DNA from: Candidatus Aerophobota bacterium | GTDB lineage: Bacteria; Aerophobota; Aerophobia; Aerophobales; B47-G16 | Direction of reading: 5' to 3' | Length of the DNA: 53,372 bases | Assembly: GCA_003648815.1 (NCBI GenBank) | Contig: QMPZ01000001.1 | Span: 1 to 53,372 of the forward strand | Shown here: piece by piece, positions 1 to 53,372 of the stretch | Numbering within the stretch: the stretch's first letter is position 1 | How the letters are laid out: every line of letters begins with the position of its first letter | Notes under the pieces: generated by a model | What the model was told of the DNA's origin: nothing | The model's input: the letters and a program-made list of their open reading frames with translations, nothing else | The model's database searches: none | Program-made: the position numbers and the translations under genes

Positions 1-756
1 CTAAGGCGTAAAAATGGTGATTACACCTACTTTGCTGCAGACATCGCCTATCACCGGAACAAGTTTAGTCGGGGATTTGATTACCTCATCGATATATGGG
101 GCGCGGATCACATTGGATATGTCCCTCGTATGAAGGCCGCTATCCAGGCTTTGGGTTATCCCCGGGAAAGTCTGAGGATAATTATATATCAGCTGGTCAG
201 CTTAATAAGGGAGGGAGAAAAGATACCTGCTTCTACCAGGGAGGGTAAGTTCATCTCCTTGAGAGAGGTGCTAAGGGAGGTGGGGAAAGACGCCTGTCGG
301 TTCTTCTTCCTGTCCCGGACCTGTGACTCCCACCTTGATTTTGACCTTGAGCAGGCGAAAAAACAAACCCCTGAAAACCCTGTCTTCTACATTCAGTATG
401 CCCATGCCCGTATCTGTAGTATTCTGGAGAAGGCAAGAGAGAAGGGAATAAAGATGGAGGAATTCGATGAGGCTTGCCTGAAGCTGTTAAGGAATCCGGA
501 GGAAATGGAATTGATGAAACAACTGGCCCTTTTACCTGATGAGGTCAAGGAGGCGGCGGAGAGCCTCGAGCCTCATCGTCTTACCACCTATCTGGAGAAC
601 TTAGCTTCTCTTTTTCATCAGTTTTATACCAAACATAGGGTGATAAATGAGCACGAAGAGTTGACCCATGCTCGTCTGTCCCTGGTCAAGGCGATAAAAA
701 TCGTCTTAAGGGATGTACTTAATCTACTGGGAATTTCTGCTCCCCGGAAAATGTAG
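1..756 (+). CDS. argS: Arginine--tRNA ligase, C-terminal part (5' end lies outside the window)
   Basis: Frame 1 is open from nt 1 (..GDYTYFAADIAYHRNKF..IWGADHIGYVPRMKA..). The C-terminal anticodon-binding region is typical of ArgRS. ORF-track entry 130..756 is only the part after an internal Met. Confidence 0.9.
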   Translation, partial: LRRKNGDYTYFAADIAYHRNKFSRGFDYLIDIWGADHIGYVPRMKAAIQALGYPRESLRIIIYQLVSLIREGEKIPASTREGKFISLREVLREVGKDACRFFFLSRTCDSHLDFDLEQAKKQTPENPVFYIQYAHARICSILEKAREKGIKMEEFDEACLKLLRNPEEMELMKQLALLPDEVKEAAESLEPHRLTTYLENLASLFHQFYTKHRVINEHEELTHARLSLVKAIKIVLRDVLNLLGISAPRKM

Positions 757-882
757 CCCTCCTTCATCGAAGATAATTAAAAAACACTTAAGAGAATCAT
801 CACAGGAAAAGAGGATAATTTTCTATGCTCTGTGGGATTAACTGGTATATACTCCGAGAAGGGATGGGAAGAGGGGAAGCTT

Positions 883-1545
883 ATGAGCGATGTCGAGGTA
901 AGGAAATATAGAGCTCAGGATAGGCAAAGCATAAGGGATATCTGTTGTGATACGGGCTTTTTTGGCAGACCAATCGAACTCGTCTTCAGGGACAGGGAGC
1001 TGTTTGCGGACCTTTTCACCAGGTATTATACCGATGAGGAACCTGAGTCAGCGTTTGTCGCTGAATGTAAGGGAGAGGTGATAGGTTATCTTCTCGGGTG
1101 TAAGGATAGCAAAAAATTCAGAAAATACCTTATCAGCAAGGTGATACTTCCTCGCTTACCCGAGCTTATCTGGAGATATTTTACCTGGTATGATAAGAGG
1201 GACAGAGAGTATGTGAGGTGGCTGCTATTCAGAAGCTGGAAAGAGATGCCAAAGACGCCCGAGAATGCTGCACACTTCCATTTCGATTTAAGGAAGGAAT
1301 ATAGGGGAAAGGGGATAGGCAAGCGGCTTTTAAACAGGTTTATCATTTACCTTAAGGAGAATAAGGTAAAAAGGGTCTATGGAGGAGTTCTCTCCTTTGA
1401 GAGGAAGAGGACGGAAAAATTATATAGAAGGGTAGGTTTTAAGATTTATGACAAGAAAAAGGTGAGTATGTGGAAAGATGAGGGTGGGGAGAAAATTTTT
1501 TGGTTGCGTGTTGTAAAGGAGATAGGCGAGGAAAATGAACCCTAA
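883..1545 (+). CDS. GNAT-family N-acetyltransferase
   Basis: ORF 832..1545. The ATG at 883 (MSDVEVRKY) is 6 nt after a GAGGGG SD. Acetyl-CoA motif YRGKGIGKRLL is present. Confidence 0.7.
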   Translation: MSDVEVRKYRAQDRQSIRDICCDTGFFGRPIELVFRDRELFADLFTRYYTDEEPESAFVAECKGEVIGYLLGCKDSKKFRKYLISKVILPRLPELIWRYFTWYDKRDREYVRWLLFRSWKEMPKTPENAAHFHFDLRKEYRGKGIGKRLLNRFIIYLKENKVKRVYGGVLSFERKRTEKLYRRVGFKIYDKKKVSMWKDEGGEKIFWLRVVKEIGEENEP

Positions 1546-2284
1546 GGGGAAAAAGTATCTGGTTGTTTCCGTACATGATGTGAGTCCGGCTTTCGGTGGC
1601 GAGGTAAGGGAGATAGTTTCTGAGCTTAAAAATCAAAAAATTCACAAAAAAAGCATTCTGGTCATTCCAGAATATCAGGGTAGATACAGCATTTTAAAGG
1701 ATAGTGAATTTTTGAGCTGGCTTTATTCCTTAAGAGAAGAGGGTGATGAGATCGTCCAGCATGGGTATGAACACATCTCCAGAAATAGGAGATATGGCTC
1801 TTTTAGAGACTATCTTATAGGGGAATTCTTCGCACAAGGATGTGCGGAGTTTCAAAACAGTGGTTATGAGGAGGCGAGGGATAAAATTAAAAAGGGTAGG
1901 GAAATTCTATCTCAAGCCGGCATAATCTGTGAAGGGTTTATCCCTCCTGGATGGTTGATGAGCCCGGAGGCAAACAGGGCAGTCATGGATGAGGGTTTCA
2001 AATATACAGCTTTTATAAAGGTTGTCAGAGACTACAGGAATGGACTAAATGTAAAGTCCGAGGTCATCAGGTTTGTCCCTCAGAATAGAATTGCTGAATA
2101 TATAAAGGTGTTCTACAATGCCTATCTTCTAAGAGGTCCTCTGAGGGATAAGGAACTCGTAAGGGTGGCCATTCATCCTCAGGATGTTCGAGCGGAGAAG
2201 GCATTTGATTATCTGGTAAAAATTATAAGGAAACTGAAAAAAGAGAGGGTCATTCTTACCTATGTTGATTTTTTGAATCTATAA
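1535..2284 (+). CDS. DUF2334-type predicted polysaccharide deacetylase
   Basis: The N-terminal VVSVHDVSP..ILVIPEY pattern and the size are typical of DUF2334. It overlaps the GNAT gene by 11 nt. Confidence 0.55.
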   Translation: MNPKGKKYLVVSVHDVSPAFGGEVREIVSELKNQKIHKKSILVIPEYQGRYSILKDSEFLSWLYSLREEGDEIVQHGYEHISRNRRYGSFRDYLIGEFFAQGCAEFQNSGYEEARDKIKKGREILSQAGIICEGFIPPGWLMSPEANRAVMDEGFKYTAFIKVVRDYRNGLNVKSEVIRFVPQNRIAEYIKVFYNAYLLRGPLRDKELVRVAIHPQDVRAEKAFDYLVKIIRKLKKERVILTYVDFLNL

Positions 2285-2287
2285 GAT

Positions 2288-2318
2288 CAAAGGGCGATTG
2301 AAGTTCCCCTCAAGTGTC
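2288..2318 (+). repeat. Degenerate copy of the hairpin module of the repeat family (AAAGGGCGATTGAAGTTCCCCTCAAGTGTCG)
   Basis: Aligns to the full module with internal deletions. The 3' arm CCCCTCAAGTGTCG and the tail TTTTCTTGA are intact. It starts 4 nt after the stop of the preceding gene. Confidence 0.6.
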
Positions 2319-2327
2319 GTTTTCTTG

Positions 2328-2410
2328 AAGTATAGGAACTTATAAACATTTGTTTAATAAAGGGGGAGCAGCGAAGCGTTGAGGGGGGAAAGATTCCCCC
2401 CTCAAGTGTC
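2328..2410 (+). repeat. Full copy of the AT-arm + GC-hairpin repeat element (copy A2)
   Basis: AGTATAGGAACTTATAAACATTTGTTTAATAAA + GGGGGAGCAGCGAAGCGTTGAGGGGGG-AAAGATT-CCCCCCTCAAGTGTCG. Nearly identical to 52320-52403 and 53063-53184. Confidence 0.9.
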
Positions 2411-2414
2411 GATA

Positions 2415-2462
2415 AGGGGAGCAGCGAAGCGTTGAGGGGGAAAACATCCCCCCTCAAGTGTC
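2415..2462 (+). repeat. Hairpin-only copy of the repeat element (copy A3), 4 nt after copy A2
   Basis: GGGGAGCAGCGAAGCGTTGAGGGGG-AAAACAT-CCCCCCTCAAGTGTCG. The stem is conserved and the loop differs (AAAACAT vs AAAGATT). Confidence 0.9.
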
Positions 2463-2481
2463 GTTGATAGATGAGGGGAAG

Positions 2482-2510
2482 TTTGACAGGGCAATGAATT
2501 TGTGATAGTC
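2482..2510 (+). promoter_or_regulatory. Candidate sigma70-type promoter for the glycosyltransferase/V-ATPase C-F/pyrE gene string
   Basis: TTGACA (2482-2487), 17-nt spacer, TGa-TAGTCT extended -10 (2502-2510), 40 nt upstream of ATG 2551. Confidence 0.4.
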
Positions 2511-2550
2511 TTATGAAAAAACTTATGAAAAAATATGATGAGATGAAGAG

Positions 2551-3756
2551 ATGGAAGGCTGCAGGAGGAAAGTAAGGATTCTGCTTTTATATGCAGGAAC
2601 CCTCTCTGGACATAGACAAGCAGCCAGGGCTCTGAAACAGGCATTAAGTAAATTGTATCCTGAAGTAGAGATCAAAATGGAGAATATATTCCGATATGGA
2701 CATCCTTGCTGGGGATGTCTTCTTGATCGTCTGTATCGCGTTTTAATAAAGTTCTTTCCCTGGTTTTGGGACCTCATCTGGGATAGCAAGGTAGTCTACT
2801 ATCTGACCTACATGTTGAGGAGCTTTCTGTATCAGCTCAATTACTTTCGGCTTTACAGAAAGCTTATTCTTCCGTTCAATCCTCAGGCTGTGATATGTAC
2901 CTTTAACATAGCCTGTGCTCTTTGCTCTGTCATAAAGAAAAAGAGAGACGTAGATTACCTTTTAGCTGCCGTCCCTACCGATTTTTGCCTGCATCCCTAT
3001 TGGGTCTATAAAAATGTAGATGTTTACTTTCTCCCCCATAAGGGTTTAGAAAAAGACCTCATAAACAGAGGAATTGACCCGGATAAGGTCCAGATTACGG
3101 GAATTCCCATCTCTTTGGACTTTTCTATGTCCAAGGATAGGAAGAAATTGAGGGAAAAATGGGGTATAAATGAGGGCCTTTTCACCATCCTCTTAATAGG
3201 AGGAGGGCAGGGAATGGGGCCTTTAAAGGAAATTGTGCTTGCGCTGAATAACTGTGAACTTCCTATTCAACTGCTGGTGGTGACGGGAACGAATCGTCAT
3301 CTGAGAAGAAAACTTCAAAAGATACAACCTGAGTTAAGTTTCCCCTCGAGAATTTTGGGATATACTCGAGAGGTTGCTGAATTAATGGAAATCTCCGATT
3401 TGTTGATAAGTAAGCCTGGAGGGCTTACCGTCGCCGAAGCCCTTGCTACAGAGACTCCCTTGGGAATTCTCGATTCCTTAGCTGGTCAGGAGAGGAGAAA
3501 TCAGGAACTTCTTCTCAAAAAAGGGGTAGCATTTGAGTTAAAGGACAGACAGGACATAATTGGTTTAATTCGCAAACTTCTGGACAGTTCCTTTGATCTG
3601 GAAGATTGGCGGGGAAGAGTGAGAAAATTGGCCCGTCCTCGAGCAGCACAGGATATTGCCAGAAGGATTATGCATCTGGTGGAGGAGAGGATGGACAGAT
3701 CTAAGGAAGTTAAGGGAGGTTCGATTGAAGATAGAATACCTTCAAATATCAGGTAG
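2551..3756 (+). CDS. MGDG-synthase/UgtP-like diacylglycerol glycosyltransferase (GT28 family)
   Basis: N-terminal RILLLYAGTLSGHRQAARAL matches the ..GGGH.. motif of MGDG_synth. C-terminal Glyco_tran_28_C-like ..ISKPGGLTVAEALA.. Confidence 0.7.
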   Translation: MEGCRRKVRILLLYAGTLSGHRQAARALKQALSKLYPEVEIKMENIFRYGHPCWGCLLDRLYRVLIKFFPWFWDLIWDSKVVYYLTYMLRSFLYQLNYFRLYRKLILPFNPQAVICTFNIACALCSVIKKKRDVDYLLAAVPTDFCLHPYWVYKNVDVYFLPHKGLEKDLINRGIDPDKVQITGIPISLDFSMSKDRKKLREKWGINEGLFTILLIGGGQGMGPLKEIVLALNNCELPIQLLVVTGTNRHLRRKLQKIQPELSFPSRILGYTREVAELMEISDLLISKPGGLTVAEALATETPLGILDSLAGQERRNQELLLKKGVAFELKDRQDIIGLIRKLLDSSFDLEDWRGRVRKLARPRAAQDIARRIMHLVEERMDRSKEVKGGSIEDRIPSNIR

Positions 3757-4756
3757 AAATACTTCCTATGCTTATGCCACAGGTAGAATAAGGGGATTAG
3801 AGAAGCAGCTTTTAAAAGAGGGTGATTTTGCTCGGATAAAGGAAGCTGAGGGATTAAGAGAGGTCCTCCAGATACTAAGTAAAACTTTTCCCTATTCAGA
3901 GTCTATGAAAAAGGTGGAAAAAGATGAGGAATTTGAAATTGGGCTGGAGGAGGAGCTGAAGAGGACCTATGAAGACCTGCGAAGTTTTTGTCCTGAGCCG
4001 GATCTGGTGGATTTGTTCTGGTTTGAATATGATTTTCATAACCTGAAGGTTCTTTTTAGAATTTACCTCCAAGGGAAAACCTCCGAGCCGGGAAAAGACC
4101 TTTTCATTTCGGGAACGCAAGATCCTCAGGTTTTAGAAGAGGCTTTGAGAACTCGAAACTTTACTGCTCTTTCTCCCGAGTTTCAGGGATTGCTGAAGGA
4201 AAGCCTCTCTTTTGTAAAAGAAAATTCTCACCCGCAGGATGTGGACAGTTTCCTGGATAGAAGGCTTTTTAAGTGGCTATCCTTTAAGGTGAGAAATTAT
4301 TCTGATCCTTTTCTGGATGAGCTGCTTCAAATAAAAATAGACCGCTTTAACCTCCTTTCCTTTCTTCGGATTAAGTTCTGGAAGGTCTCAGATGAGAAAA
4401 AGCTTTTGGACAGGACCTTAGTAGACGGAGGAATGGTCGAAAGGGAAAGATTATTGAAGCTCGCTGGAGGATCGGAGGAGCTTTTGGCCAGGGAGCTCGA
4501 GAATACGGATTATGGAAGGGCAGTGGAAGAAGTCCTGAAGGAAGAAGCTCAGGACTCACTTGTCTCCTTGGGTAAGTTCTTCGATGAATATATTCTAAGA
4601 CATACCAAAAGAGGTTCTTATGTAACCTTTGGAAGAGAACCTTTAGTCAATTATATCCTCCTTAAAAAACGGGAGATAAAGAATTTGAGGAGGATCTTAC
4701 GAGGAAAGATGGCTGGCCTTTCACAAAGTCAGATAGAGAGGTATGCTTATGCTTAA
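3725..4756 (+). CDS. V/A-type ATP synthase subunit C (AC39/d family)
   Basis: YAYATGRIRGLEKQLL.., ..YDFHNLKVLFR.. and C-terminal ..NYILLKKREIKNLRRIL.. match the Thermus/Enterococcus subunit C pattern. I prefer TTG 3725, which is 7 nt after a GGGAGG SD, over the ORF-track start 3656, which overlaps the upstream gene by 100 nt. Confidence 0.75.
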   Translation: MKIEYLQISGRNTSYAYATGRIRGLEKQLLKEGDFARIKEAEGLREVLQILSKTFPYSESMKKVEKDEEFEIGLEEELKRTYEDLRSFCPEPDLVDLFWFEYDFHNLKVLFRIYLQGKTSEPGKDLFISGTQDPQVLEEALRTRNFTALSPEFQGLLKESLSFVKENSHPQDVDSFLDRRLFKWLSFKVRNYSDPFLDELLQIKIDRFNLLSFLRIKFWKVSDEKKLLDRTLVDGGMVERERLLKLAGGSEELLARELENTDYGRAVEEVLKEEAQDSLVSLGKFFDEYILRHTKRGSYVTFGREPLVNYILLKKREIKNLRRILRGKMAGLSQSQIERYAYA

Positions 4757-5075
4757 GATGGCCGTAATCGGAGATAAGGAGACCTGTCTTCCCTTTCGAG
4801 GAGTGGGGGTAGAGGGGATAGTTTGCGAGAAAACTGAGGAAGTAAAAAAAATTCTCAGACAGAGGTTTGAGGAGGGATATGGGGTTATCTTCATTGCGGA
4901 ATCGCTGGCGGCAGAATGCCTGGAAATGATTGAGGAGTTGACGGAGAAAAGGTCTATGCCCATTATAACCATCATTCCCGATTTTTTAAAGAAATCACCG
5001 GGCATAACTGAGAGCAGGCTCAAAAACTGGTTGAGAAGAGCGGTGGGGATAGATATCAGTAAGATGAGGGACTAA
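4743..5075 (+). CDS. V/A-type ATP synthase subunit F
   Basis: MAVIGDKETCLPFRGVGVEG...VIFIAESLA...PIITIIPD is a close pattern match to bacterial/archaeal subunit F. Alternative starts are ATG 4749 and 4758. Confidence 0.8.
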   Translation: MLMLKMAVIGDKETCLPFRGVGVEGIVCEKTEEVKKILRQRFEEGYGVIFIAESLAAECLEMIEELTEKRSMPIITIIPDFLKKSPGITESRLKNWLRRAVGIDISKMRD

Positions 5076-5076
5076 G

Positions 5077-5694
5077 TTGTTAAGCCAGAAAGAAGTCCTT
5101 TCCATTTTCAGGGAAAAGGGAGCATTAAAGGAAGGACATTTTGAGCTTTCCTCAGGTCTGCATAGCGGAGAATATGTTCAAGCGGCTTTAGTGCTTCAAT
5201 ATCCTTCATACGCTGATAAGCTGTGCAGGTCTTTATCTTGTTATTTCGAAGAGGAGAATGTTCAGTTGGTGATAAGTCCAGCTATAGGAGGGATAATAGT
5301 AGGACAAAAGGTCGCCGAGGTCTTAGGAGCACGTGCCATCTTCGCTGAAAGAGTCCAGGGAAAACTTGTCTTAAGAAGGGGGTTTGATATAAGCTACGGA
5401 GAAAGAACCTTGATAGTTGAGGATGTAATTACTACAGGAGGTTCTGTCAGAGAGATCATAGAAATAGTGGAGGCTAAAGGCGGCATAGTTGTGGGAGTAG
5501 GCTGCTTGGTAGATCGGAGTGAAGGGAGGGCGGTATTTTCACTGGGAAAGGATAAAAAGAAGGTAATTCGACCAAAAAGTCTTTTGAGTTTGAGGCTACA
5601 GACCTATAGCAAGCAAGATTGTCCTTTGTGCAGGAAGGGGCTGCCCTTGAGTAGACCAGGAAGCAGAAAAGATGAGAAAAAAAGTTATTTATAG
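5077..5694 (+). CDS. pyrE: Orotate phosphoribosyltransferase
   Basis: LKEGHFELSSGLHSGEYVQ.. and the PRPP-binding loop LIVEDVITTGGS. TTG start. Confidence 0.85.
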   Translation: MLSQKEVLSIFREKGALKEGHFELSSGLHSGEYVQAALVLQYPSYADKLCRSLSCYFEEENVQLVISPAIGGIIVGQKVAEVLGARAIFAERVQGKLVLRRGFDISYGERTLIVEDVITTGGSVREIIEIVEAKGGIVVGVGCLVDRSEGRAVFSLGKDKKKVIRPKSLLSLRLQTYSKQDCPLCRKGLPLSRPGSRKDEKKSYL

Positions 5695-6397
5695 AGAGCT
5701 AATTAATCCGGGGAATTTGTTCTCCTTTGAGGTGAGCATCAAGGAAAGTGATCTGTTAGTACTGGCGGACAAAAATTTACCCAAGCGGACGGAAGAGGCT
5801 TTAATTTGGTGTCGCAAGGATATAGAACAATATATCTATCAAAATCCCATTTTTAAGACCTCTTTTGAACCTATTCCCGTGAAGGAAGATATGCCACCCA
5901 TTGTCAGGGCTATGACTGAGGCAGCTCAAAAGGCTAATGTGGGACCTATGGCTGCGGTAGCGGGAGCGATAGCTGAGTTTGTGGGGAAAAAGCTCTTAAA
6001 TTTCTGTCATCAGGTGATAGTGGAAAACGGAGGGGATATCTTTATGCAGGTCAAGAAGAAAAAAATAGTCGGCATTTACGCTGGAAGTTCACCTCTATCA
6101 GGCAAGATTGCTCTGGAGATAGAACCTCGGGACACTCCCATAGGCATTTGCTGTTCAGCAGGAACTTTTGGGCATTCCTTAAGCCTGGGGGAGGCGGATG
6201 CGGTAGTCGTCCTTTCTCCTTCGACTGCCTTGGCTGACGCCCTTGCTACAGCTGTAGGAAATATGGTAAAGAAGGAGAGCGATGTTCAGAAGGGCCTGGA
6301 TTTCTTGAGAAAGATCCCCGAGGTTTATGGAGGGCTGATCATAAAGGGGAAGAGATTGGGAGCTTGGGGAAAGATAAAAATTGTGGGGAGAGCTTGA
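5672..6397 (+). CDS. UPF0280 family protein (ApbE-like fold)
   Basis: ..GPMAAVAGAIAEF..VENGGDIF..GIYAGSSPLS..CSAGTFGHSLSLGEADAVVVLS..LADALATAVGN matches the UPF0280 signature. Confidence 0.7.
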   Translation: MRKKVIYRELINPGNLFSFEVSIKESDLLVLADKNLPKRTEEALIWCRKDIEQYIYQNPIFKTSFEPIPVKEDMPPIVRAMTEAAQKANVGPMAAVAGAIAEFVGKKLLNFCHQVIVENGGDIFMQVKKKKIVGIYAGSSPLSGKIALEIEPRDTPIGICCSAGTFGHSLSLGEADAVVVLSPSTALADALATAVGNMVKKESDVQKGLDFLRKIPEVYGGLIIKGKRLGAWGKIKIVGRA

Positions 6398-6399
6398 GA

Positions 6400-7083
6400 A
6401 TGGACGAGCACTTGAGGGAGAGATGGCTTTTAGTTTGGGAAAAAAATAAGAAAAGGTTCTTTTTATATACCTTGTTGGTATTAGCGGTGGCGGGCATTTT
6501 AACAGGGCTTTCCATCTTTCGAAATGAGATGGACAAAAAAGCCTGGGCAAAATTTAACTTAGCCACCACTTATTTTCAGCAGGCACAAAGCAGCGAAGAT
6601 GATAAAGGAAGACTGGCTAAGTATCAAAAGGCAAAGTCCTTATACGAGGAAGTTCTTTCTCGATATCCCTGGGCTAAGGTGAGGAAGGAGGCTCTTTTCT
6701 ATCTGGGAAACTGTCTTTATTGTCTTGGAGAATACAAACAGGCAGGCCAGATTTTGCAAAAGTTTTGTAGAAGATATGAGGATGACTACTTTTTTCCCTG
6801 GGCAGAGATCAAGCTCGCCTTTGCCTACGAGCAACAGGGACAATATGAAGAGGCTATAAAGACCTATGAGGAGCTATTGAAGAAATATCCTGACAACGTA
6901 CTCGCTCCCCAAGCCCTTTTGGGAATGGCAAGATGCCTTGAGCTTCAGGGAAAGTGGAATGAGGCTCTGTCTAAGTATGAGGAGCTTGTTTCTCGCTATC
7001 CCTTATCCAGTGAGGCTGCTTTAGGTGAGGTCCAAATTCAGAGGCTAAAAGGAGAAAGAAAGGTCATTATGAGTGAAGGGTGA
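6400..7083 (+). CDS. Membrane-anchored TPR-repeat protein (YbgF/YfgM-like)
   Basis: ATG 6400 follows the upstream stop directly. One N-terminal TM helix (FFLYTLLVLAVAGILTGLSIF), then TPR-like repeats (..AL..LG.CLY.LGEY..A). The stop TGA lies within a heptamer repeat. Confidence 0.7.
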   Translation: MDEHLRERWLLVWEKNKKRFFLYTLLVLAVAGILTGLSIFRNEMDKKAWAKFNLATTYFQQAQSSEDDKGRLAKYQKAKSLYEEVLSRYPWAKVRKEALFYLGNCLYCLGEYKQAGQILQKFCRRYEDDYFFPWAEIKLAFAYEQQGQYEEAIKTYEELLKKYPDNVLAPQALLGMARCLELQGKWNEALSKYEELVSRYPLSSEAALGEVQIQRLKGERKVIMSEG

Positions 7084-7094
7084 AGAGTGAAGGG
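7074..7094 (+). repeat. Three-unit heptamer repeat TGAAGGG TGAAGAG TGAAGGG
   Basis: Same unit family as the array at 53237-53327. The 16-mer TGAGTGAAGGGTGAAG is shared with 53233-53248. Confidence 0.8.
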
Positions 7095-7127
7095 TGCGCA
7101 TAAACGCTCACCTCAAAATATCGGAGA

Positions 7128-7155
7128 TTGACAAATTAACTTTTTAAGATAAATA
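7128..7155 (+). promoter_or_regulatory. Candidate promoter upstream of the small basic ORF and gltX
   Basis: TTGACA (7128-7133), 16-nt spacer, TAAATA (7150-7155). The -10 box is weak. Confidence 0.35.
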
Positions 7156-7190
7156 TTATAAAAGAAACTTTAAAGGAGGAGAGGGGAAAA

Positions 7191-7280
7191 GTGATTTCCG
7201 ATAAGAGGAGGAAGAAGACAAAGATCAACAAACACAAGAGAAAGAAAAAACGCCGGGCAAACAGATATAAAAATAAATAA
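7191..7280 (+). CDS. 29-aa highly basic peptide, bS22 / AURKAIP1-COX24-like ribosomal protein candidate
   Basis: Not in the ORF track because it is under 60 aa. GTG 7191 follows AAAGGAGGAGAGGGG. Translation MISDKRRKKTKINKHKRKKKRRANRYKNK* resembles mycobacterial bS22 (..KKRRKRM.KKKHRKLL..). It ends 18 nt before gltX. Confidence 0.55.
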   Translation: MISDKRRKKTKINKHKRKKKRRANRYKNK

Positions 7281-7298
7281 GTAAGAAGGATAGATCAA

Positions 7299-8783
7299 TT
7301 GAACGAAATAAAGGAATGGATACGGGTTCGTTTTGCTCCAAGCCCTACAGGGCAGCTCCATATAGGAGGAGCGAGGACAGCTCTCTTTAACTGGCTGTTT
7401 GCTCGACATCACAGGGGTAAGTTTATCCTCAGGATAGAGGATACCGATGTTGAGCGATCCAGCGAGCACTTTGTCCGCTCGCTTATAAAGGATCTCAGGT
7501 GGTTAGGACTGGATTGGGATGAGGGGCCCGATGTGGGGGGAGATTACGGACCTTATTTTCAGTCTCAAAGAGGGGACATCTATAAATACTACGCTCTCAA
7601 GCTTTTAAAGGAGGGCAAGGCCTATTTTTGTTATTGTACTCCTGAGGAGCTTGAGGAGGAAAAAAGGAGGATGCAGAGGGAGGGAAAGCCTCCTAAGTAT
7701 AGTGGCCGTTGCCGAAACCTTACCCCTCGTCAAAGACGAATGTTTGAGAGCGAAGGAAGAGAGCCCACGATAAGGTTCAAGGTTCCTGAAAAGGGGATTA
7801 CCTCTGTCAAGGATCTGATTCGGGGCGAGGTTTGCTTTGAAAACAGGCTCTTAGGTGACTTCATTCTGCTCAAGTCTAATGGAATGCCTACTTTTAACTT
7901 TGCCAACGTAATTGATGATTCCTTGATGGGGATAAATTATGTGATAAGAGGGGATGACCATCTTTCTAATACGCCACGACAAATCTTACTTTATCAGGCG
8001 CTAAACTTTAAGGTCCCTAAGTATGCTCATCTGCCTATGATCCTCGGAAGCGATGGGACAAAGTTAAGCAAAAGACATGGAGCTACCTCTATATCTTATT
8101 ATAGAGAAAAGGGTTATCTTCCCTGGGCTCTGGTAAATTACCTGGCTCTTTTGGGATGGTCCACTCCTGACAGTCAGCAGCTTTTTGAAAGGGAGGAGCT
8201 TATCCAGAAGTTCTCCTTGGAGAGGGTGGGGAAAAGTTCAGCCATCTTTGATCCTAAGAAACTGGAGTGGATGAACGGAGAATATATCCGCAGGAGTAAA
8301 CCGGAGCGGTTGGTCGAGTTGCTCCTTCCCTACCTTGAGAGGGCAGGTTTGATAGGCAGGAGAATAGATCCCTCGACTCGGGAAAAGATTACAAGGGTAG
8401 TCGAGTTAGAACAGGATAGACTCAAGGTTCTCTCCGAGTTCGTTGACCTGGCCGATTTTTTCTTTAAGCGGAACTTTACCTACGATTCCCAGGCGGTCAC
8501 GAAGATACTGAAGAGACAATATGTTCCCTCTTTACTGGGGGAGATGAGGAAAAGAATTGAGCGGATGAGCTCCTTTGATGCGGAAAGCCTGGAGAAGATG
8601 GCTCGCAGTTTAAGCGAGGAGCTTTCTCTGTCCACGAGCAAGGTATTTCATCCCTTGCGAGTTGCTTTGACAGGAAAAATGAAGGGTCCGGGTTTGTTCG
8701 AGTTAGCGGAGGTGTTGGGGAAAGAGGAGACCCTGAGGAGGATTGATAGAACCTTAAAAAAGCTGAAGACCGAATACGTTTGA
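7299..8783 (+). CDS. gltX: Glutamate--tRNA ligase
   Basis: RFAPSPTGQLHIGGARTALFN (HIGH-type motif) and KLSKRHG (KMSKS). TTG start. Confidence 0.95.
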   Translation: MNEIKEWIRVRFAPSPTGQLHIGGARTALFNWLFARHHRGKFILRIEDTDVERSSEHFVRSLIKDLRWLGLDWDEGPDVGGDYGPYFQSQRGDIYKYYALKLLKEGKAYFCYCTPEELEEEKRRMQREGKPPKYSGRCRNLTPRQRRMFESEGREPTIRFKVPEKGITSVKDLIRGEVCFENRLLGDFILLKSNGMPTFNFANVIDDSLMGINYVIRGDDHLSNTPRQILLYQALNFKVPKYAHLPMILGSDGTKLSKRHGATSISYYREKGYLPWALVNYLALLGWSTPDSQQLFEREELIQKFSLERVGKSSAIFDPKKLEWMNGEYIRRSKPERLVELLLPYLERAGLIGRRIDPSTREKITRVVELEQDRLKVLSEFVDLADFFFKRNFTYDSQAVTKILKRQYVPSLLGEMRKRIERMSSFDAESLEKMARSLSEELSLSTSKVFHPLRVALTGKMKGPGLFELAEVLGKEETLRRIDRTLKKLKTEYV

Positions 8784-8791
8784 CGGTGTTT

Positions 8792-8865
8792 TGGGGGATC
8801 GGCTAGTGGTAGGCCACAAGACTCTGGATCTTGGAGCGGAGGTTCGAATCCTCCTCCCCCAGCCA
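8792..8865 (+). tRNA. tRNA-Gln (anticodon CUG), CCA encoded
   Basis: Cloverleaf folded by hand: acceptor TGGGGGA/TCCCCCA, anticodon stem CAAGA/TCTTG, loop CTCTGGA, T-arm GGAGG-TTCGAAT-CCTCC. Confidence 0.9.
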
Positions 8866-8868
8866 GAT

Positions 8869-8941
8869 GGCGCTATCGTCTAGGGGACAAGGACAGGTGG
8901 TTCTCAGCCATCAGACCGGGGTTCGAATCCCCGTAGCGCCA
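8869..8941 (+). tRNA. tRNA-Glu (anticodon CUC)
   Basis: Acceptor GGCGCTA/TAGCGCC, anticodon stem GGTGG/CCATC, loop TTCTCAG, T-arm CGGGG-TTCGAAT-CCCCG. CCA is not encoded. Confidence 0.9.
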
Positions 8942-8977
8942 TCAACTTTTTTAATTATATAAAATCGGAGATTTTGC

Positions 8978-9406
8978 ATGAAGACCTACATACCCAAAGT
9001 TGAAGATATTGAGAAAAGGTGGTATCTGGTAGATGCGGAGGGGAAGGTGTTGGGCAGACTGGCGAGTAAAATCGCCAGGATTCTCTCGGGCAAGAACAAG
9101 CCCATCTACACCCCCCATCTGGATGTGGGTGATTTTGTGGTGGTGATAAACGCCGAGAAGGTGCGGGTAACCGGTGGCAAGGAGAAGAAAAAGATTTATT
9201 ATCATCACTCAGGATATCCAGGGGGGCTGAAGAGTTGGACCTATGAGGAACTTTTGAAGAAGGACCCCTCAAGGATAATCAGAAAGGCTGTTCAGGGAAT
9301 GCTTCCTAAGAATAAGCTTGGCAGGCGAATGCTCAAGAAACTTAAGGTTTATCCGGGTCCCGAACATCCTCATCAGGCTCAAAAACCGCAAAAGATAGAG
9401 TTATAA
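8978..9406 (+). CDS. rplM: 50S ribosomal protein L13
   Basis: [38 protein letters not shown] is the canonical uL13 N-terminus. Confidence 0.95.
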
Positions 9407-9419
9407 CGAGGAGATTGAG

Positions 9420-10244
9420 ATGGCACCTTCTTTATGGGAAAAGATTGAGGAGACGAAAAAGTTCATCCAGGCCAGGACAAATATCAAGCCCCACATAGGG
9501 ATAATTCTGGGTACAGGCTTGGGGGCTTTAGCGGAGAAGATAGAGGAAAAAGAGGTAATCCCCTACCGGGATATTCCCAATTTTGCTGTCTCCACCGCTC
9601 CGGGGCAGGAGGGAAACTTGATCCTGGGCAGGCTTGGCGGCAAGGAAGTGATGGCGATGCAGGGAAGATTTCACCTCTACGAGGGTTATTCCTTAGAAGT
9701 GATAACTTTTCCCGTAAGGGTAATGAGGGCAATGGGGGCAGCTTTCTTAATTGAGTCCAACGCAGCGGGAGGGATAAATCCCAATTTCAGGGCAGGAGAT
9801 TTGATGGTCATCACTGATCACATTAACCTGACCGGACACAATCCCCTCATCGGTCCTAACGACGAGAGGTTAGGTCCGCGTTTTCCCGATATGTCTGAGC
9901 CTTATGACAATGAGCTGATTGAGCTTGCTGAAAGGATTGCCTTAGAGGAAAGGATTAAGCTGCATAAGGGGGTCTACGCCGGGGTGACCGGGCCGAACTT
10001 TGAGACCCGAGCTGAGTACAGGTTTTTATATAGAATTGGGGCGGATGCCGTGGGGATGTCCACCGTTCCAGAGGTGATCGTGGCCAAACATAGCGGCCTG
10101 AGGGTATTGGGCATCAGTTGCATCACTGATGAGTGTGTGCCGGATAGGTTAGAGCCTGTTGACTCCGACAAGGTCATCAGCGTGGCAAGGAAAGCGGAGC
10201 CGCGGATGACCAAGCTGGTAAAAAGGATAATAACTGAGATGTAA
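9420..10244 (+). CDS. punA: Purine nucleoside phosphorylase (trimeric PunA type)
   Basis: ..ILGTGLG..GQEG.L..G...G..V..MQGRFH.YEGY.. and ..VGMSTVPEVIVA.H.G. motifs. Confidence 0.85.
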   Translation: MAPSLWEKIEETKKFIQARTNIKPHIGIILGTGLGALAEKIEEKEVIPYRDIPNFAVSTAPGQEGNLILGRLGGKEVMAMQGRFHLYEGYSLEVITFPVRVMRAMGAAFLIESNAAGGINPNFRAGDLMVITDHINLTGHNPLIGPNDERLGPRFPDMSEPYDNELIELAERIALEERIKLHKGVYAGVTGPNFETRAEYRFLYRIGADAVGMSTVPEVIVAKHSGLRVLGISCITDECVPDRLEPVDSDKVISVARKAEPRMTKLVKRIITEM

Positions 10245-10256
10245 AAGGTGAAATGA

Positions 10257-13016
10257 ATGGACTACAGCAAGACCCTTAACCTTCCTAAGACAAAGTTTCC
10301 CATGAAGGCAAATCTCCCCAGAAGGGAGCCGTGGATCTTGAACCTCTGGAAGGAAAAGAAGATATATGAAAAGATCAGGGAAAGGAGGAAGGGTGCTCCT
10401 AAGTATGTTCTTCACGACGGTCCCCCCTATGCTAACGGGGATATACATTTAGGACAGGTGTTCAACAAGATTCTTAAGGATATAGTGATAAAGTATAAGA
10501 CGATGCAGGGATTTGATGCTCCTTTCATTCCCGGATGGGATTGTCATGGACTTCCTGTGGAACATCAGCTCTTCAAGAAACTCCGGATAAACAAAGACGA
10601 GATTTCCCAGCTGGAATTTAGAAAGAAGGCAAGAGATTATGCCTATCAATTTGTCGAAAGGCAGAGGGAACAGTTCAAGAGGCTGGGGGTTTTTGCTCGC
10701 TGGGAAGAGCCTTATCTTACCATGGATCCATCTTACGAGGCGGAAATTATAAAAGCCTTTGGCAGTTTAGCCAGGGATGGATATATTTATAGAGGTTTGA
10801 AACCCATTCACTGGTGTTCCAAATGTCAGACAGCTTTGGCTGAGGCGGAGATAGAGTACAAAGAGAAAGCCGACCCCTCTGTTTACGTCAAATTTCCCTT
10901 AAAGGATGCCCTTAAATCTATGCCATCGGACCTGCCCGTTTATCTTTTGATCTGGACGACCACCCCCTGGACTCTTCCGGCAAACATGGCGATTGCAGTT
11001 CATCCTGATATCTTATATTGCCTGCTTAGAGTAGGGGAGGAGGCCATCATTCTGGCAGCTGATCTCGTGGAAAGGGTCGCAGAAGAGGCGGCAATAAAAG
11101 AGAAGAAGGTATTGCTCAGCTTTAGGGGAAAGGAGCTTGAAGGGATAAGATATGAGCATCCCTTTATGAAGAGAGAATCTCGGGTGTTCACCGCTGACTT
11201 CGTAAACTTACAAGAGGGAACGGGATGTGTTCATATTGCTCCTGGACATGGAGAGGAGGATTATCTTTTAGGTCTTAAGCACGACCTTCCTATCTTTTCC
11301 CCGGTGAACGAGAAGGGAGAGTTTACCTCTGAAATACAGGATTTTGAAGGGATCTCTGTTTTTGAGGCCAATCCCCTGATCATCCAAAGACTCAAGGAAG
11401 GAGGATATTTGTTTTATGCTGGACAAATTCTTCATTCCTATCCTCATTGCTGGCGTTGTAAGTCTCCCTTGATCTTCCGTGCTACTTCGCAGTGGTTTTT
11501 GGATATGGATAAACACAATTTGAGGGAAAAAGCGATAGAGGTTGTTGACAAGAAGGTTGAGTGGATTCCTCCTCAAAGCAAGGCGAGAATGGAAAGTATG
11601 CTCAAGCAATGTCCAGATTGGTGTCTTTCTCGACAGAGATACTGGGGCGTGGGGATTCCCGTACTCTACTGTGAGGAGTGTGGAAAGCCTATATTAAGTG
11701 ATGAGGTCATTAGGCGAGTTGAGAGTTTAGTCAGGCAGTGGGGTGCTGACATCTGGTTTAAGAAAAAGGTGGAGGAGATAATTCCTCCTGGATTTAAGTG
11801 TCCTCACTGTGGGGCAGATAGGTTCAGGAAAGAGCAGGATATTATGGACGTATGGTTTGAGTCCGGGGTATCCCATGAGGCAGTGGTCGCCCAGGAGGAA
11901 TCTCTAAGGGAGCCTGCTGACCTTTATCTGGAGGGCTCAGACCAGCATCGAGGTTGGTTTCAGAAGTCTCTCCTCACCTCCTTAGCCCTCAAGGGAAGAG
12001 CTCCCTTCCGAAGGGTCCTCACTCATGGATTTATTGTGGACTCTGAAGGAAGGAAGATGTCCAAATCCATAGGCAACGTGATAGACCCCCAGCAGATTAT
12101 AAAGGATAAGGGAGCGGATGTGTTAAGACTGTGGGTCTCCTTAGAGGATTACGCTCAGGATATTCGCGTCTCCGAAAAGATTTTAAGTTATGCCGTGGAG
12201 GTGTATCGAAAAATAAGAAATAGCTTTAAGTTCCTTCTGGGAAATCTTTACGATTTTGACCCCGTCGAGGACAGCGTATCCTTTGATGAGATGCGGGAGG
12301 TGGACAGATTAATACTTTCCCGTCTTCAGGGATTAATCGGGCAGATAACTTTTAGTTTTGAGACATTTAAGTTTCATGAAGCTATCCGTCTTTTCCATAA
12401 CTTCCTCACCAATGAGCTAAGTTCATTTTATTTTGACATCTTAAAGGACAGGCTCTACACCTTTCCAGCCAAATCTAAGGAAAGAAGGTCTGCTCAAACA
12501 GTGCTCTATCAGCTCCTGTTTAGTTTGACCAGATTGATTGCCCCTGTCCTTTCCTTTACCTCTGAGGAGATATGGGAGTATCTTAAAAGCTCAGGGTTCA
12601 AAGCCCAAAACCTTGAGGAGAGCATTTTCTTGACCTCCTGGCCCAAAGCTGAGGACAGATTAGTAGACAAGGAGCTGGAGGAGAAGTGGAGCAGGATAAT
12701 GGAGCTCAGAGATAAGGTGCTGAAGAAATTAGAGGAGGCCAGGCAGTCGAGGACAATTTCTTCTTCCTTAGAGGCAAAGGTCATTATAAATGCATCTGAT
12801 CCTCTTTTTTCTCTCTTAAAGGGTTTGGGCGAGCAATTAAAGGAAGTCCTCATCGTCTCTCAGGTGGAGCTGAAGGAGAAAGAGGGAGAAGTGGAGGTTA
12901 AGGTAGAAAGGGCCGAGGGAAGAAAATGTGAGCGTTGCTGGAACTACAGTCCTTATGTCGGGGAGAACAAAAGACATCCCACCCTCTGTGAGAGATGCTG
13001 GAAGGTGGTGAGTTAA
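10257..13016 (+). CDS. ileS: Isoleucine--tRNA ligase (type 1, C-terminal Zn finger)
   Basis: [12 protein letters not shown].. (HIGH region), [10 protein letters not shown] (KMSKS), CP1 editing domain, C-terminal CERCWNY..CERCW. Confidence 0.95.
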
Positions 13017-13077
13017 CCCTCCGAACCACCTCAGGGTAATATAAATATTCTACTTTTTAAGGATAACCTGTCAAAAG

Positions 13078-14019
13078 ATGCCTCAGCAGGGTAAGTTTAG
13101 TTATGAATTTATCGTAGAAGAAGAAGGGAAAAGGTTGGACCTCTTTTTGAAGGAATCTCTTCCTCAATTTTCCCGTTCTTTTATTCAGAAGCTCATCAGA
13201 AAGGGAAAGGTCACCGTAAACGGAAAGACCTCAAAGACGGCCTATCATATTAAGAAAGGGGACGAGGTTAGCATCAGCATTCCTTCACTACCCGAGCTAA
13301 AGGTGGAGGCAAGACCCATCCCCTTAGATGTCTTGTGGGAGGATGAGGAGATTCTGGTGATAAATAAACCTGCCGGCATGTTAGTTCATCCAGCTTTACC
13401 CTGTGTAAGAGACGATACCTTAGTCAATGCTCTTTTATTCCACTGTGCTCATCTTTCTCAGGTAGGTGGCATTCTCCGACAGGGGATTGTGCATCGGCTG
13501 GATAAGGATACATCTGGAGTGATGGTGATAGCAAAGGACGATCGCAGTCATCTCTCCTTAGCCACTCAGTTCCGCAAGCGCGTGGTAAAAAAGGTATATG
13601 TAGCTCTGGTGAGGGGAAGACCTCCTGAGGACGAGGGAAGGATAGAGCTGCCGATAGGAAGAAATCCGCAGGACGGAAGAAAAATGAGCATAGGTGGGAA
13701 ATTCAGCCGTGAGGCGATTACCCACTATCGAGTTTTAAAGGAGTGGGAAAGGTGGAGTTTGCTGGAGCTATATCCAAAGACGGGAAGAACTCATCAGATT
13801 CGCCTTCACCTGCACTCAATTAACTGTTTTTTGGTAGGGGATAAGATTTACGGAGGCAGGATGGCGAAGGATTTTCCTTATAGGGTAGAGCGGGGGATGC
13901 TACATGCCAGGACTTTGGGCTTTTTCCATCCTCAAAGAGGAGAATGGATGGAGTTTGAGGCTCCACTACCCGAGGATATGAAAAGAGCAATTAACTGTCT
14001 TGATCTCTCCCTTGCTTGA
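13078..14019 (+). CDS. rluD: RluA-family 23S rRNA pseudouridine synthase (RluD-like)
   Basis: N-terminal S4 domain. Catalytic HRLDKDTSGVMV. ..TGRTHQIRLHL.. Confidence 0.85.
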   Translation: MPQQGKFSYEFIVEEEGKRLDLFLKESLPQFSRSFIQKLIRKGKVTVNGKTSKTAYHIKKGDEVSISIPSLPELKVEARPIPLDVLWEDEEILVINKPAGMLVHPALPCVRDDTLVNALLFHCAHLSQVGGILRQGIVHRLDKDTSGVMVIAKDDRSHLSLATQFRKRVVKKVYVALVRGRPPEDEGRIELPIGRNPQDGRKMSIGGKFSREAITHYRVLKEWERWSLLELYPKTGRTHQIRLHLHSINCFLVGDKIYGGRMAKDFPYRVERGMLHARTLGFFHPQRGEWMEFEAPLPEDMKRAINCLDLSLA

Positions 14020-14052
14020 GGAGAAAAAAATATCTTTTATGGGAGGATATCA

Positions 14053-14793
14053 GTGTCCTTGGAGGGTAAGGTAGCCGTGGTTACGGGAGGAGGCAGGGGT
14101 ATAGGCAGGCAGGTTTGCCTGAGATTGGCTCGGGAAGGGGCGAAGATAGTCATATTTGACCTTGAGGAGGATTCGTCCCGGAAGGTTGTTGAGGAGATAG
14201 AGAGCAAAGGAGGAGAGGCTTTTTTCATCAGGGTAGATGTTGGAGAGCTTGAACAGGTAGATGAGGCAGTAAAGAGGGTGATTGACAAATTTAAGCGGGT
14301 TGATATATTAATCAACAACGCTGGAATAACTTGCGATAGGCTGCTTTTAAGGATGGAGGAGGAGGACTGGGATAAGGTTTTAAAGGTCAACCTGAAAGGT
14401 GCTTTTAATTGTTTGAAGGCAGTTGCAAAACCTATGGTAAGACAAAGATGGGGAAGAATCATAAACATCTCCTCCACTGTGGGACTGAGAGGAAACGCGG
14501 GGCAGGCAAACTATGCTGCTTCCAAGGCAGGAATTATTGGTCTGACCAAATCAGCAGCTAAGGAGCTTGGCCGGCGTGGTATCACCGTTAACGCCGTTGC
14601 TCCTGGATTTATCGATACTCCTATGACCAGGAAACTGGACGAGAGGACAAAAAAGGAATTTATCTCCCTTATTCCCCTTCGTCGAGCAGGAAGAGCTGAT
14701 GAGGTGGCAAGTTTAGTCGCTTACCTGGCTTCTGATGAGGCTTCATACATCACAGGTGAGGTAATTAAGGTAGATGGTGGGATGGCTATGTAG
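14053..14793 (+). CDS. fabG: 3-oxoacyl-[ACP] reductase
   Basis: GKVAVVTGGGRGIG.., NNAGI, S..YAASKAG catalytic pattern. Sits directly upstream of acpP-fabF. Confidence 0.9.
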   Translation: MSLEGKVAVVTGGGRGIGRQVCLRLAREGAKIVIFDLEEDSSRKVVEEIESKGGEAFFIRVDVGELEQVDEAVKRVIDKFKRVDILINNAGITCDRLLLRMEEEDWDKVLKVNLKGAFNCLKAVAKPMVRQRWGRIINISSTVGLRGNAGQANYAASKAGIIGLTKSAAKELGRRGITVNAVAPGFIDTPMTRKLDERTKKEFISLIPLRRAGRADEVASLVAYLASDEASYITGEVIKVDGGMAM

Positions 14794-14829
14794 TTAAACT
14801 GTATTTAGCGGATCTAAAGCCTGCGCTCA

Positions 14830-14858
14830 TTGACAGGCACTTTTAACTATCATAAAAA
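14830..14858 (+). promoter_or_regulatory. Candidate promoter for acpP-fabF-rnc
   Basis: TTGACA (14830-14835), 17-nt spacer, TAAAAA (14853-14858), in the 100-nt fabG-acpP gap. Confidence 0.4.
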
Positions 14859-14893
14859 AGATAAAAAGATAAAGCTTAAGGGAGGTTAAAGGA

Positions 14894-15142
14894 ATGACGA
14901 GAGATGAGATCTTAAAGAAAGTTCAAGAGATCACCAGCGAACAATTAGGAGTGGATGAGTCTCAGATCACCCCTGAGGCTAAATTTGTGGACGATCTGGG
15001 AGCGGATTCGTTGGACACGGTGGAGTTGATAATGGCCCTGGAGGAGGAGTTCAATCTGGAGATTTCCGATGAGGAGGCGGAGAAACTGACCACCGTGCAG
15101 AAGGTGGTGGACTACATTGAGGACCACTTAGAGGAAAATTAG
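14894..15142 (+). CDS. acpP: Acyl carrier protein
   Basis: ..[20 protein letters not shown].. with the phosphopantetheine Ser in DSLD. Confidence 0.95.
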
Positions 15143-15181
15143 GAAGATGGGTTGCGAAATTCATCCCTTAAGGGGTGGGAT

Positions 15182-16423
15182 ATGAAGCGTCGAGTGGTAG
15201 TTACGGGAATGGGTGTGGTCTCACCCATTGGCATCGGCGTGGAAGAATTTAAAAAGGCCCTCTTTTCCGGGAAAAGTGGGGTGAGAAGGATAACGCTTTT
15301 TGATCCCTCATCCTATCGTTCTCAGATAGCAGGAGAGGTGAGGGATTTTGACCCTCGAAAGTATCTGTCACCTAAGGAAATTAAGCGAATGGACAGGTTC
15401 ACTCAATTTGGGATGGTGGCGGCAGAAGAAGCGATAAGGCAGGCAGGGATAAACTTTGAAGAGGAGGATACCAGCCGGATGGGGGTTTTGGTGGGATCAG
15501 GTGTGGGTGGCCTGTCCACTATAGAGAGGGAAGAGGGTAATCTGCTTAGAGGAGGCCCTCAGAAGGTAAGTCCCTTTTTAGTTCCCATGTTGATCACCGA
15601 TATTGCCTCTGCCCAGGTTGCTATTCGCTATAGGCTATCGGGACCTAACCTCTCTATTTCTACCGCCTGCGCTACGGGTAATCACTCCATTGGAGAGGCT
15701 TTCAGAGTTATCCAGAGAGGAGAGGCGGATCTGATGATTGCCGGCGGAGCTGAGGCCGCGATTACCCCTTTGGGGTTAGCAGGTTTTTGCTCGATGAGGG
15801 CTTTGTCCACTCGGAATGAGGAACCAGAGAAAGCTTCCCGCCCCTTCGACAGGGAGAGGGATGGCTTTGTGATAGGGGAGGGGGCAGGGGTTGTGGTTTT
15901 AGAGGAGTTAAATCGAGCCAGAAAGAGAGGTGCGACCATCCTGGGAGAGATAATAGGGTTTGGTATGACTGCTGATGCCTATCATATAACCCAACCAATT
16001 CAAGATGGACGGGGCATCAAGGAGGCTATGCTCAGGGCATTGAAGGACGCCGGAGTTTCTCCTCAAGAGGTCGATTATATAAATGCCCATGGTACCTCCA
16101 CCCCCCTTAATGATCGGATAGAGACCCAGGCCATTAAGGATCTCTTTGGTGAGCATGCCTATAGAGTACCGGTGAGTTCTACCAAGTCTATGACCGGACA
16201 TCTCTTAGGTGCAACAGGAGGTGTGGAACTAATTGCTTGCCTTTTAGCCCTCAATGAAGGAGTTATTCCCCCCACCATTAACTATGAAAATCCCGACCCT
16301 GAATGCGATCTGGACTATGTACCTAATAAAGCCAGGAAGCTCAATATAAAGATAGCCTTATCCAACTCCATGGGTTTTGGAGGACATAATGCAGTATTAA
16401 TAGTTAAAAAATACGAGGAATAG
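15182..16423 (+). CDS. fabF: 3-oxoacyl-[ACP] synthase II
   Basis: [11 protein letters not shown].., active-site Cys in [14 protein letters not shown] and GHLLGATG His motifs. I prefer ATG 15182 to the ORF-track start 15152. Confidence 0.95.
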
Positions 16424-16425
16424 AT

Positions 16426-17136
16426 GTGAGCTTTGATTTAGCTCGAAAAAGACAACTGGAGGAATTTCAGAGAAGGTTGGGCATTAAGTTTTCCAACCTG
16501 GAGCTTTTTGATCAAGCCTTGACCCATATCTCTTATGCTAAATCTTTGGACAAAGAGGACATTCCCTATAATGAGAGACTGGAGTTCTTAGGGGATGCGG
16601 TGCTGGAGTTGGTGGTGGCGGAATATCTGTTCCGAAGATATCCCAACTCAAGCGAGGGAGATCTTTCCAAGCTTCGCTCTATAATTGTCTCCGAGGAAGC
16701 ACTTTCTTATTGTGCCCGAAAGATCAAGGTAGGAGATTATCTTTTGGTGGGCAAGGATCAGGAGGGAATTCGCTCTCAAAGTGCCTTATTAGCTGATGCC
16801 TATGAGGCGATAATTGGAGCTCTTTATCTTGATGGAGGACTTGAGGTAGTGCGGGATTTCATATTGAGAATACTCCTTAAAGAAGAGGAAAAGATCAAGG
16901 AGATAAGGGATTTTAAGTCCAGGCTTCAGGAATATACCCAGTCTCTTTACAAGTCCATTCCTGAGTATGAGACAGTTCAGGAGGTTGGTCCTGATCATAA
17001 TAAGACGTTTAAGGTTAGGGTGAAGGTAGAAGGAAGAGTTTTGGGAGAAGGATGGGGTTCAACTAAAAGAAAGGCAGAAAAGATGGCTGCTAAGTGTGCC
17101 TGGGAGAAGATAGAACAGGCAAGGGGTGAGAAGTGA
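16426..17136 (+). CDS. rnc: Ribonuclease III
   Basis: NERLEFLGDAVLE signature plus a C-terminal dsRBD (..GSTKRKAEKMAA..). GTG start. Confidence 0.95.
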   Translation: MSFDLARKRQLEEFQRRLGIKFSNLELFDQALTHISYAKSLDKEDIPYNERLEFLGDAVLELVVAEYLFRRYPNSSEGDLSKLRSIIVSEEALSYCARKIKVGDYLLVGKDQEGIRSQSALLADAYEAIIGALYLDGGLEVVRDFILRILLKEEEKIKEIRDFKSRLQEYTQSLYKSIPEYETVQEVGPDHNKTFKVRVKVEGRVLGEGWGSTKRKAEKMAAKCAWEKIEQARGEK

Positions 17137-17148
17137 GGGGGAGCAAGG

Positions 17149-18498
17149 ATGAGCTCGCTTTTAATCAGTGCTTCAGGGGTGCGAGGGATAGTGGGCGAGG
17201 CGCTTACTCCTGAGGTGGCAGTCAGATTTTCCGCTGCTTTTGGGAGGTTCGTTAAGGGTGGTGCGGTGGTTGTGGGTTCAGATACCCGTACCTCAAACGA
17301 GATGTTCAGATACGCTGTTTTTAGCGGTTTGCTTTCCACCGGTTGCACGGTCATAGATGTGGGAATTTGCCCTACTCCCTCGTTGCAGCTCTTAGTGGAA
17401 AGCTTAGGGGCTGACGGAGGAGTTGCTATTACCGGAAGCCATAATCCTGTAGAATGGAATGCCTTGAAGTTTATCCGGGGTGACGGCCTCTTTCTCTATC
17501 CCGAGGAAGGAGAAAGGCTCCTGCAGATATATCAGGAGGATAGAATAAGACGGGTAGCCTGGGACAGGATAAGAAAGGTTCGTAGGGAAGAGTCCGCCAT
17601 AGAAAATCATATAAGAAGGATTTTAAGTGTAGTAGATAGGGAAAAGATCAAAAGGAAAGGATTTAAAGTGGTCATCGATGCCTGTAATGGCGCAGGCGCA
17701 TTGATCAGTCCTGAGGTTCTCCGACGTTTGGGATGCAAGGTGATAAAGCTTAACTGTGAGCCTAACGGTATTTTTCCCCATCCTCCGGAGCCGGTTCCCT
17801 CAAATTTGGGTGAGCTTTCCCGCGTGGTCAGAAACGAGGGAGCAGATATTGGCTTTGCTCACGATGCAGATGCGGATAGGGTAGCTCTTGTATCAGAGAA
17901 AGGAGAAGTCCCCCCGCCGCATTATTCCCTTCTTCTTGCGACGAGGTTCGTCCTTTCAAGGAAGCCAGGGACGGTAGTTACCAACCTTTCCACCACCCAG
18001 GCCTTAGAAGATATAGCAAAAGAGTATAACTGTGAGCTGATAAGGACAAAGGTCGGAGATATTTACGTATCTCGTTGTATGAGGGAGAAAAAGGCAACCA
18101 TCGGCGGAGAGGGAAATGGAGGAGTAATTATTCCTGAAGTTCATTACGCCCGAGATGGGATTGCCGCTATGGCTTTATTATTAGAATATTTAGCTACCTG
18201 TCAGAGGCCCGTTTCAGAGTTGATTAAGGAGGTACCGCGCTACTATATGATTCAGAAGAAAGTGAAATTTCCCAGAGAAAACTTTCCTTCTCTTGAAGGA
18301 AATTTAAAGAGGAAGTTTAAGGAAGACGAGCTCAACTTTCTCGATGGTGTTAGAATCAACCTGAAGGAGGGTTGGATTCATATAAGAGCATCTGGCACAG
18401 AGCCTGTAACTCGCATAATTTCTGAGGCAAGAACTAAAGAAAAGGCGCAAGCTTTATATAATCTGGCTCTTGAGTATCTGAAATTGAGCAGGAAGTAA
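17149..18498 (+). CDS. Phosphohexomutase family enzyme (phosphoglucosamine mutase / phosphomannomutase)
   Basis: Active-site loop ITGSHNP and metal loop HDADADR. Four-domain size. I cannot resolve the substrate by eye. Confidence 0.8.
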   Translation: MSSLLISASGVRGIVGEALTPEVAVRFSAAFGRFVKGGAVVVGSDTRTSNEMFRYAVFSGLLSTGCTVIDVGICPTPSLQLLVESLGADGGVAITGSHNPVEWNALKFIRGDGLFLYPEEGERLLQIYQEDRIRRVAWDRIRKVRREESAIENHIRRILSVVDREKIKRKGFKVVIDACNGAGALISPEVLRRLGCKVIKLNCEPNGIFPHPPEPVPSNLGELSRVVRNEGADIGFAHDADADRVALVSEKGEVPPPHYSLLLATRFVLSRKPGTVVTNLSTTQALEDIAKEYNCELIRTKVGDIYVSRCMREKKATIGGEGNGGVIIPEVHYARDGIAAMALLLEYLATCQRPVSELIKEVPRYYMIQKKVKFPRENFPSLEGNLKRKFKEDELNFLDGVRINLKEGWIHIRASGTEPVTRIISEARTKEKAQALYNLALEYLKLSRK

Positions 18499-18504
18499 CA
18501 GATG

Positions 18505-18533
18505 TTGACCGGTCCTTTATTTTGTTATATTAT
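18505..18533 (+). promoter_or_regulatory. Candidate promoter for the small ORF / HD-GYP operon
   Basis: TTGACC (18505-18510), 17-nt spacer, TATTAT (18528-18533). Confidence 0.5.
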
Positions 18534-18566
18534 AAAATGACTAAATAAAATGAGGAGGTGAGATAG

Positions 18567-18659
18567 ATGAGGGCGAGTTTAAAGGTAAAGCTTTTGAGGG
18601 CTTTGTTCGTAATTATGGCGCTTCTGCTCGCCGGGGGAGCTAATTACAAGTGGGGATAA
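18567..18659 (+). CDS. Possible 30-aa hydrophobic peptide (MRASLKVKLLRALFVIMALLLAGGANYKWG)
   Basis: Not in the ORF track. ATG is 7 nt after AGGAGGTG and downstream of the 18505 promoter. One TM/signal-like helix. No homology evidence. Confidence 0.35.
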   Translation: MRASLKVKLLRALFVIMALLLAGGANYKWG

Positions 18660-18708
18660 GGAATAGGATCTATCTCTTTTACTTTCTGTAAAATAAGGGG
18701 GAGGAGTA

Positions 18709-19959
18709 TTGCCCGAACTTTCGAGAAAAGTACGGTTATATGTAACTGCAGTTAGTATAGCGGGGATAGTTCTGTTAATTCGTTGGACATGGAGCATTAC
18801 CTTTAGCTGGAAGTTGTTAGGAGAGTTTCCTTTTTGGGCATCTTTAGCCATACTTGCCGAGTTAGGCCCGGTAGCTCTACCACAGGGGGGATTTGTCACC
18901 TTAGGTTTTCCCATAAGCTTCGCTGTTCTTCTTATTTATGGTCCCGGTCTCAGTAGTTGGGTAGCTGTGTGCGGAACGATAGTCGAAGCTAAACGAAGGA
19001 AAAAAGGAGAGTGGTACGTAGTTTTATTTGACCAGACCCAACTTATTTTGTCGATATCAGCAGCCTGGATAGTTTACCAATATATGGGTGGAGAACCCAT
19101 TACCTCTACCTCCTTAGGGCACATCCTCCCCATAGTGGCATCCGCTTTGGCTTACTTTTTAACCAACACCTTTTTAGTAAACACTGTCCTTGCTTTAGAA
19201 AAGGGAATCTCTGTCCTGGAAATGTGGTCAATTAACTTTAAGTGGACTGTCCCAAATTATCTGGCGCAAACTCCTCTTGGCTTTTTGATGGCTGTGCTCT
19301 ACCGGCAAATAAGCTGGTGGGCTGTCCTGTTCCTATGCTTTCCTCTCTTCATCGCTTACTATGCTTATAAGCTGTATGCTGAGCTGCGCAGGCAACATCT
19401 GAGCACTATTCAGGCTTTAGCCACGGCTATAGAGATGAGAGATTCATATACTGAGGATCATTCCATGAGGATGGCTGAGCTTGCGGTAGCTACGGCAAGA
19501 GAACTGCGAGTTCCTGCAAGTGAGGTAGAGGTAATTCGTTATGCAGCGATATTGCATGATATCGGCAAGATCGGCGTCAGTGACCAAATCCTTAATAAAC
19601 CTGCGCAGTTGACTGAGAAAGAGTGGGCTAAGATGAGGGAGCACCCGAAAATAGGGATGGAAATAGTCAGCAAGATTGACTCGCTTAAAGAGGCCTCTCG
19701 CATAGTATATTATCATCATGAGTGGTATAATGGCCAGGGCTATCCTGAAGGGCTGAAGGGGGAAGATATTCCCATAGGTGCGAGGATACTCGCTGTAGTG
19801 GATGCCTATGATGCTATGACCTCTAAGAGGCCTTATCGTTCAGCTTATCCAGTTGAAAGGGCGATAGAAGAACTGAGGAAGAATGCAGGAACGCAGTTCG
19901 ACGGAAAAGTGGTAGAGGCCTTTCTTAAGATTCTAAAATCAGGTCAAAATGTTACTTGA
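18709..19959 (+). CDS. Multi-pass membrane HD-GYP domain phosphodiesterase (c-di-GMP)
   Basis: About 220-aa hydrophobic N-terminal half. C-terminal HD (..AAILHDIGKIGV..) and HHEWYNGQGYP (GYP) motifs. TTG start after GGGGGAGGAG. Confidence 0.85.
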   Translation: MPELSRKVRLYVTAVSIAGIVLLIRWTWSITFSWKLLGEFPFWASLAILAELGPVALPQGGFVTLGFPISFAVLLIYGPGLSSWVAVCGTIVEAKRRKKGEWYVVLFDQTQLILSISAAWIVYQYMGGEPITSTSLGHILPIVASALAYFLTNTFLVNTVLALEKGISVLEMWSINFKWTVPNYLAQTPLGFLMAVLYRQISWWAVLFLCFPLFIAYYAYKLYAELRRQHLSTIQALATAIEMRDSYTEDHSMRMAELAVATARELRVPASEVEVIRYAAILHDIGKIGVSDQILNKPAQLTEKEWAKMREHPKIGMEIVSKIDSLKEASRIVYYHHEWYNGQGYPEGLKGEDIPIGARILAVVDAYDAMTSKRPYRSAYPVERAIEELRKNAGTQFDGKVVEAFLKILKSGQNVT

Positions 19960-20509
19960 GGTGATGTTTGCCTCACTGGTGATAGGAATTTTAAGAGGGG
20001 GAAAGCTGACGGGGTTGGCTGATCTTCCTCTTGAAAAGGTAGGGTTGGTGATAATGGCTTTTTTGATCCAGTACAGCCTCGTGTTCTTTGGAGAAGGCGG
20101 TTATAACTTATTTTCAAATTGGGGAGTATACCTTCATATACTTTCCTATCTGCTACTGTTGATAGCTATCTGGTATAGTCGGAATATAAGGGGAATGAAG
20201 ATAATAGGGTTAGGAGTTTTGGTTAACTTTATCGTCATCTTATCTAATGGGGGTAGAATGCCGGTATCGGTTGAAGCCTTATCAAGGACAGGATTGGATG
20301 AGATGCTTCCGCTTTTAACGAGCAAAGCCTATGTCATTCACACTATATTGACTCCGGATAGTCGATTAAAACTCTTCTCAGACATCATACCTTTACCTCC
20401 TCCATATCCCAGGCCTCGCGTCTTGAGCATAGGTGACATAATTATGGCCGTAGGAGTCTTTGTCTTGATTCAGCAAGGGATGAAGAGCAATATCCAGAAA
20501 AGGGGATAA
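19949..20509 (+). CDS. DUF5317-like integral membrane protein
   Basis: Four to five TM helices, ..ILRGGKL..L.. N-terminus and C-terminal ..SIGDIIMAVGVFVLI.. Overlaps the HD-GYP gene by 11 nt. Confidence 0.55.
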   Translation: MLLEVMFASLVIGILRGGKLTGLADLPLEKVGLVIMAFLIQYSLVFFGEGGYNLFSNWGVYLHILSYLLLLIAIWYSRNIRGMKIIGLGVLVNFIVILSNGGRMPVSVEALSRTGLDEMLPLLTSKAYVIHTILTPDSRLKLFSDIIPLPPPYPRPRVLSIGDIIMAVGVFVLIQQGMKSNIQKRG

Positions 20510-20520
20510 GGGAGTGTGAG

Positions 20521-21573
20521 ATGGATATACAATCATTGCTTAAGAAGATGCAGGAAATAGGAGCATCGGATTTACACATTGTAGCCGGAGCACCTCCTAT
20601 ATTTCGAGTTAATGGAAAGTTGACTTCTTTGGACGATAAAAGATTAACCGGCGAGGAATCGAAGTTCCTTGTTTACTCGTTGATGACCGAGGAGCAGAAG
20701 AGAAAGTTCGAGAGAACTCGGGAGCTGGATTTTTCTTTCGGTATTTCAGGATTAGGACGATTCAGGATAAACGCACATTTTCAACGAGGATCTGTAGCCT
20801 CCGCCATAAGGTTAATTCCCTATCGTATACCTTCTCTTTCCGAGCTTAACCTTCCTCCTGTCCTTACTGATTTGGCTCTTAAGGAAAGTGGACTGATCTT
20901 GGTGACAGGACCAACTGGTTGCGGAAAATCGACGACATTGGCCTCTATGGTGGAAATAATCAATGAGAAGAAGTTTTCTCATATTATAATCATAGAAGAC
21001 CCTATTGAATATCTACATCATCACAAAAAGAGTATAATAGAACAAAGAGAGGTAGGGACAGATACACTTTCCTTTGGTGCTTCTTTGAAGTATGCTCTTA
21101 GACAGGATCCCGATGTCATCCTGATCGGAGAGATGAGAGATCTTGAGACCATAGCTACAGCTATCACCGCTGCCGAGACAGGTCATTTAATCCTGGCAAC
21201 TCTACATACCCCTGATGCTCCTCAGAGTATTGATCGGATTATTGATGTCTTTCCTCCCCATCAACAAAATCAGGTGAGAATGCAGCTTTCTTCTTGTCTG
21301 CAGGCGGTGATCGCTCAAAGACTTCTTCCAAGGGAGGACAAGAAGGGAAGGATACCCGCTGTGGAGCTGTTAATTGCCACTCCTGCCGTGAGAAATCTCA
21401 TCCGTAGTGGCAAGACCCATCAGTTATATACGGCTATGGAGACAGGAGCTCAGTTTGGGATGCAGACAATGGATCAGGCATTGAAGGACCTGGTAAGAAA
21501 AGGGAGGATAACTCTGGACACAGCTTTATATGTGGCAAGGGATCCGAAGAATTTTCGAGCCTCGTTGAGGTAG
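20521..21573 (+). CDS. pilT: Type IV pilus retraction ATPase PilT
   Basis: ASDLHI.., Walker A GPTGCGKST, Walker B VILIGEMRD, His box GHLILATLHT, AIRNLIR-like VRNLIRSGK. Confidence 0.9.
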   Translation: MDIQSLLKKMQEIGASDLHIVAGAPPIFRVNGKLTSLDDKRLTGEESKFLVYSLMTEEQKRKFERTRELDFSFGISGLGRFRINAHFQRGSVASAIRLIPYRIPSLSELNLPPVLTDLALKESGLILVTGPTGCGKSTTLASMVEIINEKKFSHIIIIEDPIEYLHHHKKSIIEQREVGTDTLSFGASLKYALRQDPDVILIGEMRDLETIATAITAAETGHLILATLHTPDAPQSIDRIIDVFPPHQQNQVRMQLSSCLQAVIAQRLLPREDKKGRIPAVELLIATPAVRNLIRSGKTHQLYTAMETGAQFGMQTMDQALKDLVRKGRITLDTALYVARDPKNFRASLR

Positions 21574-21580
21574 CGTCTTC

Positions 21581-22036
21581 ATGAGAAAGAAAGTTTCCAT
21601 GAGATTGATAAGGTTTTACAATCAATATGTGTTTGAGAGGAAAAAGGAAAGTTTCTTCTGGACATTTTTCGCCTTTGGATTCACCGTTATCCTTTCCAGG
21701 CTGATAGTTCTGGACATGGAACGGGGAAAGGCCTTTTTTGGTTATTTATACATAAAAGGGTATCATATACATCATTTTTATTATGGAATAATTCTTTTGA
21801 TTCTTTCTAATTGGTTGGCTTTGATTAGATATAAGAGACTGTATAAAAGGCTCTTTAAGGTGATAACCAGCATCATGTTTGGCGGCGGTCTGGGATTGGT
21901 GGTCGATGAGTTCGGTCTCCTTTTGACCATGGAATTCGGAATTAAGGGCAATTATTGGGCCCCTCAATCTTATTATGCTATAGGAGTGGTGAGCGTTGTC
22001 CTTGCTTTGTGCTTGTTGCTCCTGAAAGCGGATTGA
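21581..22036 (+). CDS. Small integral membrane protein of unknown function
   Basis: Four predicted TM helices. No family recognised. Position and coding density support it. Confidence 0.5.
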   Translation: MRKKVSMRLIRFYNQYVFERKKESFFWTFFAFGFTVILSRLIVLDMERGKAFFGYLYIKGYHIHHFYYGIILLILSNWLALIRYKRLYKRLFKVITSIMFGGGLGLVVDEFGLLLTMEFGIKGNYWAPQSYYAIGVVSVVLALCLLLLKAD

Positions 22037-22053
22037 AAATCCAGAGGTTGAAG

Positions 22054-22545
22054 ATGAGGGAGGAGTTAGAAAGAGCTTGTAGGTATGCTCTAAGGCTGTT
22101 GGATTATAGAGAGCGAAGCAAGCAGGAGATCAGGGACAGGATGAAGAAAAAGGGATATGGAGATGACCTGATTGAGGAGGTCCTGCGATACTTAGAAGCT
22201 CATAACTTTGTAAACGAGAGAAGATTTGCCCAGATATGGGGGGAACATTGCATAAGGAAAGGTTATGGCAGGAGAAGGACATATATTGAGTTAAGAGAGA
22301 AGGGATTGGAGACGGATCTGATAGATGAGGTCTTGAATGAGCTATATTCCGAGGTGGATGAGACTGGGATGGCTTTGAGTCTGATCAAAAGAAGGAGGTT
22401 TCTCTTGAGGGGGTCCAGAGAATCAAGGATAAGGAGAACCTATGAATTTCTAAGACGCAGGGGTTTTTCTCCTGAGGTAATACACGAGGTTATGAGGGAG
22501 ATTGAGTCAGTAGAAGGATTGACAGATTCTGGAAATATGCTATAG
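22054..22545 (+). CDS. recX: Recombination regulator RecX
   Basis: ..A.RYALRLLDYRERS..E.R..M..KG.. three-repeat helical pattern. ATG 22054 (MREELERA) is preferred over ORF-track 21955, which overlaps the upstream gene. Confidence 0.8.
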   Translation: MREELERACRYALRLLDYRERSKQEIRDRMKKKGYGDDLIEEVLRYLEAHNFVNERRFAQIWGEHCIRKGYGRRRTYIELREKGLETDLIDEVLNELYSEVDETGMALSLIKRRRFLLRGSRESRIRRTYEFLRRRGFSPEVIHEVMREIESVEGLTDSGNML

Positions 22546-22558
22546 TAAATACCGAATT

Positions 22559-22631
22559 GAGCCGTTAGCTCAGGTGGTAGAGCATCGGCCTTTTAAGCCG
22601 AGGGTCGCAGGTTCGAATCCTGCACGGCTCA
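22559..22631 (+). tRNA. tRNA-Lys (anticodon UUU)
   Basis: Acceptor GAGCCGT/ACGGCTC, anticodon stem TCGGC/GCCGA, loop CTTTTAA, T-arm GCAGG-TTCGAAT-CCTGC. Confidence 0.9.
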
Positions 22632-22652
22632 CCTGAAACAAAGATTTCTTTT

Positions 22653-22727
22653 GCCCTCATCGTCTAGTGGCTAGGACACCGCTCTTTCAAGGCGGTAACG
22701 GGGGTTCAATTCCCCCTGAGGGCGCCA
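22653..22727 (+). tRNA. tRNA-Glu (anticodon UUC), CCA encoded
   Basis: Acceptor GCCCTCA/TGAGGGC, anticodon stem CCGCT/GGCGG, loop CTTTCAA, T-arm GGGGG-TTCAATT-CCCCC. Confidence 0.9.
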
Positions 22728-22729
22728 AT

Positions 22730-22801
22730 GCGGGGTTAGCTCAGGGGAAGAGCGCTTGCCTTACAAGCAAGAGGTCGTTGGTTCGAATCCATCACCCCGC
22801 A
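22730..22801 (+). tRNA. tRNA-Val (anticodon UAC)
   Basis: Acceptor GCGGGGT/ACCCCGC, anticodon stem CTTGC/GCAAG, loop CTTACAA. The T-stem has one T-T mismatch. Confidence 0.85.
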
Positions 22802-22830
22802 TCATTAAACTGTGAAGGGGAGATAAAGCT

Positions 22831-23539
22831 TGTGAGCGAGGATCTACCGTTGCTTATCGGGCTGCAAAAGCTGGACTTGGAAATAGATAAGACTTTAAAA
22901 AAGAAGGAGGAGCTAACTTACCAAATTCAAGCGTTGGAGAAAGAACTTGTAAGTTTACAGGAGAAACTCACCGATAAGGAAAGGGAGCTAAAGAATATCA
23001 GAAGGCAGGTGAGGGAGAAAGAGAAGGATATAGAGGAAATGAGTCTGGTGTTAGCCAAACACGAGGAGGAAAAATACAAGGTTAAATCTCAAGGGGAGTT
23101 TACAGCGATAGAGAGGGAAATAGCTCAGGTGGAAAGAAAAAAGGAAGAGACCGAGGACTTGCTCCTTGAATTAATGGAAAGAGAGGAAGAACTAATAAGC
23201 TATCTTCCTTCTTTTAAAAGGGAGACAGAAGAGAAAAGAAAAAGCTTAGGAGAAGAAAAGCAGATCTTGAGCAAGAGTCTGGAAAATCTTGTTCATAAGG
23301 AGGAGAAGTTAAGGAGTGAAAGAAAAAAGAAGGTCTCTCAATTGAACTCTCTCCTCTTAGGGCAGTATGAACAACTACGCAGGACCAAAGATGGATTAGC
23401 TATAGCTGCCGTGAAAAATGGAGTTTGCCAGGGTTGCAATGTGGGAGTTCCTCCTTCTTTGATCAGTCGAATCAGACGAGGAGAGATTGTCTACTGCGAA
23501 AGCTGTAGTCGTATATTATATATAGCGGAGGAGGGATAG
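22831..23539 (+). CDS. Coiled-coil C4 zinc-ribbon protein (COG1579/DUF164 family)
   Basis: Long E/K-rich coiled coil, then CQGC..(17)..CESC. GTG 22831 follows GGGGAG. The ORF-track start 22667 would read through two tRNA genes. Confidence 0.75.
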
Positions 23540-23569
23540 TTCGCCAGAAATTTCAAGAAGTTATCTGAA

Positions 23570-23995
23570 ATGCGCATTCTTGGTTTGGATATAGGAGACA
23601 GGAGAATAGGAGTGGCAATAAGCGATCCTTCCCAAACGATAGCTCAGGGAATAGGTCAGATTAGCTGGGATGAATCCCACCGGGATAAGGCACTGGAAGA
23701 GATTAAGGAATTCATTTTTAAATATAAGGTAGTCAAAGTAGTGGTTGGATTGCCCAAGAACATGGAGGGCGAGGAAGGATTTCAGGCAAGGAAAGTTCGA
23801 GACTTTTTAGACTTTTTTTCTTCGAAGATAAAGCTTCCCGTTGCCCTGGTAGATGAGAGATTTTCCACGGTGATGGCGGAGAGAATCTTAAGGGAGCAAG
23901 GGGCATCTTTGTCAGAACGGAAAAAGGCCACAGATAAAATAGCGGCAGCTATAATCTTGCAGGACTACCTGGACTCTCAGAGAAGTAAGGGATGA
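23570..23995 (+). CDS. ruvX: Holliday-junction resolvase-like YqgF/RuvX
   Basis: MRILGLDIGDRRIGVAISD.. and ..VVGLPKNM.G.E.. motifs. Confidence 0.9.
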   Translation: MRILGLDIGDRRIGVAISDPSQTIAQGIGQISWDESHRDKALEEIKEFIFKYKVVKVVVGLPKNMEGEEGFQARKVRDFLDFFSSKIKLPVALVDERFSTVMAERILREQGASLSERKKATDKIAAAIILQDYLDSQRSKG

Positions 23996-24996
23996 AATTT
24001 TGCAAATTAAGGGGAAAAATTCTGGCAGGAGTGCTACTTTGTTTGATATCCTTGTTTATCCTTCAGATATTTTTCCCTTTTTATTCCAATTGCAGAAAGG
24101 TGGTCATTACCATTCCCAGGGCAGCGGATTCCTTTCAGATCGCTGAGATTCTATCTAAGAAGAAGGTTATAAGGAGCAAAATCTGTTTTATCCTTCTTTG
24201 TAAGCTTCTGCGTTGGGATAAGGACCTTAAGGCAGGCAGATATGAGTTTTCTCTGCCTGTGAATATGTTTGAGGTGCTCTCGAAGTTAAAAAGAGGAGAG
24301 ATAAAAACTCATCTGGTTACCATACCTGAGGGACTTCCCAAGTGGGAGATAGCAAATATATTAAGTCAGAAGGAAATTGTAGAAAAAGAGGCGTTCTTGA
24401 AGGTGGTGGATAATCCTCAGATCTTTGCTAAGGAAAAAATTTCCTTCCCTCTGCCAAAAGATAGCCTGGAGGGTTATCTTTATCCCGATACTTACTACTT
24501 TGCCGAAGGAGAAGCTCCGGAAAAGGTGGTGAGGAAGTTTCTTGCCCGTTTTGAAGAGGTGGTGCTTCCTCTTTATCGGAAGAGGAGCGCTGAGAAGGAT
24601 TGTTGGCCTCTGGATAAGGTGATTATCCTGGCCTCTATCGTGGAAAAAGAGGCTCAGATCTCTGCGGAAAAGCCTATAATTGCAGCAGTTTTTTACAATC
24701 GCCTTAGAAAGGGAATGAAGCTTCGAGCGGATCCTACCGTAAAGTATGCTCTGGGCAATTTTCGTTCCAGGGTAACCCGTAATGACCTCAAAATCTCCTC
24801 TCCCTATAACACTTATCTACACTATGGACTTCCCCCTGGTCCCATTTGTAGCCCAGGCAGGGATAGCATTTATGCGGTGCTGTATCCTGCGAAAGTGGAC
24901 TATCTTTACTTTGTGGCTCGAGGTGATGGCAGTCATGAGTTCAGCCAGACCTATGAACAGCATCTGAAGGCAATTTATCAATATCAAAAGGGATAA
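23992..24996 (+). CDS. mltG: Endolytic murein transglycosylase MltG (YceG-like)
   Basis: N-terminal TM. ..LEGYLYPDTY.. and ..ILASIVEKEA.. signatures. Confidence 0.9.
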   Translation: MKFCKLRGKILAGVLLCLISLFILQIFFPFYSNCRKVVITIPRAADSFQIAEILSKKKVIRSKICFILLCKLLRWDKDLKAGRYEFSLPVNMFEVLSKLKRGEIKTHLVTIPEGLPKWEIANILSQKEIVEKEAFLKVVDNPQIFAKEKISFPLPKDSLEGYLYPDTYYFAEGEAPEKVVRKFLARFEEVVLPLYRKRSAEKDCWPLDKVIILASIVEKEAQISAEKPIIAAVFYNRLRKGMKLRADPTVKYALGNFRSRVTRNDLKISSPYNTYLHYGLPPGPICSPGRDSIYAVLYPAKVDYLYFVARGDGSHEFSQTYEQHLKAIYQYQKG

Positions 24997-24999
24997 TCA

Positions 25000-26256
25000 A
25001 TGATACGCTCACCCCGGGGGGTTGAGGATATACTTCCATCTCAAGTCTCCCAATATCAATGGATTGAGAAAGAGGCTTCCTCTTTATTTTCTCTATACGG
25101 ATACGAGGAAGTCCGAACCCCTATCTTTGAAAGGGCAGAACTCTTTCTTCGGAGCTTAGGTGAGGAGACAGATGCAGGTAAGCAGATGTACATCTTCCAG
25201 GATAAGAAGGGAAGAAGGTTGGCCCTTCGTCCCGAGGCAACCGCTCCTGTGGTCAGAGCCTATCTTCAGCATAACCTGTATGGAAAGACGAGGGAGTGGA
25301 GGGTTTATTATCTGGGCTCCATGTTTAGATATGAAAGACCTCAGGCAGGCCGCTATCGCGAATTTCGGCAGATAGGAATAGAGGCGATTGGAGAGGGAAG
25401 TCCGTATCTGGATGTGGAGATAATAGAGATGGCACATCAGTTTTTCAAGAGAGTAGGTCTGGATAAGGTGGAGCTTCAACTTAACAGCATTGGATGCAGG
25501 AAGTGTCGACCTTTTTACGAGGAAAAGCTAAAGGAATATCTTAAGAAAAATATGGATCGTTTATGTCCTACCTGCCAGAGACGTTATCAATACAATGTCC
25601 TTCGCGTTCTGGACTGTAAGAACGAGAATTGTCAGCTGGTCATAAGGGAAGCCCCGTGGATAGGGGAGTATTTATGTGAGGATTGCAGTAGCCATTTTCA
25701 GAGCGTAAAAGAGGGGCTGAAAGCTCTTGGCATTAAGTTTCAGATCAACCCTCACCTGGTAAGAGGGCTGGATTATTACACTCGGACTATCTTTGAGATT
25801 ATCTCACCGGTTCTGGGAGCCCAGAATGCCATTTGTTCCGGCGGCAGATATGATGATCTAATAGAGGAGCTGGGAGGACCTTCGGTTCCCGCCATGGGAT
25901 TTGCCATGGGAGTGGAAAGGGTGCTCCTTGCCCTACGGGAAGAGAAAAAGGGAATTCCTTACAAGAGGCTTCCACTAATTTACATAGCTACCCTGGGCAG
26001 GGAAGGCTGGAGAGCTGGATATGAGCTGGCTAATCTTCTTCGCTTGAAGGAAATAAGAGTCCAGTTAAATACTTCCAAAAGAAAACTGTCCTCTCAACTC
26101 AGTTTTGCTGCCAAGAGGGGCATTCGCTGGGTGATGATCCTCGGAGAGGAGGAGGTAAAAAAGAGAAGAGTAATTTTAAGGGATATGAACTCAGGCACTC
26201 AGAAAGAACTGGAGTGGGAAAAGTTAGAGGAAAATATTGAGGAGATAAAAAGTTGA
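25000..26256 (+). CDS. hisS: Histidine--tRNA ligase
   Basis: ..LRPE.T....R.. and ..FRYERPQ.GR.REF.Q.G.E.. class II motifs. ..GGRYD.L.. HisRS signature. Confidence 0.95.
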   Translation: MIRSPRGVEDILPSQVSQYQWIEKEASSLFSLYGYEEVRTPIFERAELFLRSLGEETDAGKQMYIFQDKKGRRLALRPEATAPVVRAYLQHNLYGKTREWRVYYLGSMFRYERPQAGRYREFRQIGIEAIGEGSPYLDVEIIEMAHQFFKRVGLDKVELQLNSIGCRKCRPFYEEKLKEYLKKNMDRLCPTCQRRYQYNVLRVLDCKNENCQLVIREAPWIGEYLCEDCSSHFQSVKEGLKALGIKFQINPHLVRGLDYYTRTIFEIISPVLGAQNAICSGGRYDDLIEELGGPSVPAMGFAMGVERVLLALREEKKGIPYKRLPLIYIATLGREGWRAGYELANLLRLKEIRVQLNTSKRKLSSQLSFAAKRGIRWVMILGEEEVKKRRVILRDMNSGTQKELEWEKLEENIEEIKS

Positions 26257-28043
26257 AGGGTGAAGGAATTAAAAGCTTTGAGGCTCCTTTGAGACGAACT
26301 CATCTGTGTGGAGTTTTAAACAGAGAACATTCGAACCAAAGGGTTACTCTGGCTGGATGGGTGAGGAGGAGACGGGATCATGGGGGGTTGATCTTCGTCG
26401 ATCTGGGGGATAAGTCAGGCATTACTCAGGTGGTATTCAACCCGGAGGTTCAGAAAGAGGTCCATGAACAGGCTCGCCTTTTGAGGGAAGGATGGGTGAT
26501 CGCCGTTGAGGGAAAGGTAAAGATGAGACCTTCAGAGTCGATCAATCCTAAGTTAAAGACAGGAGAAATAGAGCTGGTAGCCGAAAAGATGGAGATCCTG
26601 AATCCCTCCGAGATCCTTCCCTTCTCTTCGGATGACAACGTCAAGGTGAACGAAGAAGTGAGGTTAAAGTACAGATATCTGGATCTGCGAAGGCCGGTAA
26701 TGCAGAAAAACCTTTTCCTGCGCTATCAAGTAACTAAGCTGGTGCGAGACTTCCTTGATAAGAAGGGATTTATAGAGATAGAGACTCCCTTTCTTACCCG
26801 GAGCACCCCTGAGGGCGCGCGGGATTACCTTGTCCCCTCTCGTCTAAATCCCGGGGAGTTTTATGCCCTTCCTCAATCTCCTCAGCTATTCAAACAGCTC
26901 CTTATGGTAGCTGGTTTTGATCGCTATTTTCAAATAGCCAGATGCTTTCGAGATGAGGACCTTAGAGCAGACAGGCAACCAGAGTTTACGCAGATAGACA
27001 TAGAGCTCTCCTTCATCGAGGAGGAGGACATATATAGCCTTGTCGAGGAGATGCTCGCTGAGGTGTTTAAAAAGATCTTAGGAGTATCTTTAAAGATTCC
27101 CTTCCCTCGTCTTAGCTATCAACAGGCGATGGAGAGGTTTGGCACGGATAAACCCGATACCAGATTTGGATTGGAACTGGTGGATGTTTCCTCTCTGGTG
27201 TATCCCAGCAAATTTATGATCTTTCAGAAGGTCCTGGAAGAGGGTGGTAAGGTCAAGGGAATAAGAGTTCCTGGAGGAAGTCGACTTTCGCGAAGGGAAT
27301 TAGAAGAGCTAAGTCGTTGGATAACTCTTTATGGCGCAGGAGGAATGAGCTGGATTCTCTTTGCTCAGGATGGGATAAGGTCTCCTCTGAGCAAATTCTT
27401 TCCCGAAGGGGCTTTGTTAAAAGTGTTAGAATGTGCAGGAGCTAAAAAGGGAGATGCGTTTTTAATGGTAGCCGACAAAAGGGAGGTAGTCGCTGAGTCA
27501 TTGGCAAATCTTCGCCTCCATCTGGCAAAAAAGTTTAACCTCATACCTCAGGATACCTATCAAGCTCTGTGGGTCGTGGATTTTCCTCTGTTTGAGTATG
27601 ATAAGGAGGGAAGACTTACCCCCTGCAATCATCCCTTTACTTCACCCAAGGAAGAAGACCTGCCCCTCTTAGAGAAGTCTCCTGAAAAGGTGAGGGCTCG
27701 CGCTTATGATCTCGTCCTGAACGGCAAAGAAATTGGGGGTGGAAGCATAAGAATTCACCGGAGGGGAATTCAGGAAAAGATCTTTAATATCCTGGGAATA
27801 GACCCTCTCCAGGCAAGGGAAAAATTCGGCTTTCTCTTAGACGCTCTTTCTCTGGGAGCCCCTCCTCACGGAGGAATTGCTATGGGATTAGACCGGCTGG
27901 TGATGATAGTGGCTGGGACAGATTCCATAAGAGACGTAATTGCCTTTCCCAAAACTCAAAAGGCGGTCTGCCTTATGACACAGGCTCCTTCCACCGTGGA
28001 TGAGAAGCAGCTTAAGGAACTACATCTGAAGGTGGAAGAGTGA
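26253..28043 (+). CDS. aspS: Aspartate--tRNA ligase
   Basis: ..RRTHLCG.., FRDEDLRADRQPEFTQID, GGGSIRIH, ..PPHGGIA.GLDR.. The ORF-track TTG 26253 overlaps hisS by 4 nt. The in-frame TTG 26289 (MRRTHLCG, 5 nt after GAGG) is an equally plausible start by homology. Confidence 0.95.
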   Translation: MKGEGIKSFEAPLRRTHLCGVLNREHSNQRVTLAGWVRRRRDHGGLIFVDLGDKSGITQVVFNPEVQKEVHEQARLLREGWVIAVEGKVKMRPSESINPKLKTGEIELVAEKMEILNPSEILPFSSDDNVKVNEEVRLKYRYLDLRRPVMQKNLFLRYQVTKLVRDFLDKKGFIEIETPFLTRSTPEGARDYLVPSRLNPGEFYALPQSPQLFKQLLMVAGFDRYFQIARCFRDEDLRADRQPEFTQIDIELSFIEEEDIYSLVEEMLAEVFKKILGVSLKIPFPRLSYQQAMERFGTDKPDTRFGLELVDVSSLVYPSKFMIFQKVLEEGGKVKGIRVPGGSRLSRRELEELSRWITLYGAGGMSWILFAQDGIRSPLSKFFPEGALLKVLECAGAKKGDAFLMVADKREVVAESLANLRLHLAKKFNLIPQDTYQALWVVDFPLFEYDKEGRLTPCNHPFTSPKEEDLPLLEKSPEKVRARAYDLVLNGKEIGGGSIRIHRRGIQEKIFNILGIDPLQAREKFGFLLDALSLGAPPHGGIAMGLDRLVMIVAGTDSIRDVIAFPKTQKAVCLMTQAPSTVDEKQLKELHLKVEE

Positions 28044-29941
28044 GATATGTCAAGGTAGCCTTAAATCTTCCCTTAGATCAACTTTTTCGCTATAAGGTTC
28101 CACAGAAGCTTGCTGCTCAGATTAAAGTTGGAAAGAGAGTGCTCGTTCCCTTTAAGAGGAGAAAACTGGTCGGGTTTGTAGTGGAAGAGGCAAAAGAGGA
28201 GGATTTTGAGGGCCTAAAAGAAGTAATCAGCATAGTGGACGAGTTTTCTCCCTTAGAGGATGACCTCTTCCGGCTGGGAAGATGGATAAGTGATTATTAT
28301 TGCTCCCCCTTGGGTCAGACTCTTCATGCTATTGTCTCCATTCAATATCCCTTTAAGGCAGATAAAGGTGCGACTACGAGGAAACATCTTTCGTCTTATA
28401 AGGACGTAGAAGAACCTCCCTCCTTTTTAAAGGAGGAAAAGGTCGTTCTTTTCCAGACGGAAAACTGGCAAGAGCGGACGGATCTTTACCTTGAGTTGAT
28501 AGAGAAGGTCTTGAGTAGGGGAAAGCAGGTCATCCTGATTGTCCCGGAGGTCAGCTACATACCTTTTCTAAAGCGCAAGATCCAGGCCCACTATAAAAAT
28601 GGGTTGAGCGTATTTCATAGCAGGCTTACCCCGAAACAGAGATACCTCGAATGGCAGAGGATGAGGAGGGGGGATGTAGAGCTGGTTATAGGAACACGCT
28701 CAGCTGTATTCGCTCCTTTTCCCAATCCGGGCTTGATCATAATTGAAGAAGAGGAAAGCTTATCTCATAAACAAAGAGAGATTCCCCGCTATCATACTCG
28801 AGAGGTAGCCATTAAGCGAGGCAAGATACAGAATTTTCCCGTGGTCTTAGTTAGCCAGAGTCCCTCTATGGAGTCGTGGTGGCAGGCAAGAAAGGGAAAT
28901 TATAAGTTAGTCGAGATTAGTCGGGGCAAGGATAACTTTCCCCTGGTGGAGATAGTAGACCTTCGTAAGGAGAAAGACAGGCTCTTCTCTACCTCCCTGA
29001 AAAGGTCAATAGAGAAGACCTTAAAGGAGGGGGAGCTGACCCTTCTCTTCTTAAACAGGCGAGGCTTTGCTAACTTTCTTCTCTGCCGGGAATGTGGAGA
29101 GGTTCTTCGCTGCCCTAACTGTAATATAGGCCTGACATTTCACCTGAAAGGCAGGTTAATCTGTCATTATTGCGGTTATGAGGAAGATGCTCCTAGGATC
29201 TGTCCATCCTGTAAGGGAAGGCATCTATATCAGGTAGGAGTGGGAACCGAACAACTGGAGATGGAGGCAAGGAAAAAATTTCCGGAAGCTCGTATTAGAC
29301 GAGCGGATCTGGACATCATCGACACCTCCCTGGCCTACCGGAAGCTCCTGGATGAGTTGGGCAAGATTGATTTATTGATAGGGACAGGGTTGATCATCAA
29401 GGAGGAAATCTTGCAAAGGGCAAAATTGGTGGGAGTTGTTCTGCTCGATAACCTGTTGAACCTACCTGATTTTAGGGCAGGGGAGTGGACCTTTCAAGTT
29501 CTCACGAAGATCAGGAATTTAATTAAAAAGGAGGGCAGACTCATCATACAAACCTATAACCCCACCCATTATGCATTGACCGCCATAAGGGAGGGTAGGG
29601 GTGAGCTTTTTTACGAGAAGGAGATGGATCTGAGAGAGGAGCTGGGATATCCGCCTCACCTGCACTGGACGAGGATTCTCTTGGAGGGAAGGGGCAAGGG
29701 TGAGGTAGAAGAGGTAGCTGAAAGAATCAGGAAAGAGCTGGAGGCGGAGAGGGTAAACTTTCTGGGACCTTCTTCCTGCCCCTTTGGAAGGATAAAGAGA
29801 AGGTACCGATATCATTTGATCTTAAGGGACAAGGATCCGGCCAGGCTCAGGGAAATTTTAAAAAGAAAGCTTTATCTTTTGTTTAAACATTTTCATAACG
29901 TTAGGGTGATCATAGATGTAGATCCTTTAAGAACGATGTAG
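28040..29941 (+). CDS. priA: Primosomal protein N' (PriA) with degenerate ATPase motifs
   Basis: N-terminal 3'-DNA-binding region. ..GKQVILIVPEVSYIP.., ..VIGTRSAVFAPF.. and the Cys-rich Zn region CRECG..CPNC..CHYCG..CPSC. Walker A and DExH are not conserved (see findings). Confidence 0.85.
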   Translation: MRYVKVALNLPLDQLFRYKVPQKLAAQIKVGKRVLVPFKRRKLVGFVVEEAKEEDFEGLKEVISIVDEFSPLEDDLFRLGRWISDYYCSPLGQTLHAIVSIQYPFKADKGATTRKHLSSYKDVEEPPSFLKEEKVVLFQTENWQERTDLYLELIEKVLSRGKQVILIVPEVSYIPFLKRKIQAHYKNGLSVFHSRLTPKQRYLEWQRMRRGDVELVIGTRSAVFAPFPNPGLIIIEEEESLSHKQREIPRYHTREVAIKRGKIQNFPVVLVSQSPSMESWWQARKGNYKLVEISRGKDNFPLVEIVDLRKEKDRLFSTSLKRSIEKTLKEGELTLLFLNRRGFANFLLCRECGEVLRCPNCNIGLTFHLKGRLICHYCGYEEDAPRICPSCKGRHLYQVGVGTEQLEMEARKKFPEARIRRADLDIIDTSLAYRKLLDELGKIDLLIGTGLIIKEEILQRAKLVGVVLLDNLLNLPDFRAGEWTFQVLTKIRNLIKKEGRLIIQTYNPTHYALTAIREGRGELFYEKEMDLREELGYPPHLHWTRILLEGRGKGEVEEVAERIRKELEAERVNFLGPSSCPFGRIKRRYRYHLILRDKDPARLREILKRKLYLLFKHFHNVRVIIDVDPLRTM

Positions 29942-29951
29942 AGGAGCTAAG

Positions 29952-32573
29952 ATGACCGCTGATGAGATTCGTCAAAAGTTTTTGGATTTCTTCAGACAAA
30001 GGGGACATCTCGTTCAGCCTTCTGCAAGTTTGTCCACAGATGACCCTCAACTTCTTTTCACCATTGCGGGAATGGTTCCCTTTAAACCTTTCTTCTTAGG
30101 GGAGAAGAAGCCTCCTTCCTCCCGCCTGACCACCTGTCAGCTTTGTTTTCGCACCAATGACCTGGACAGGGTAGGACGGACCGCTCATCATCATACCTTT
30201 TTTGAGATGCTGGGTAATTTTTCCTTTGGCGATTATTTCAAGGAGGAGGCCTGCCAGTGGGGATGGGAGTTTGTGACCGAAGAGCTAAGATTACGGAAAG
30301 ACCGAATATGGACTACCGTGTTTAGAGATGATGAGGAGACTTATCAGATATGGAGGAAGTTGGGCGTTCCTTCCTCGAGAATCATAAGAAAGGACGAGGA
30401 GGAGAACTTCTGGTCCTTAGCTGAGGTGGGTCCTTGTGGGCCGGATACGGAGCTTTTCTTCGACAGAGGAGAGGAGTTTGGGTGTGGAAGGACAGGTTGT
30501 GAGCCTGGATGTGATTGTGGAAGATGGGTTGAGATCTGGAATCTGGTCTTTATGCAATTTAACCGTGATGAGAAGGGCAAACTCTCCCCCCTACCCACCA
30601 GAAACATCGACACGGGTATGGGGCTGGAAAGAATAGCTTCTGTAGTTCAGGGAGTAAGGGATGACTATCAAACTGACCTCTTCATCCCGCTTATTAACTG
30701 GTTGAAGGAAATCTCCCCCAAAGAGGAGGAAGTCTCCTTCAGAGTGATCTCCGATCATCTGCGTGCCCTTACCTTTCTTTTGGCGGAGAAAATTCTTCCC
30801 TCTAATACGGGAAGGGGATATGTGGTCAGAAGAGTCCTTCGACGTGCCTTTCGATATGGCAGGAAGATAGGCCTGGAGGAGCCATTCCTATACAAAGGAG
30901 TTCCTGTGGTGGTCAAGACGATGGAAAGTTCCTACCCACATCTTAAAAGGATGAGAGAGGAGATAGCGAAGATAATCAAGCAGGAGGAGAAGGTCTTCCA
31001 GGCGACCTTGACTAAAGGAATGGAAATCTTAGAGAGAATTATCAGTGATCTAAAGAAAAGGGGGGAAAGATTCGTTCCACCTCGAGAGGTCTTTAAGTTG
31101 TACGATACCTATGGTTTTCCTCCTGACATAACGGAAGAGATAGCAGGAGAGGAAGGATTAAAGGTGGAGAGGAAAGCTTTCGAGAAGCTGCTGGCAGAAC
31201 AAAAGAGGTCGGCGAGAAAGGACTTTAAGGAGAAGAAAAGAGAACAGATACTTAAGTTGAGGACAAAAGCTCAGCTCAGCTCATTGGAGAAGCAGATAAA
31301 GAAAGTGGAATTTAAGGGATACGAGACTTTGAAGTTGGATACCTCTTTGATGGGAATTATCAAAGATGGAACAATGGTAGATGAGTTGAGAGAAGGCGAA
31401 GATGGAGAGCTTATCCTGTCCTCCACTCCCTTTTATCCTGAAGGAGGAGGACAGCTGGCAGATAGGGGAAAGATTTATACCGCTGATGCTCGGGCTGAGG
31501 TTTTAAATGTGCAGAGGTTATCCGAGGGAATAATTCTTCATCGGGCAAAGGTTTTGAGAGGAAAGTTCGAAAAGGGAGCTAAGGTAAGGGCAGAGGTTGA
31601 TGAGGTAAGAAGAAAAGCTATTTCTCGTGCTCATACGGCTACTCATCTTCTGCAGGCAGTGCTGCGGGAAATATTTGGGGAAGGTGTCCAGCAAAGCGGC
31701 TCCTTAGTCGATGAAGATAGACTTCGTTTTGACTTCACTCATACCTCTCCCTTAAGCGGTAAGGAGCTTGAAAAGGTCACACTTCTGCTCAATGAGAAGA
31801 TAAGGGAAAACCTTAGTGTGAAGATAGAAGAGACCAGTCTGGATGAAGCACGCAGGATGGGGGCCATAGCTCTTTTTGAGGAAAAATATGGAGAAAGAGT
31901 GCGAGTAGTTAGCGTAGGAGATTTCAGTCGGGAAGTCTGTGGAGGAACTCACCTTACCAGCAGCGGTGAGATAGGATTGGTGAAGATAATAAGTGAGACA
32001 GGGGTGGCCTCTGGAATAAGGAGAATAGAGGCATTAGTAGGGGAGAAGGCCTTAAGGTGGGTGGAGGAGAAGGAAGCCCTGCTGAGGAAGATAGCCCTCA
32101 AGCTCAGGACCTCGGAAGAGGGAATTTTAGCACGGATAGAGGAAAGAGAAAGAGCATTGGAGGAGAAGGATAAGCAGCTGAGAAGATGGCAGAGGAGACT
32201 GTTGGACTTGAGGATGGAGGAGCTGTTAAGCTCTGCTTCTTACGTGGGCGGAAAGAGGATAGTAGGGGGAAGGTGTGATGAGGTATCTTCAGAGGTTCTC
32301 AGGGAGACAGCCGAAAGACTCAGGGATAGGTTGAAGGAGGGCATAGTGGTATTGGCTTCAGGAAGTCAAAAGAAATCCTTCTTGGTGGCTGCTTCCACTG
32401 AGAAGAGCCTGCCCGCTAATCAGATATTAAGAGAGGTGGCTCGCTTGGCTGGAGGAAATGCCGGGGGAAGATGGGACTTTGCACAGGGTGGAACCTCCCA
32501 GATTTCAAAGGTAGATCAGGCTCTAAGGAAGCTACCCGAGATCGTAGAAAGATTTTTAAATCAGGGAGGATAG
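29952..32573 (+). CDS. alaS: Alanine--tRNA ligase
   Basis: ..FF...GH...PS.SL....D..LLFT.AGM..FK.., ..WN.VFMQFNR.., editing-domain HTATHLL, C-terminal DHHA1-like domain. Confidence 0.95.
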   Translation: MTADEIRQKFLDFFRQRGHLVQPSASLSTDDPQLLFTIAGMVPFKPFFLGEKKPPSSRLTTCQLCFRTNDLDRVGRTAHHHTFFEMLGNFSFGDYFKEEACQWGWEFVTEELRLRKDRIWTTVFRDDEETYQIWRKLGVPSSRIIRKDEEENFWSLAEVGPCGPDTELFFDRGEEFGCGRTGCEPGCDCGRWVEIWNLVFMQFNRDEKGKLSPLPTRNIDTGMGLERIASVVQGVRDDYQTDLFIPLINWLKEISPKEEEVSFRVISDHLRALTFLLAEKILPSNTGRGYVVRRVLRRAFRYGRKIGLEEPFLYKGVPVVVKTMESSYPHLKRMREEIAKIIKQEEKVFQATLTKGMEILERIISDLKKRGERFVPPREVFKLYDTYGFPPDITEEIAGEEGLKVERKAFEKLLAEQKRSARKDFKEKKREQILKLRTKAQLSSLEKQIKKVEFKGYETLKLDTSLMGIIKDGTMVDELREGEDGELILSSTPFYPEGGGQLADRGKIYTADARAEVLNVQRLSEGIILHRAKVLRGKFEKGAKVRAEVDEVRRKAISRAHTATHLLQAVLREIFGEGVQQSGSLVDEDRLRFDFTHTSPLSGKELEKVTLLLNEKIRENLSVKIEETSLDEARRMGAIALFEEKYGERVRVVSVGDFSREVCGGTHLTSSGEIGLVKIISETGVASGIRRIEALVGEKALRWVEEKEALLRKIALKLRTSEEGILARIEERERALEEKDKQLRRWQRRLLDLRMEELLSSASYVGGKRIVGGRCDEVSSEVLRETAERLRDRLKEGIVVLASGSQKKSFLVAASTEKSLPANQILREVARLAGGNAGGRWDFAQGGTSQISKVDQALRKLPEIVERFLNQGG

Positions 32574-32575
32574 CA

Positions 32576-32977
32576 ATGGATATGGAAGTCGTTTTTCCAG
32601 GCGGTAAAAAGGTAAATGCCATCTATAAGGGTTTCACGATTCAGACCGATCAACCAAGGGATAATGGCGGCGGGGGTTCAGCTCCTACACCATTTGATTT
32701 GTTTTTAGCTTCCATTGGGACCTGCACCGGTATTTATGTTCTTCTCTTTTGCCAGGCACGTCATATTCCTACTGACAAGATAAAACTGATCTTGCGCACG
32801 GAAAGAAATAGCGAAACTAAAATGATTACCAGAATTATTGTAGAAATTCAACTTCCTCCTGAGTTTCCGGAGAAATATAAAGAGCATTTGGTAAGAGTAG
32901 CCGGAAAATGTTCAGTCAAGAAACACCTGGAGGATCCACCTCTCTTTAATATTTATACGAAAACAATGGGAAAATAA
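32576..32977 (+). CDS. OsmC-family protein (COG1765-type)
   Basis: ATG 32576 lies 2 nt after the alaS stop. ..GGGGSAPTPFDLFLASIGTCTGIYV.. is typical of OsmC/Ohr-fold proteins. Confidence 0.75.
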   Translation: MDMEVVFPGGKKVNAIYKGFTIQTDQPRDNGGGGSAPTPFDLFLASIGTCTGIYVLLFCQARHIPTDKIKLILRTERNSETKMITRIIVEIQLPPEFPEKYKEHLVRVAGKCSVKKHLEDPPLFNIYTKTMGK

Positions 32978-33033
32978 TAATGCTTTAAGAGTTGTTTTCA
33001 ATAACAAATCTCCTCACACTTTGCCACTTCCAC

Positions 33034-33064
33034 TTGCTCGAGCAATCATCTTATCATCTACATC
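33034..33064 (+). repeat. Perfect 31-nt copy of an internal cysS segment (40044-40074)
   Basis: TTGCTCGAGCAATCATCTTATCATCTACATC is identical at both sites and in the same orientation. At 40044-40074 it encodes (minus strand) the ..DVDDKMIARA.. part of CysRS. Confidence 0.9.
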
Positions 33065-33090
33065 TATCTTTTAAATCAGGGAAGATAACA

Positions 33091-33126
33091 ACGAAAAGAA
33101 ATAGCGAGACTAAAATGATTACCAGA
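33091..33126 (+). repeat. 34/36-nt copy of an internal segment of the OsmC-family gene (32798-32833)
   Basis: ACGaAAAGAAATAGCGAgACTAAAATGATTACCAGA vs ACGgAAAGAAATAGCGAaACTAAAATGATTACCAGA, in the same orientation, 293 nt apart. Confidence 0.9.
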
Positions 33127-33137
33127 TAAGATGGGAA

Positions 33138-34127
33138 CTAATACAGATGGCAGGCTACATAATGGTCCTTATCCACCATTTTTAAGGAAGGTTTTAGATT
33201 TGAACATTTATCTTTGGCAAAGCTACATCGAGGGTGAAACCTACAACCAGAAGGTGGATTAATTGAGCTTGGAACCTCTCCTTTTAACTTTATATCTTTC
33301 TTTTCCCTTTTGGGATCTGGAACAGGTATAGCCGAGAGCAATGCCTTAGTATAGGGGTGATAAGGAGTGGAGAAAATCTGCTCTTTCCTCCCTATCTCAA
33401 CAATTTCCCCAAGATACATGATCCCTATCCAGTCCGAGATATATTTGGCTACTGCGAGGTCATGGGTTATAAAAACATAGGTAAGATTTCTCTCCTCTTT
33501 TAGCATTAGCATAAGCTCAAGTATTTTTGCTCTTAAAGAAACATCGATCATCGAGATAGGTTCATCCGCGACGACAAGCTCTGGGTTCAGTATCATAGCT
33601 CTTGCTATTGCCACTCTTTGTCTTTGTCCACCGCTCAACTCAAAGGGATAAAGGTCGTAAAACTTTTTAGCTGGTTCAAGACCTACTTTTTCCAGCATTT
33701 CAAAAACCATTTTCTTTTTTCTCTCTCCTGTGGCTATGCCGTGAATTTCAAGAGGATGAGCTGTAGCTTCTCCTATCCTCATCCTGGGGTTAAGCGAGGC
33801 ATATGGATTTTGGAAAATTATCTGCACATATTTTCTGAATTCTCTCAACCTTTCCCCTTGAATAAAGGTGACGTCTTCTCCCTTAAAAATTATTTTTCCT
33901 TCAGTGGGTTCAATAAGGCGTGTGATTAACCTACCGGTTGTGGTCTTCCCGCATCCACTTTCCCCGACAAGGCCAAATACCTCTCCCCTTCTAACCTCAA
34001 AACTTATTCTGTTAACTGCTTGAACATACTCAATTTTCCCGGAAAGTAATCTTTCCAGGAAACTTTTTTGCACAGGGAAATATTTTTTTAAATTAACCAC
34101 TTTAAGTTCGACTTTTCTTTCCATCAT
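33138..34127 (-). CDS. oppF: Peptide ABC transporter ATP-binding protein (OppF/DppF type)
   Basis: Walker A GESGCGKTT, signature LSGGQRQR, Walker B VVADEP. C-terminal oligo_HPY Cys motif CRFHPRCSFAKDKC. Start moved to MMERKVELKV.. (34127). Confidence 0.85.
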   Translation of the reverse strand: MMERKVELKVVNLKKYFPVQKSFLERLLSGKIEYVQAVNRISFEVRRGEVFGLVGESGCGKTTTGRLITRLIEPTEGKIIFKGEDVTFIQGERLREFRKYVQIIFQNPYASLNPRMRIGEATAHPLEIHGIATGERKKKMVFEMLEKVGLEPAKKFYDLYPFELSGGQRQRVAIARAMILNPELVVADEPISMIDVSLRAKILELMLMLKEERNLTYVFITHDLAVAKYISDWIGIMYLGEIVEIGRKEQIFSTPYHPYTKALLSAIPVPDPKREKKDIKLKGEVPSSINPPSGCRFHPRCSFAKDKCSNLKPSLKMVDKDHYVACHLY

Positions 34128-35076
34128 ACCTGAAACATTTAACCATATGCTCTTTTTCAATTTGAACTAAAGGAGGCTCTTTCCTTCTACATATATCCTC
34201 ACCATAAGGGCAGCGGGGATAAAACCTGCATCCATCTGGAGGACGAACAAGGTCAGGGGGCATGCCGGGAATATAATTTAACTTTTGATCAGATAGCTCG
34301 ATGTTAGGAACAGAGTTTAAAAGACCCTCAGAGTAAGGGTGCAGAGGTTCGCTGAAAAAAATATCTGCCGGCGCAAATTCAACTATTTGACCCGCATACA
34401 TAAGAGCAATCCTGTCGGCAATTTCAGAAACAAGACTTATATCATGTGATATAAAAATAAGTCCCATTTGATGGGAAGCTTTTAGTTTTTTCATCAAATT
34501 TAAGATTTGAAACTGAACTATAACATCAAGAGAGGATGTAAACTCGTCGGCAATAAGAAGGTCTGGATTTAAAGCTATTGCCAGTGCTATTCCAATTCTC
34601 TGCCTCATTCCTCCACTGAACTGGTGAGGATAATCTCCACCTCTTTCAGGTGGGATTCCAACCTCATTTAGTAACAGGGAAGCTTTTTTCTTTGCCTCTG
34701 CCTTGGGTATCTTCTGGTGAGTTCTTATCGTTTCAACGAGATGTTCTTCTATTCTCATGAGAGGATTTAAAGAAGTCATCGGGTCCTGAAAAACCATGGA
34801 AATTCTGCTTCCCCTTAAAAGGCGCATCTTTTTCTCATTCCATCCTGCAATATCGTTTCCGTTAAATAATATCTTTCCACTAACTATTTTTCCCGGAGAG
34901 GAAACAAGTTTTAATATTGAAAGACCAAGAGTGGATTTTCCTGAACCGGATTCTCCAACCAATCCTACAGTCTCACCCCTTTTCATAAAAAAACTTACTC
35001 CGTCAACTGCCCTGACAGCTCCTTCTCTGAGATAGTAATAAACTCTTAAATCTTGAATTGTAAGAAGATTTTTCAT
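34102..35076 (-). CDS. oppD: Peptide ABC transporter ATP-binding protein (OppD/DppD type)
   Basis: Walker A GESGSGKST, signature FSGGMRQR, Walker B LIADEF. C-terminal CRFYPRCPYGEDIC. Confidence 0.85.
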   Translation of the reverse strand: MKNLLTIQDLRVYYYLREGAVRAVDGVSFFMKRGETVGLVGESGSGKSTLGLSILKLVSSPGKIVSGKILFNGNDIAGWNEKKMRLLRGSRISMVFQDPMTSLNPLMRIEEHLVETIRTHQKIPKAEAKKKASLLLNEVGIPPERGGDYPHQFSGGMRQRIGIALAIALNPDLLIADEFTSSLDVIVQFQILNLMKKLKASHQMGLIFISHDISLVSEIADRIALMYAGQIVEFAPADIFFSEPLHPYSEGLLNSVPNIELSDQKLNYIPGMPPDLVRPPDGCRFYPRCPYGEDICRRKEPPLVQIEKEHMVKCFRYDGKKSRT

Positions 35077-35077
35077 C

Positions 35078-35947
35078 TTACCTTCTCAATTCAGGGTTCA
35101 GTATCTCGTTAAGTCCCTCCCCAAGCAAACTGAAGCCCAAGGTGAGAATTACAATCATAAGACCAGGAAAGGTGCTTGGCCACCAGATTCTGGAGGCAAG
35201 ATAAGCATGTCCTGCTCTCAGGTCAAATCCCCAGTCCGGAGTGGGAGCCGGCAGTCCAAGTCCAAGAAAACTCAGGGCTGCAAGCGTTAATACAGCATCA
35301 GCTGCGTTAAGAGATAACACTATGGGGATAGAAGATATAACATTTGGGAAGATATATTTAAAAACTATAGTTCTGTCCTTTGCACCTATAGCTCTTGCTG
35401 CTTCTACAAAAAGGCTCTCTTTCAAAGATAACACAAGTCCTCTCACCATTCTAAAATAAGTGGGTGTATAGATGACAGCTATTGCCATAGCTGTATTTAA
35501 TATCCCCGGTCCAAGCATGGCAGCAAGAACTATTGCTAAAATAAGACCGGGAAAGGAATACATCGCGTCCATAACAAGCGAAAATACGGTATCAAATTTG
35601 CCCCCTGTATAACCTGACAAAAGACCAAGTAGCACTCCAAAAGAAAGAGAGATGCTTACCGCAAGAAAGGTAACAAGAACAGCTGTTCGAGCCCCAAATA
35701 TTATTCTGCTGAGAACGTCTCTTCCAAGACCATCTGTTCCTAAGAGAAATTTACCGCTTGGTCTTTCGAGGATCTCTCCCACCTTTTTGATGGGATCGTA
35801 AGGAGCAATAAAAGGGGCAAAAATAGCCATCAGAATGATAAGCAAAACTAATATAAAACCTACAAGGACAAAATATTCAGTTCCCTTTCGCGGGAAAATA
35901 TTTTTAATAATATTAGATACGATAAATCTTGAAATTGAATACTTCAC
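35078..35947 (-). CDS. oppC: Peptide ABC transporter permease (OppC/DppC type)
   Basis: Six TM helices, N-terminal OppC_N-like ..LLGTD.LGRDVLSR.., BPD_transp_1 EAA-like ..EAARAIGA...I.. Confidence 0.85.
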   Translation of the reverse strand: MKYSISRFIVSNIIKNIFPRKGTEYFVLVGFILVLLIILMAIFAPFIAPYDPIKKVGEILERPSGKFLLGTDGLGRDVLSRIIFGARTAVLVTFLAVSISLSFGVLLGLLSGYTGGKFDTVFSLVMDAMYSFPGLILAIVLAAMLGPGILNTAMAIAVIYTPTYFRMVRGLVLSLKESLFVEAARAIGAKDRTIVFKYIFPNVISSIPIVLSLNAADAVLTLAALSFLGLGLPAPTPDWGFDLRAGHAYLASRIWWPSTFPGLMIVILTLGFSLLGEGLNEILNPELRR

Positions 35948-35964
35948 CTCTTTTTACCTCATAA

Positions 35965-36975
35965 CTAATACCTTATTCGTGGATCAATATAGGCATAAAT
36001 GACATCGACAAGAAGACTTACAGTAATAACTATCAGAGCAAAAAATACAATAATTCCCTGAACTGTAGTAAAATCTCTGTATGTTATTCTTTCAAAAAGG
36101 AGAGTTCCCATTCCAGGCCAGGAAAAGGTTATCTCAGTCAATACCGCTCCCACAAGAAGAAGGGCAAATTGTAAACCCATCATTGTAAGAATGGGAATAA
36201 ATGCGTTTTTTAAGGCATGCTTGAAGATCACAGTTCTCTTAGGCAGTCCTCTTGCCCAGGCAGATTTTATAAAGTCTTTGTTGAGGACTTCAATTAAATG
36301 AGTCCGGGTGAGACGGGTATAAATCCCTGAAAGGTAAATACCCAAGGTCAAAGAGGGCAGGATAAGGTGTCTTATAGCACTTATAAAACTTTCCATATTA
36401 AGCGTGAGCAAGCTATCAAGCACATAGAGCCCTGTGATAGTTTCAGGCTCCATGAGAGTCCCTATTCTTCCGCCTATTGGCAGAACTCCAAGATAAACTC
36501 CAAATATGAGCTGTAGCATTATCCCGATCCAGGGAATAAAAAGACCATAGGTTATAATACCGTATAGCCTGAAGGCATGATCAAAAAACCTGCCAAAGTT
36601 AGTGGCGGCAATTATCCCGGTAAATATGCCAACGAGTATACTTACCAAAAACGCACAGATGGAAAGCTCCAGTGTTGCCGGGAAATGGTCCCAGATTTCA
36701 GAAATTACAGGTCTTTGCCCCCATATAAGTGATCTACCAAGATCTCCCCGTAGAAGCTGTCCAAGATAATCAAAAAACTGAAATAAAATGGGTTTGTTAA
36801 GACCCAATTGCTCTTTTATCCGTTCAATTTGCTCCTGAGGAGCATGACCACCAAGTATAGCGCTAACAGGGTCCCCCACCACTCTCATTATGAAAAAAAC
36901 TATGCCAAGAAGAATAAAAATCATGGGTATTGCAACAAGCACCCTTCTTATAACATATACCCTAAGTGAGGCCAT
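35965..36975 (-). CDS. oppB: Peptide ABC transporter permease (OppB/DppB type)
   Basis: ..YVIRR.L..IP..F....V.F....GDP.. N-terminus and ..DFIKSAWARGLP...V..KHALKNA.IP.. EAA loop. Confidence 0.85.
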   Translation of the reverse strand: MASLRVYVIRRVLVAIPMIFILLGIVFFIMRVVGDPVSAILGGHAPQEQIERIKEQLGLNKPILFQFFDYLGQLLRGDLGRSLIWGQRPVISEIWDHFPATLELSICAFLVSILVGIFTGIIAATNFGRFFDHAFRLYGIITYGLFIPWIGIMLQLIFGVYLGVLPIGGRIGTLMEPETITGLYVLDSLLTLNMESFISAIRHLILPSLTLGIYLSGIYTRLTRTHLIEVLNKDFIKSAWARGLPKRTVIFKHALKNAFIPILTMMGLQFALLLVGAVLTEITFSWPGMGTLLFERITYRDFTTVQGIIVFFALIVITVSLLVDVIYAYIDPRIRY

Positions 36976-36991
36976 TTTTTATACGCCGAAT

Positions 36992-37030
36992 AATAAGTCT
37001 CCCCTTCTCTGAAGGAAGAGGAGACTTATT
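36992..37030 (-). promoter_or_regulatory. Intercistronic stem-loop between oppA and oppB
   Basis: AATAAGTCTCC / GGAGACTTATT form an 11-bp perfect stem with an inner CCTTC-TCT-GAAGG helix. It starts 16 nt after the oppA stop. There is no clean U-tract. Confidence 0.5.
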
Positions 37031-37045
37031 TGTTAGTTAAATACT

Positions 37046-38590
37046 TCACTCCTTGTATATCAGATAGTATCTGAGCAGCATAACAGGATCAAGCACCACG
37101 CCTTTCACATTTGGTTGGGTAGCAGCGGTTAATACTCCCTGGAAAAGAGGTATCACTGGTGCCTCCTCTGCCATCAGCTTTTGTATTTTTTCATAGAGCT
37201 GTGTCCTTTTTTCTATTCCAATTTCAGTTCTTGCCTTATCAAGGAGTCTGTCCATCTCGGGATTGCTGTAAAAAACGCCCATATCCGGTGACCATTCAGA
37301 ATGAAGGAATACGCTTGTATAATCATCCGGATCTATGTAATCAGGATACCAGCCAAGCAGGAAAATAGGCATAACTCCCGCGGTTAAATACTCGGCAGCG
37401 TATGTGGCCCATTCTGCACTCTTAAGATCTATCTTTATCATTCCTGTCTCCTCGAGACTCTCTTTTATTACGGCTGCAACATCTGCTTCAAGGTCTCCAT
37501 AGTGAGTTGGAGTATACCAGAATTCGATATTAAAGGGATTATCTTTACTGTATCCTGCCTCGGTTAAGATTTTTCTTGCCAGCTCTAAGTTACGCTCGCC
37601 GTACTCCTGTTTAAAAGCATCTATATGACCCCACATTCCCATTGGAACCATGCTGTAAAGAGGTTTAACTGTTCCTTTATATGCTTCCTGACATATCCTG
37701 GCTCTATCTATTGCGGCGGCAATGGCTCTTCTCAAGCGGACGTCATCAAAAGGTGGTTTGTTGCATCGGCAAACGATGTAGCGAATGTAAGGACCTGGTA
37801 CCTCTAAAACTTTTTGCTTTCCTTTTGCTTTGAGATCTCTTATATCTATAGGTCTCAAACTTTTCCAGGCAACATCAATTTCTCCTGTTTCGAGCGCAAG
37901 TCTCATGGTGGCGGCATTTTTATAAAACTTTACCACAAAAAGCCTGGATTTTGGTGGTGAGCCGTAGTAATCTGGGTTGGCTTCCAGGACAAGCTGCACA
38001 TCTCTTGTCCATTTTTTAATTCTGTAAGGTCCGTAATGTCCAACTGTTGGTTCGGCAACTTTATCTTCTGGAAAAGATTTGGGGCTTACAGGAGTATAAG
38101 GTGTAGTTGCAACAAGAGCAGGGAAAAAAGAAACAGGCTCTTTCAGTACGAACTTTACAGTATAGGTATCAACAACTTCCACTCTCTCGACAAATGCCGA
38201 GACAAGCCAGGAAGGATCAAGGTCCAGCTTCATCACCCGGTCTATGGACCATTTAACTGCTGCAGCATTCAAAGGATATCCATCGGTAAATTTCAGCCCT
38301 TCTCGTAGCTTAAAAGTATACTCAAGTCCATCAGGGCTAACCTCGTAGGATTTTGCAATCCCTGGTATGAGTTCAGTTGTGCCAGGCTTATACTTTAGAA
38401 GTCCCTCTCCGATGTTCTGAAAAACCTCCCAGGTGTAGAAATCGTAAGTTTTAGCAGGATCAAGAACAGTAATTTTATCAGTGGTTCCCAGGACAAGCGG
38501 CTTTGTCTGCAAGGAAAAGCTCATGCCCGGTGCAAGACAGAGAAAAACAAAGGATAAAATTAAAAAACTCAACCACCTTCTTTTTTTCAT
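37046..38590 (-). CDS. oppA: Peptide/nickel ABC transporter substrate-binding protein (SBP family 5)
   Basis: N-terminal signal peptide, size (514 aa) and ..W.V..NI.EGL.. / ..F.LR.G.KF.DG.P..A..V..S.. family-5 pattern. First gene of the opp operon. Confidence 0.85.
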   Translation of the reverse strand: MKKRRWLSFLILSFVFLCLAPGMSFSLQTKPLVLGTTDKITVLDPAKTYDFYTWEVFQNIGEGLLKYKPGTTELIPGIAKSYEVSPDGLEYTFKLREGLKFTDGYPLNAAAVKWSIDRVMKLDLDPSWLVSAFVERVEVVDTYTVKFVLKEPVSFFPALVATTPYTPVSPKSFPEDKVAEPTVGHYGPYRIKKWTRDVQLVLEANPDYYGSPPKSRLFVVKFYKNAATMRLALETGEIDVAWKSLRPIDIRDLKAKGKQKVLEVPGPYIRYIVCRCNKPPFDDVRLRRAIAAAIDRARICQEAYKGTVKPLYSMVPMGMWGHIDAFKQEYGERNLELARKILTEAGYSKDNPFNIEFWYTPTHYGDLEADVAAVIKESLEETGMIKIDLKSAEWATYAAEYLTAGVMPIFLLGWYPDYIDPDDYTSVFLHSEWSPDMGVFYSNPEMDRLLDKARTEIGIEKRTQLYEKIQKLMAEEAPVIPLFQGVLTAATQPNVKGVVLDPVMLLRYYLIYKE

Positions 38591-38756
38591 TTTTCACCTC
38601 CGATACACTTCATCCTCTTGTAGAAAGTTTCAAAAGAAAATAATCTTTCCACACTTCCCTTCTCTTCTCGAAATCTTTCCTTACCCGTAGGCTAATGGTT
38701 TCTTTACCTTTTTTGCTCTTATCACCTCCTCTCAATTTAAAAGCTTATCTAAATAA

Positions 38757-38831
38757 TGGAGCTGGCGAAGGGACTCGAACCCCCAACCTGGTGATTACAA
38801 ATCACCTGCTCTGCCGTTGAGCTACGCCAGC
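38757..38831 (-). tRNA. tRNA-Thr (anticodon UGU), CCA encoded
   Basis: Reverse complement folds as acceptor GCTGGCG/CGCCAGC, anticodon stem GGTGA/TCACC, loop TTTGTAA, T-loop TTCGAGT. Confidence 0.9.
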
Positions 38832-38841
38832 AAATGTTAAT

Positions 38842-40281
38842 TTATTTAACTTTCCAGACCGTTCTATCTTTCTTGTCCTCTAACTCTATTCCCAGCTCAT
38901 TCAGCTCTTTTCTTATCTCATCAGCCAGTGGCCAGTCCTTCTTCTCCCGGAGCTTGCTTCTTACCTTAACCAGAAGCTCTATCAGCCTTCTCTCCCTTTC
39001 TCCTAATTTTTCCCTTTCCTGGTGTTGAAAAAGCCCTAATATTTTTCCTATGCTCCTTATTTTCTTCTCCAGGTCCAAAAGAAGCTGATAAGAGGCCTCA
39101 TCCAGGAGTTCTTCCTTTTGGAGAAGAAGGTTTGCCTTCTTGATTCCTTCAAAGATGACGGCCAGGACAGAAGGGGTATTGAAGTCATCGTCCATGGCAA
39201 AGGTAAACCTTTCCTCCACTTCGTTTAAGTATTTGGAGAGATCCTCCCTTTCCCTTTGTAACTCTTCAGAGAAACTTTTCTTTGGGCTTTCCCTCAGTTC
39301 TCTTATCCTTTCAAAGAGATTGTAAACCCTCTCTAAGGAAGAGGCAGCTTCTTTTAAGCTATTTTCATCGTACTCTAAGGGAGTTCTGTAGTGAGCGGAG
39401 AGAAAAAAGTATCTTATCACCTCAGGACTATACTTCTTTAAAGCTTCGGATAAGGTAAAGACATTTCCGACCGACTTGGACATCTTTTGACCTTTTAAGG
39501 TGATGAGGCCATTGTGCATCCAGTATCTGGCAAATTGCTTTCCTGTAGCGGCCTCTGATTGGGCAATCTCATTTTCATGATGAGGAAAGATCAGGTCTCT
39601 TCCCCCTCCGTGAATGTCTATACTTTCTCCCAGGTACTTCATAGCCATAGCCGAGCATTCAATGTGCCAACCAGGCCTTCCCTTTCCCCAGGGACTATCC
39701 CAGGAGGGCTCGCCTTCTTTTGCCTTTTTCCAGAGAGCAAAATCCAGCGGGTCTTCTTTGTTTTCATTTATTTCTATTCTTGCTCCAGCGGCGAGGTTCT
39801 CTAAGCTCTGGCCAGAAAGTCTCCCATATGAAGGAAACTTTCTCACCCGAAAGAAGACATCGCCATCCCGGCAGTAGGCAAGGCCTTTTTCTTCCAGCCT
39901 TTTAATTAACTCTATGATTTCTTTTATGTGCTCGGTAGCACGAGGATAGTGGTCTGCCCTCTCCACTTGTAGAATCTTCATCTGACGAAAGTAGTCGGCG
40001 CTGAACCTTTTTGCCAGATCAAACACGGAAGTCTTCAACGCCTTTGCTCGAGCAATCATCTTATCATCTACATCGGTGAAGTTAGTTACATAATTTACCT
40101 CATAGTTTTTGTGCCTTAAATAACGCACGACAACATCAAAGACTATGGCTGCCCTTGCATGCCCTAAGTGCAGCTCATCATATAGAGTCACTCCGCATAC
40201 GTATAGCTTGACCTTACCTTTCTCTAAGGGGACAAATTCTTCTTTCCTGCGGGTTAATGTATTATAAACTTTAAGAGGCAT
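38842..40281 (-). CDS. cysS: Cysteine--tRNA ligase
   Basis: ..YVCGVTLYDELHLGHAR.. (HIGH), ..FTDVDDKMI.., KMSKSVGN (KMSKS), WHIECSAM Zn site. Confidence 0.95.
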   Translation of the reverse strand: MPLKVYNTLTRRKEEFVPLEKGKVKLYVCGVTLYDELHLGHARAAIVFDVVVRYLRHKNYEVNYVTNFTDVDDKMIARAKALKTSVFDLAKRFSADYFRQMKILQVERADHYPRATEHIKEIIELIKRLEEKGLAYCRDGDVFFRVRKFPSYGRLSGQSLENLAAGARIEINENKEDPLDFALWKKAKEGEPSWDSPWGKGRPGWHIECSAMAMKYLGESIDIHGGGRDLIFPHHENEIAQSEAATGKQFARYWMHNGLITLKGQKMSKSVGNVFTLSEALKKYSPEVIRYFFLSAHYRTPLEYDENSLKEAASSLERVYNLFERIRELRESPKKSFSEELQREREDLSKYLNEVEERFTFAMDDDFNTPSVLAVIFEGIKKANLLLQKEELLDEASYQLLLDLEKKIRSIGKILGLFQHQEREKLGERERRLIELLVKVRSKLREKKDWPLADEIRKELNELGIELEDKKDRTVWKVK

Positions 40282-40771
40282 CTTGGCAACCCCCCTGCTT
40301 CTGTTCTCTTATAGAGGCTATTGCCCAGCAACAGATTCCCTTCTTCTCGCCCAAGAACCCCAGTCCTTCTGGAGAGGTAGCTTTAATGCCTATCTGCTTG
40401 ACATCGATCTCGAGAACTCGGGCAATGTTTTCTTTCATTTGAGGAATATAAGGGGAAAGCTTTGGTTCCTGTGCTACGATGGTTGCATCTAAGTTATTTA
40501 TCTTAAATCTCTCTTTGCGGAGGATAATGAGAATTTTTCTCAGCAGAAGCAAGCTTGAAATTCCTTCATATTCGGATTTGGTGTCCGGGAAGAAAAATCC
40601 GATATCCCTCTTTCCCGCTGCTCCTAAAAGGGCATCCCCTATGCTGTGGACGAGGACATCAGCATCTGAGTGTCCCATAAGTCCCATAGGATAGGGTATA
40701 TTCACCCCTCCCAGGATGAGCTTTCTTCCCTTTATCAGAGGATGAACATCATATCCTATACCGGTTCGCAT
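40271..40771 (-). CDS. ispF: 2-C-methyl-D-erythritol 2,4-cyclodiphosphate synthase
   Basis: MRTGIGYDVH.., ..GHSDADVL.H...DALLGA... Overlaps the cysS start by 11 nt. Confidence 0.9.
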   Translation of the reverse strand: MRTGIGYDVHPLIKGRKLILGGVNIPYPMGLMGHSDADVLVHSIGDALLGAAGKRDIGFFFPDTKSEYEGISSLLLLRKILIILRKERFKINNLDATIVAQEPKLSPYIPQMKENIARVLEIDVKQIGIKATSPEGLGFLGEKKGICCWAIASIREQKQGGCQDAS

Positions 40772-40782
40772 TGAATTTTCTC

Positions 40783-41481
40783 CTAAGAAGACAGACTTTG
40801 ATACTGGAGGAGCATTTCGGCAAATTTTAAATCAAGAGAAGTGGTTATCTTGATGTTCATCTCCTCTCCGGCAACTACCTTGACCTTGTATCCAAATCGC
40901 TCGACTATCCCGGCGTCATCACTTGCTCTCCACCCTGAATCCATGGCCTTTTTATACACCTGAAATATCAGGTCCTTTTTAAATCCCTGAGGGGTCTGAA
41001 TAAGGCGAATTTTGCTCCTTTCCAGAGTCCTTACCACCAACTCGTCCTCATTTACCTCCTTTAACGTCTCCTTGACAGGGATTGCCGGGCTTACCGCTCC
41101 ATATTTTTCCGTCTCCTTAATTACCTTTTCTATGAGATGGGTGGAAATTAAGGGACGCACTCCATCGTGGATAAGCACGATATCCGTTTTCTCATCCACA
41201 TTTTTTAAACCTTCAAACACGGAATCAGTTCTCTCTTTACCTCCCTCCGCTATTGTCTTTATCTTTTTATATTCAAGGGAAAAAAGGATTTTTCCCCTTA
41301 CATATTCCCTCATTCCTCGAGGGACGATAAGAATGATCTTGTCTATTAGTTGACATCTCTCAAAGGGGGCTATTGTCCAGCAGACTATCGGCTTCCCTTT
41401 AAGGGGACAGAACTGTTTCGGCTGAGCTTTTCCAAATCTTTTTCCTTTTCCCGCAGCTACAATGATAGCCTCAACCCTCAC
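40783..41481 (-). CDS. ispD: 2-C-methyl-D-erythritol 4-phosphate cytidylyltransferase
   Basis: ..AIIVAAGKGKRFG...PKQF..L.GKP.. and ..VLIHDGVRP.. motifs. GTG start. Confidence 0.9.
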   Translation of the reverse strand: MRVEAIIVAAGKGKRFGKAQPKQFCPLKGKPIVCWTIAPFERCQLIDKIILIVPRGMREYVRGKILFSLEYKKIKTIAEGGKERTDSVFEGLKNVDEKTDIVLIHDGVRPLISTHLIEKVIKETEKYGAVSPAIPVKETLKEVNEDELVVRTLERSKIRLIQTPQGFKKDLIFQVYKKAMDSGWRASDDAGIVERFGYKVKVVAGEEMNIKITTSLDLKFAEMLLQYQSLSS

Positions 41482-41482
41482 T

Positions 41483-42538
41483 TCACCTCCCCCTTACGTT
41501 CTTCCTTCTCCTTTCCTCCTTTTTCTTTGTTTCTTCCTTTATCTCGGTGAATATCATCTTTCCCGTAGTAGTTTGAAGAACTGAGGTAACCAACACCTCT
41601 ACCTCCTTCCCTATGTATTTTTTTCCACCCTCAACTACCACCATAGTTCCGTCTTCGAGATAGGCTACTCCCTGGTTAGGATTTTCCCCTTCCTTGAGGA
41701 TACTGATTTTCAGACTTTCTCCCGGCAGAAGTACAGGTTTTAGGGCGGTAGCTACCTCATTTATATTTAAGACCTTCACCTCCTGAATCTTAGCCACCTT
41801 TTTCAGGTTGTGGTCGTTGGTGACCACTGTTCCATCTATAGCTTTAGCCAGAGCGAGGAGTTTGTTATCCACCTCAGGAATTTCAGGAAAATCCTTATCC
41901 AGAATTTCCACAGGGATAATGTTCTGGTTTTGAAGCCTATTTACCATATCCAGTCCCCTTCTTCCCCGAGCTCGCTTGGTAGATGAGGGAGAGTCGGCAA
42001 TTTGCTGAAGCTCTGTGAGTACGAAATTTGGAATGACCAAAGTTCCCTCTATAAACCCGGTTTCGCAAAGGTCTGCTATTCTTCCGTCAATTATCACCGA
42101 GGTATCCAGAATCTTGTATTTACTAACTTCTCCCTCAATCCCTGTTCTCTTTCCAGCGAGCCGACCTAAGAAACTAAATATCTCCTCCTCTCTTCTTGTT
42201 GCGATGGTTATTCCTAAACCAGCAAATATTACGTTAATTACCAGAAGCAGGAAAGGGGAAAAGGGCTTGAAGAAATTAATCAACAAGATTGGATAGGCTA
42301 TGAGGTTAGCAAAAAGAATACCTATCCCCAACCCTATAATTCCCACTATAAGTTTCCTTATGGAAACTTTGGTGAGCCATCTTTCTGCGACTAATATTAG
42401 AGTGGCCACCCACCCCCCCACTAAGGTGGGTATCCATGGGTTATAACCCAAGTCCAGGGAAATTCCATAGCAACAAGCTCCCACCAACACGACAAATAAG
42501 ATACGCACTCTAAGTTGCTCTATTTTCATGAACTTCAT
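41483..42538 (-). CDS. Membrane-anchored PIN/TRAM domain protein (YacL-like)
   Basis: Four N-terminal TM helices, PIN domain (..ILDTSVIIDGRI..VTNDHNL..), C-terminal TRAM-like barrel. Same position as B. subtilis yacL (between disA and ispD). Confidence 0.8.
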   Translation of the reverse strand: MKFMKIEQLRVRILFVVLVGACCYGISLDLGYNPWIPTLVGGWVATLILVAERWLTKVSIRKLIVGIIGLGIGILFANLIAYPILLINFFKPFSPFLLLVINVIFAGLGITIATRREEEIFSFLGRLAGKRTGIEGEVSKYKILDTSVIIDGRIADLCETGFIEGTLVIPNFVLTELQQIADSPSSTKRARGRRGLDMVNRLQNQNIIPVEILDKDFPEIPEVDNKLLALAKAIDGTVVTNDHNLKKVAKIQEVKVLNINEVATALKPVLLPGESLKISILKEGENPNQGVAYLEDGTMVVVEGGKKYIGKEVEVLVTSVLQTTTGKMIFTEIKEETKKKEERRRKNVRGR

Positions 42539-42552
42539 CTCCTTTTCAATCT

Positions 42553-43611
42553 TTACCTTCCTAACAAGGCCTTATTTTTCAAGCGTTCTAATTCTTGTTT
42601 GATGAAATTTGCTCTTTTTTCTCCCACCTCGTTAATCTTGGTCAACTCAGAAACGGTGGCTTTCATGATGTTCGGCAGATCGCCGAAAAAATTTACTACA
42701 TTTTTCACCACGGGTGTAGGTAAGCGGGGAATTTTGGATAAAATTCGATATCCGCGGGGGAAAACACTCAAATCCAGGTTCTCCGGCTTTGCCTCATATC
42801 CCAGAATACGCATAATGTTTTTGGTCTCTAAGAGTTTATCCATACTCATCTGTTCCAATTCTAAAAGTACCTTTTCAGGATCCTCTTGTGCATAATCCTG
42901 TACTATCCATTCATTTTCCTCTACGGCGTCTCCCACTATTTCCTTTAACTGCATCTTTATCAAACGCGCTTCTTCTCCCAACTCTATAATATACCTTTCT
43001 ATTTCCTCTTTTATCTTCTTTATCATCTGACCCCTTTGAACAGTTCTCACCACATTATATAGCTTCACCTCACCTCGAAATTCCAAAAGTTCCAGTTCAT
43101 CCAGAACCTTACTGAAGGCCATCCTGTATCTTTCCATGGTTTGAAGAGCCTGACTGGCCCTGCTTATAAGTTCAGGTATCCCTTTCAGGACATACTTTAT
43201 ATTCCCCTGATAAAGAGTGATCACTCGCCGGGATTGAGAGATGGCAATGACTGGGCAATCAGTCTGCTTGGCCATCCGCTCAGCTGCCCGGTGACGAGTA
43301 CCTCTTTCAGTGGTGGGAATGAGGTAGTCCGGAACCAGCTGAACGTTGGCATAAGAAATTTTTTTTATATCTTTGGATATGATAATAGCTCCGTCCATCT
43401 TTGAAAGTTCAGCTAAGGCTGTGGGAGTAAGAGGGCAATCCACCTTAAACCCTCCATCTATGGCGTTAATTACCTCTTGTGTGTCCCCCACCACAATCAG
43501 ACCACCAGTATTTGCCTGCAGGATTATCTCTAATCCCTGTCTTATAGGGGTGCCAGGAGACACCAACTTAAGAAGCTTTAAAAACTTTTCTTCATTAATG
43601 ATATCTGACAT
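42553..43611 (-). CDS. disA: DNA integrity scanning protein DisA (diadenylate cyclase)
   Basis: DAC-domain motifs ..GGLIVVGD.., ..DGAIIIS.., ..GTRHRAAERM... C-terminal HhH (..L..I..VGEKRA..I..). Confidence 0.9.
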   Translation of the reverse strand: MSDIINEEKFLKLLKLVSPGTPIRQGLEIILQANTGGLIVVGDTQEVINAIDGGFKVDCPLTPTALAELSKMDGAIIISKDIKKISYANVQLVPDYLIPTTERGTRHRAAERMAKQTDCPVIAISQSRRVITLYQGNIKYVLKGIPELISRASQALQTMERYRMAFSKVLDELELLEFRGEVKLYNVVRTVQRGQMIKKIKEEIERYIIELGEEARLIKMQLKEIVGDAVEENEWIVQDYAQEDPEKVLLELEQMSMDKLLETKNIMRILGYEAKPENLDLSVFPRGYRILSKIPRLPTPVVKNVVNFFGDLPNIMKATVSELTKINEVGEKRANFIKQELERLKNKALLGR

Positions 43612-44976
43612 TTATCTTCCCTCTAATCCTATATCCAGCGCTTCCTTGACTTCTCTTACTCCTATGAGTCTCATACCGGGAGGAGCTTTAATCTTTTTTA
43701 AGGTTGATCGGGAGACAAAGCATCGGGTAAAGCCCAATCTGGCTGCTTCCTTTAACCTCTTCTCCATAAAGCCCACTGGACGGACTTCTCCGCTAAGACC
43801 AACCTCTCCAATGGCTAAGGAATCCCCAGGAAGGGGTATGTTTTGAAGGCTGGAGGCTACAGATAAAGCAATGGCTAAATCGCAAGCAGGCTCTTTTACT
43901 TTCATTCCTCCAGCCACATTTAGATAGACATCCTGATCATAAAGACGCAGTCCGCACCTTCTTTCCAGCACAGCTAAAAGGAGACATAGTCTATTGTAGT
44001 CAACTCCCTGACTTATTCTTCTGGGAATGGTTAAATTGGAGGTGGTTGCCAGAGCCTGAATTTCCACCAGAAAAGAGCGAGTCCCTTCAATGGTAGAGAC
44101 CACCATTATCCCTGGATTTCCTAAGGCATCGCTCAAGAAGAGCTTGGATGGGTCTTCCACCTCCTTCAGTCCGGATTCCTCCATCTTAAAGATACCAATT
44201 TCGGAAATTGGTCCAAACCTGTTCTTTACCGCTCGCAGTATCCTGTACTGATAATTTCTTTCCGATTCAAAATAGAGAACTGTGTCCACGATGTGCTCCA
44301 GAACTCTGGGTCCAGCAATGGTTCCTTCCTTGGTGACATGACCTATCAAGAAAATGGTTATCCTTCTTTGTTTGGCCAATCTCATAAGATAAGCTGCACA
44401 CTCCCTCACCTGAGAGACAGAACCAGGAGCAGATTCATAATCCTCCCGGTAAAGGGTTTGAATAGAGTCTATTATCACCATTTCCGGTCCCAGATCATCG
44501 ATCTGTTGCGCAATTCTCTCTAAGTTGGTCTCGGACAGGACATAAAGATGCCGTGAGTTTATCCCCAGCCGTGAGGCTCTGCCTCTAATCTGTTCCGCTG
44601 ATTCCTCTCCAGAGACGTAGAGCACCAGATGTCCCGAGGAGCTCAGTTTATCCCCTATCTCGAGCAGGAGAGTAGATTTTCCTATCCCCGGTTCTCCTCC
44701 GATCAATATCAAAGAGCCTGGAACTATTCCTCCTCCTAAGATACGGTCGAACTCTTTTATTTCGCTGGAATACCGCATTTGTTCGGATTCATCGATCTCC
44801 GTGAGGGGTTTGGGTGCAGCCAAGCCAGAGGAAAGGCCCCGAAAATAGGTCTCCTTTCTTATGTTTTCCTCCTGAAGGGTGCCCCATTCGCCACATTCAG
44901 GACAACGACCTAACCACTTGAAAGAAATATGACCGCAGTTCTGACAGACAAACCTGACCTTGCTTTTTTCTTTCAC
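43612..44976 (-). CDS. radA: DNA repair protein RadA/Sms
   Basis: Zn finger CQNCG..(9)..CPECGEW, Walker A GEPGIGKSTLLL, KNRFG motif, Lon-like C-terminal domain. Confidence 0.95.
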   Translation of the reverse strand: MKEKSKVRFVCQNCGHISFKWLGRCPECGEWGTLQEENIRKETYFRGLSSGLAAPKPLTEIDESEQMRYSSEIKEFDRILGGGIVPGSLILIGGEPGIGKSTLLLEIGDKLSSSGHLVLYVSGEESAEQIRGRASRLGINSRHLYVLSETNLERIAQQIDDLGPEMVIIDSIQTLYREDYESAPGSVSQVRECAAYLMRLAKQRRITIFLIGHVTKEGTIAGPRVLEHIVDTVLYFESERNYQYRILRAVKNRFGPISEIGIFKMEESGLKEVEDPSKLFLSDALGNPGIMVVSTIEGTRSFLVEIQALATTSNLTIPRRISQGVDYNRLCLLLAVLERRCGLRLYDQDVYLNVAGGMKVKEPACDLAIALSVASSLQNIPLPGDSLAIGEVGLSGEVRPVGFMEKRLKEAARLGFTRCFVSRSTLKKIKAPPGMRLIGVREVKEALDIGLEGR

Positions 44977-45974
44977 CGCATTTTCTCCAGAAGATCTATA
45001 CTCTGAAGAGCTCTTCCGGCTCCGATAGCCACACAGGACAAAGGGTCATCAGCTAAATGAGCTGTGATGCCGGTCGTCTCCTTGATCAAGCGGTCGAAGT
45101 TTTTCAGCATACTTCCTCCTCCGGTGAGGACAATTCCTTTCTCAATTATGTCTGCTGCCAGTTCTGGTGGGGTTTTTTCCAGGACAGCTTTTGTCTTCTC
45201 CACAATTGAGGACAACGGCTCGGCTAAAATTTCGGATATCTCCTCAGCACAAATCCTGATCCGCTTGGGCAGCCCCGTCATCAAGTCCCTTCCGCGTACC
45301 TCAATCTCTTTATTACGAGGAGGAGAGATAGCATATCCTATTTCCTTCTTCAGTCGTTCAACAGTGACCTCTCCCAGAGCCAGATTATAGTGCTTTCTCA
45401 TATACCTGCTGATGGTCTCGTCCAGCTTGTCACCTCCTACACGGAGCGATTCGCTCACTACAATCTCTCCTAAGGAAAGGACGGCAATGTCAGTAGTCCC
45501 TCCTCCTACATCTATGATCATGTTTCCTTCTGGTTTGGCGATGTCCAGATTTGCTCCTATAGCCGCTGCCTTGGGCTCCTCAATTAGAAAGACCTTCTTG
45601 GCCCCCGCTTGAATGCCAGCATTTCTTACCGCTCTTCTCTCCACCGAGGTTCCTCCAGAGGGAATGCAGATCATAAGGTAGGGAGGGAAGAAGAGCCATT
45701 TCCCGTAAATTTTGCTGATAAAATACTTGAGCATACTCTCTACGATGTTGTAGTCAGCGATCACTCCATCCCTCATAGGTCTTATGGCAGAGATGTTTCT
45801 CGGGGTTCGGCCCAGCATCTGTTTAGCCTCACTTCCAATGGATAAGATCTTGCCCGATTCTTTATCCATCGCCACTACAGATGGTTCATTGATTACTATC
45901 CCTCGCCCTTCCAGATAAACCAGGGTACTGGTGGTACCTAAATCTATCCCTATTTTCTTGCTCAAGGAAAACAT
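44973..45974 (-). CDS. mreB: Rod shape-determining protein MreB
   Basis: ..IGIDLGTTSTLVY..., ..NEPSVVA.., ..IDVGGGTTDIAV.. actin-fold phosphate motifs. Confidence 0.95.
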   Translation of the reverse strand: MFSLSKKIGIDLGTTSTLVYLEGRGIVINEPSVVAMDKESGKILSIGSEAKQMLGRTPRNISAIRPMRDGVIADYNIVESMLKYFISKIYGKWLFFPPYLMICIPSGGTSVERRAVRNAGIQAGAKKVFLIEEPKAAAIGANLDIAKPEGNMIIDVGGGTTDIAVLSLGEIVVSESLRVGGDKLDETISRYMRKHYNLALGEVTVERLKKEIGYAISPPRNKEIEVRGRDLMTGLPKRIRICAEEISEILAEPLSSIVEKTKAVLEKTPPELAADIIEKGIVLTGGGSMLKNFDRLIKETTGITAHLADDPLSCVAIGAGRALQSIDLLEKMR

Positions 45975-45975
45975 C

Positions 45976-47241
45976 TCATTCCTCTACTCTCTTAATTCGT
46001 GCTCCTAATCTGGATAGCTTTTCCTCCAATCTCTCATATCCTCTGTCGATGTGATGAATGTCGCAGATCTGCGTTACTCCTCTTGCTGCCAGGCCAGCCA
46101 GCACCAGAGCCGCTCCTCCCCGTATATCAGAAGCCTTGACGATGGTTCCCTCAAGAAAGGGAACCCCCTTTACTATTACCATTTGTCCTTTCCTTTCAAT
46201 CTGAGCTCCCATTCTTTGAAGCTCAGCTATATGAGCGAATCTGTCCTCGAAGACGGTTTCCGTGATTATACTGGTTCCTTGAGCTAGACAAGCAAGAGAG
46301 GTCATCTGAGGTTGCAGGTCTGTGGGAAAACCAGGATAAGGAAGAGTTTTTATCTTAACTGGCCGAGGATGATTTCCCAAGATTCTTATCTGGTTATCTT
46401 TGACCTCAATTTCCATTCCCATCTCCCTTAACTTCGCCAGAACTATTCCTAAATGGTGAGGAAGGATTTCTTTCAGCACAACCTCCCCTCCGGTAATGGC
46501 TCCCGCTATGAGCAGCGTTCCTGCCTCAATTCGGTCAGGAATTATAGAATAACTTGCAGGATGAAGTTCTCTCACACCTTCAACCCTGATCGAATCCGTC
46601 CCCACTCCCTCTATCTTAGCTCCCATCTTCCTTAAAAAAGTTGCCAGCTCTATTATCTCGGGAGCACGAGAGGCACCCTCAATTACGGTTACACCTCTGG
46701 CCACGGATGCAGCTAACATTATGTTTTCGGTAGCTCCTACGCTGGGCAGGTCCAGATAGATATTATCTCCCTTAAGTCCTCTTTTCGCATACGCCTCGAT
46801 ATAACCCTCCCTTACCTCTATCTTGGCCCCCATTTGCACAAGTCCTTTAAGATGAAGATCAACCGGTCTTCTACCTATGGCACATCCTCCAGGAAGGGAG
46901 ACTCGAGCACGTCCAAGGCGGGCTAACAGGGGGCCCAGGACCAATATAGAGGCCCGCATCATTCTGACCAGCTCGTAAGGAGCTTCATAGTTCGAAAGGC
47001 TGGTGCAATCAATCTTCAAACCTTCATTCTCCCTTTCTATCACACTTCCTAACCCCTCCAGGACCTTCTTCATGGTTATTATATCAACAAGCTGAGGGAC
47101 ATTTTTGAGCTGACATCTTCCTTCTGTCAGAAGACACGCAGCCATCAGTGGAAGAGCTGAGTTCTTTGCTCCACTTATCCTGACCTTACCCTTTAAGGGA
47201 ACGCCTCCTTCGATGATAAATTTACCCACTTTCTTCTCCAC
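45976..47241 (-). CDS. murA: UDP-N-acetylglucosamine 1-carboxyvinyltransferase
   Basis: ..G.V.ISGAKNSALP.., active-site loop ..LPGGCAIG.RPVDLH.., ..YPGFPTD.Q. Confidence 0.95.
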   Translation of the reverse strand: MEKKVGKFIIEGGVPLKGKVRISGAKNSALPLMAACLLTEGRCQLKNVPQLVDIITMKKVLEGLGSVIERENEGLKIDCTSLSNYEAPYELVRMMRASILVLGPLLARLGRARVSLPGGCAIGRRPVDLHLKGLVQMGAKIEVREGYIEAYAKRGLKGDNIYLDLPSVGATENIMLAASVARGVTVIEGASRAPEIIELATFLRKMGAKIEGVGTDSIRVEGVRELHPASYSIIPDRIEAGTLLIAGAITGGEVVLKEILPHHLGIVLAKLREMGMEIEVKDNQIRILGNHPRPVKIKTLPYPGFPTDLQPQMTSLACLAQGTSIITETVFEDRFAHIAELQRMGAQIERKGQMVIVKGVPFLEGTIVKASDIRGGAALVLAGLAARGVTQICDIHHIDRGYERLEEKLSRLGARIKRVEE

Positions 47242-47968
47242 CTGTTTTTATCTCAATTTCTGCTTGTGACCTTAACTTTTCCATCCAACTTTGAAGGAGC
47301 TTCTCTTTTTTCCTTCGCCTTAGAAAACTTTCTATCTTATCCTGGATCCTCTCGAGAGAAACTTCTCCTTCATTCTCATCCGTCCCCTTCAGGTTCTCTC
47401 GATATATCCGACAAAATCGCTTAATCTCTTCTTGCGCCTTCTCATCCCCCTTTAAATATCGCTTCAGCTTCAGGTAAAAATCCCTGATCTCTTCTTTTTC
47501 TATCTTTACCTTATCATCCATTTCCCTTAGTTTTTGAGCAATTAGCCTTTCCCGCAAAAGCCTCCTTTTTATCCTCTCCTTGAATTCCTCTAAGGACAAA
47601 TCTTCCTTCTCCAACATCTCCTGGAAGACCTCATCGGAAAGATCGCCCTTAATATCAGAAAGGACCTTTTCCACTTCCTGGGAGCTCACAGTGATCTTTT
47701 CTCTTTTTGCCTCTTGAAGGAGAATATATTCGTTTATCATTCGCTCCAGGGCTATATCCCTTAGTTTTTTTTCATCCTGAAATTCCCAATCCCTTCTTAT
47801 TAAAGACATCTCCCGGACCAGCTGTCTTTGGGTGATGATTTCTCCATTAACTACCGCTATTATCCTGTCTATTAGCTGAGCAGGTTCAACCGGCACTATT
47901 GTTATATTTAATAAAAAGAAAAAAATTAAGGTGAGTAGCTTTAACATTTTTCCCTTTCTCAAGCTCAA
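47222..47968 (-). CDS. SurA N-terminal-domain chaperone-like protein (no PPIase domain evident)
   Basis: Signal/TM N-terminus, ..IDRIIAVVNGEIIT..QL.. SurA_N pattern, then an E/K-rich helical region. Confidence 0.6.
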   Translation of the reverse strand: MSLRKGKMLKLLTLIFFFLLNITIVPVEPAQLIDRIIAVVNGEIITQRQLVREMSLIRRDWEFQDEKKLRDIALERMINEYILLQEAKREKITVSSQEVEKVLSDIKGDLSDEVFQEMLEKEDLSLEEFKERIKRRLLRERLIAQKLREMDDKVKIEKEEIRDFYLKLKRYLKGDEKAQEEIKRFCRIYRENLKGTDENEGEVSLERIQDKIESFLRRRKKEKLLQSWMEKLRSQAEIEIKTGGEESG

Positions 47969-47985
47969 CTCTTGTTTTCTCTAAG

Positions 47986-50900
47986 TTATGATAGCAAATT
48001 TTTTAGTTTTTGTAAAATTTCCTTCAGGTAAATGAGCGTCTTCCCATTGTTCATCCTCTCAAGAGGAATGATTAAGTTTTTCTCATCCATAGGAAGAAGC
48101 TGAACCCTTGGCTTCAGCTTTTTTTCAATTATCTCTCTTTTTCTTCCCGAAAGAGGAGATGAGGCAAATGTCGCCCAGACTCTGGAGTTCACTCGCCTTA
48201 GCGAAGTAATTCCCAAATTTTTTGTTATAAGTTTTATTTCCATAACTCTAATCAGGTTCATAGTCTCTGCGGGCAGAGGACCGTAACGGTCCCGTAGTTC
48301 CTGTTTAAAACTTAAAAGCTCCTTTTCATCTTTTATCTGACCCATTTTTTGGTAAAGCTCAAATCTCTGTTCTTCAAAGGGAACATAAGAAGGAGGGATT
48401 CTGGCCTCCACTCCCAAGTCCAGACTCACAGGAAAGGAAGGAGTGACCTTTTCCCCTTTTAGCTTCTTTATCTCCTCAGAGAGGAGCTGAGAGTAAAGGG
48501 TGAACCCGACGGCAGCTATATGACCATGCTGCTCTTTGCCCAGAAGATTTCCCGCTCCTCTTATCTCAAGGTCCTGCATAGCTATGCGAAAACCAGCTCC
48601 TGCTTCTTTAAACTGGTTTATAACCTCCAAGCGCCTGCGGGCTTCCTCGGTCAAGGATTTAGTCGGGGTAATGAGAAAATAGGCATATCCCTTTACGTTT
48701 CCTCTACCCACCCTTCCCCTTAGCTGATATAGGTCTGCCAGACCGAACTGTTCTGCCTGTTCCACGATCAGGGTGTTCACGTTGGGCATATCTATACCTG
48801 ATTCGATAATGGTGGTACAGATCAGGACGTCGTATTTTCGATTGAGAAAATCTCTTGTGATTTTCTCGAGCTCCTTGGAGGCCATCCTCCCATGAGAGAC
48901 GGCAACGGAGGCCTCGGGAACCAGCTGTCTTACTTTATCAGCAACCTTATATATTTCTCTAATTCTGTTATACAGGTAAAAGACCTGACCGTTTCTTTTC
49001 AGTTCCTTGAGAATAGCTCTTCTTATCAGATTCTCTTCGTACTCTATTACCTTTATCTCCACATTTAGCCTCTCCTCAGGAGGGGTGAGGATTACGCTCA
49101 TATCCCTGATTCCCACCAAGGACATATAAAGAGAGCGAGGGATGGGAGTGGCACTGAGGGTCAGGACATCCACTGATTTTCTAAACTCTCTTAACTTTTT
49201 CTTATGTACTACTCCAAAACGCTGCTCCTCATCGATGATTACCAACCCTAAATCGTTAAAACTTACATCATCCTGGATTAAGCGATGTGTCCCAATCACG
49301 ATATCTACTTTCCCACATTTTAAGTCCTCGATGATCTTTTTCTGTTTCTGAGGGCTCTGGAAACGAGAGAGCATTTCTATGTTGATGGGATAGGCAGCCA
49401 TCCTCTCTGTGAAGGTGCGATAGTGCTGCTCGGCAAGAATGGTGGTGGGGACCAGCACGGCCACCTGTTTGTTATCCATTACTGCCTTGAAAGCGGCTCG
49501 CATAGCTACCTCTGTCTTTCCATATCCTGCATCTCCACAGATTAGTCTATCCATAGGTCTGGCGCTTTCCATGTCCTTTTTTATGTCCCGAATAGCCTTT
49601 AGCTGATCAGGGGTTTCTCGATAGGGAAAGGATGCTTCAAATTCCAGTTGCCATGATGTATCTGGCGAAAAGGAATGACCAGGGATGACCTTTCGAATAG
49701 AGTAAAGTTTAAGAAGAGAAGAGGCAAGTTCCTGAGCAGCTTTTTTAACTCTTTTCTTTGCCAGCCGCCACTCTCCTCCCTCCAAACTGTAGATGGGAGG
49801 TGGACAGCTGGAATCCCCTATATATTTGTGCAGTCGATCTATCTGGTCTATGGGGACGTAGAGGCGATCAGAACCCTTGTAATTGACCTGGAAGTAATCG
49901 TTTTTTCTTCCCTCTATCTCCAGCGTCTTTACCCCGTTGAACTTTCCTATACCGTAGTCGATATGAACCACGTAATCTCCTTTTTGTAGCTCGCTCCATT
50001 TTCTGATCTTCCTCGCCTTTGGGTAAATCCACCTCTTTCTCCTTTCCCTGTAGCGTTGAAATACGTCCTCATCAGTTATAAAGACCTCTTTTGTGCTGTC
50101 AAATTTAAATCCTCTCCTTATATCTCCTACAGCAATAACGGGAGAGGAAAGCTGCTCAAAAGGACAAAAATCCTTCCTTAAGGAAACTTTTAGCTTTTTC
50201 TCCTCCAACAGTTCCTTTAACCTTTCTCCTTGCCCCAGATTTGAGACCAGCAAGATCACCTTATATCCCTCCTGCCTCCACTTTTTTATGTCCTGTGTCA
50301 AGAGGTCCAGGTTTCCCCGATAGGAGGGCAGAGGTGAAGAGGAAAGGGGAAGGATATGTTTTGGTCTCATCCAGGAACTTCTCTGTGGTAGAGTGGAAAG
50401 ATACAGATGGGGTTTTTCGAGAACCTTCTTAAATGCCTTAATCTTTGAGCTTTCCCAGTCTTTCATCTGATTCTGAAGATTCGCTGGCTCGTCCAGGACG
50501 AAGATAAAGGAGGAAGGGAGAACCTCAAAGAAGGGAAGGATATCTTTTTTCTCTCCTTTAATCAGGGAAAGCTCGTCCTTTGAGGACAAGATTACCTCAT
50601 CTCTCTTTTTAATTGAGGATTGGGTGAGGGGATCAAATTCTCGGATAGACTCCACATTTTCCCCGAAAAGTTCAATTCTGATAGGATAAGAGTAAACAGG
50701 AGAATAAAAATCTATAATTCCTCCGCGGAAAGAATACTCACCTTGTTCCTCCACCAGAGGAGAAAACTCATATCCTCTTTTTACTAAGTATTTTAAGATT
50801 AAATCTCGATCTATCTTATCCCCCTTTCTTAAGCGAAGAGCATCACGATTTAAGGCGGAAAAAGAGGGGACTTTTTGAATGAGAGAGGAAAGGCAGGTAA

Positions 50901-51204
50901 CTATCAGGATATTGGGATCCTCCTTTAACCGATATAGAAGCTCAAGTAATCTACCTTCCCCATTCTGCTTCGGGGAGGAGAGAAGAAAGATCCTGCTTTT
51001 TTGAGGAATGAAGGAGAGAAAATCCTGATAGGTATCTTTGGCCTCTAAATGGGTGGGAGCGACAAATAAAAAAGAACCCCTTCGCTGACTCTGTAGGAGG
51101 CTTACCAGGTAAGCCTTCGCCTCCTGCGTTAAGCCATACATCCAGCAGGGTATTTTCCCTTCATCGATAATTTTTTGAAGATGTAGTTTAACTTTATCCG
51201 TCAC
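47986..51204 (-). CDS. mfd: Transcription-repair coupling factor
   Basis: CarD/RID-like ..GDYVVH.DYGIG.F.G.., Walker [22 protein letters not shown] motif region, 1072 aa. Confidence 0.95.
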
Positions 51205-52273
51205 CTACAATTTTTCTCCCTCCTAACTCCTTTTTAAGAGACTCCAACAGCTCCTCCATCTCTCCGTTTAAGATATCCTCTAAGTTGTATAAGGTAAGAT
51301 GAATGCGGTGATCTGTTACTCTATTTTGGGGAAAGTTATAAGTTCTTATACGCTCCGACCTTTCAGCTCTTTTGATCTGGACCTTTCTTTGTTTGGAGAT
51401 TTCATTTTGTTGTTCTATTTTTTTTCTCTGGAGGAGCTTGGCACGCAAAATTCGCATCGCTCTGGCTTTATTCTGATGCTGGGAGCGTTCATCCTGACAT
51501 TGAACTACAATTCCCGTGGGAAGGTGCGTTATTCTCACTGCTGAATCGGTAACATTTACATGTTGCCCTCCTGCTCCTCGAGAGCGGAAGGTCTCTATTA
51601 ACAGGTCCTCAGGTTTTATCTCCACTTCTACCTCCTGCGCCTCTGGAAGAACAGCCACCGTAGCGGTAGAGGTATGAATTCTTCCACTTGACTCGGTTAC
51701 GGGGATTCTCTGAACTCGATGTACTCCGCTTTCATAGCGTAAATTAGAGAAGACATCTTTTCCCTCTAAGGCAAAGATGGCCTCCTTAAACCCACCCATG
51801 TCCGTGGGATGAAAATGAATGTTTTCCATTCGCCAGCCCTTTCTCTCCGCGAGACGAGCGTACATTTTGTAAAGATCAGCAACGAACAAAGCTGCCTCTT
51901 CTCCTCCAGCTCCTGCTCTGATCTCCACAATTATGTTTCTATGAGAGTGCTCATCCTCGCTGACTAAGAACCTGGAAATTTCCTCCTCTATCTTTCCCAT
52001 CTTCTTTTTTAACCGGTCCTTCTCCTCCCTGGCTAATTCCTTAATTTCTTCTTCTTGGTCATCCAAAAGAAGCTCCTCTATCTTCTTCATTTCCTCCTGG
52101 GATTTTTTATATTCCCTCCACAGCTGAACACCCTCCTCTAACTCCTTTCTCTCCCTGTTGTACTTAGATAAAAGCTTTCTGTCCAAAAGGACCTCAGGAC
52201 GAGAAAGTAGTCCAGTGAGCTCCTCGTAGCGTTCTTCCATCTTTTTTAATTTAATGATCTCTTGCTCATTCAT
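51194..52273 (-). CDS. prfA: Peptide chain release factor 1
   Basis: PVT tripeptide (..[14 protein letters not shown]..) and GGQ (..RGAGGQHVN..). ATG 52273 is 6 nt after GAGGGGTG. The ORF-track GTG 52282 sits inside that SD. Confidence 0.95.
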
Positions 52274-52319
52274 AGACTTCACCCCTCATCCTTATGAGAG
52301 CTCTTACCCTTTATCTTGA

Positions 52320-52403
52320 AGTATAGGAATTTATAAACATTTGTTTAATAAAGGGGGGAGCAGCGAAGCGTTGAGGGGGGAAAGATTCCCCCCTCAAGTG
52401 TCG
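52320..52403 (+). mobile_element. 84-nt AT-arm + GC-hairpin repeat element (copy B), flanked by 9-bp direct repeats TTATCTTGA (52311-52319 / 52404-52412)
   Basis: Near-identical to 2328-2410. Extended stem CGA-AGCG-TTGAGGGGGG / CCCCCCTCAA-GTG-TCG with loop AAAGATT. Flanking repeats read directly from the sequence. Confidence 0.75.
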
Positions 52404-53014
52404 TTATCTTGATCTAATTCCACATTCCAATAAGCGACATCTAAGAAGCTTTTCCAGCTCTCCTCCTTTATATTGGCAAGGTTTTCTTTTATAAAGGTCC
52501 CCCATTCGGGTTTTTTAGGTTTACGAATAAGTCTCATTCCCGCCTCTTTCAGGGTTTTGTTCCCCTTGCGCAGATTACAGGAAATACAAGAACAAACCAC
52601 ATTCTCCCAGGTATCCTTTCCCCCTCGAGACAGAGGAACCACGTGGTCTATGTTCAGCTCTTCCGGTCTGAAGGTCTTTCCGCAATATTGGCAGGTATTT
52701 TTGTCCCTTCTATAGATATTCCTGCGGGTAAACTTCACCTCACGAGGAGGAAGTTTATCGTAGATCATTAAAAGGATAACCCGGGGGACCTTGATCTTAT
52801 AGGTGATTGTCCTTATCACATCCCCATTATCTGCGGAATTTTGAGAAAAATCCCTCCATTCCTCAAATCCGAATGTATAAAAGGAACCTCCCTCTTTTAA
52901 TACCACCTGGGCATGCCTCAGGTAAAGAAGGCAGATTGCCCTCCTTACCGAACAGACATCGATCACCTGCCACAGCTTATTTAATACCAAGACCTTAGAG
53001 TTAAGTGCCTCCAT
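52394..53014 (-). CDS. Small HNH endonuclease (widespread about 170-210 aa bacterial family with N-terminal ..VLVLN.. domain)
   Basis: HNH core CQYCG..(14)..IDHVVPLSRGG.DTWENVV..C..CNLRKG. N-terminal SKVLVLNKLWQVIDV..RRAICLL pattern. Start set to ATG 53014 because ATG 53083 lies inside the repeat element's conserved AT arm. Confidence 0.8.
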   Translation of the reverse strand: MEALNSKVLVLNKLWQVIDVCSVRRAICLLYLRHAQVVLKEGGSFYTFGFEEWRDFSQNSADNGDVIRTITYKIKVPRVILLMIYDKLPPREVKFTRRNIYRRDKNTCQYCGKTFRPEELNIDHVVPLSRGGKDTWENVVCSCISCNLRKGNKTLKEAGMRLIRKPKKPEWGTFIKENLANIKEESWKSFLDVAYWNVELDQDNDT

Positions 53015-53062
53015 TTTTGCTAACCTGATAAAATTAGACCCTTGCCTGTTCTTGTAACTTGA

Positions 53063-53184
53063 AGTATAGAAATTTATAAACACAATTTATAAACATTTGT
53101 TTAATAAAAGGGGGAGCAGCGAAGCGTTGAGGGGGTCATTCCGAAGGAATGGGCAAAAGCCTATATTTCCCCCCTCAAGTGTCG
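53063..53184 (+). mobile_element. Repeat element copy C with a 12-nt internal duplication in the AT arm and a 34-nt expanded apical loop
   Basis: AGTATAGAAATTTATAAACAcAATTTATAAACATTTGTTTAATAAAA + GGGGGAGCAGCGAAGCGTTGAGGGGG - TCATTCCGAAGGAATGGGCAAAAGCCTATATTT - CCCCCCTCAAGTGTCG, followed by TTTTCTTGA. Confidence 0.8.
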
Positions 53185-53198
53185 TTTTCTTGATGTTT

Positions 53199-53226
53199 AT
53201 TATAGACATAGATGAGCAACTGTCAA
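53199..53226 (-). promoter_or_regulatory. Near-consensus sigma70 promoter reading toward the HNH gene
   Basis: Minus strand: TTGACA (53226-53221), 16-nt spacer, TATAAT (53204-53199). The predicted TSS near 53192 is at the edge of repeat copy C. Confidence 0.6.
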
Positions 53227-53236
53227 GCAATGTGAG

Positions 53237-53327
53237 TGAAGGGTGAAGGGTGAGGGGTGAAGAGTGAAGAGTAAAGAGTAAAGAGTAAAGAGTGAAGAGT
53301 GAAGAGTGAAGGGTGAAGGGTGAGGGG
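53237..53327 (+). repeat. 13-unit tandem heptanucleotide array (TGAAGGG x2, TGAGGGG, TGAAGAG x2, TAAAGAG x3, TGAAGAG x2, TGAAGGG x2, TGAGGGG)
   Basis: Exact 7-nt periodicity read from the sequence. Unit variants are ordered AAB-CC-DDD-CC-AAB. Confidence 0.9.
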
Positions 53328-53372
53328 AGATGCTTTCCCTTTACCAATGCAAAATCGGCCCTTGCTTCCTCA

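Follow-up and report, generated by a model that had tools for sequence, protein, structure and literature searches.

Insertion sequences of the IS91 family abut a CTTG or GTTC target at one end, lack inverted repeats and cause no target duplication; at the far end a single imperfect subterminal palindrome lies before a tetranucleotide related to the target (the ter site CTCG in IS91, the target tetranucleotide itself in IS801 and IS1294), and the family has a single-stranded circle as its intermediate (PMC13181058). PATEs, which derive from IS200/IS605 elements, are short and non-coding, are moved in trans, have neither terminal inverted repeats nor target site duplications, carry a subterminal hairpin and excise without a scar; their insertions are placed 3′ of a TAM of 4-5 nt, a motif resembling it, the TEM, sets the right boundary, and single-stranded circles are described for IS200/IS605 as well (PMC10055086). 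Here, we analyzed 53,372 nt of DNA from a Candidatus Aerophobota bacterium (contig QMPZ01000001.1; hereafter ‘the window’), in which the 84-93-nt hairpin sequence between an HNH gene and prfA is a genuine copy, inserted recently, of a small mobile element without coding capacity.

The HNH ORF lies at 52394..53014 on the minus strand and encodes 206 aa starting MEALNS. Re-reading of the sequence located the 9-mer TTATCTTGA at 52311-52319 and again at 52404-52412 with 84 nt between the two, exactly as a preliminary description had reported for a hairpin element at 52311-52412 bracketed by 9-mers. The element at this position (copy B) is the 93 nt at 52320..52412 on the plus strand that are missing from empty-site alleles, and its target motif, TTATCTTG with the junction before the following A (52311..52319, plus strand), is the sole copy of the 9-mer in those alleles. 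The phase is ambiguous inside the repeated 9-mer; the cut was most likely made after the G, which would place the element at 52319-52411. Three modules follow each other on the plus strand: module A, an AT-rich leader, AGTATAGGAATTTATAAACATTTGTTTAATAAA (52320..52352), with a weak hairpin TAAAC-ATTT-GTTTA; module B, the invariant hairpin unit (52353..52403), made of GGGGGGAGCAGCGAAGCG, arm, loop, arm and GTGTCG and containing a GCGAAGC mini-hairpin motif; and module C, the tail TTATCTTG(A) (52404..52412; consensus TTTTCTTG(A)), with a putative 3′ cleavage motif cut directly after CTTG. The tail variant TTAT is present in all filled copy-B alleles. The hairpin pairs the arm TTGAGGGGGG (52371-52380) with the arm CCCCCCTCAA (52388-52397) around the loop AAAGATT (52381-52387), with one bulge and one mismatch in the stem, and as single-stranded DNA it is very stable, folding at −17.1 kcal/mol (z = −4.2 relative to shuffles, none of which equaled it). 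On the HNH ORF, the stop codon at 52394-52396 (minus strand) falls within the 3′ arm of this hairpin, and the last three codons (N-D-T) together with the TGA stop are supplied by the right part of copy B, as the preliminary description had stated.

That description had further predicted an empty-site ORF ending in ELDQDKG about 30 nt before prfA, and had proposed a MITE-like, non-autonomous insertion with a clean empty site. Real alleles of this kind were found. The proteins P0004-P0008 (97-100% identical; 205 aa, except for P0008 with 196 aa owing to an N-terminal truncation) terminate in ELDQDKG and a stop, and a search for orthologous HNH-prfA junctions without the element, which had been suggested as a check, identified eight contigs (L043-L050, for P0004 and P0006) that read GAATTAGA joined directly to TCAAGATAAAGGGTAA, with prfA starting 30 nt past the HNH stop. 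Alignment of filled and empty alleles gave an insertion of exactly 93 nt: copy B is base-perfectly missing from these eight contigs, which represent strains with 99-100% identical HNH proteins and each contain a single TTATCTTGA, while four others are filled. One CTTG is retained at the empty sites. More distant HNH orthologues (84%, 78% and 74% identity) have no element nearby, and 27 nt separate HNH from prfA at the orthologous locus with 84% identity. The HNH gene itself was considered as a part of the element, or as its nuclease, and rejected: it is a single-copy conserved gene, and no HNH gene recurs near other copies.

A 26-nt core of the hairpin was found four times in the window, where none would be expected, and all copies in the window sit on the plus strand. 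Copy C (53063..53193, plus strand) is the same element upstream of the HNH gene, with its tail TTTTCTTGA at 53185-53193; it follows the –10 box of the HNH-prfA promoter at a distance of a few nt on the downstream side. This promoter is of the sigma-70 type, TTGACA-16-TATAAT (12/12; 53199..53226, minus strand), serves the HNH-prfA-mfd block and lies outside the element. The leader of copy C holds a 13-nt internal duplication (53071-53095), and its hairpin (53127-53178) has a 33-nt loop (53136-53168) built of two mini-hairpins. Its target motif, CTTGA at 53058..53062 (plus strand), occurs once in the empty allele L044, from which copy C is base-perfectly missing, while eight other contigs are filled; the identity between left and right at this site extends over CTTGA only, i.e., 5 bp. 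Copy A (2329..2463, plus strand) consists of a leader (2329-2361) and a tandem pair of hairpin units (2362-2411 and 2416-2463) with ATAA between them; its right end, GTGTCG-TTGATAG, is atypical, and its locus is strongly rearranged from strain to strain. The remnant of an older hairpin unit and tail (TTCCCCTCAAGTGTCG-TTTTCTTGA; 2304..2328, plus strand) served as the target for copy A, yielding a tail-to-head junction. The loci at 53063-53193, absent in one strain, and at 2329-2463 had both been missed by the preliminary description. Within the window, native intergenic TWWCTTG sites are occupied in three of five cases, compared to none of 28 native genic sites, a count that leaves out a 29th genic match because it is the tail of copy B itself. 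Every intergenic target motif of the window happens to be on the plus strand, and three copies are too few to read a strand bias relative to replication.

Beyond the window, the element belongs to a family of about 38 copies or more with a common architecture, and the core is carried, identical throughout, by 14 genome loci and 28 metagenome loci. Members are non-coding and measure about 83-135 nt. They are built of a variable AT-rich leader, one to three invariant hairpin units (GGGGGAGCAGCGAAGCG-TTGAGGGGG-loop-CCCCCTCAA) and a tail ending in CTTG. Between subfamilies the leader is kept at its start only (RGYATAGGAAWKT), and its interior is dispensable, with L024, L028 and L063 having leaders of ~10 nt and keeping the hairpin and the flanking CTTG. 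Hairpin loops are inverted, longer or shorter at one locus in different strains, and both the hairpin unit and the loop inserts carry C-GNA-G/GCGAAGC mini-hairpin motifs. There are no terminal inverted repeats, the start AGYATAGGAA and the end CAAGTGTCGTTTTCTTG being without inverted similarity; the sole palindrome of the element is internal, and the strong GC hairpin on the right has no related counterpart on the left, where a weak AT hairpin is all that is present. The orientation relative to genes (about 20 same, 11 opposite) is without strong bias. Divergent Aerophobetes lineages share an identical hairpin core with one another and with several unclassified MAGs, and the 26-nt segment does not vary even between lineages with just 66-70% or so identity in their orthologous proteins, which argues for its recognition by a protein.

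Following GTGTCG, 23 of 33 independent right junctions read TTTTCTTG and six more are one base off, the one-base variants including CTTA, CTCG, TTCT and TTAT, whereas the genomic bases past the tail are unconserved. Since the right-hand stretch is near-constant over the 33 junctions, it belongs to the element. The left-hand copy of the 9-mer is a one-sided target motif, T-W-W-C-T-T-G followed by A after the junction; among 21 left junctions the counts are T 20, W, W, C 19, T 20, T 19, G 19 and A 21. CTTG is present at 19, the variants being CTCG and TTTA. The apparent flanking repeat would thus arise without true duplication, because the target motif equals the 3′ end of the element, and it is a perfect 9-mer at copy B because the tail there has TTAT instead of TTTT and so matches its target. 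The left-right identity varies from 4 to 9 nt among copies. Of the two options in the preliminary description, the strict CTTGA target is the right one; a target duplication of 9 bp does not hold for the family at large. That description had also held that its reading would fall if TTATCTTGA were part of the element consensus on both sides; this is true of the right copy and not of the left, and inclusion of the right copy does not undo the insertion. Some junctions show a correlation of left with right. Two independent loci, L019 and L021 (the latter on the minus strand), have a TTA variant to the left as well as to the right (TTTA before A on the left, CTTA before A on the right), and tail base –7 equals the left flank in copy B and L033. 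A short, genuine duplication of the target would produce such a correlation, and the simple nick-and-join model below does not account for it.

We favor, as on balance the probable reading, a family of non-autonomous Candidatus Aerophobetes elements mobilized in trans by an HUH-type single-strand DNA nuclease/transposase. The rationale is a fourfold match with HUH transposons that move as single-stranded DNA: the target motif is confined to the 5′ side, it recurs at the 3′ terminus, a hairpin lies subterminally, and the empty sites bear no scar. The enzyme would bind the hairpin and nick the top strand behind the 3′-terminal CTTG of the element, would also cut after the CTTG flanking the 5′ end, and would thereby release a single-stranded circle; the circle could then be pasted after another CTTG exposed as single-stranded DNA, so that new copies would be joined immediately 3′ of a genomic T-W-W-C-T-T-G, and excision would restore the original sequence. 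We infer that the enzyme is of the HUH type, that the intermediate is single-stranded and where precisely the cut falls. Tail-to-head junctions with a single CTTGA (window 2310-2335, L023, L026 and L037) fit self-targeting. The enzyme may be IS91-like or rolling-circle-Rep-like, and less likely IS200/IS605-like. The lack of a strong orientation bias counts against an HUH mechanism, as does the failure to find an HUH gene: no recurrent ORF was found near the 38 copies, and neither a Y1 TnpA (tblastn and motif) nor an IS91-like Y2 motif was detected in 324-390 kb of fetched DNA with the query sequences and motifs used; TnpB and IscB were likewise not found. A weak hit at window 25055-25267 proved to be histidyl-tRNA synthetase, and all genes of the window look housekeeping, in agreement with the earlier remark that no transposase is present in it.

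The element resembles the IS91 family: CTTG stands at either end (the minor variants being CTCG and CTTA), a subterminal hairpin lies about 8-15 nt before the 3′ end and is followed by GTGTCGTTTTCTTG, and insertion beside CTTG occurs apparently without duplication (19 of 21 left junctions). Unlike that family, whose members are about 1.5-1.8 kb and encode TnpA, the element is tiny, no IS91-type gene was found in the fetched DNA, the target motif TWWCTTG is longer, and the hairpin unit can be tandem. We know of no described MITE family of the IS91 type. The element shares with the PATEs a TAM-like left motif, a TEM-like right boundary and a scarless donor joint, and ISDra2 reportedly has the target TTGAT, which resembles CTTGA. 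However, IS200/IS605 elements have similar hairpins at both ends, whereas the left hairpin TAAAC-ATTT-GTTTA is weak, AT-rich, unrelated to the right one and dispensable in copies with short leaders, which counts against a typical IS200/IS605 element. No covariation was seen of the sort that their guide tetranucleotides show with TAM and TEM: in the few TTA-variant copies the putative guide 5′ of the hairpin is unchanged, reading the same GGGGGGAGCA. The empty target of copy B, TTATCTTGAT, is identical to 10 nt of the pC194 rolling-circle origin, which we take to be nicked between the G and the A of CTTGA; phiX174 is nicked between CTTG and ATA. Rep-type HUH enzymes of the pC194/pUB110 and phiX174 kind start and finish at one nick sequence, which is the logic proposed here, but their origins belong to autonomous replicons and not to dispersed chromosomal elements, no Rep gene was found, and plasmid and phage collections gave no match. 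REP/REPIN sequences, too, are hairpin-forming non-coding repeats that occur abundantly between genes, and a single-copy HUH gene (RAYT), flanked by REPs, is presumed to act on them in trans; in contrast to them, the element has no GTAG/CTAC, no inverted doublets and no Y1 gene found, its units are in direct tandem, and, unlike most REPs, it offers clean pairs of insertion and empty site with a defined target motif. Pneumococcal BOX elements (boxA-boxB(n)-boxC, with variable middle units) are modular in a similar manner. The element is also MITE-like in being small, non-coding, multicopy and insertion-polymorphic.

A more far-reaching version, which we offer tentatively and hold to be somewhat doubtful, is that this is the first family of miniature elements mobilized by a rolling-circle-type HUH nickase (IS91, pC194-Rep or relaxase-like). 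The invariant, protein-binding hairpin and a CTTG motif nicked at its end would suffice; any short DNA between two nick motifs could be peeled off as a single-stranded DNA circle and then inserted behind a further CTTG; the loop would act as an invertible module of very high variability that grows by GNA mini-hairpins; and the core would mark a conserved HUH enzyme of the host or of a mobile element.

Other routes could place CTTG(A) on both sides of nearly every copy. A MITE moved by a DDE-type transposase, by cut-and-paste or copy-paste, with a true 4-5-bp duplication (CTTG or CTTGA) at a strongly preferred site, would do so, and target copying fits the TTA(A) variant on both sides of two loci and the 8-9 nt common to left flank and tail in two copies. 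We nevertheless regard this as unlikely: the ends AGYATAGG and GTGTCGTTTTC are unrelated and lack terminal inverted repeats, target conservation is one-sided, reaches 3-4 nt 5′ of the repeat and mimics the tail of the element itself, in L018 and L021 a T follows the right CTTG and an A the left motif, and searches near the copies found no transposase. A shared core, precise empty sites and tail-to-head junctions that resemble a circle junction or tandem integration would also be expected of a site-specific recombinase, be it an integrase of the tyrosine or serine class or a DEDD enzyme of the IS110 type and its bridge RNA, acting on TTTTCTTGA as a core common to element junction and target, and the tail bases turned to the target's version in copy B and L033 could reflect heteroduplex in an overlap region. 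Integrase-type recombinases and bridge RNAs read both half-sites, but nothing is conserved 3′ of the target here; a double-stranded circle of 84-93 bp would be physically implausible, the identity at the target junction is just 5 bp at copy C, and no recombinase is nearby. These points make a recombinase improbable.

Spread might require no enzyme at all, if template switching or gene conversion acted at TWWCTTGA microhomologies and recombination between strains gave presence and absence. The exchange, inversion and resizing of loops at orthologous copies does show that copies interact by conversion or template switching; the left-right identity ranges from 5 to 9 nt, and contigs are chimeric across copies (L053; L021 versus L035). 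As the origin of the insertions we give such a process little chance, however, with more than 20 independent junctions sharing one 8-nt motif at single-base precision and the 26-nt hairpin segment invariant across lineages with ~66-70% identical orthologous proteins. A strong GC hairpin in an intergenic position could, on its own, be taken for a native cis-regulatory structure of the HNH-prfA operon (terminator, attenuator or mRNA-stabilizing hairpin), and REP-like elements can have regulatory side effects; yet eight near-identical strains lack it, as does the orthologous locus with 84% identity; it takes the place of the last part of the HNH ORF and occurs in both orientations relative to genes. 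No intrinsic terminator (a GC stem followed by a T/U run) was scored on either strand, which upholds the initial view that this is not a native terminator, and no Rfam family reached the gathering threshold (top, sraA, 22 bits against 56, E = 1). A native regulatory structure is thus highly improbable and, as the origin of the sequence, refuted; the insertion may still have a regulatory side effect.

Further candidates were set aside. A tRNA- or tmRNA-like RNA, suggested by a tRNA-like 3′ end beside the core in L004, L010 and L011, resolved with ARAGORN and Rfam into a duplicated tRNA-Val 3′ end next to the hairpin and not one RNA. A promoter in the leader gave a 9/12 match on the minus strand only and is not conserved in the family consensus. 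An integron attC or Xer/dif site was dropped by eye, with no RYYYAAC/GTTRRRY or dif-like half-sites. Viral contigs, plasmids and phages had no match to the element, no paper contains the core sequence, and a literature search for Aerophobetes repeats found nothing.

These alleles document directly, at the level of populations, that insertion and excision are active and precise in a subsurface phylum without cultivated members. If the HUH/rolling-circle reading is true, MITE-like parasitism would extend to a transposase class with no miniature derivatives known to us, and a hairpin, about 14 nt and CTTG would form a compact single-stranded DNA substrate for a sequence-specific nicking and joining enzyme. 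The flip/flop of loops and the accretion of mini-hairpins provide a natural data set for palindrome-driven mutation in bacteria. For annotation, the HNH C-terminus and the long HNH-prfA spacer in this MAG are both artefacts of the insertion. In Aerophobetes assemblies, these repeats are a frequent site of contig breaks and chimeric joins, and chimerism across copies was observed for L053 and for L021 relative to L035.

Re-reading positions 52311-52412 returned exactly the sequence given in the preliminary description: TTATCTTGA at 52311-52319 and again at 52404-52412, with 84 nt in between. These 84 nt consist of an AT-rich stretch, the G-rich segment GGGGGGAGCAGCGAAGCG and a 10-bp GC-rich hairpin (TTGAGGGGGG, loop AAAGATT, CCCCCCTCAA). 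The single strand of this region folds at -17.1 kcal/mol when treated as DNA (z = -4.2; 0 of 200 shuffles were as stable), with the stem prolonged into GCGAAGCG and GTGTCGT through one bulge and one mismatch. The right part of the element supplies the last codons and the TGA stop of the HNH ORF, which is 206 aa long from MEALNS on the minus strand. It had been predicted that, with the element removed, this protein would end in ELDQDKG about 30 nt from prfA. A protein search found this very end in five HNH relatives (P0004-P0008; 97-100% identical, 205 aa, with P0008 truncated at 196 aa), and P0001-P0003 (206 aa) end in ELDQDNDT. P0004 and P0006 are encoded on eight contigs, each from a different sample or run, and all eight carry the empty site, GAATTAGA joined directly to TCAAGATAAAGGGTAAGAGC; prfA follows 30 nt downstream in each, and the window is longer by exactly 93 nt. 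The filled site was found in four other contigs. The effect of the insertion, copy B of the element (52320-52412), is to change the HNH C-terminus from KG-stop to NDT-stop and the HNH-prfA spacer from 30 to 123 nt. A junction without the element was also found at an 84%-identical orthologous locus, where the HNH-prfA-mfd order is kept with a 27-nt spacer, and more distant HNH genes, in other gene contexts, likewise lack it. Thus, HNH is a core gene struck by the element, not a component of it. A further copy, C, is missing base-perfectly from one strain (contig L044; CTTGTAA-CTTGA-TGTTTATTA) and present in eight others. The sequence is almost certainly a mobile, non-autonomous insertion; the empty-site alleles support the earlier reading to this effect, with two corrections.

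The preliminary description treated a single locus, whereas the window has three. The 26-nt core GGGGGAGCAGCGAAGCGTTGAGGGGG occurs four times against 0 expected, and the leader and 3' arm were found again together with it. Copy A (2329-2463) has one leader followed by two tandem hairpin units and abuts, head-to-tail, the remnant of an older unit (2304-2328); copy C (53063-53193), directly upstream of the HNH gene, has a 33-nt loop and a 13-nt leader duplication. Every copy in the window lies on the plus strand. A 22-mer scan of species-representative genomes gave 14 loci, belonging to Ca. Aerophobus profundus, another Aerophobetes MAG and several unclassified MAGs; among the matches was a MAG labelled 'Clostridia', one protein of which is 66% identical to an Aerophobetes protein. 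One metagenome scan added 28 loci of the window's own subfamily, many at contig ends, as expected of a dispersed repeat. In Ca. Aerophobus profundus, the identical hairpin core sits in a repeat of ~250 nt with differing flanks, seen in three copies (L005 4100-4350, L013 5300-5560, L014 5000-5238); in L005 a 16-nt direct repeat, CCGACCCCCGTTTGAC, lies ~30 nt upstream of it and again at its right end. The element lies directly upstream of argC in two lineages of Aerophobetes (L009 5620-5775, L035 100-380) with ~70% identity between their argC products, either as an old insertion or through reuse of the target.

Aligned copies have a common architecture (module letters are unrelated to copy letters). 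After a left flank ending in TWWCTTG come a leader of ~33 nt (module A; ARGY-ATAGGAAWKTATAAACATTTGTTTAATAAA), one to three hairpin units (module B; GGGGGGAGCAGCGAAGCG-TTGAGGGGGG-loop-CCCCCCTCAA-GTGTCG) linked by ATAA or ATGAA, a tail (module C; TTTTCTTG), and a right flank of unique sequence with A as its first base in most cases. The leader interior differs among subfamilies and is down to ~10 nt in L024, L028 and L063; the hairpin unit is unchanged even where orthologous proteins share only 66-70% identity. Within the element we found no terminal inverted repeats, no Rfam family match, no scored terminator-like site and no conserved promoter.

At the right junctions, 23 of 33 independent cases read TTTTCTTG after GTGTCG and six more are one base off (CTTA, CTCG, TTCT, TTAT and similar), so that this near-constant stretch is part of the element; no conservation was seen 3' of the joint in the 33. 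At the left junctions (n=21), conservation is limited to T(20) W W C(19) T(20) T(19) G(19) A(21), with random bases farther 5'. The two flanking occurrences of TTATCTTGA, previously taken as one repeat, are therefore the target motif on the left and the element's own terminal motif on the right. The proposed 9-bp target duplication is perfect at copy B but not general: at copy C, target GTAA-CTTGA and tail TTTT-CTTGA have only 5 nt in common. The perfect 9-mer arises because the copy B tail is TTAT, not TTTT, in all filled alleles and matches its target. The same single-base left-right match is seen at position -7 in L033, and a TTA variant stands on both flanks at two loci (L019, and L021 on the minus strand). 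This left-right correlation beyond CTTG is real but rare, and is the main point that the mechanism leaves unexplained. Judging from the junction sequences, the joint is best placed after the G of CTTG, since L018 and L021 have T after the right CTTG.

Taken together, seven features of the element agree with those of transposons relying on HUH single-strand nucleases: recognition is confined to the 5' side of the joint; the target motif is the element's 3' terminus; a subterminal hairpin lies 8-15 nt ahead of that terminus; inverted repeats are absent; empty sites are scarless; tail-to-head self-insertions occur (window 2310-2335, L023, L026, L037); and the element is too small for a double-stranded circle. 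By analogy, mobilisation by an HUH, single-stranded DNA mechanism is somewhat probable. The nuclease moving the element would act in trans, because neither the surroundings of 38 copies nor the 390 kb of fetched DNA as a whole yielded a transposase of any type, in agreement with the absence of one from the window noted earlier. The element's motifs are CTTG and the minor variants CTCG and CTTA. In pC194 and phiX174, the nick falls between G and A of CTTGA. PMC7072734 prints the rolling-circle origin of pC194, and 10 nt of it are identical to the copy B target TTATCTTGAT. What has been published on two HUH families agrees with the features seen here. IS91-family elements make no target-site duplication and have a functional single-stranded circle; the target tetranucleotide CTTG (or GTTC) adjoins oriIS, and at terIS a single imperfect subterminal palindrome comes before a related tetranucleotide, CTCG or GTTC (PMC13181058). 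IS200/IS605 elements and their gene-less PATE derivatives excise scarlessly, with a left-flanking TAM and a similar TEM as the right boundary (PMC10055086). However, in IS200/IS605 elements the hairpins of the two ends resemble each other, and guide and motif covary. Neither is seen here, and the unlike ends and dispensable leader interior better fit the logic of IS91 or Rep. The element is probably one of the small non-autonomous hairpin elements of HUH type.

The hairpin loops are hypervariable. They occur in both orientations (AAGATT/AATCTT, ATGTGT/ACACAT, ATGTTT/AAACAT), as do a 33-nt loop and its exact reverse complement. All copy C alleles have the unique 13-nt leader duplication and thus come from one insertion event; even so, the window, L047 and L052 have a long loop in one orientation, L045, L046, L048 and L049 have a long loop that is inverted (40/44 bases identical after reverse complementing vs 15/44 direct), and L051 has a short one (ATGTTT). 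The copy B loop is long in L052 and short in the others. The extra 27 nt, TCATTCCGAAGGAATGGGCGAAAGCCT, fold into two mini-hairpins, and loops of other lineages hold one to three mini-hairpins of the form C-GNA-G or T-GNA-A. This module is precisely present or absent in loops of orthologous copies (window 53136-53168; L052 copy B; L051 copy C), and no flanking repeats that could explain the indel were found. The loop changes arose in place, through either exchange between the arms (recombination or template switching) or conversion from other copies. In plastid genomes, small inversions of hairpin loops flanked by short inverted repeats are known to recur as mutations (e.g. PMC12371153), so the changes need no special enzyme. 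Since the loop does not keep its orientation, it is unlikely to have an RNA function that depends on orientation.

A perfect sigma-70 consensus promoter (TTGACA-16-TATAAT; minus strand, 53226..53199) lies upstream of HNH-prfA-mfd. Copy C lies downstream of its -10 box, at a distance of a few nt, and is therefore part of the 5' leader of the HNH-prfA-mfd transcript, antisense to it. TWWCTTG occurs at 35 sites in the window, 29 genic and 6 intergenic. One genic site is copy B's own tail and none of the remaining 28, all native, is occupied; the element occupies three of the five native intergenic sites. This occupancy fits a specific target combined with selection purging genic insertions. Near ~33000, genes switch from all plus to all minus and GC skew goes from ~+0.2 to ~-0.15, which may mark a convergence like that at a replication terminus or may just reflect strong coding-strand skew.

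Other repeats adjoin the element. Between copy C and the upstream GAF/HD gene lies a 7-nt tandem array (53234-53323; GTGAAGG/GTGAAGA/GTAAAGA, ~13 copies), with a short one after the TPR-like gene (7073-7096) and others at L035 1-35 and L021 6350-6384; copy number varies among near-identical strains, and in L043 a deletion extends from the array into the loop of the element. Different heptamer arrays (GTTCAGN, GTTCAAG, GTTGNGA) adjoin the hairpin core in unrelated MAGs (L004 1990-2260, L010 220-270, L011 235-310), a recurrent hairpin-plus-heptamer neighbourhood. At the copy A locus, the DUF2334-MGDG synthase spacer is a patchwork that is very different from strain to strain; in sister strains it is filled, beside hairpin elements, by a different repeat of ~130 nt with true terminal inverted repeats, AGATGGAGCTACTTTCCCC ... 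GGGGAAAGTAGCTCCATCT (L063 2230-2390; also L064-L066), which abuts elements in L016 and L024. In L053 (1087-1223), and between L021 and L035, one element flank is common and the other side runs into different genes; such contigs are assembly chimeras or else stem from genuine recombination across copies of the element, and call for caution with MAGs of the Aerophobetes group. In L004 (2050-2350, minus strand), a tRNA-Val 3' end plus ~110 nt is tandemly duplicated with the hairpin core between the copies, and two Acido-Lenti-1 RNA matches lie ~1 kb away.

What the first reader, a model, noticed from the sequence alone, without database searches (positions are those of the whole stretch)
53058..53226. 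Second element copy fills the HNH 5' leader just downstream of a near-consensus promoter; the stem is kept but the loop is expanded to 34 nt
On the minus strand TTGACA-N16-TATAAT (53226-53199) predicts a TSS near 53192, at the edge of the repeat (..ATCAAGAAAACGACACTTGAGG..). The element (53063-53184) has the same orientation as copy B. Its 7-nt loop is replaced by TCATTCCGAAGGAATGGGCAAAAGCCTATATTT, which contains its own mini-hairpins CATTCC-GAA-GGAATG and GGC-AAAA-GCC. The G/C stem and the flanking CGA/TCG pairs are retained. The AT arm carries a 12-nt duplication (AATTTATAAACA at 53071-53082 and 53084-53095). Deleting the element would leave the promoter about 45-50 nt from ATG 53014, an ordinary leader length. 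As it stands, the HNH mRNA should carry a leader of about 180 nt made almost entirely of the element. A conserved stem with a freely variable apex suggests the stem itself is the selected or recognised feature.
Basis: partly seen in the sequence, partly recalled or inferred. Interest (0 to 1): 0.6.

Follow-up and report, generated by a model that had tools for sequence, protein, structure and literature searches.

The report
Hairpin mobile element in HNH leader
A 131-base non-coding mobile element sits between a conserved promoter and the start of a small nuclease gene, and in sister strains the same spot is empty, or the tip of the element's hairpin is flipped or lacks a 27-base insert; this makes it a recently active relative of IS91-type jumping genes and not a gene-specific regulatory RNA.

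Summary
A 12/12 sigma-70 promoter (53226-53199, minus strand) fires straight into a 131-nt repeat element (53062-53192), giving a 5' UTR of about 177 nt. A sister strain (L123) has the exact empty site, with a UTR of about 46 nt. Orthologous HNH genes across Candidatus Aerophobetes keep a similar promoter, in 8 of 14 loci 22-39 nt from the start codon.

The element is one of about 70 loci of a modular family in this 1.8-Mb MAG. It inserts next to CTTG and ends in CTTG. Its left end matches the left end of IS91-family (Y2 HUH) insertion sequences found in related genera. It is best read as a non-autonomous IS91-type miniature element.

The "freely variable apex" reading fails. The 33-nt loop is a 6-nt loop plus a discrete, conserved 27-nt cassette of two GAA/GNRA mini-hairpins. 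The cassette has 31 matches in this genome and occurs in 15 of 31 genomes of the order, in both orientations. At this one insertion, sister strains carry the cassette, lack it, or have the whole hairpin inverted.

A gene-specific RNA function is unlikely. The mRNA carries the non-terminator strand of the element.

The parts
53199..53226 (-). Sigma-70-type promoter of the HNH gene: -35 TTGACA (53226-53221), 16-nt spacer, -10 TATAAT (53204-53199). The predicted start is about 53192/53191.
   Evidence: 12/12 consensus match. The sequence is unique in the genome. It is identical or nearly identical in most sister-strain contigs. A comparable promoter sits upstream of HNH in 12 of 14 Aerophobetes loci. 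The start site is inferred, not measured.
53062..53192 (+). Inserted 131-nt non-autonomous element (copy C), given in the element's own orientation, which is antisense to HNH. It is preceded by target CTTG (53058-53061) and ends in CTTG (53189-53192).
   Evidence: The empty-site allele in L123, and also in L131/L132, lacks exactly these 131 nt. Family junction table: the left flank is CTTG in 19 of 22 full copies and CTCG in 2.
53062..53109 (+). Left end and AT-rich arm (AAGTATAGAAATTTATAAACA...TTTAATAAAA). It forms the AT hairpin and carries a 13-nt tandem duplication at 53071-53095 that is private to this copy.
   Evidence: TRF. DNA and RNA folds. The duplication is shared by every filled allele in sister strains, which points to one insertion event. 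The left-end core is related to ATAGGAAAGTAT of IS91-like elements in relatives.
53110..53126 (+). G run plus AGCAGCGAAGCG. It contains an exact GCGAAGC mini-hairpin word (53119-53125) directly 5' of the main stem.
   Evidence: Conserved in the oriented copies. GCGAAGC is described as an extraordinarily stable DNA mini-hairpin (PMC13037366).
53127..53178 (.). Main GC hairpin: 5' arm TTGAGGGGG (53127-53135), 33-nt apex (53136-53168), 3' arm CCCCCCTCAA (53169-53178).
   Evidence: Folds on both strands. 45 exact hairpins of this type in the genome and 199 in the order. Compensatory changes at 2 of 10 pairs.
53136..53162 (+). Nested 27-nt cassette TCATTCCGAAGGAATGGGCAAAAGCCT, made of two mini-hairpins (CATTCC-GAA-GGAATG and GGC-AAAA-GCC). 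The original 6-nt loop ATATTT follows at 53163-53168.
   Evidence: The cassette is absent at this same copy in L093. It is inverted together with the stem in L121, L122, L127 and L128. GAAA and GGAA tetraloop variants occur in L125/L126 and in L120/L099. There are 31 matches in this genome, and matches in 15 of 31 genomes of the order.
53179..53192 (+). Right end GTGTCGTTTTCTTG. On the + strand, GTGTCG extends the stem and a U/T tract follows directly, which is a terminator-like shape. On the HNH mRNA strand this is the first 14 nt of the transcript.
   Evidence: Fold of the + strand. Right-end consensus. The IS91-like element in a relative ends with a GC hairpin plus CTTTACTTG.
53015..53061 (-). 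Ancestral leader of HNH, including the CTTG/CAAG target. It makes up essentially the whole 5' UTR (about 46 nt) in the empty-site strain.
   Evidence: L123 alignment. It has no significant structure of its own (z = +0.5).
52394..53014 (-). HNH endonuclease gene (206 aa here). Its last codons and stop codon are supplied by copy B.
   Evidence: Pfam HNH_5 and HNH. It is single-copy and conserved through the order. The 205-aa form, ending 30 nt before prfA, occurs in strains without copy B.
53234..53323 (.). Heptamer array (GAGTGAA/GGGTGAA, 12.9 units) just upstream of the -35 box. It is context for the finding, not part of the element.
   Evidence: TRF. Arrays of the same units lie at dozens of loci in the genome. 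The unit number at this site runs from about 5 to more than 40 between sister strains.

Best explanation
Copy C is an insertion of a small non-coding mobile element into the 5' untranslated region of the HNH-prfA transcription unit. It lies at about +1 of an ancestral sigma-70 promoter.

Anatomy of the element: a left end with an AT-rich hairpin, a GCGAAGC mini-hairpin, a 9-10-bp GC hairpin, and a right end ...GTCGTTTTCTTG. It lies next to a CTTG target and itself ends in CTTG.

It is most likely a miniature, transposase-less derivative of an IS91-family (Y2 HUH, single-strand or rolling-circle) insertion sequence of Aerophobetes, moved in trans by such a transposase. The step 'moved by a Y2 transposase' is inferred. 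The end similarity and the target rule are shown.

After this one insertion, the palindromic hairpin has kept rearranging. Because its two arms are identical inverted repeats that about 50 other copies share, recombination, gene conversion or replication template switching at the stem flips the apex and swaps loop variants. This includes gain or loss of a conserved 27-nt twin mini-hairpin cassette. The polymorphism is shown; the process behind it is inferred.

For the HNH gene the element is mainly a tolerated passenger. It lengthens the leader from about 46 to about 177 nt and puts a stable stem-loop 14 nt from the predicted 5' end, which could stabilise the mRNA (inferred). It sits in the orientation in which the hairpin is not followed by a U tract, so it should not terminate transcription. 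Copies in the opposite, terminator-like orientation are probably not tolerated inside this transcription unit.
For: Insertion:
- An exact empty site occurs in L123, whose HNH CDS differs from the window at 2 of 584 nt, and in L131/L132.
- Other genera have no element in the short leaders shown. 91 HNH loci of relatives contain no such hairpin.
- All filled alleles share the private 13-nt duplication, which points to one event.

Promoter:
- 12/12 consensus match.
- A comparable promoter scores at least 10/12 in 12 of 14 Aerophobetes loci, and lies 22-39 nt from the start in 8 of them.

Family:
- 71 loci.
- Spans from left end to right end are only 71-173 nt, so there is no autonomous copy in this MAG.

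IS91 link:
- The left flank is CTTG in 19 of 22 copies and CTCG in 2. The right end is ...TTTTCTTG. No duplication beyond the tetranucleotide holds consistently.
- IS91 makes no target-site duplication, targets CTTG/GTTC/CTCG and has subterminal palindromes (PMC13181058).
- Y2 transposase genes occur in 10 of 31 genomes of the order.
- The elements around them in G017, G011 and G004 start CTTG|ATTCTATAGGAAAGTATT. This shares the 12-mer ATAGGAAAGTAT with the miniature element's left end, offset by one base from CTTG.
- The G017 element ends in a GC hairpin plus CTTTACTTG.
- That 12-mer occurs 19 times in this genome against 0.2 expected, and 18 of those are at left ends. Two copies (C110, C142) join the IS-type left end directly to the GGGGGAGCAGCG-hairpin core.

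Apex dynamics at this same locus:
- Cassette present: window, L094, L096, L124.
- Tetraloop variants: L125, L126, L120, L099.
- Cassette absent: L093.
- Whole hairpin inverted, including the 5G/6C asymmetry: L121, L122, L127, L128, from several projects and assemblers.
- Copy B shows three apex alleles as well.

Orientation:
- The + strand folds into an extended stem followed directly by UUUUCUU. The mRNA strand has no U tract after the stem.
- 25 of 34 loci are co-oriented with their neighbouring genes and 8 are opposite. Where both neighbouring genes could be scored (4 of the 8, including copy B), both run the same way.
Against: - No Y2 (or Y1) transposase gene was found in this MAG, which is 91% complete. 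So a mobilising enzyme is not shown for this genome.
- Two intact Y2 genes in G028 have no such ends nearby.
- The end similarity rests on about 25 nt at the left end, and at the right end on shared architecture plus 7 of 8 terminal bases.
- Copy B and three other copies show longer matching flanks (up to 9 nt). This looks like a target duplication and does not fit a pure IS91 model.
- The empty allele L123 nests among filled haplotypes. So loss by precise excision, or recombination between strains, cannot be told apart from ancestral absence.
- No expression data exist.
- Apex alleles come from metagenome assemblies of a repeat. Each state is seen in several independent assemblies and reaches into unique flanks, but reads were not inspected.
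- Gene calls behind the orientation count are crude ORF calls.
Confidence: 0.72

Rival explanations
1. The element in the leader is a selected cis-regulatory RNA for HNH (attenuator, thermometer, riboswitch-like leader or processed small RNA). Under this reading the conserved stem is the functional RNA helix.
For: The stem-loop is stable on the mRNA strand (z = -4.3). It lies 14 nt from the predicted 5' end. The stem shows compensatory changes across the order.
Against: - The same element lies at about 70 unrelated loci, mostly in the other orientation relative to genes.
- There is no Rfam match, even at E up to 10.
- Sister strains have the leader without it, with the apex inverted, or with the promoter deleted (L120).
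- The whole 208-nt leader is not unusually structured (z = -1.1).
- The ribosome-binding region lies outside the element.
Confidence: 0.05
2. The family is a REP/BIME-type system: palindromic units spread by a RAYT (Y1 HUH) transposase, or merely amplified by recombination. Copy C would be one mosaic block of it.
For: - The organisation is mosaic and modular: 1-3 tandem hairpin modules and several flank families that share the same hairpin.
- The location is extragenic.
- Hairpin loops that accept insertions recall IS1397 in E. coli palindromic units (from my own knowledge, not checked here).
- Y1 genes occur in 15 of 31 genomes of the order.
Against: - There is no Y1 gene in this MAG.
- Full copies have two different defined ends and a clean 131-nt insertion with an empty site.
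- The left end matches that of Y2-encoding elements.
- The CTTG rule matches IS91. A REP-type conserved 5' tetranucleotide next to each palindrome is not evident.
Confidence: 0.1
3. The 27-nt cassette is itself the active unit. It would be a tiny single-strand DNA module of very stable GAA/GNRA mini-hairpins that inserts at the junction between the 5' arm and the loop of extruded hairpins. Or it is kept because it serves as a priming or protein-recognition signal on single-stranded DNA.
For: - The boundaries are discrete. In the complete cassette hairpins listed, the cassette abuts the G arm on its TCATTCC side.
- It occurs in both orientations, 13 against 6.
- It occurs in TTGA-stem and TCGA-stem subfamilies and behind different flanks in other genera.
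- It is present or absent at two loci among near-identical strains.
- Tetraloop variants GAAA, GGAA and GCAA all belong to the stable DNA mini-hairpin set. CCGAAGG and GCGAAGC words are recognised at primase sites (PMC13037366).
Against: - The cassette-less allele L093 also differs at a neighbouring loop base (AAACAT against AAATAT). The cassette-bearing copy B allele of L094 equals the hairpin of another copy (C9). Both are explained in one step by gene conversion from other family members.
- No enzyme is known to move 27 nt.
- This copy carries GCAAAAGC, a weakened variant.
Confidence: 0.15
4. The strain-to-strain differences at the apex are artefacts of assembling a dispersed repeat from metagenomes.
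For: The arms are repeated about 50 times. Contigs often break at these elements (L096, L129 and L130 end inside them).
Against: - Each allele is seen in several assemblies from different projects and assemblers.
- The copy-specific 13-nt duplication lies about 45 nt from the loop, and unique flank lies 25 nt from it on the other side. So k-mers and reads of 100-150 nt tie the loop to the locus.
- The flipped allele also carries the flipped 5G/6C stem asymmetry and its own stem mutation.
Confidence: 0.05

Closest known systems
IS91-family insertion sequences (Y2 HUH transposase; oriIS/terIS ends) and miniature derivatives of them
   Same: - Insertion next to the tetranucleotide CTTG (CTCG in a minority of copies), with the same tetranucleotide at the other boundary and no consistent longer duplication.
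- Two different ends, each with a subterminal palindrome.
- The left-end sequence is shared with elements that encode a Y2 transposase in related Aerophobetes. One such element ends in a GC hairpin plus TTTACTTG, against hairpin plus TTTTCTTG here.
   Different: - It is only 92-173 nt long and has no gene. No Y2 gene is detected in this MAG.
- Tandem hairpin modules and a nested cassette are not features described for IS91.
- Some copies show 8-9 nt of matching flank.
- No similarity to the ends of E. coli IS91 itself was tested.
Correia elements (NEMIS/CREE) of Neisseria and other bacterial MITEs (ERIC, RUP, BOX)
   Same: - Small, abundant, non-coding, hairpin-forming repeats that land in 5' leaders and between genes. 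There they become part of mRNAs and can supply promoter or terminator-like signals (from my own knowledge).
- Here 10 of 33 right ends form a -35/-10 arrangement with the flank, against 3.9% for all TTGA sites.
- BOX-like modularity, with 1-3 tandem middle modules.
   Different: - Correia elements have terminal inverted repeats and a TA duplication, and derive from cut-and-paste elements.
- This element has unlike ends and a CTTG rule.
- No RNase III processing or promoter activity has been tested here.
REP/BIME palindromic units of enterobacteria and pseudomonads
   Same: - Extragenic GC-rich palindromes combined with alternative flanking motifs into mosaics.
- Loops that are hot spots for insertion.
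- A DNA-level rather than RNA-level logic.
   Different: Defined asymmetric full-length copies with clean empty sites. No RAYT gene in this genome. A link to Y2 rather than Y1 elements.
Small hairpin-bounded inversions ('flip-flop' loops) of plastid genomes
   Same: The loop between two short inverted-repeat arms is found in both orientations among close relatives, and it changes state repeatedly (PMC6824564). Here the apex of copy C is inverted in L121, L122, L127 and L128 relative to the window.
   Different: Here the hairpin belongs to a multi-copy mobile family. So ectopic conversion from other copies is an alternative to in-place inversion, and a 27-nt cassette comes and goes as well.
Extraordinarily stable DNA mini-hairpins d(GCGAAGC)/d(GCGAAAGC) at single-strand origins and priming sites
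   Same: Exact GCGAAGC next to the stem. GCGAAAGC, GCGGAAGC and GCGCAAGC in the cassette of other copies. CCGAAGG in the first mini-hairpin.
   Different: No replication or priming role is shown here. This particular copy has the weakened GCAAAAGC.

Membership tests
IS91-family derived miniature element | Insertion beside a specific tetranucleotide (CTTG/GTTC, less often CTCG) without a target-site duplication | tested here: met
   The empty site GTAACTTG|ATGTTT becomes GTAACTTG[131 nt ending CTTG]ATGTTT. The left flank is CTTG in 19 of 22 copies and CTCG in 2. Rule as stated in PMC13181058. Caveat: 4 copies show longer matching flanks.
IS91-family derived miniature element | Two functionally different ends, each with subterminal imperfect palindromes | tested here: met
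   An AT hairpin lies near the left end and a GC hairpin 14 nt from the right end, on both strands.
IS91-family derived miniature element | Ends homologous to those of an autonomous element encoding a Y2 (HUH) transposase | tested here: met
   Left end: CTTG|ATTCTATAGGAAAGTATT in Y2-encoding elements of G017, G011 and G004, against CTTG|AGGCATAGGAAAGTATA in the miniature element (A6). Copies C110 and C142 carry the IS-type left end itself. Right end: GC hairpin plus CTTTACTTG against hairpin plus TTTTCTTG. The similarity is short, about 25 nt.
IS91-family derived miniature element | A Y2 transposase available in the same cell | tested here: not met
   No PF04986 match in this MAG, which is 91% complete and whose repeats assemble poorly. 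The family is present in 10 of 31 genomes of the order.
IS91-family derived miniature element | Transposition through single-strand circular intermediates made by rolling-circle replication | not testable with these tools
   Needs biochemistry or a genetic assay.
REP/BIME with RAYT | Y1 (RAYT) transposase gene flanked by the palindromes | tested here: not met
   No PF01797 match in this MAG, while the control genomes rang. Flanks of Y1 genes in relatives were not examined.
Classical TIR-type MITE (for example Correia) | Terminal inverted repeats and a fixed-length target duplication | tested here: not met
   The ends AAGTATAGG... and ...GTCGTTTTCTTG are not inverted copies of each other. Only CTTG is repeated consistently.
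Rho-independent terminator | GC-rich stem followed directly by a U tract on the transcribed strand | tested here: not met
   For the HNH mRNA strand the stem is followed by CGCUUCGCUGCUCCCCC. The feature is met only on the opposite (+) strand, where UUUUCUU follows the extended stem. The simple scan found no terminator in the region on either strand; the + strand reading rests on the fold.
Known structured RNA family (Rfam) | Match to a curated covariance model | tested here: not met
   No hit at gathering score in the window other than tRNAs. Only chance-level hits at E of 1 or more in 52250-53372.

The most novel reading that the evidence does not exclude
The hairpin tip is a site of frequent, possibly enzyme-driven DNA rearrangement. 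A 27-nt twin mini-hairpin cassette, far smaller than any described mobile DNA, would move between the loops of a host repeat family on single-stranded DNA and flip with the hairpin. This would give each locus several interchangeable states. The cassette's very stable GAA/GNRA DNA mini-hairpins may serve as recognition or priming signals on the lagging-strand template.
Probability: 0.15. Interest if true: 0.75.

Novelty: new variant of a known kind. Interest (0 to 1): 0.5.

Why it matters
It turns an apparent structured leader into a dated natural experiment. One insertion of a miniature IS91-type element sits exactly at the start of a transcript, and the empty, filled, flipped, cassette-less and promoter-deleted alleles all survive in one uncultured population.

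Three points give it weight:
- Miniature derivatives of IS91-family elements are, to my knowledge, little described. Here both the miniature copies and candidate full-length relatives are in hand.
- Palindromic repeat tips can change state far faster than the surrounding sequence. That matters for annotation, for strain typing and for reading 'covariation' as evidence of RNA function.
- The repeated appearance of GCGAAGC-type mini-hairpins points to single-stranded DNA, not RNA, as the level at which these elements work.

For the HNH gene itself the consequence is probably modest.

Tried and rejected
- Rfam at gathering score and at E up to 10: nothing relevant.
- JGI metagenome scan with the HNH protein: only relatives of 78% identity or less, no sister strains. 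Sister strains came from exact-protein look-ups instead.
So there was no read-level check of alleles and no RNA evidence for the start site.
- HNH as the mobilising enzyme or as cargo: rejected.
  - HNH is single-copy and conserved through the order and beyond, at 58-62% identity in other phyla.
  - It is present in strains with both sites empty (L123).
  - Its loci in 91 relatives carry no such hairpin.
  - The two flanking copies arrived separately: C first, then B.
- Y1 and Y2 transposases in this MAG: none.
- Hairpins or element ends beside the intact Y2 genes of G028: none.
- An autonomous long copy in this genome: none. All spans from left end to right end are 71-173 nt.
- MAFFT alignment of the cassette-bearing hairpins put the G/C runs out of register (A4). 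Covariation was therefore counted from exact patterns and from equal-length hairpins (A5).
It was dropped because the GTTRRRY/RYYYAAC-like words are in the wrong order. This was checked by eye only.
- Literature search for repeats in Aerophobetes: nothing relevant.
Full report
**What is there**

On the minus strand the window reads TTGACA-N16-TATAAT (53226-53199), then AAACAT, then the repeat. The promoter scan gives 12 of 12 matches, and this is the only strong site in 52200-53372. The promoter stretch has no other copy in the genome.

The repeat has the same orientation as copy B (52312-52418) and copy A (2306-2467). It contains:
- an AT arm with a 13-nt tandem duplication at 53071-53095;
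- AGCAGCGAAGCG;
- the stem TTGAGGGGG/CCCCCCTCAA around a 33-nt loop (53136-53168);
- the right end GTGTCGTTTTCTTG.

The corrections are that the loop is 33 nt, the duplication period is 13 nt, and the element runs to 53192.

**It is an insertion, and the promoter is ancestral**

The organism is a Candidatus Aerophobetes MAG, going by the names sources give to relatives' HNH proteins. The MAG is 1.8 Mb in 247 contigs and 91% complete.

The HNH gene is single-copy and conserved through the order. In 12 of 14 Aerophobetes loci a promoter scoring at least 10 of 12 lies upstream. In 8 of them the -10 box ends 22-39 nt before the start codon.

Exact-protein look-ups recovered 17 contigs of sister strains:
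- L123 has an HNH coding sequence that differs from the window at 2 of 584 positions. It reads TATAATAAACATCAAG|TTACAAGAACAGG...ATG, which is the window minus exactly 131 nt.
- L131 and L132, a lineage about 6% diverged in this coding sequence (35 of 584 positions), are also empty.

The 5' UTR is thus about 46 nt when empty and about 177 nt when filled, and the predicted start falls in the CAAG at the junction. All filled alleles share the private 13-nt duplication, so they descend from one insertion.

Copy B is absent from 13 contigs, of which L124-L128 and others carry copy C. So C came first and B later.

**What kind of element**

BLAST finds 71 loci of the family, and there are 45 exact hairpins of this type. 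Full copies measure 92-94 nt (short loop) or 118-119 nt (long loop), or more with tandem hairpin modules. No span from left end to right end exceeds 173 nt. All copies are intergenic by crude ORF calls.

In 19 of 22 full copies the left flank ends in CTTG (CTCG in 2), and the element ends ...GTCGTTTTCTTG. IS91-family elements make no target duplication, choose CTTG/GTTC/CTCG and have subterminal palindromes (PMC13181058).

This MAG has no Y2 or Y1 transposase gene, but 10 of 31 genomes of the order have Y2 genes. The evidence linking the miniature element to those genes is:
- Around the Y2 genes in G017, G011 and G004 the element begins CTTG|ATTCTATAGGAAAGTATT.
- The miniature element begins CTTG|AGGCATAGGAAAGTATA (A6).
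- The G017 element ends in a GC hairpin plus CTTTACTTG.
- The 12-mer ATAGGAAAGTAT occurs 19 times in this genome against 0.2 expected, and 18 of those are at left ends.
- Two copies (C110, C142) join the IS-type left end itself to the GGGGGAGCAGCG-hairpin core.

I therefore file the family as a miniature derivative of an Aerophobetes IS91-type element. This supports and extends the earlier follow-up of copy B. Mobilisation by a Y2 enzyme remains inferred.

**The apex is not free**

Loops fall into classes:
- 6-8 nt: ATGTTT, AAGATT or AAAGATT, and their reverse complements;
- 33 nt: one 27-nt cassette (TCATTCCGAAGGAATGGGCGAAAGCCT) plus the 6-nt loop.

The cassette has 31 matches here (21 exact) and occurs in 15 of 31 genomes of the order, 34 times in G014. 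The reversed control pattern gives 0-1 matches.

Among the complete cassette hairpins listed, the cassette abuts the G arm by its TCATTCC side. It occurs in both orientations relative to the flanks, 13 against 6. In other genera it sits in the same kind of hairpin behind different flanks.

Its words are GCGAAAGC, GCGGAAGC, GCGCAAGC and CCGAAGG, and GCGAAGC lies beside the stem. These belong to the set of very stable DNA mini-hairpins, whose RNA versions are much weaker (PMC13037366). This copy carries the weakened GCAAAAGC.

**The apex changes between sister strains at this one insertion**

| State of copy C | Contigs |
|---|---|
| Cassette present, as in the window | L094, L096, L124 |
| GAAA tetraloop variant | L125, L126 |
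| GGAA tetraloop variant | L120, L099 |
| No cassette, loop AAACAT | L093 |
| Whole hairpin inverted, including its 5G/6C asymmetry | L121, L122, L127, L128 |

Copy B likewise has two different short loops and a cassette form. Each state is seen in several assemblies from different projects.

The cassette-less allele also differs at a neighbouring loop base. The cassette allele of copy B equals the hairpin of another copy (C9). So conversion from other family members, in either alignment of the palindromic arms, explains the changes in single steps. In-place inversion, as in plastid hairpins (PMC6824564), is an alternative for the flips.

**Stem conservation**

Across the order, exact hairpins have T-A at the second pair 199 times, C-G 43 times (all in one genus) and a mismatch 3 times. 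On distinct equal-length hairpins, 2 of 10 pairs show changes on both sides and 8 never vary. The stem is therefore maintained as a palindrome. This fits a DNA element end as well as it fits an RNA helix.

**Consequence for HNH**

On the + strand the stem extends through GCGA/GUCG and is followed at once by UUUUCUU, which looks like a terminator. On the mRNA strand no U tract follows.

Of 34 loci, 25 are co-oriented with their neighbouring genes and 8 are opposite, including B and C. Where both neighbouring genes could be scored (4 of the 8, including copy B), both run the same way. Ten of 33 right ends form a -35/-10 arrangement with the flank, against 3.9% for all TTGA sites.

I infer that inside this transcription unit only the non-terminating orientation is tolerated. 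The element is then a passenger that may stabilise the 5' end.

The whole leader is not unusually structured, and the ribosome-binding region lies outside the element. L120 has lost the promoter and the 5' arm by a deletion from the heptamer array into the loop. So this promoter is dispensable in at least one strain.

**Limits**

- There are no reads and no RNA data.
- Gene calls are crude.
- The end similarity to the Y2-encoding elements is short.
- No transposase gene was found in this MAG.
- The empty allele nests among filled haplotypes, so excision, recombination and ancestral polymorphism cannot be separated.

Noticed in passing
window 53234-53323; also window 7073-7096 and dozens of loci on other contigs of the genome: Heptamer arrays (GAGTGAA/GGGTGAA/GAGTAAA) are spread through the genome, often at contig ends and next to the hairpin elements. 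Upstream of the HNH promoter the array runs from about 5 to more than 40 units between sister strains. Other genera (L005, L007, L008) have short tandem repeats of different sequence at the same place.
   Followed up: partly
L120:1000-1215 (JGI Ga0370355_1000191): In this sister strain a deletion joins the heptamer array directly to the hairpin loop. It removes the HNH promoter, the element's right end and the 5' stem arm. HNH would then depend on read-through from the GAF-HD gene upstream.
   Followed up: partly
L099:1-405 and its 3' end (ENA ERZ27248092 k141_32572): This is a 1.2-kb contig. HNH with both element copies sits in different surroundings. The switch points lie at the hairpin of copy C and exactly at the left terminus of copy B. 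The promoter side is replaced by a GGTTAAAATGTCTTTGACCATTCC module. This is either a real rearrangement at the repeats or a chimeric assembly.
   Followed up: no
genome contigs C4:31033, C11:3225, C21:7765, C30:209, C42:6536, C45:2330, C54:1006 and others (about 20 loci): A second repeat family is present (TACGGTGGTTAAAATGTCTTCGACCATTCC-TTGCG-GAATGACACCGCC...). It shares the CATTCC/GGAATG mini-hairpin with the cassette and is found fused to halves of the first family at that palindrome. This suggests recombination at shared mini-hairpins.
   Followed up: partly
L134:985-2535 (G017:C13), L142 (G011:C204), L146 (G004:C62): These are IS91-like elements of about 1.55 kb in related genera. In L134 the element starts CTTG|ATTCTATAGGAAAGTATT, carries a 436-aa Y2 transposase ORF plus a small downstream ORF, and ends in a GC hairpin plus CTTTACTTG. 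The L134 copy has a right-end-like TTTTACTTG 8 nt before its left boundary.
   Followed up: partly
genome contigs C110:4936-5000 and C142:878-945: These copies have a left end identical to the IS-type end (CTTGATTCTATAGGAAAGTATT) and a hairpin whose loop is a third mini-hairpin (CAATGC-TTCG-GCATT). They look like intermediates between the insertion sequence and the common miniature form.
   Followed up: no
L123 compared with the other sister contigs (HNH CDS): The strain with both sites empty differs from the window at only 2 of 584 coding positions, while several filled strains differ at 7-10. This means precise loss of the element, recombination between strains, or long-lived polymorphism.
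   Followed up: partly
window 52394-53014 and loci L013-L092: This about 205-aa HNH protein is very widespread: more than 1600 proteins at E of 1e-60 or better, at 58-62% identity in Verrucomicrobiota- and Methylomirabilota-labelled records. It often has its own TTGACA promoter only 18-29 nt from the start codon. Its function is unknown, and it abuts prfA only in part of the Aerophobetes.
   Followed up: no
genome contig C33:37-175 compared with window 53234-53372: The start of contig C33 repeats the last 139 nt of the window at 95% identity (heptamer array plus 45 nt of unique-looking sequence). This is a near-duplicate locus or a strain variant co-assembled in the MAG.
   Followed up: no
G018:C19:29980-30014: A relative carries TTGAGGGGGAAATTCCGGAGGAATTTCCCCCTCAA. 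This is a perfect long palindrome in which only the first mini-hairpin extends the stem. It may be an intermediate form of the cassette-bearing hairpin.
   Followed up: no
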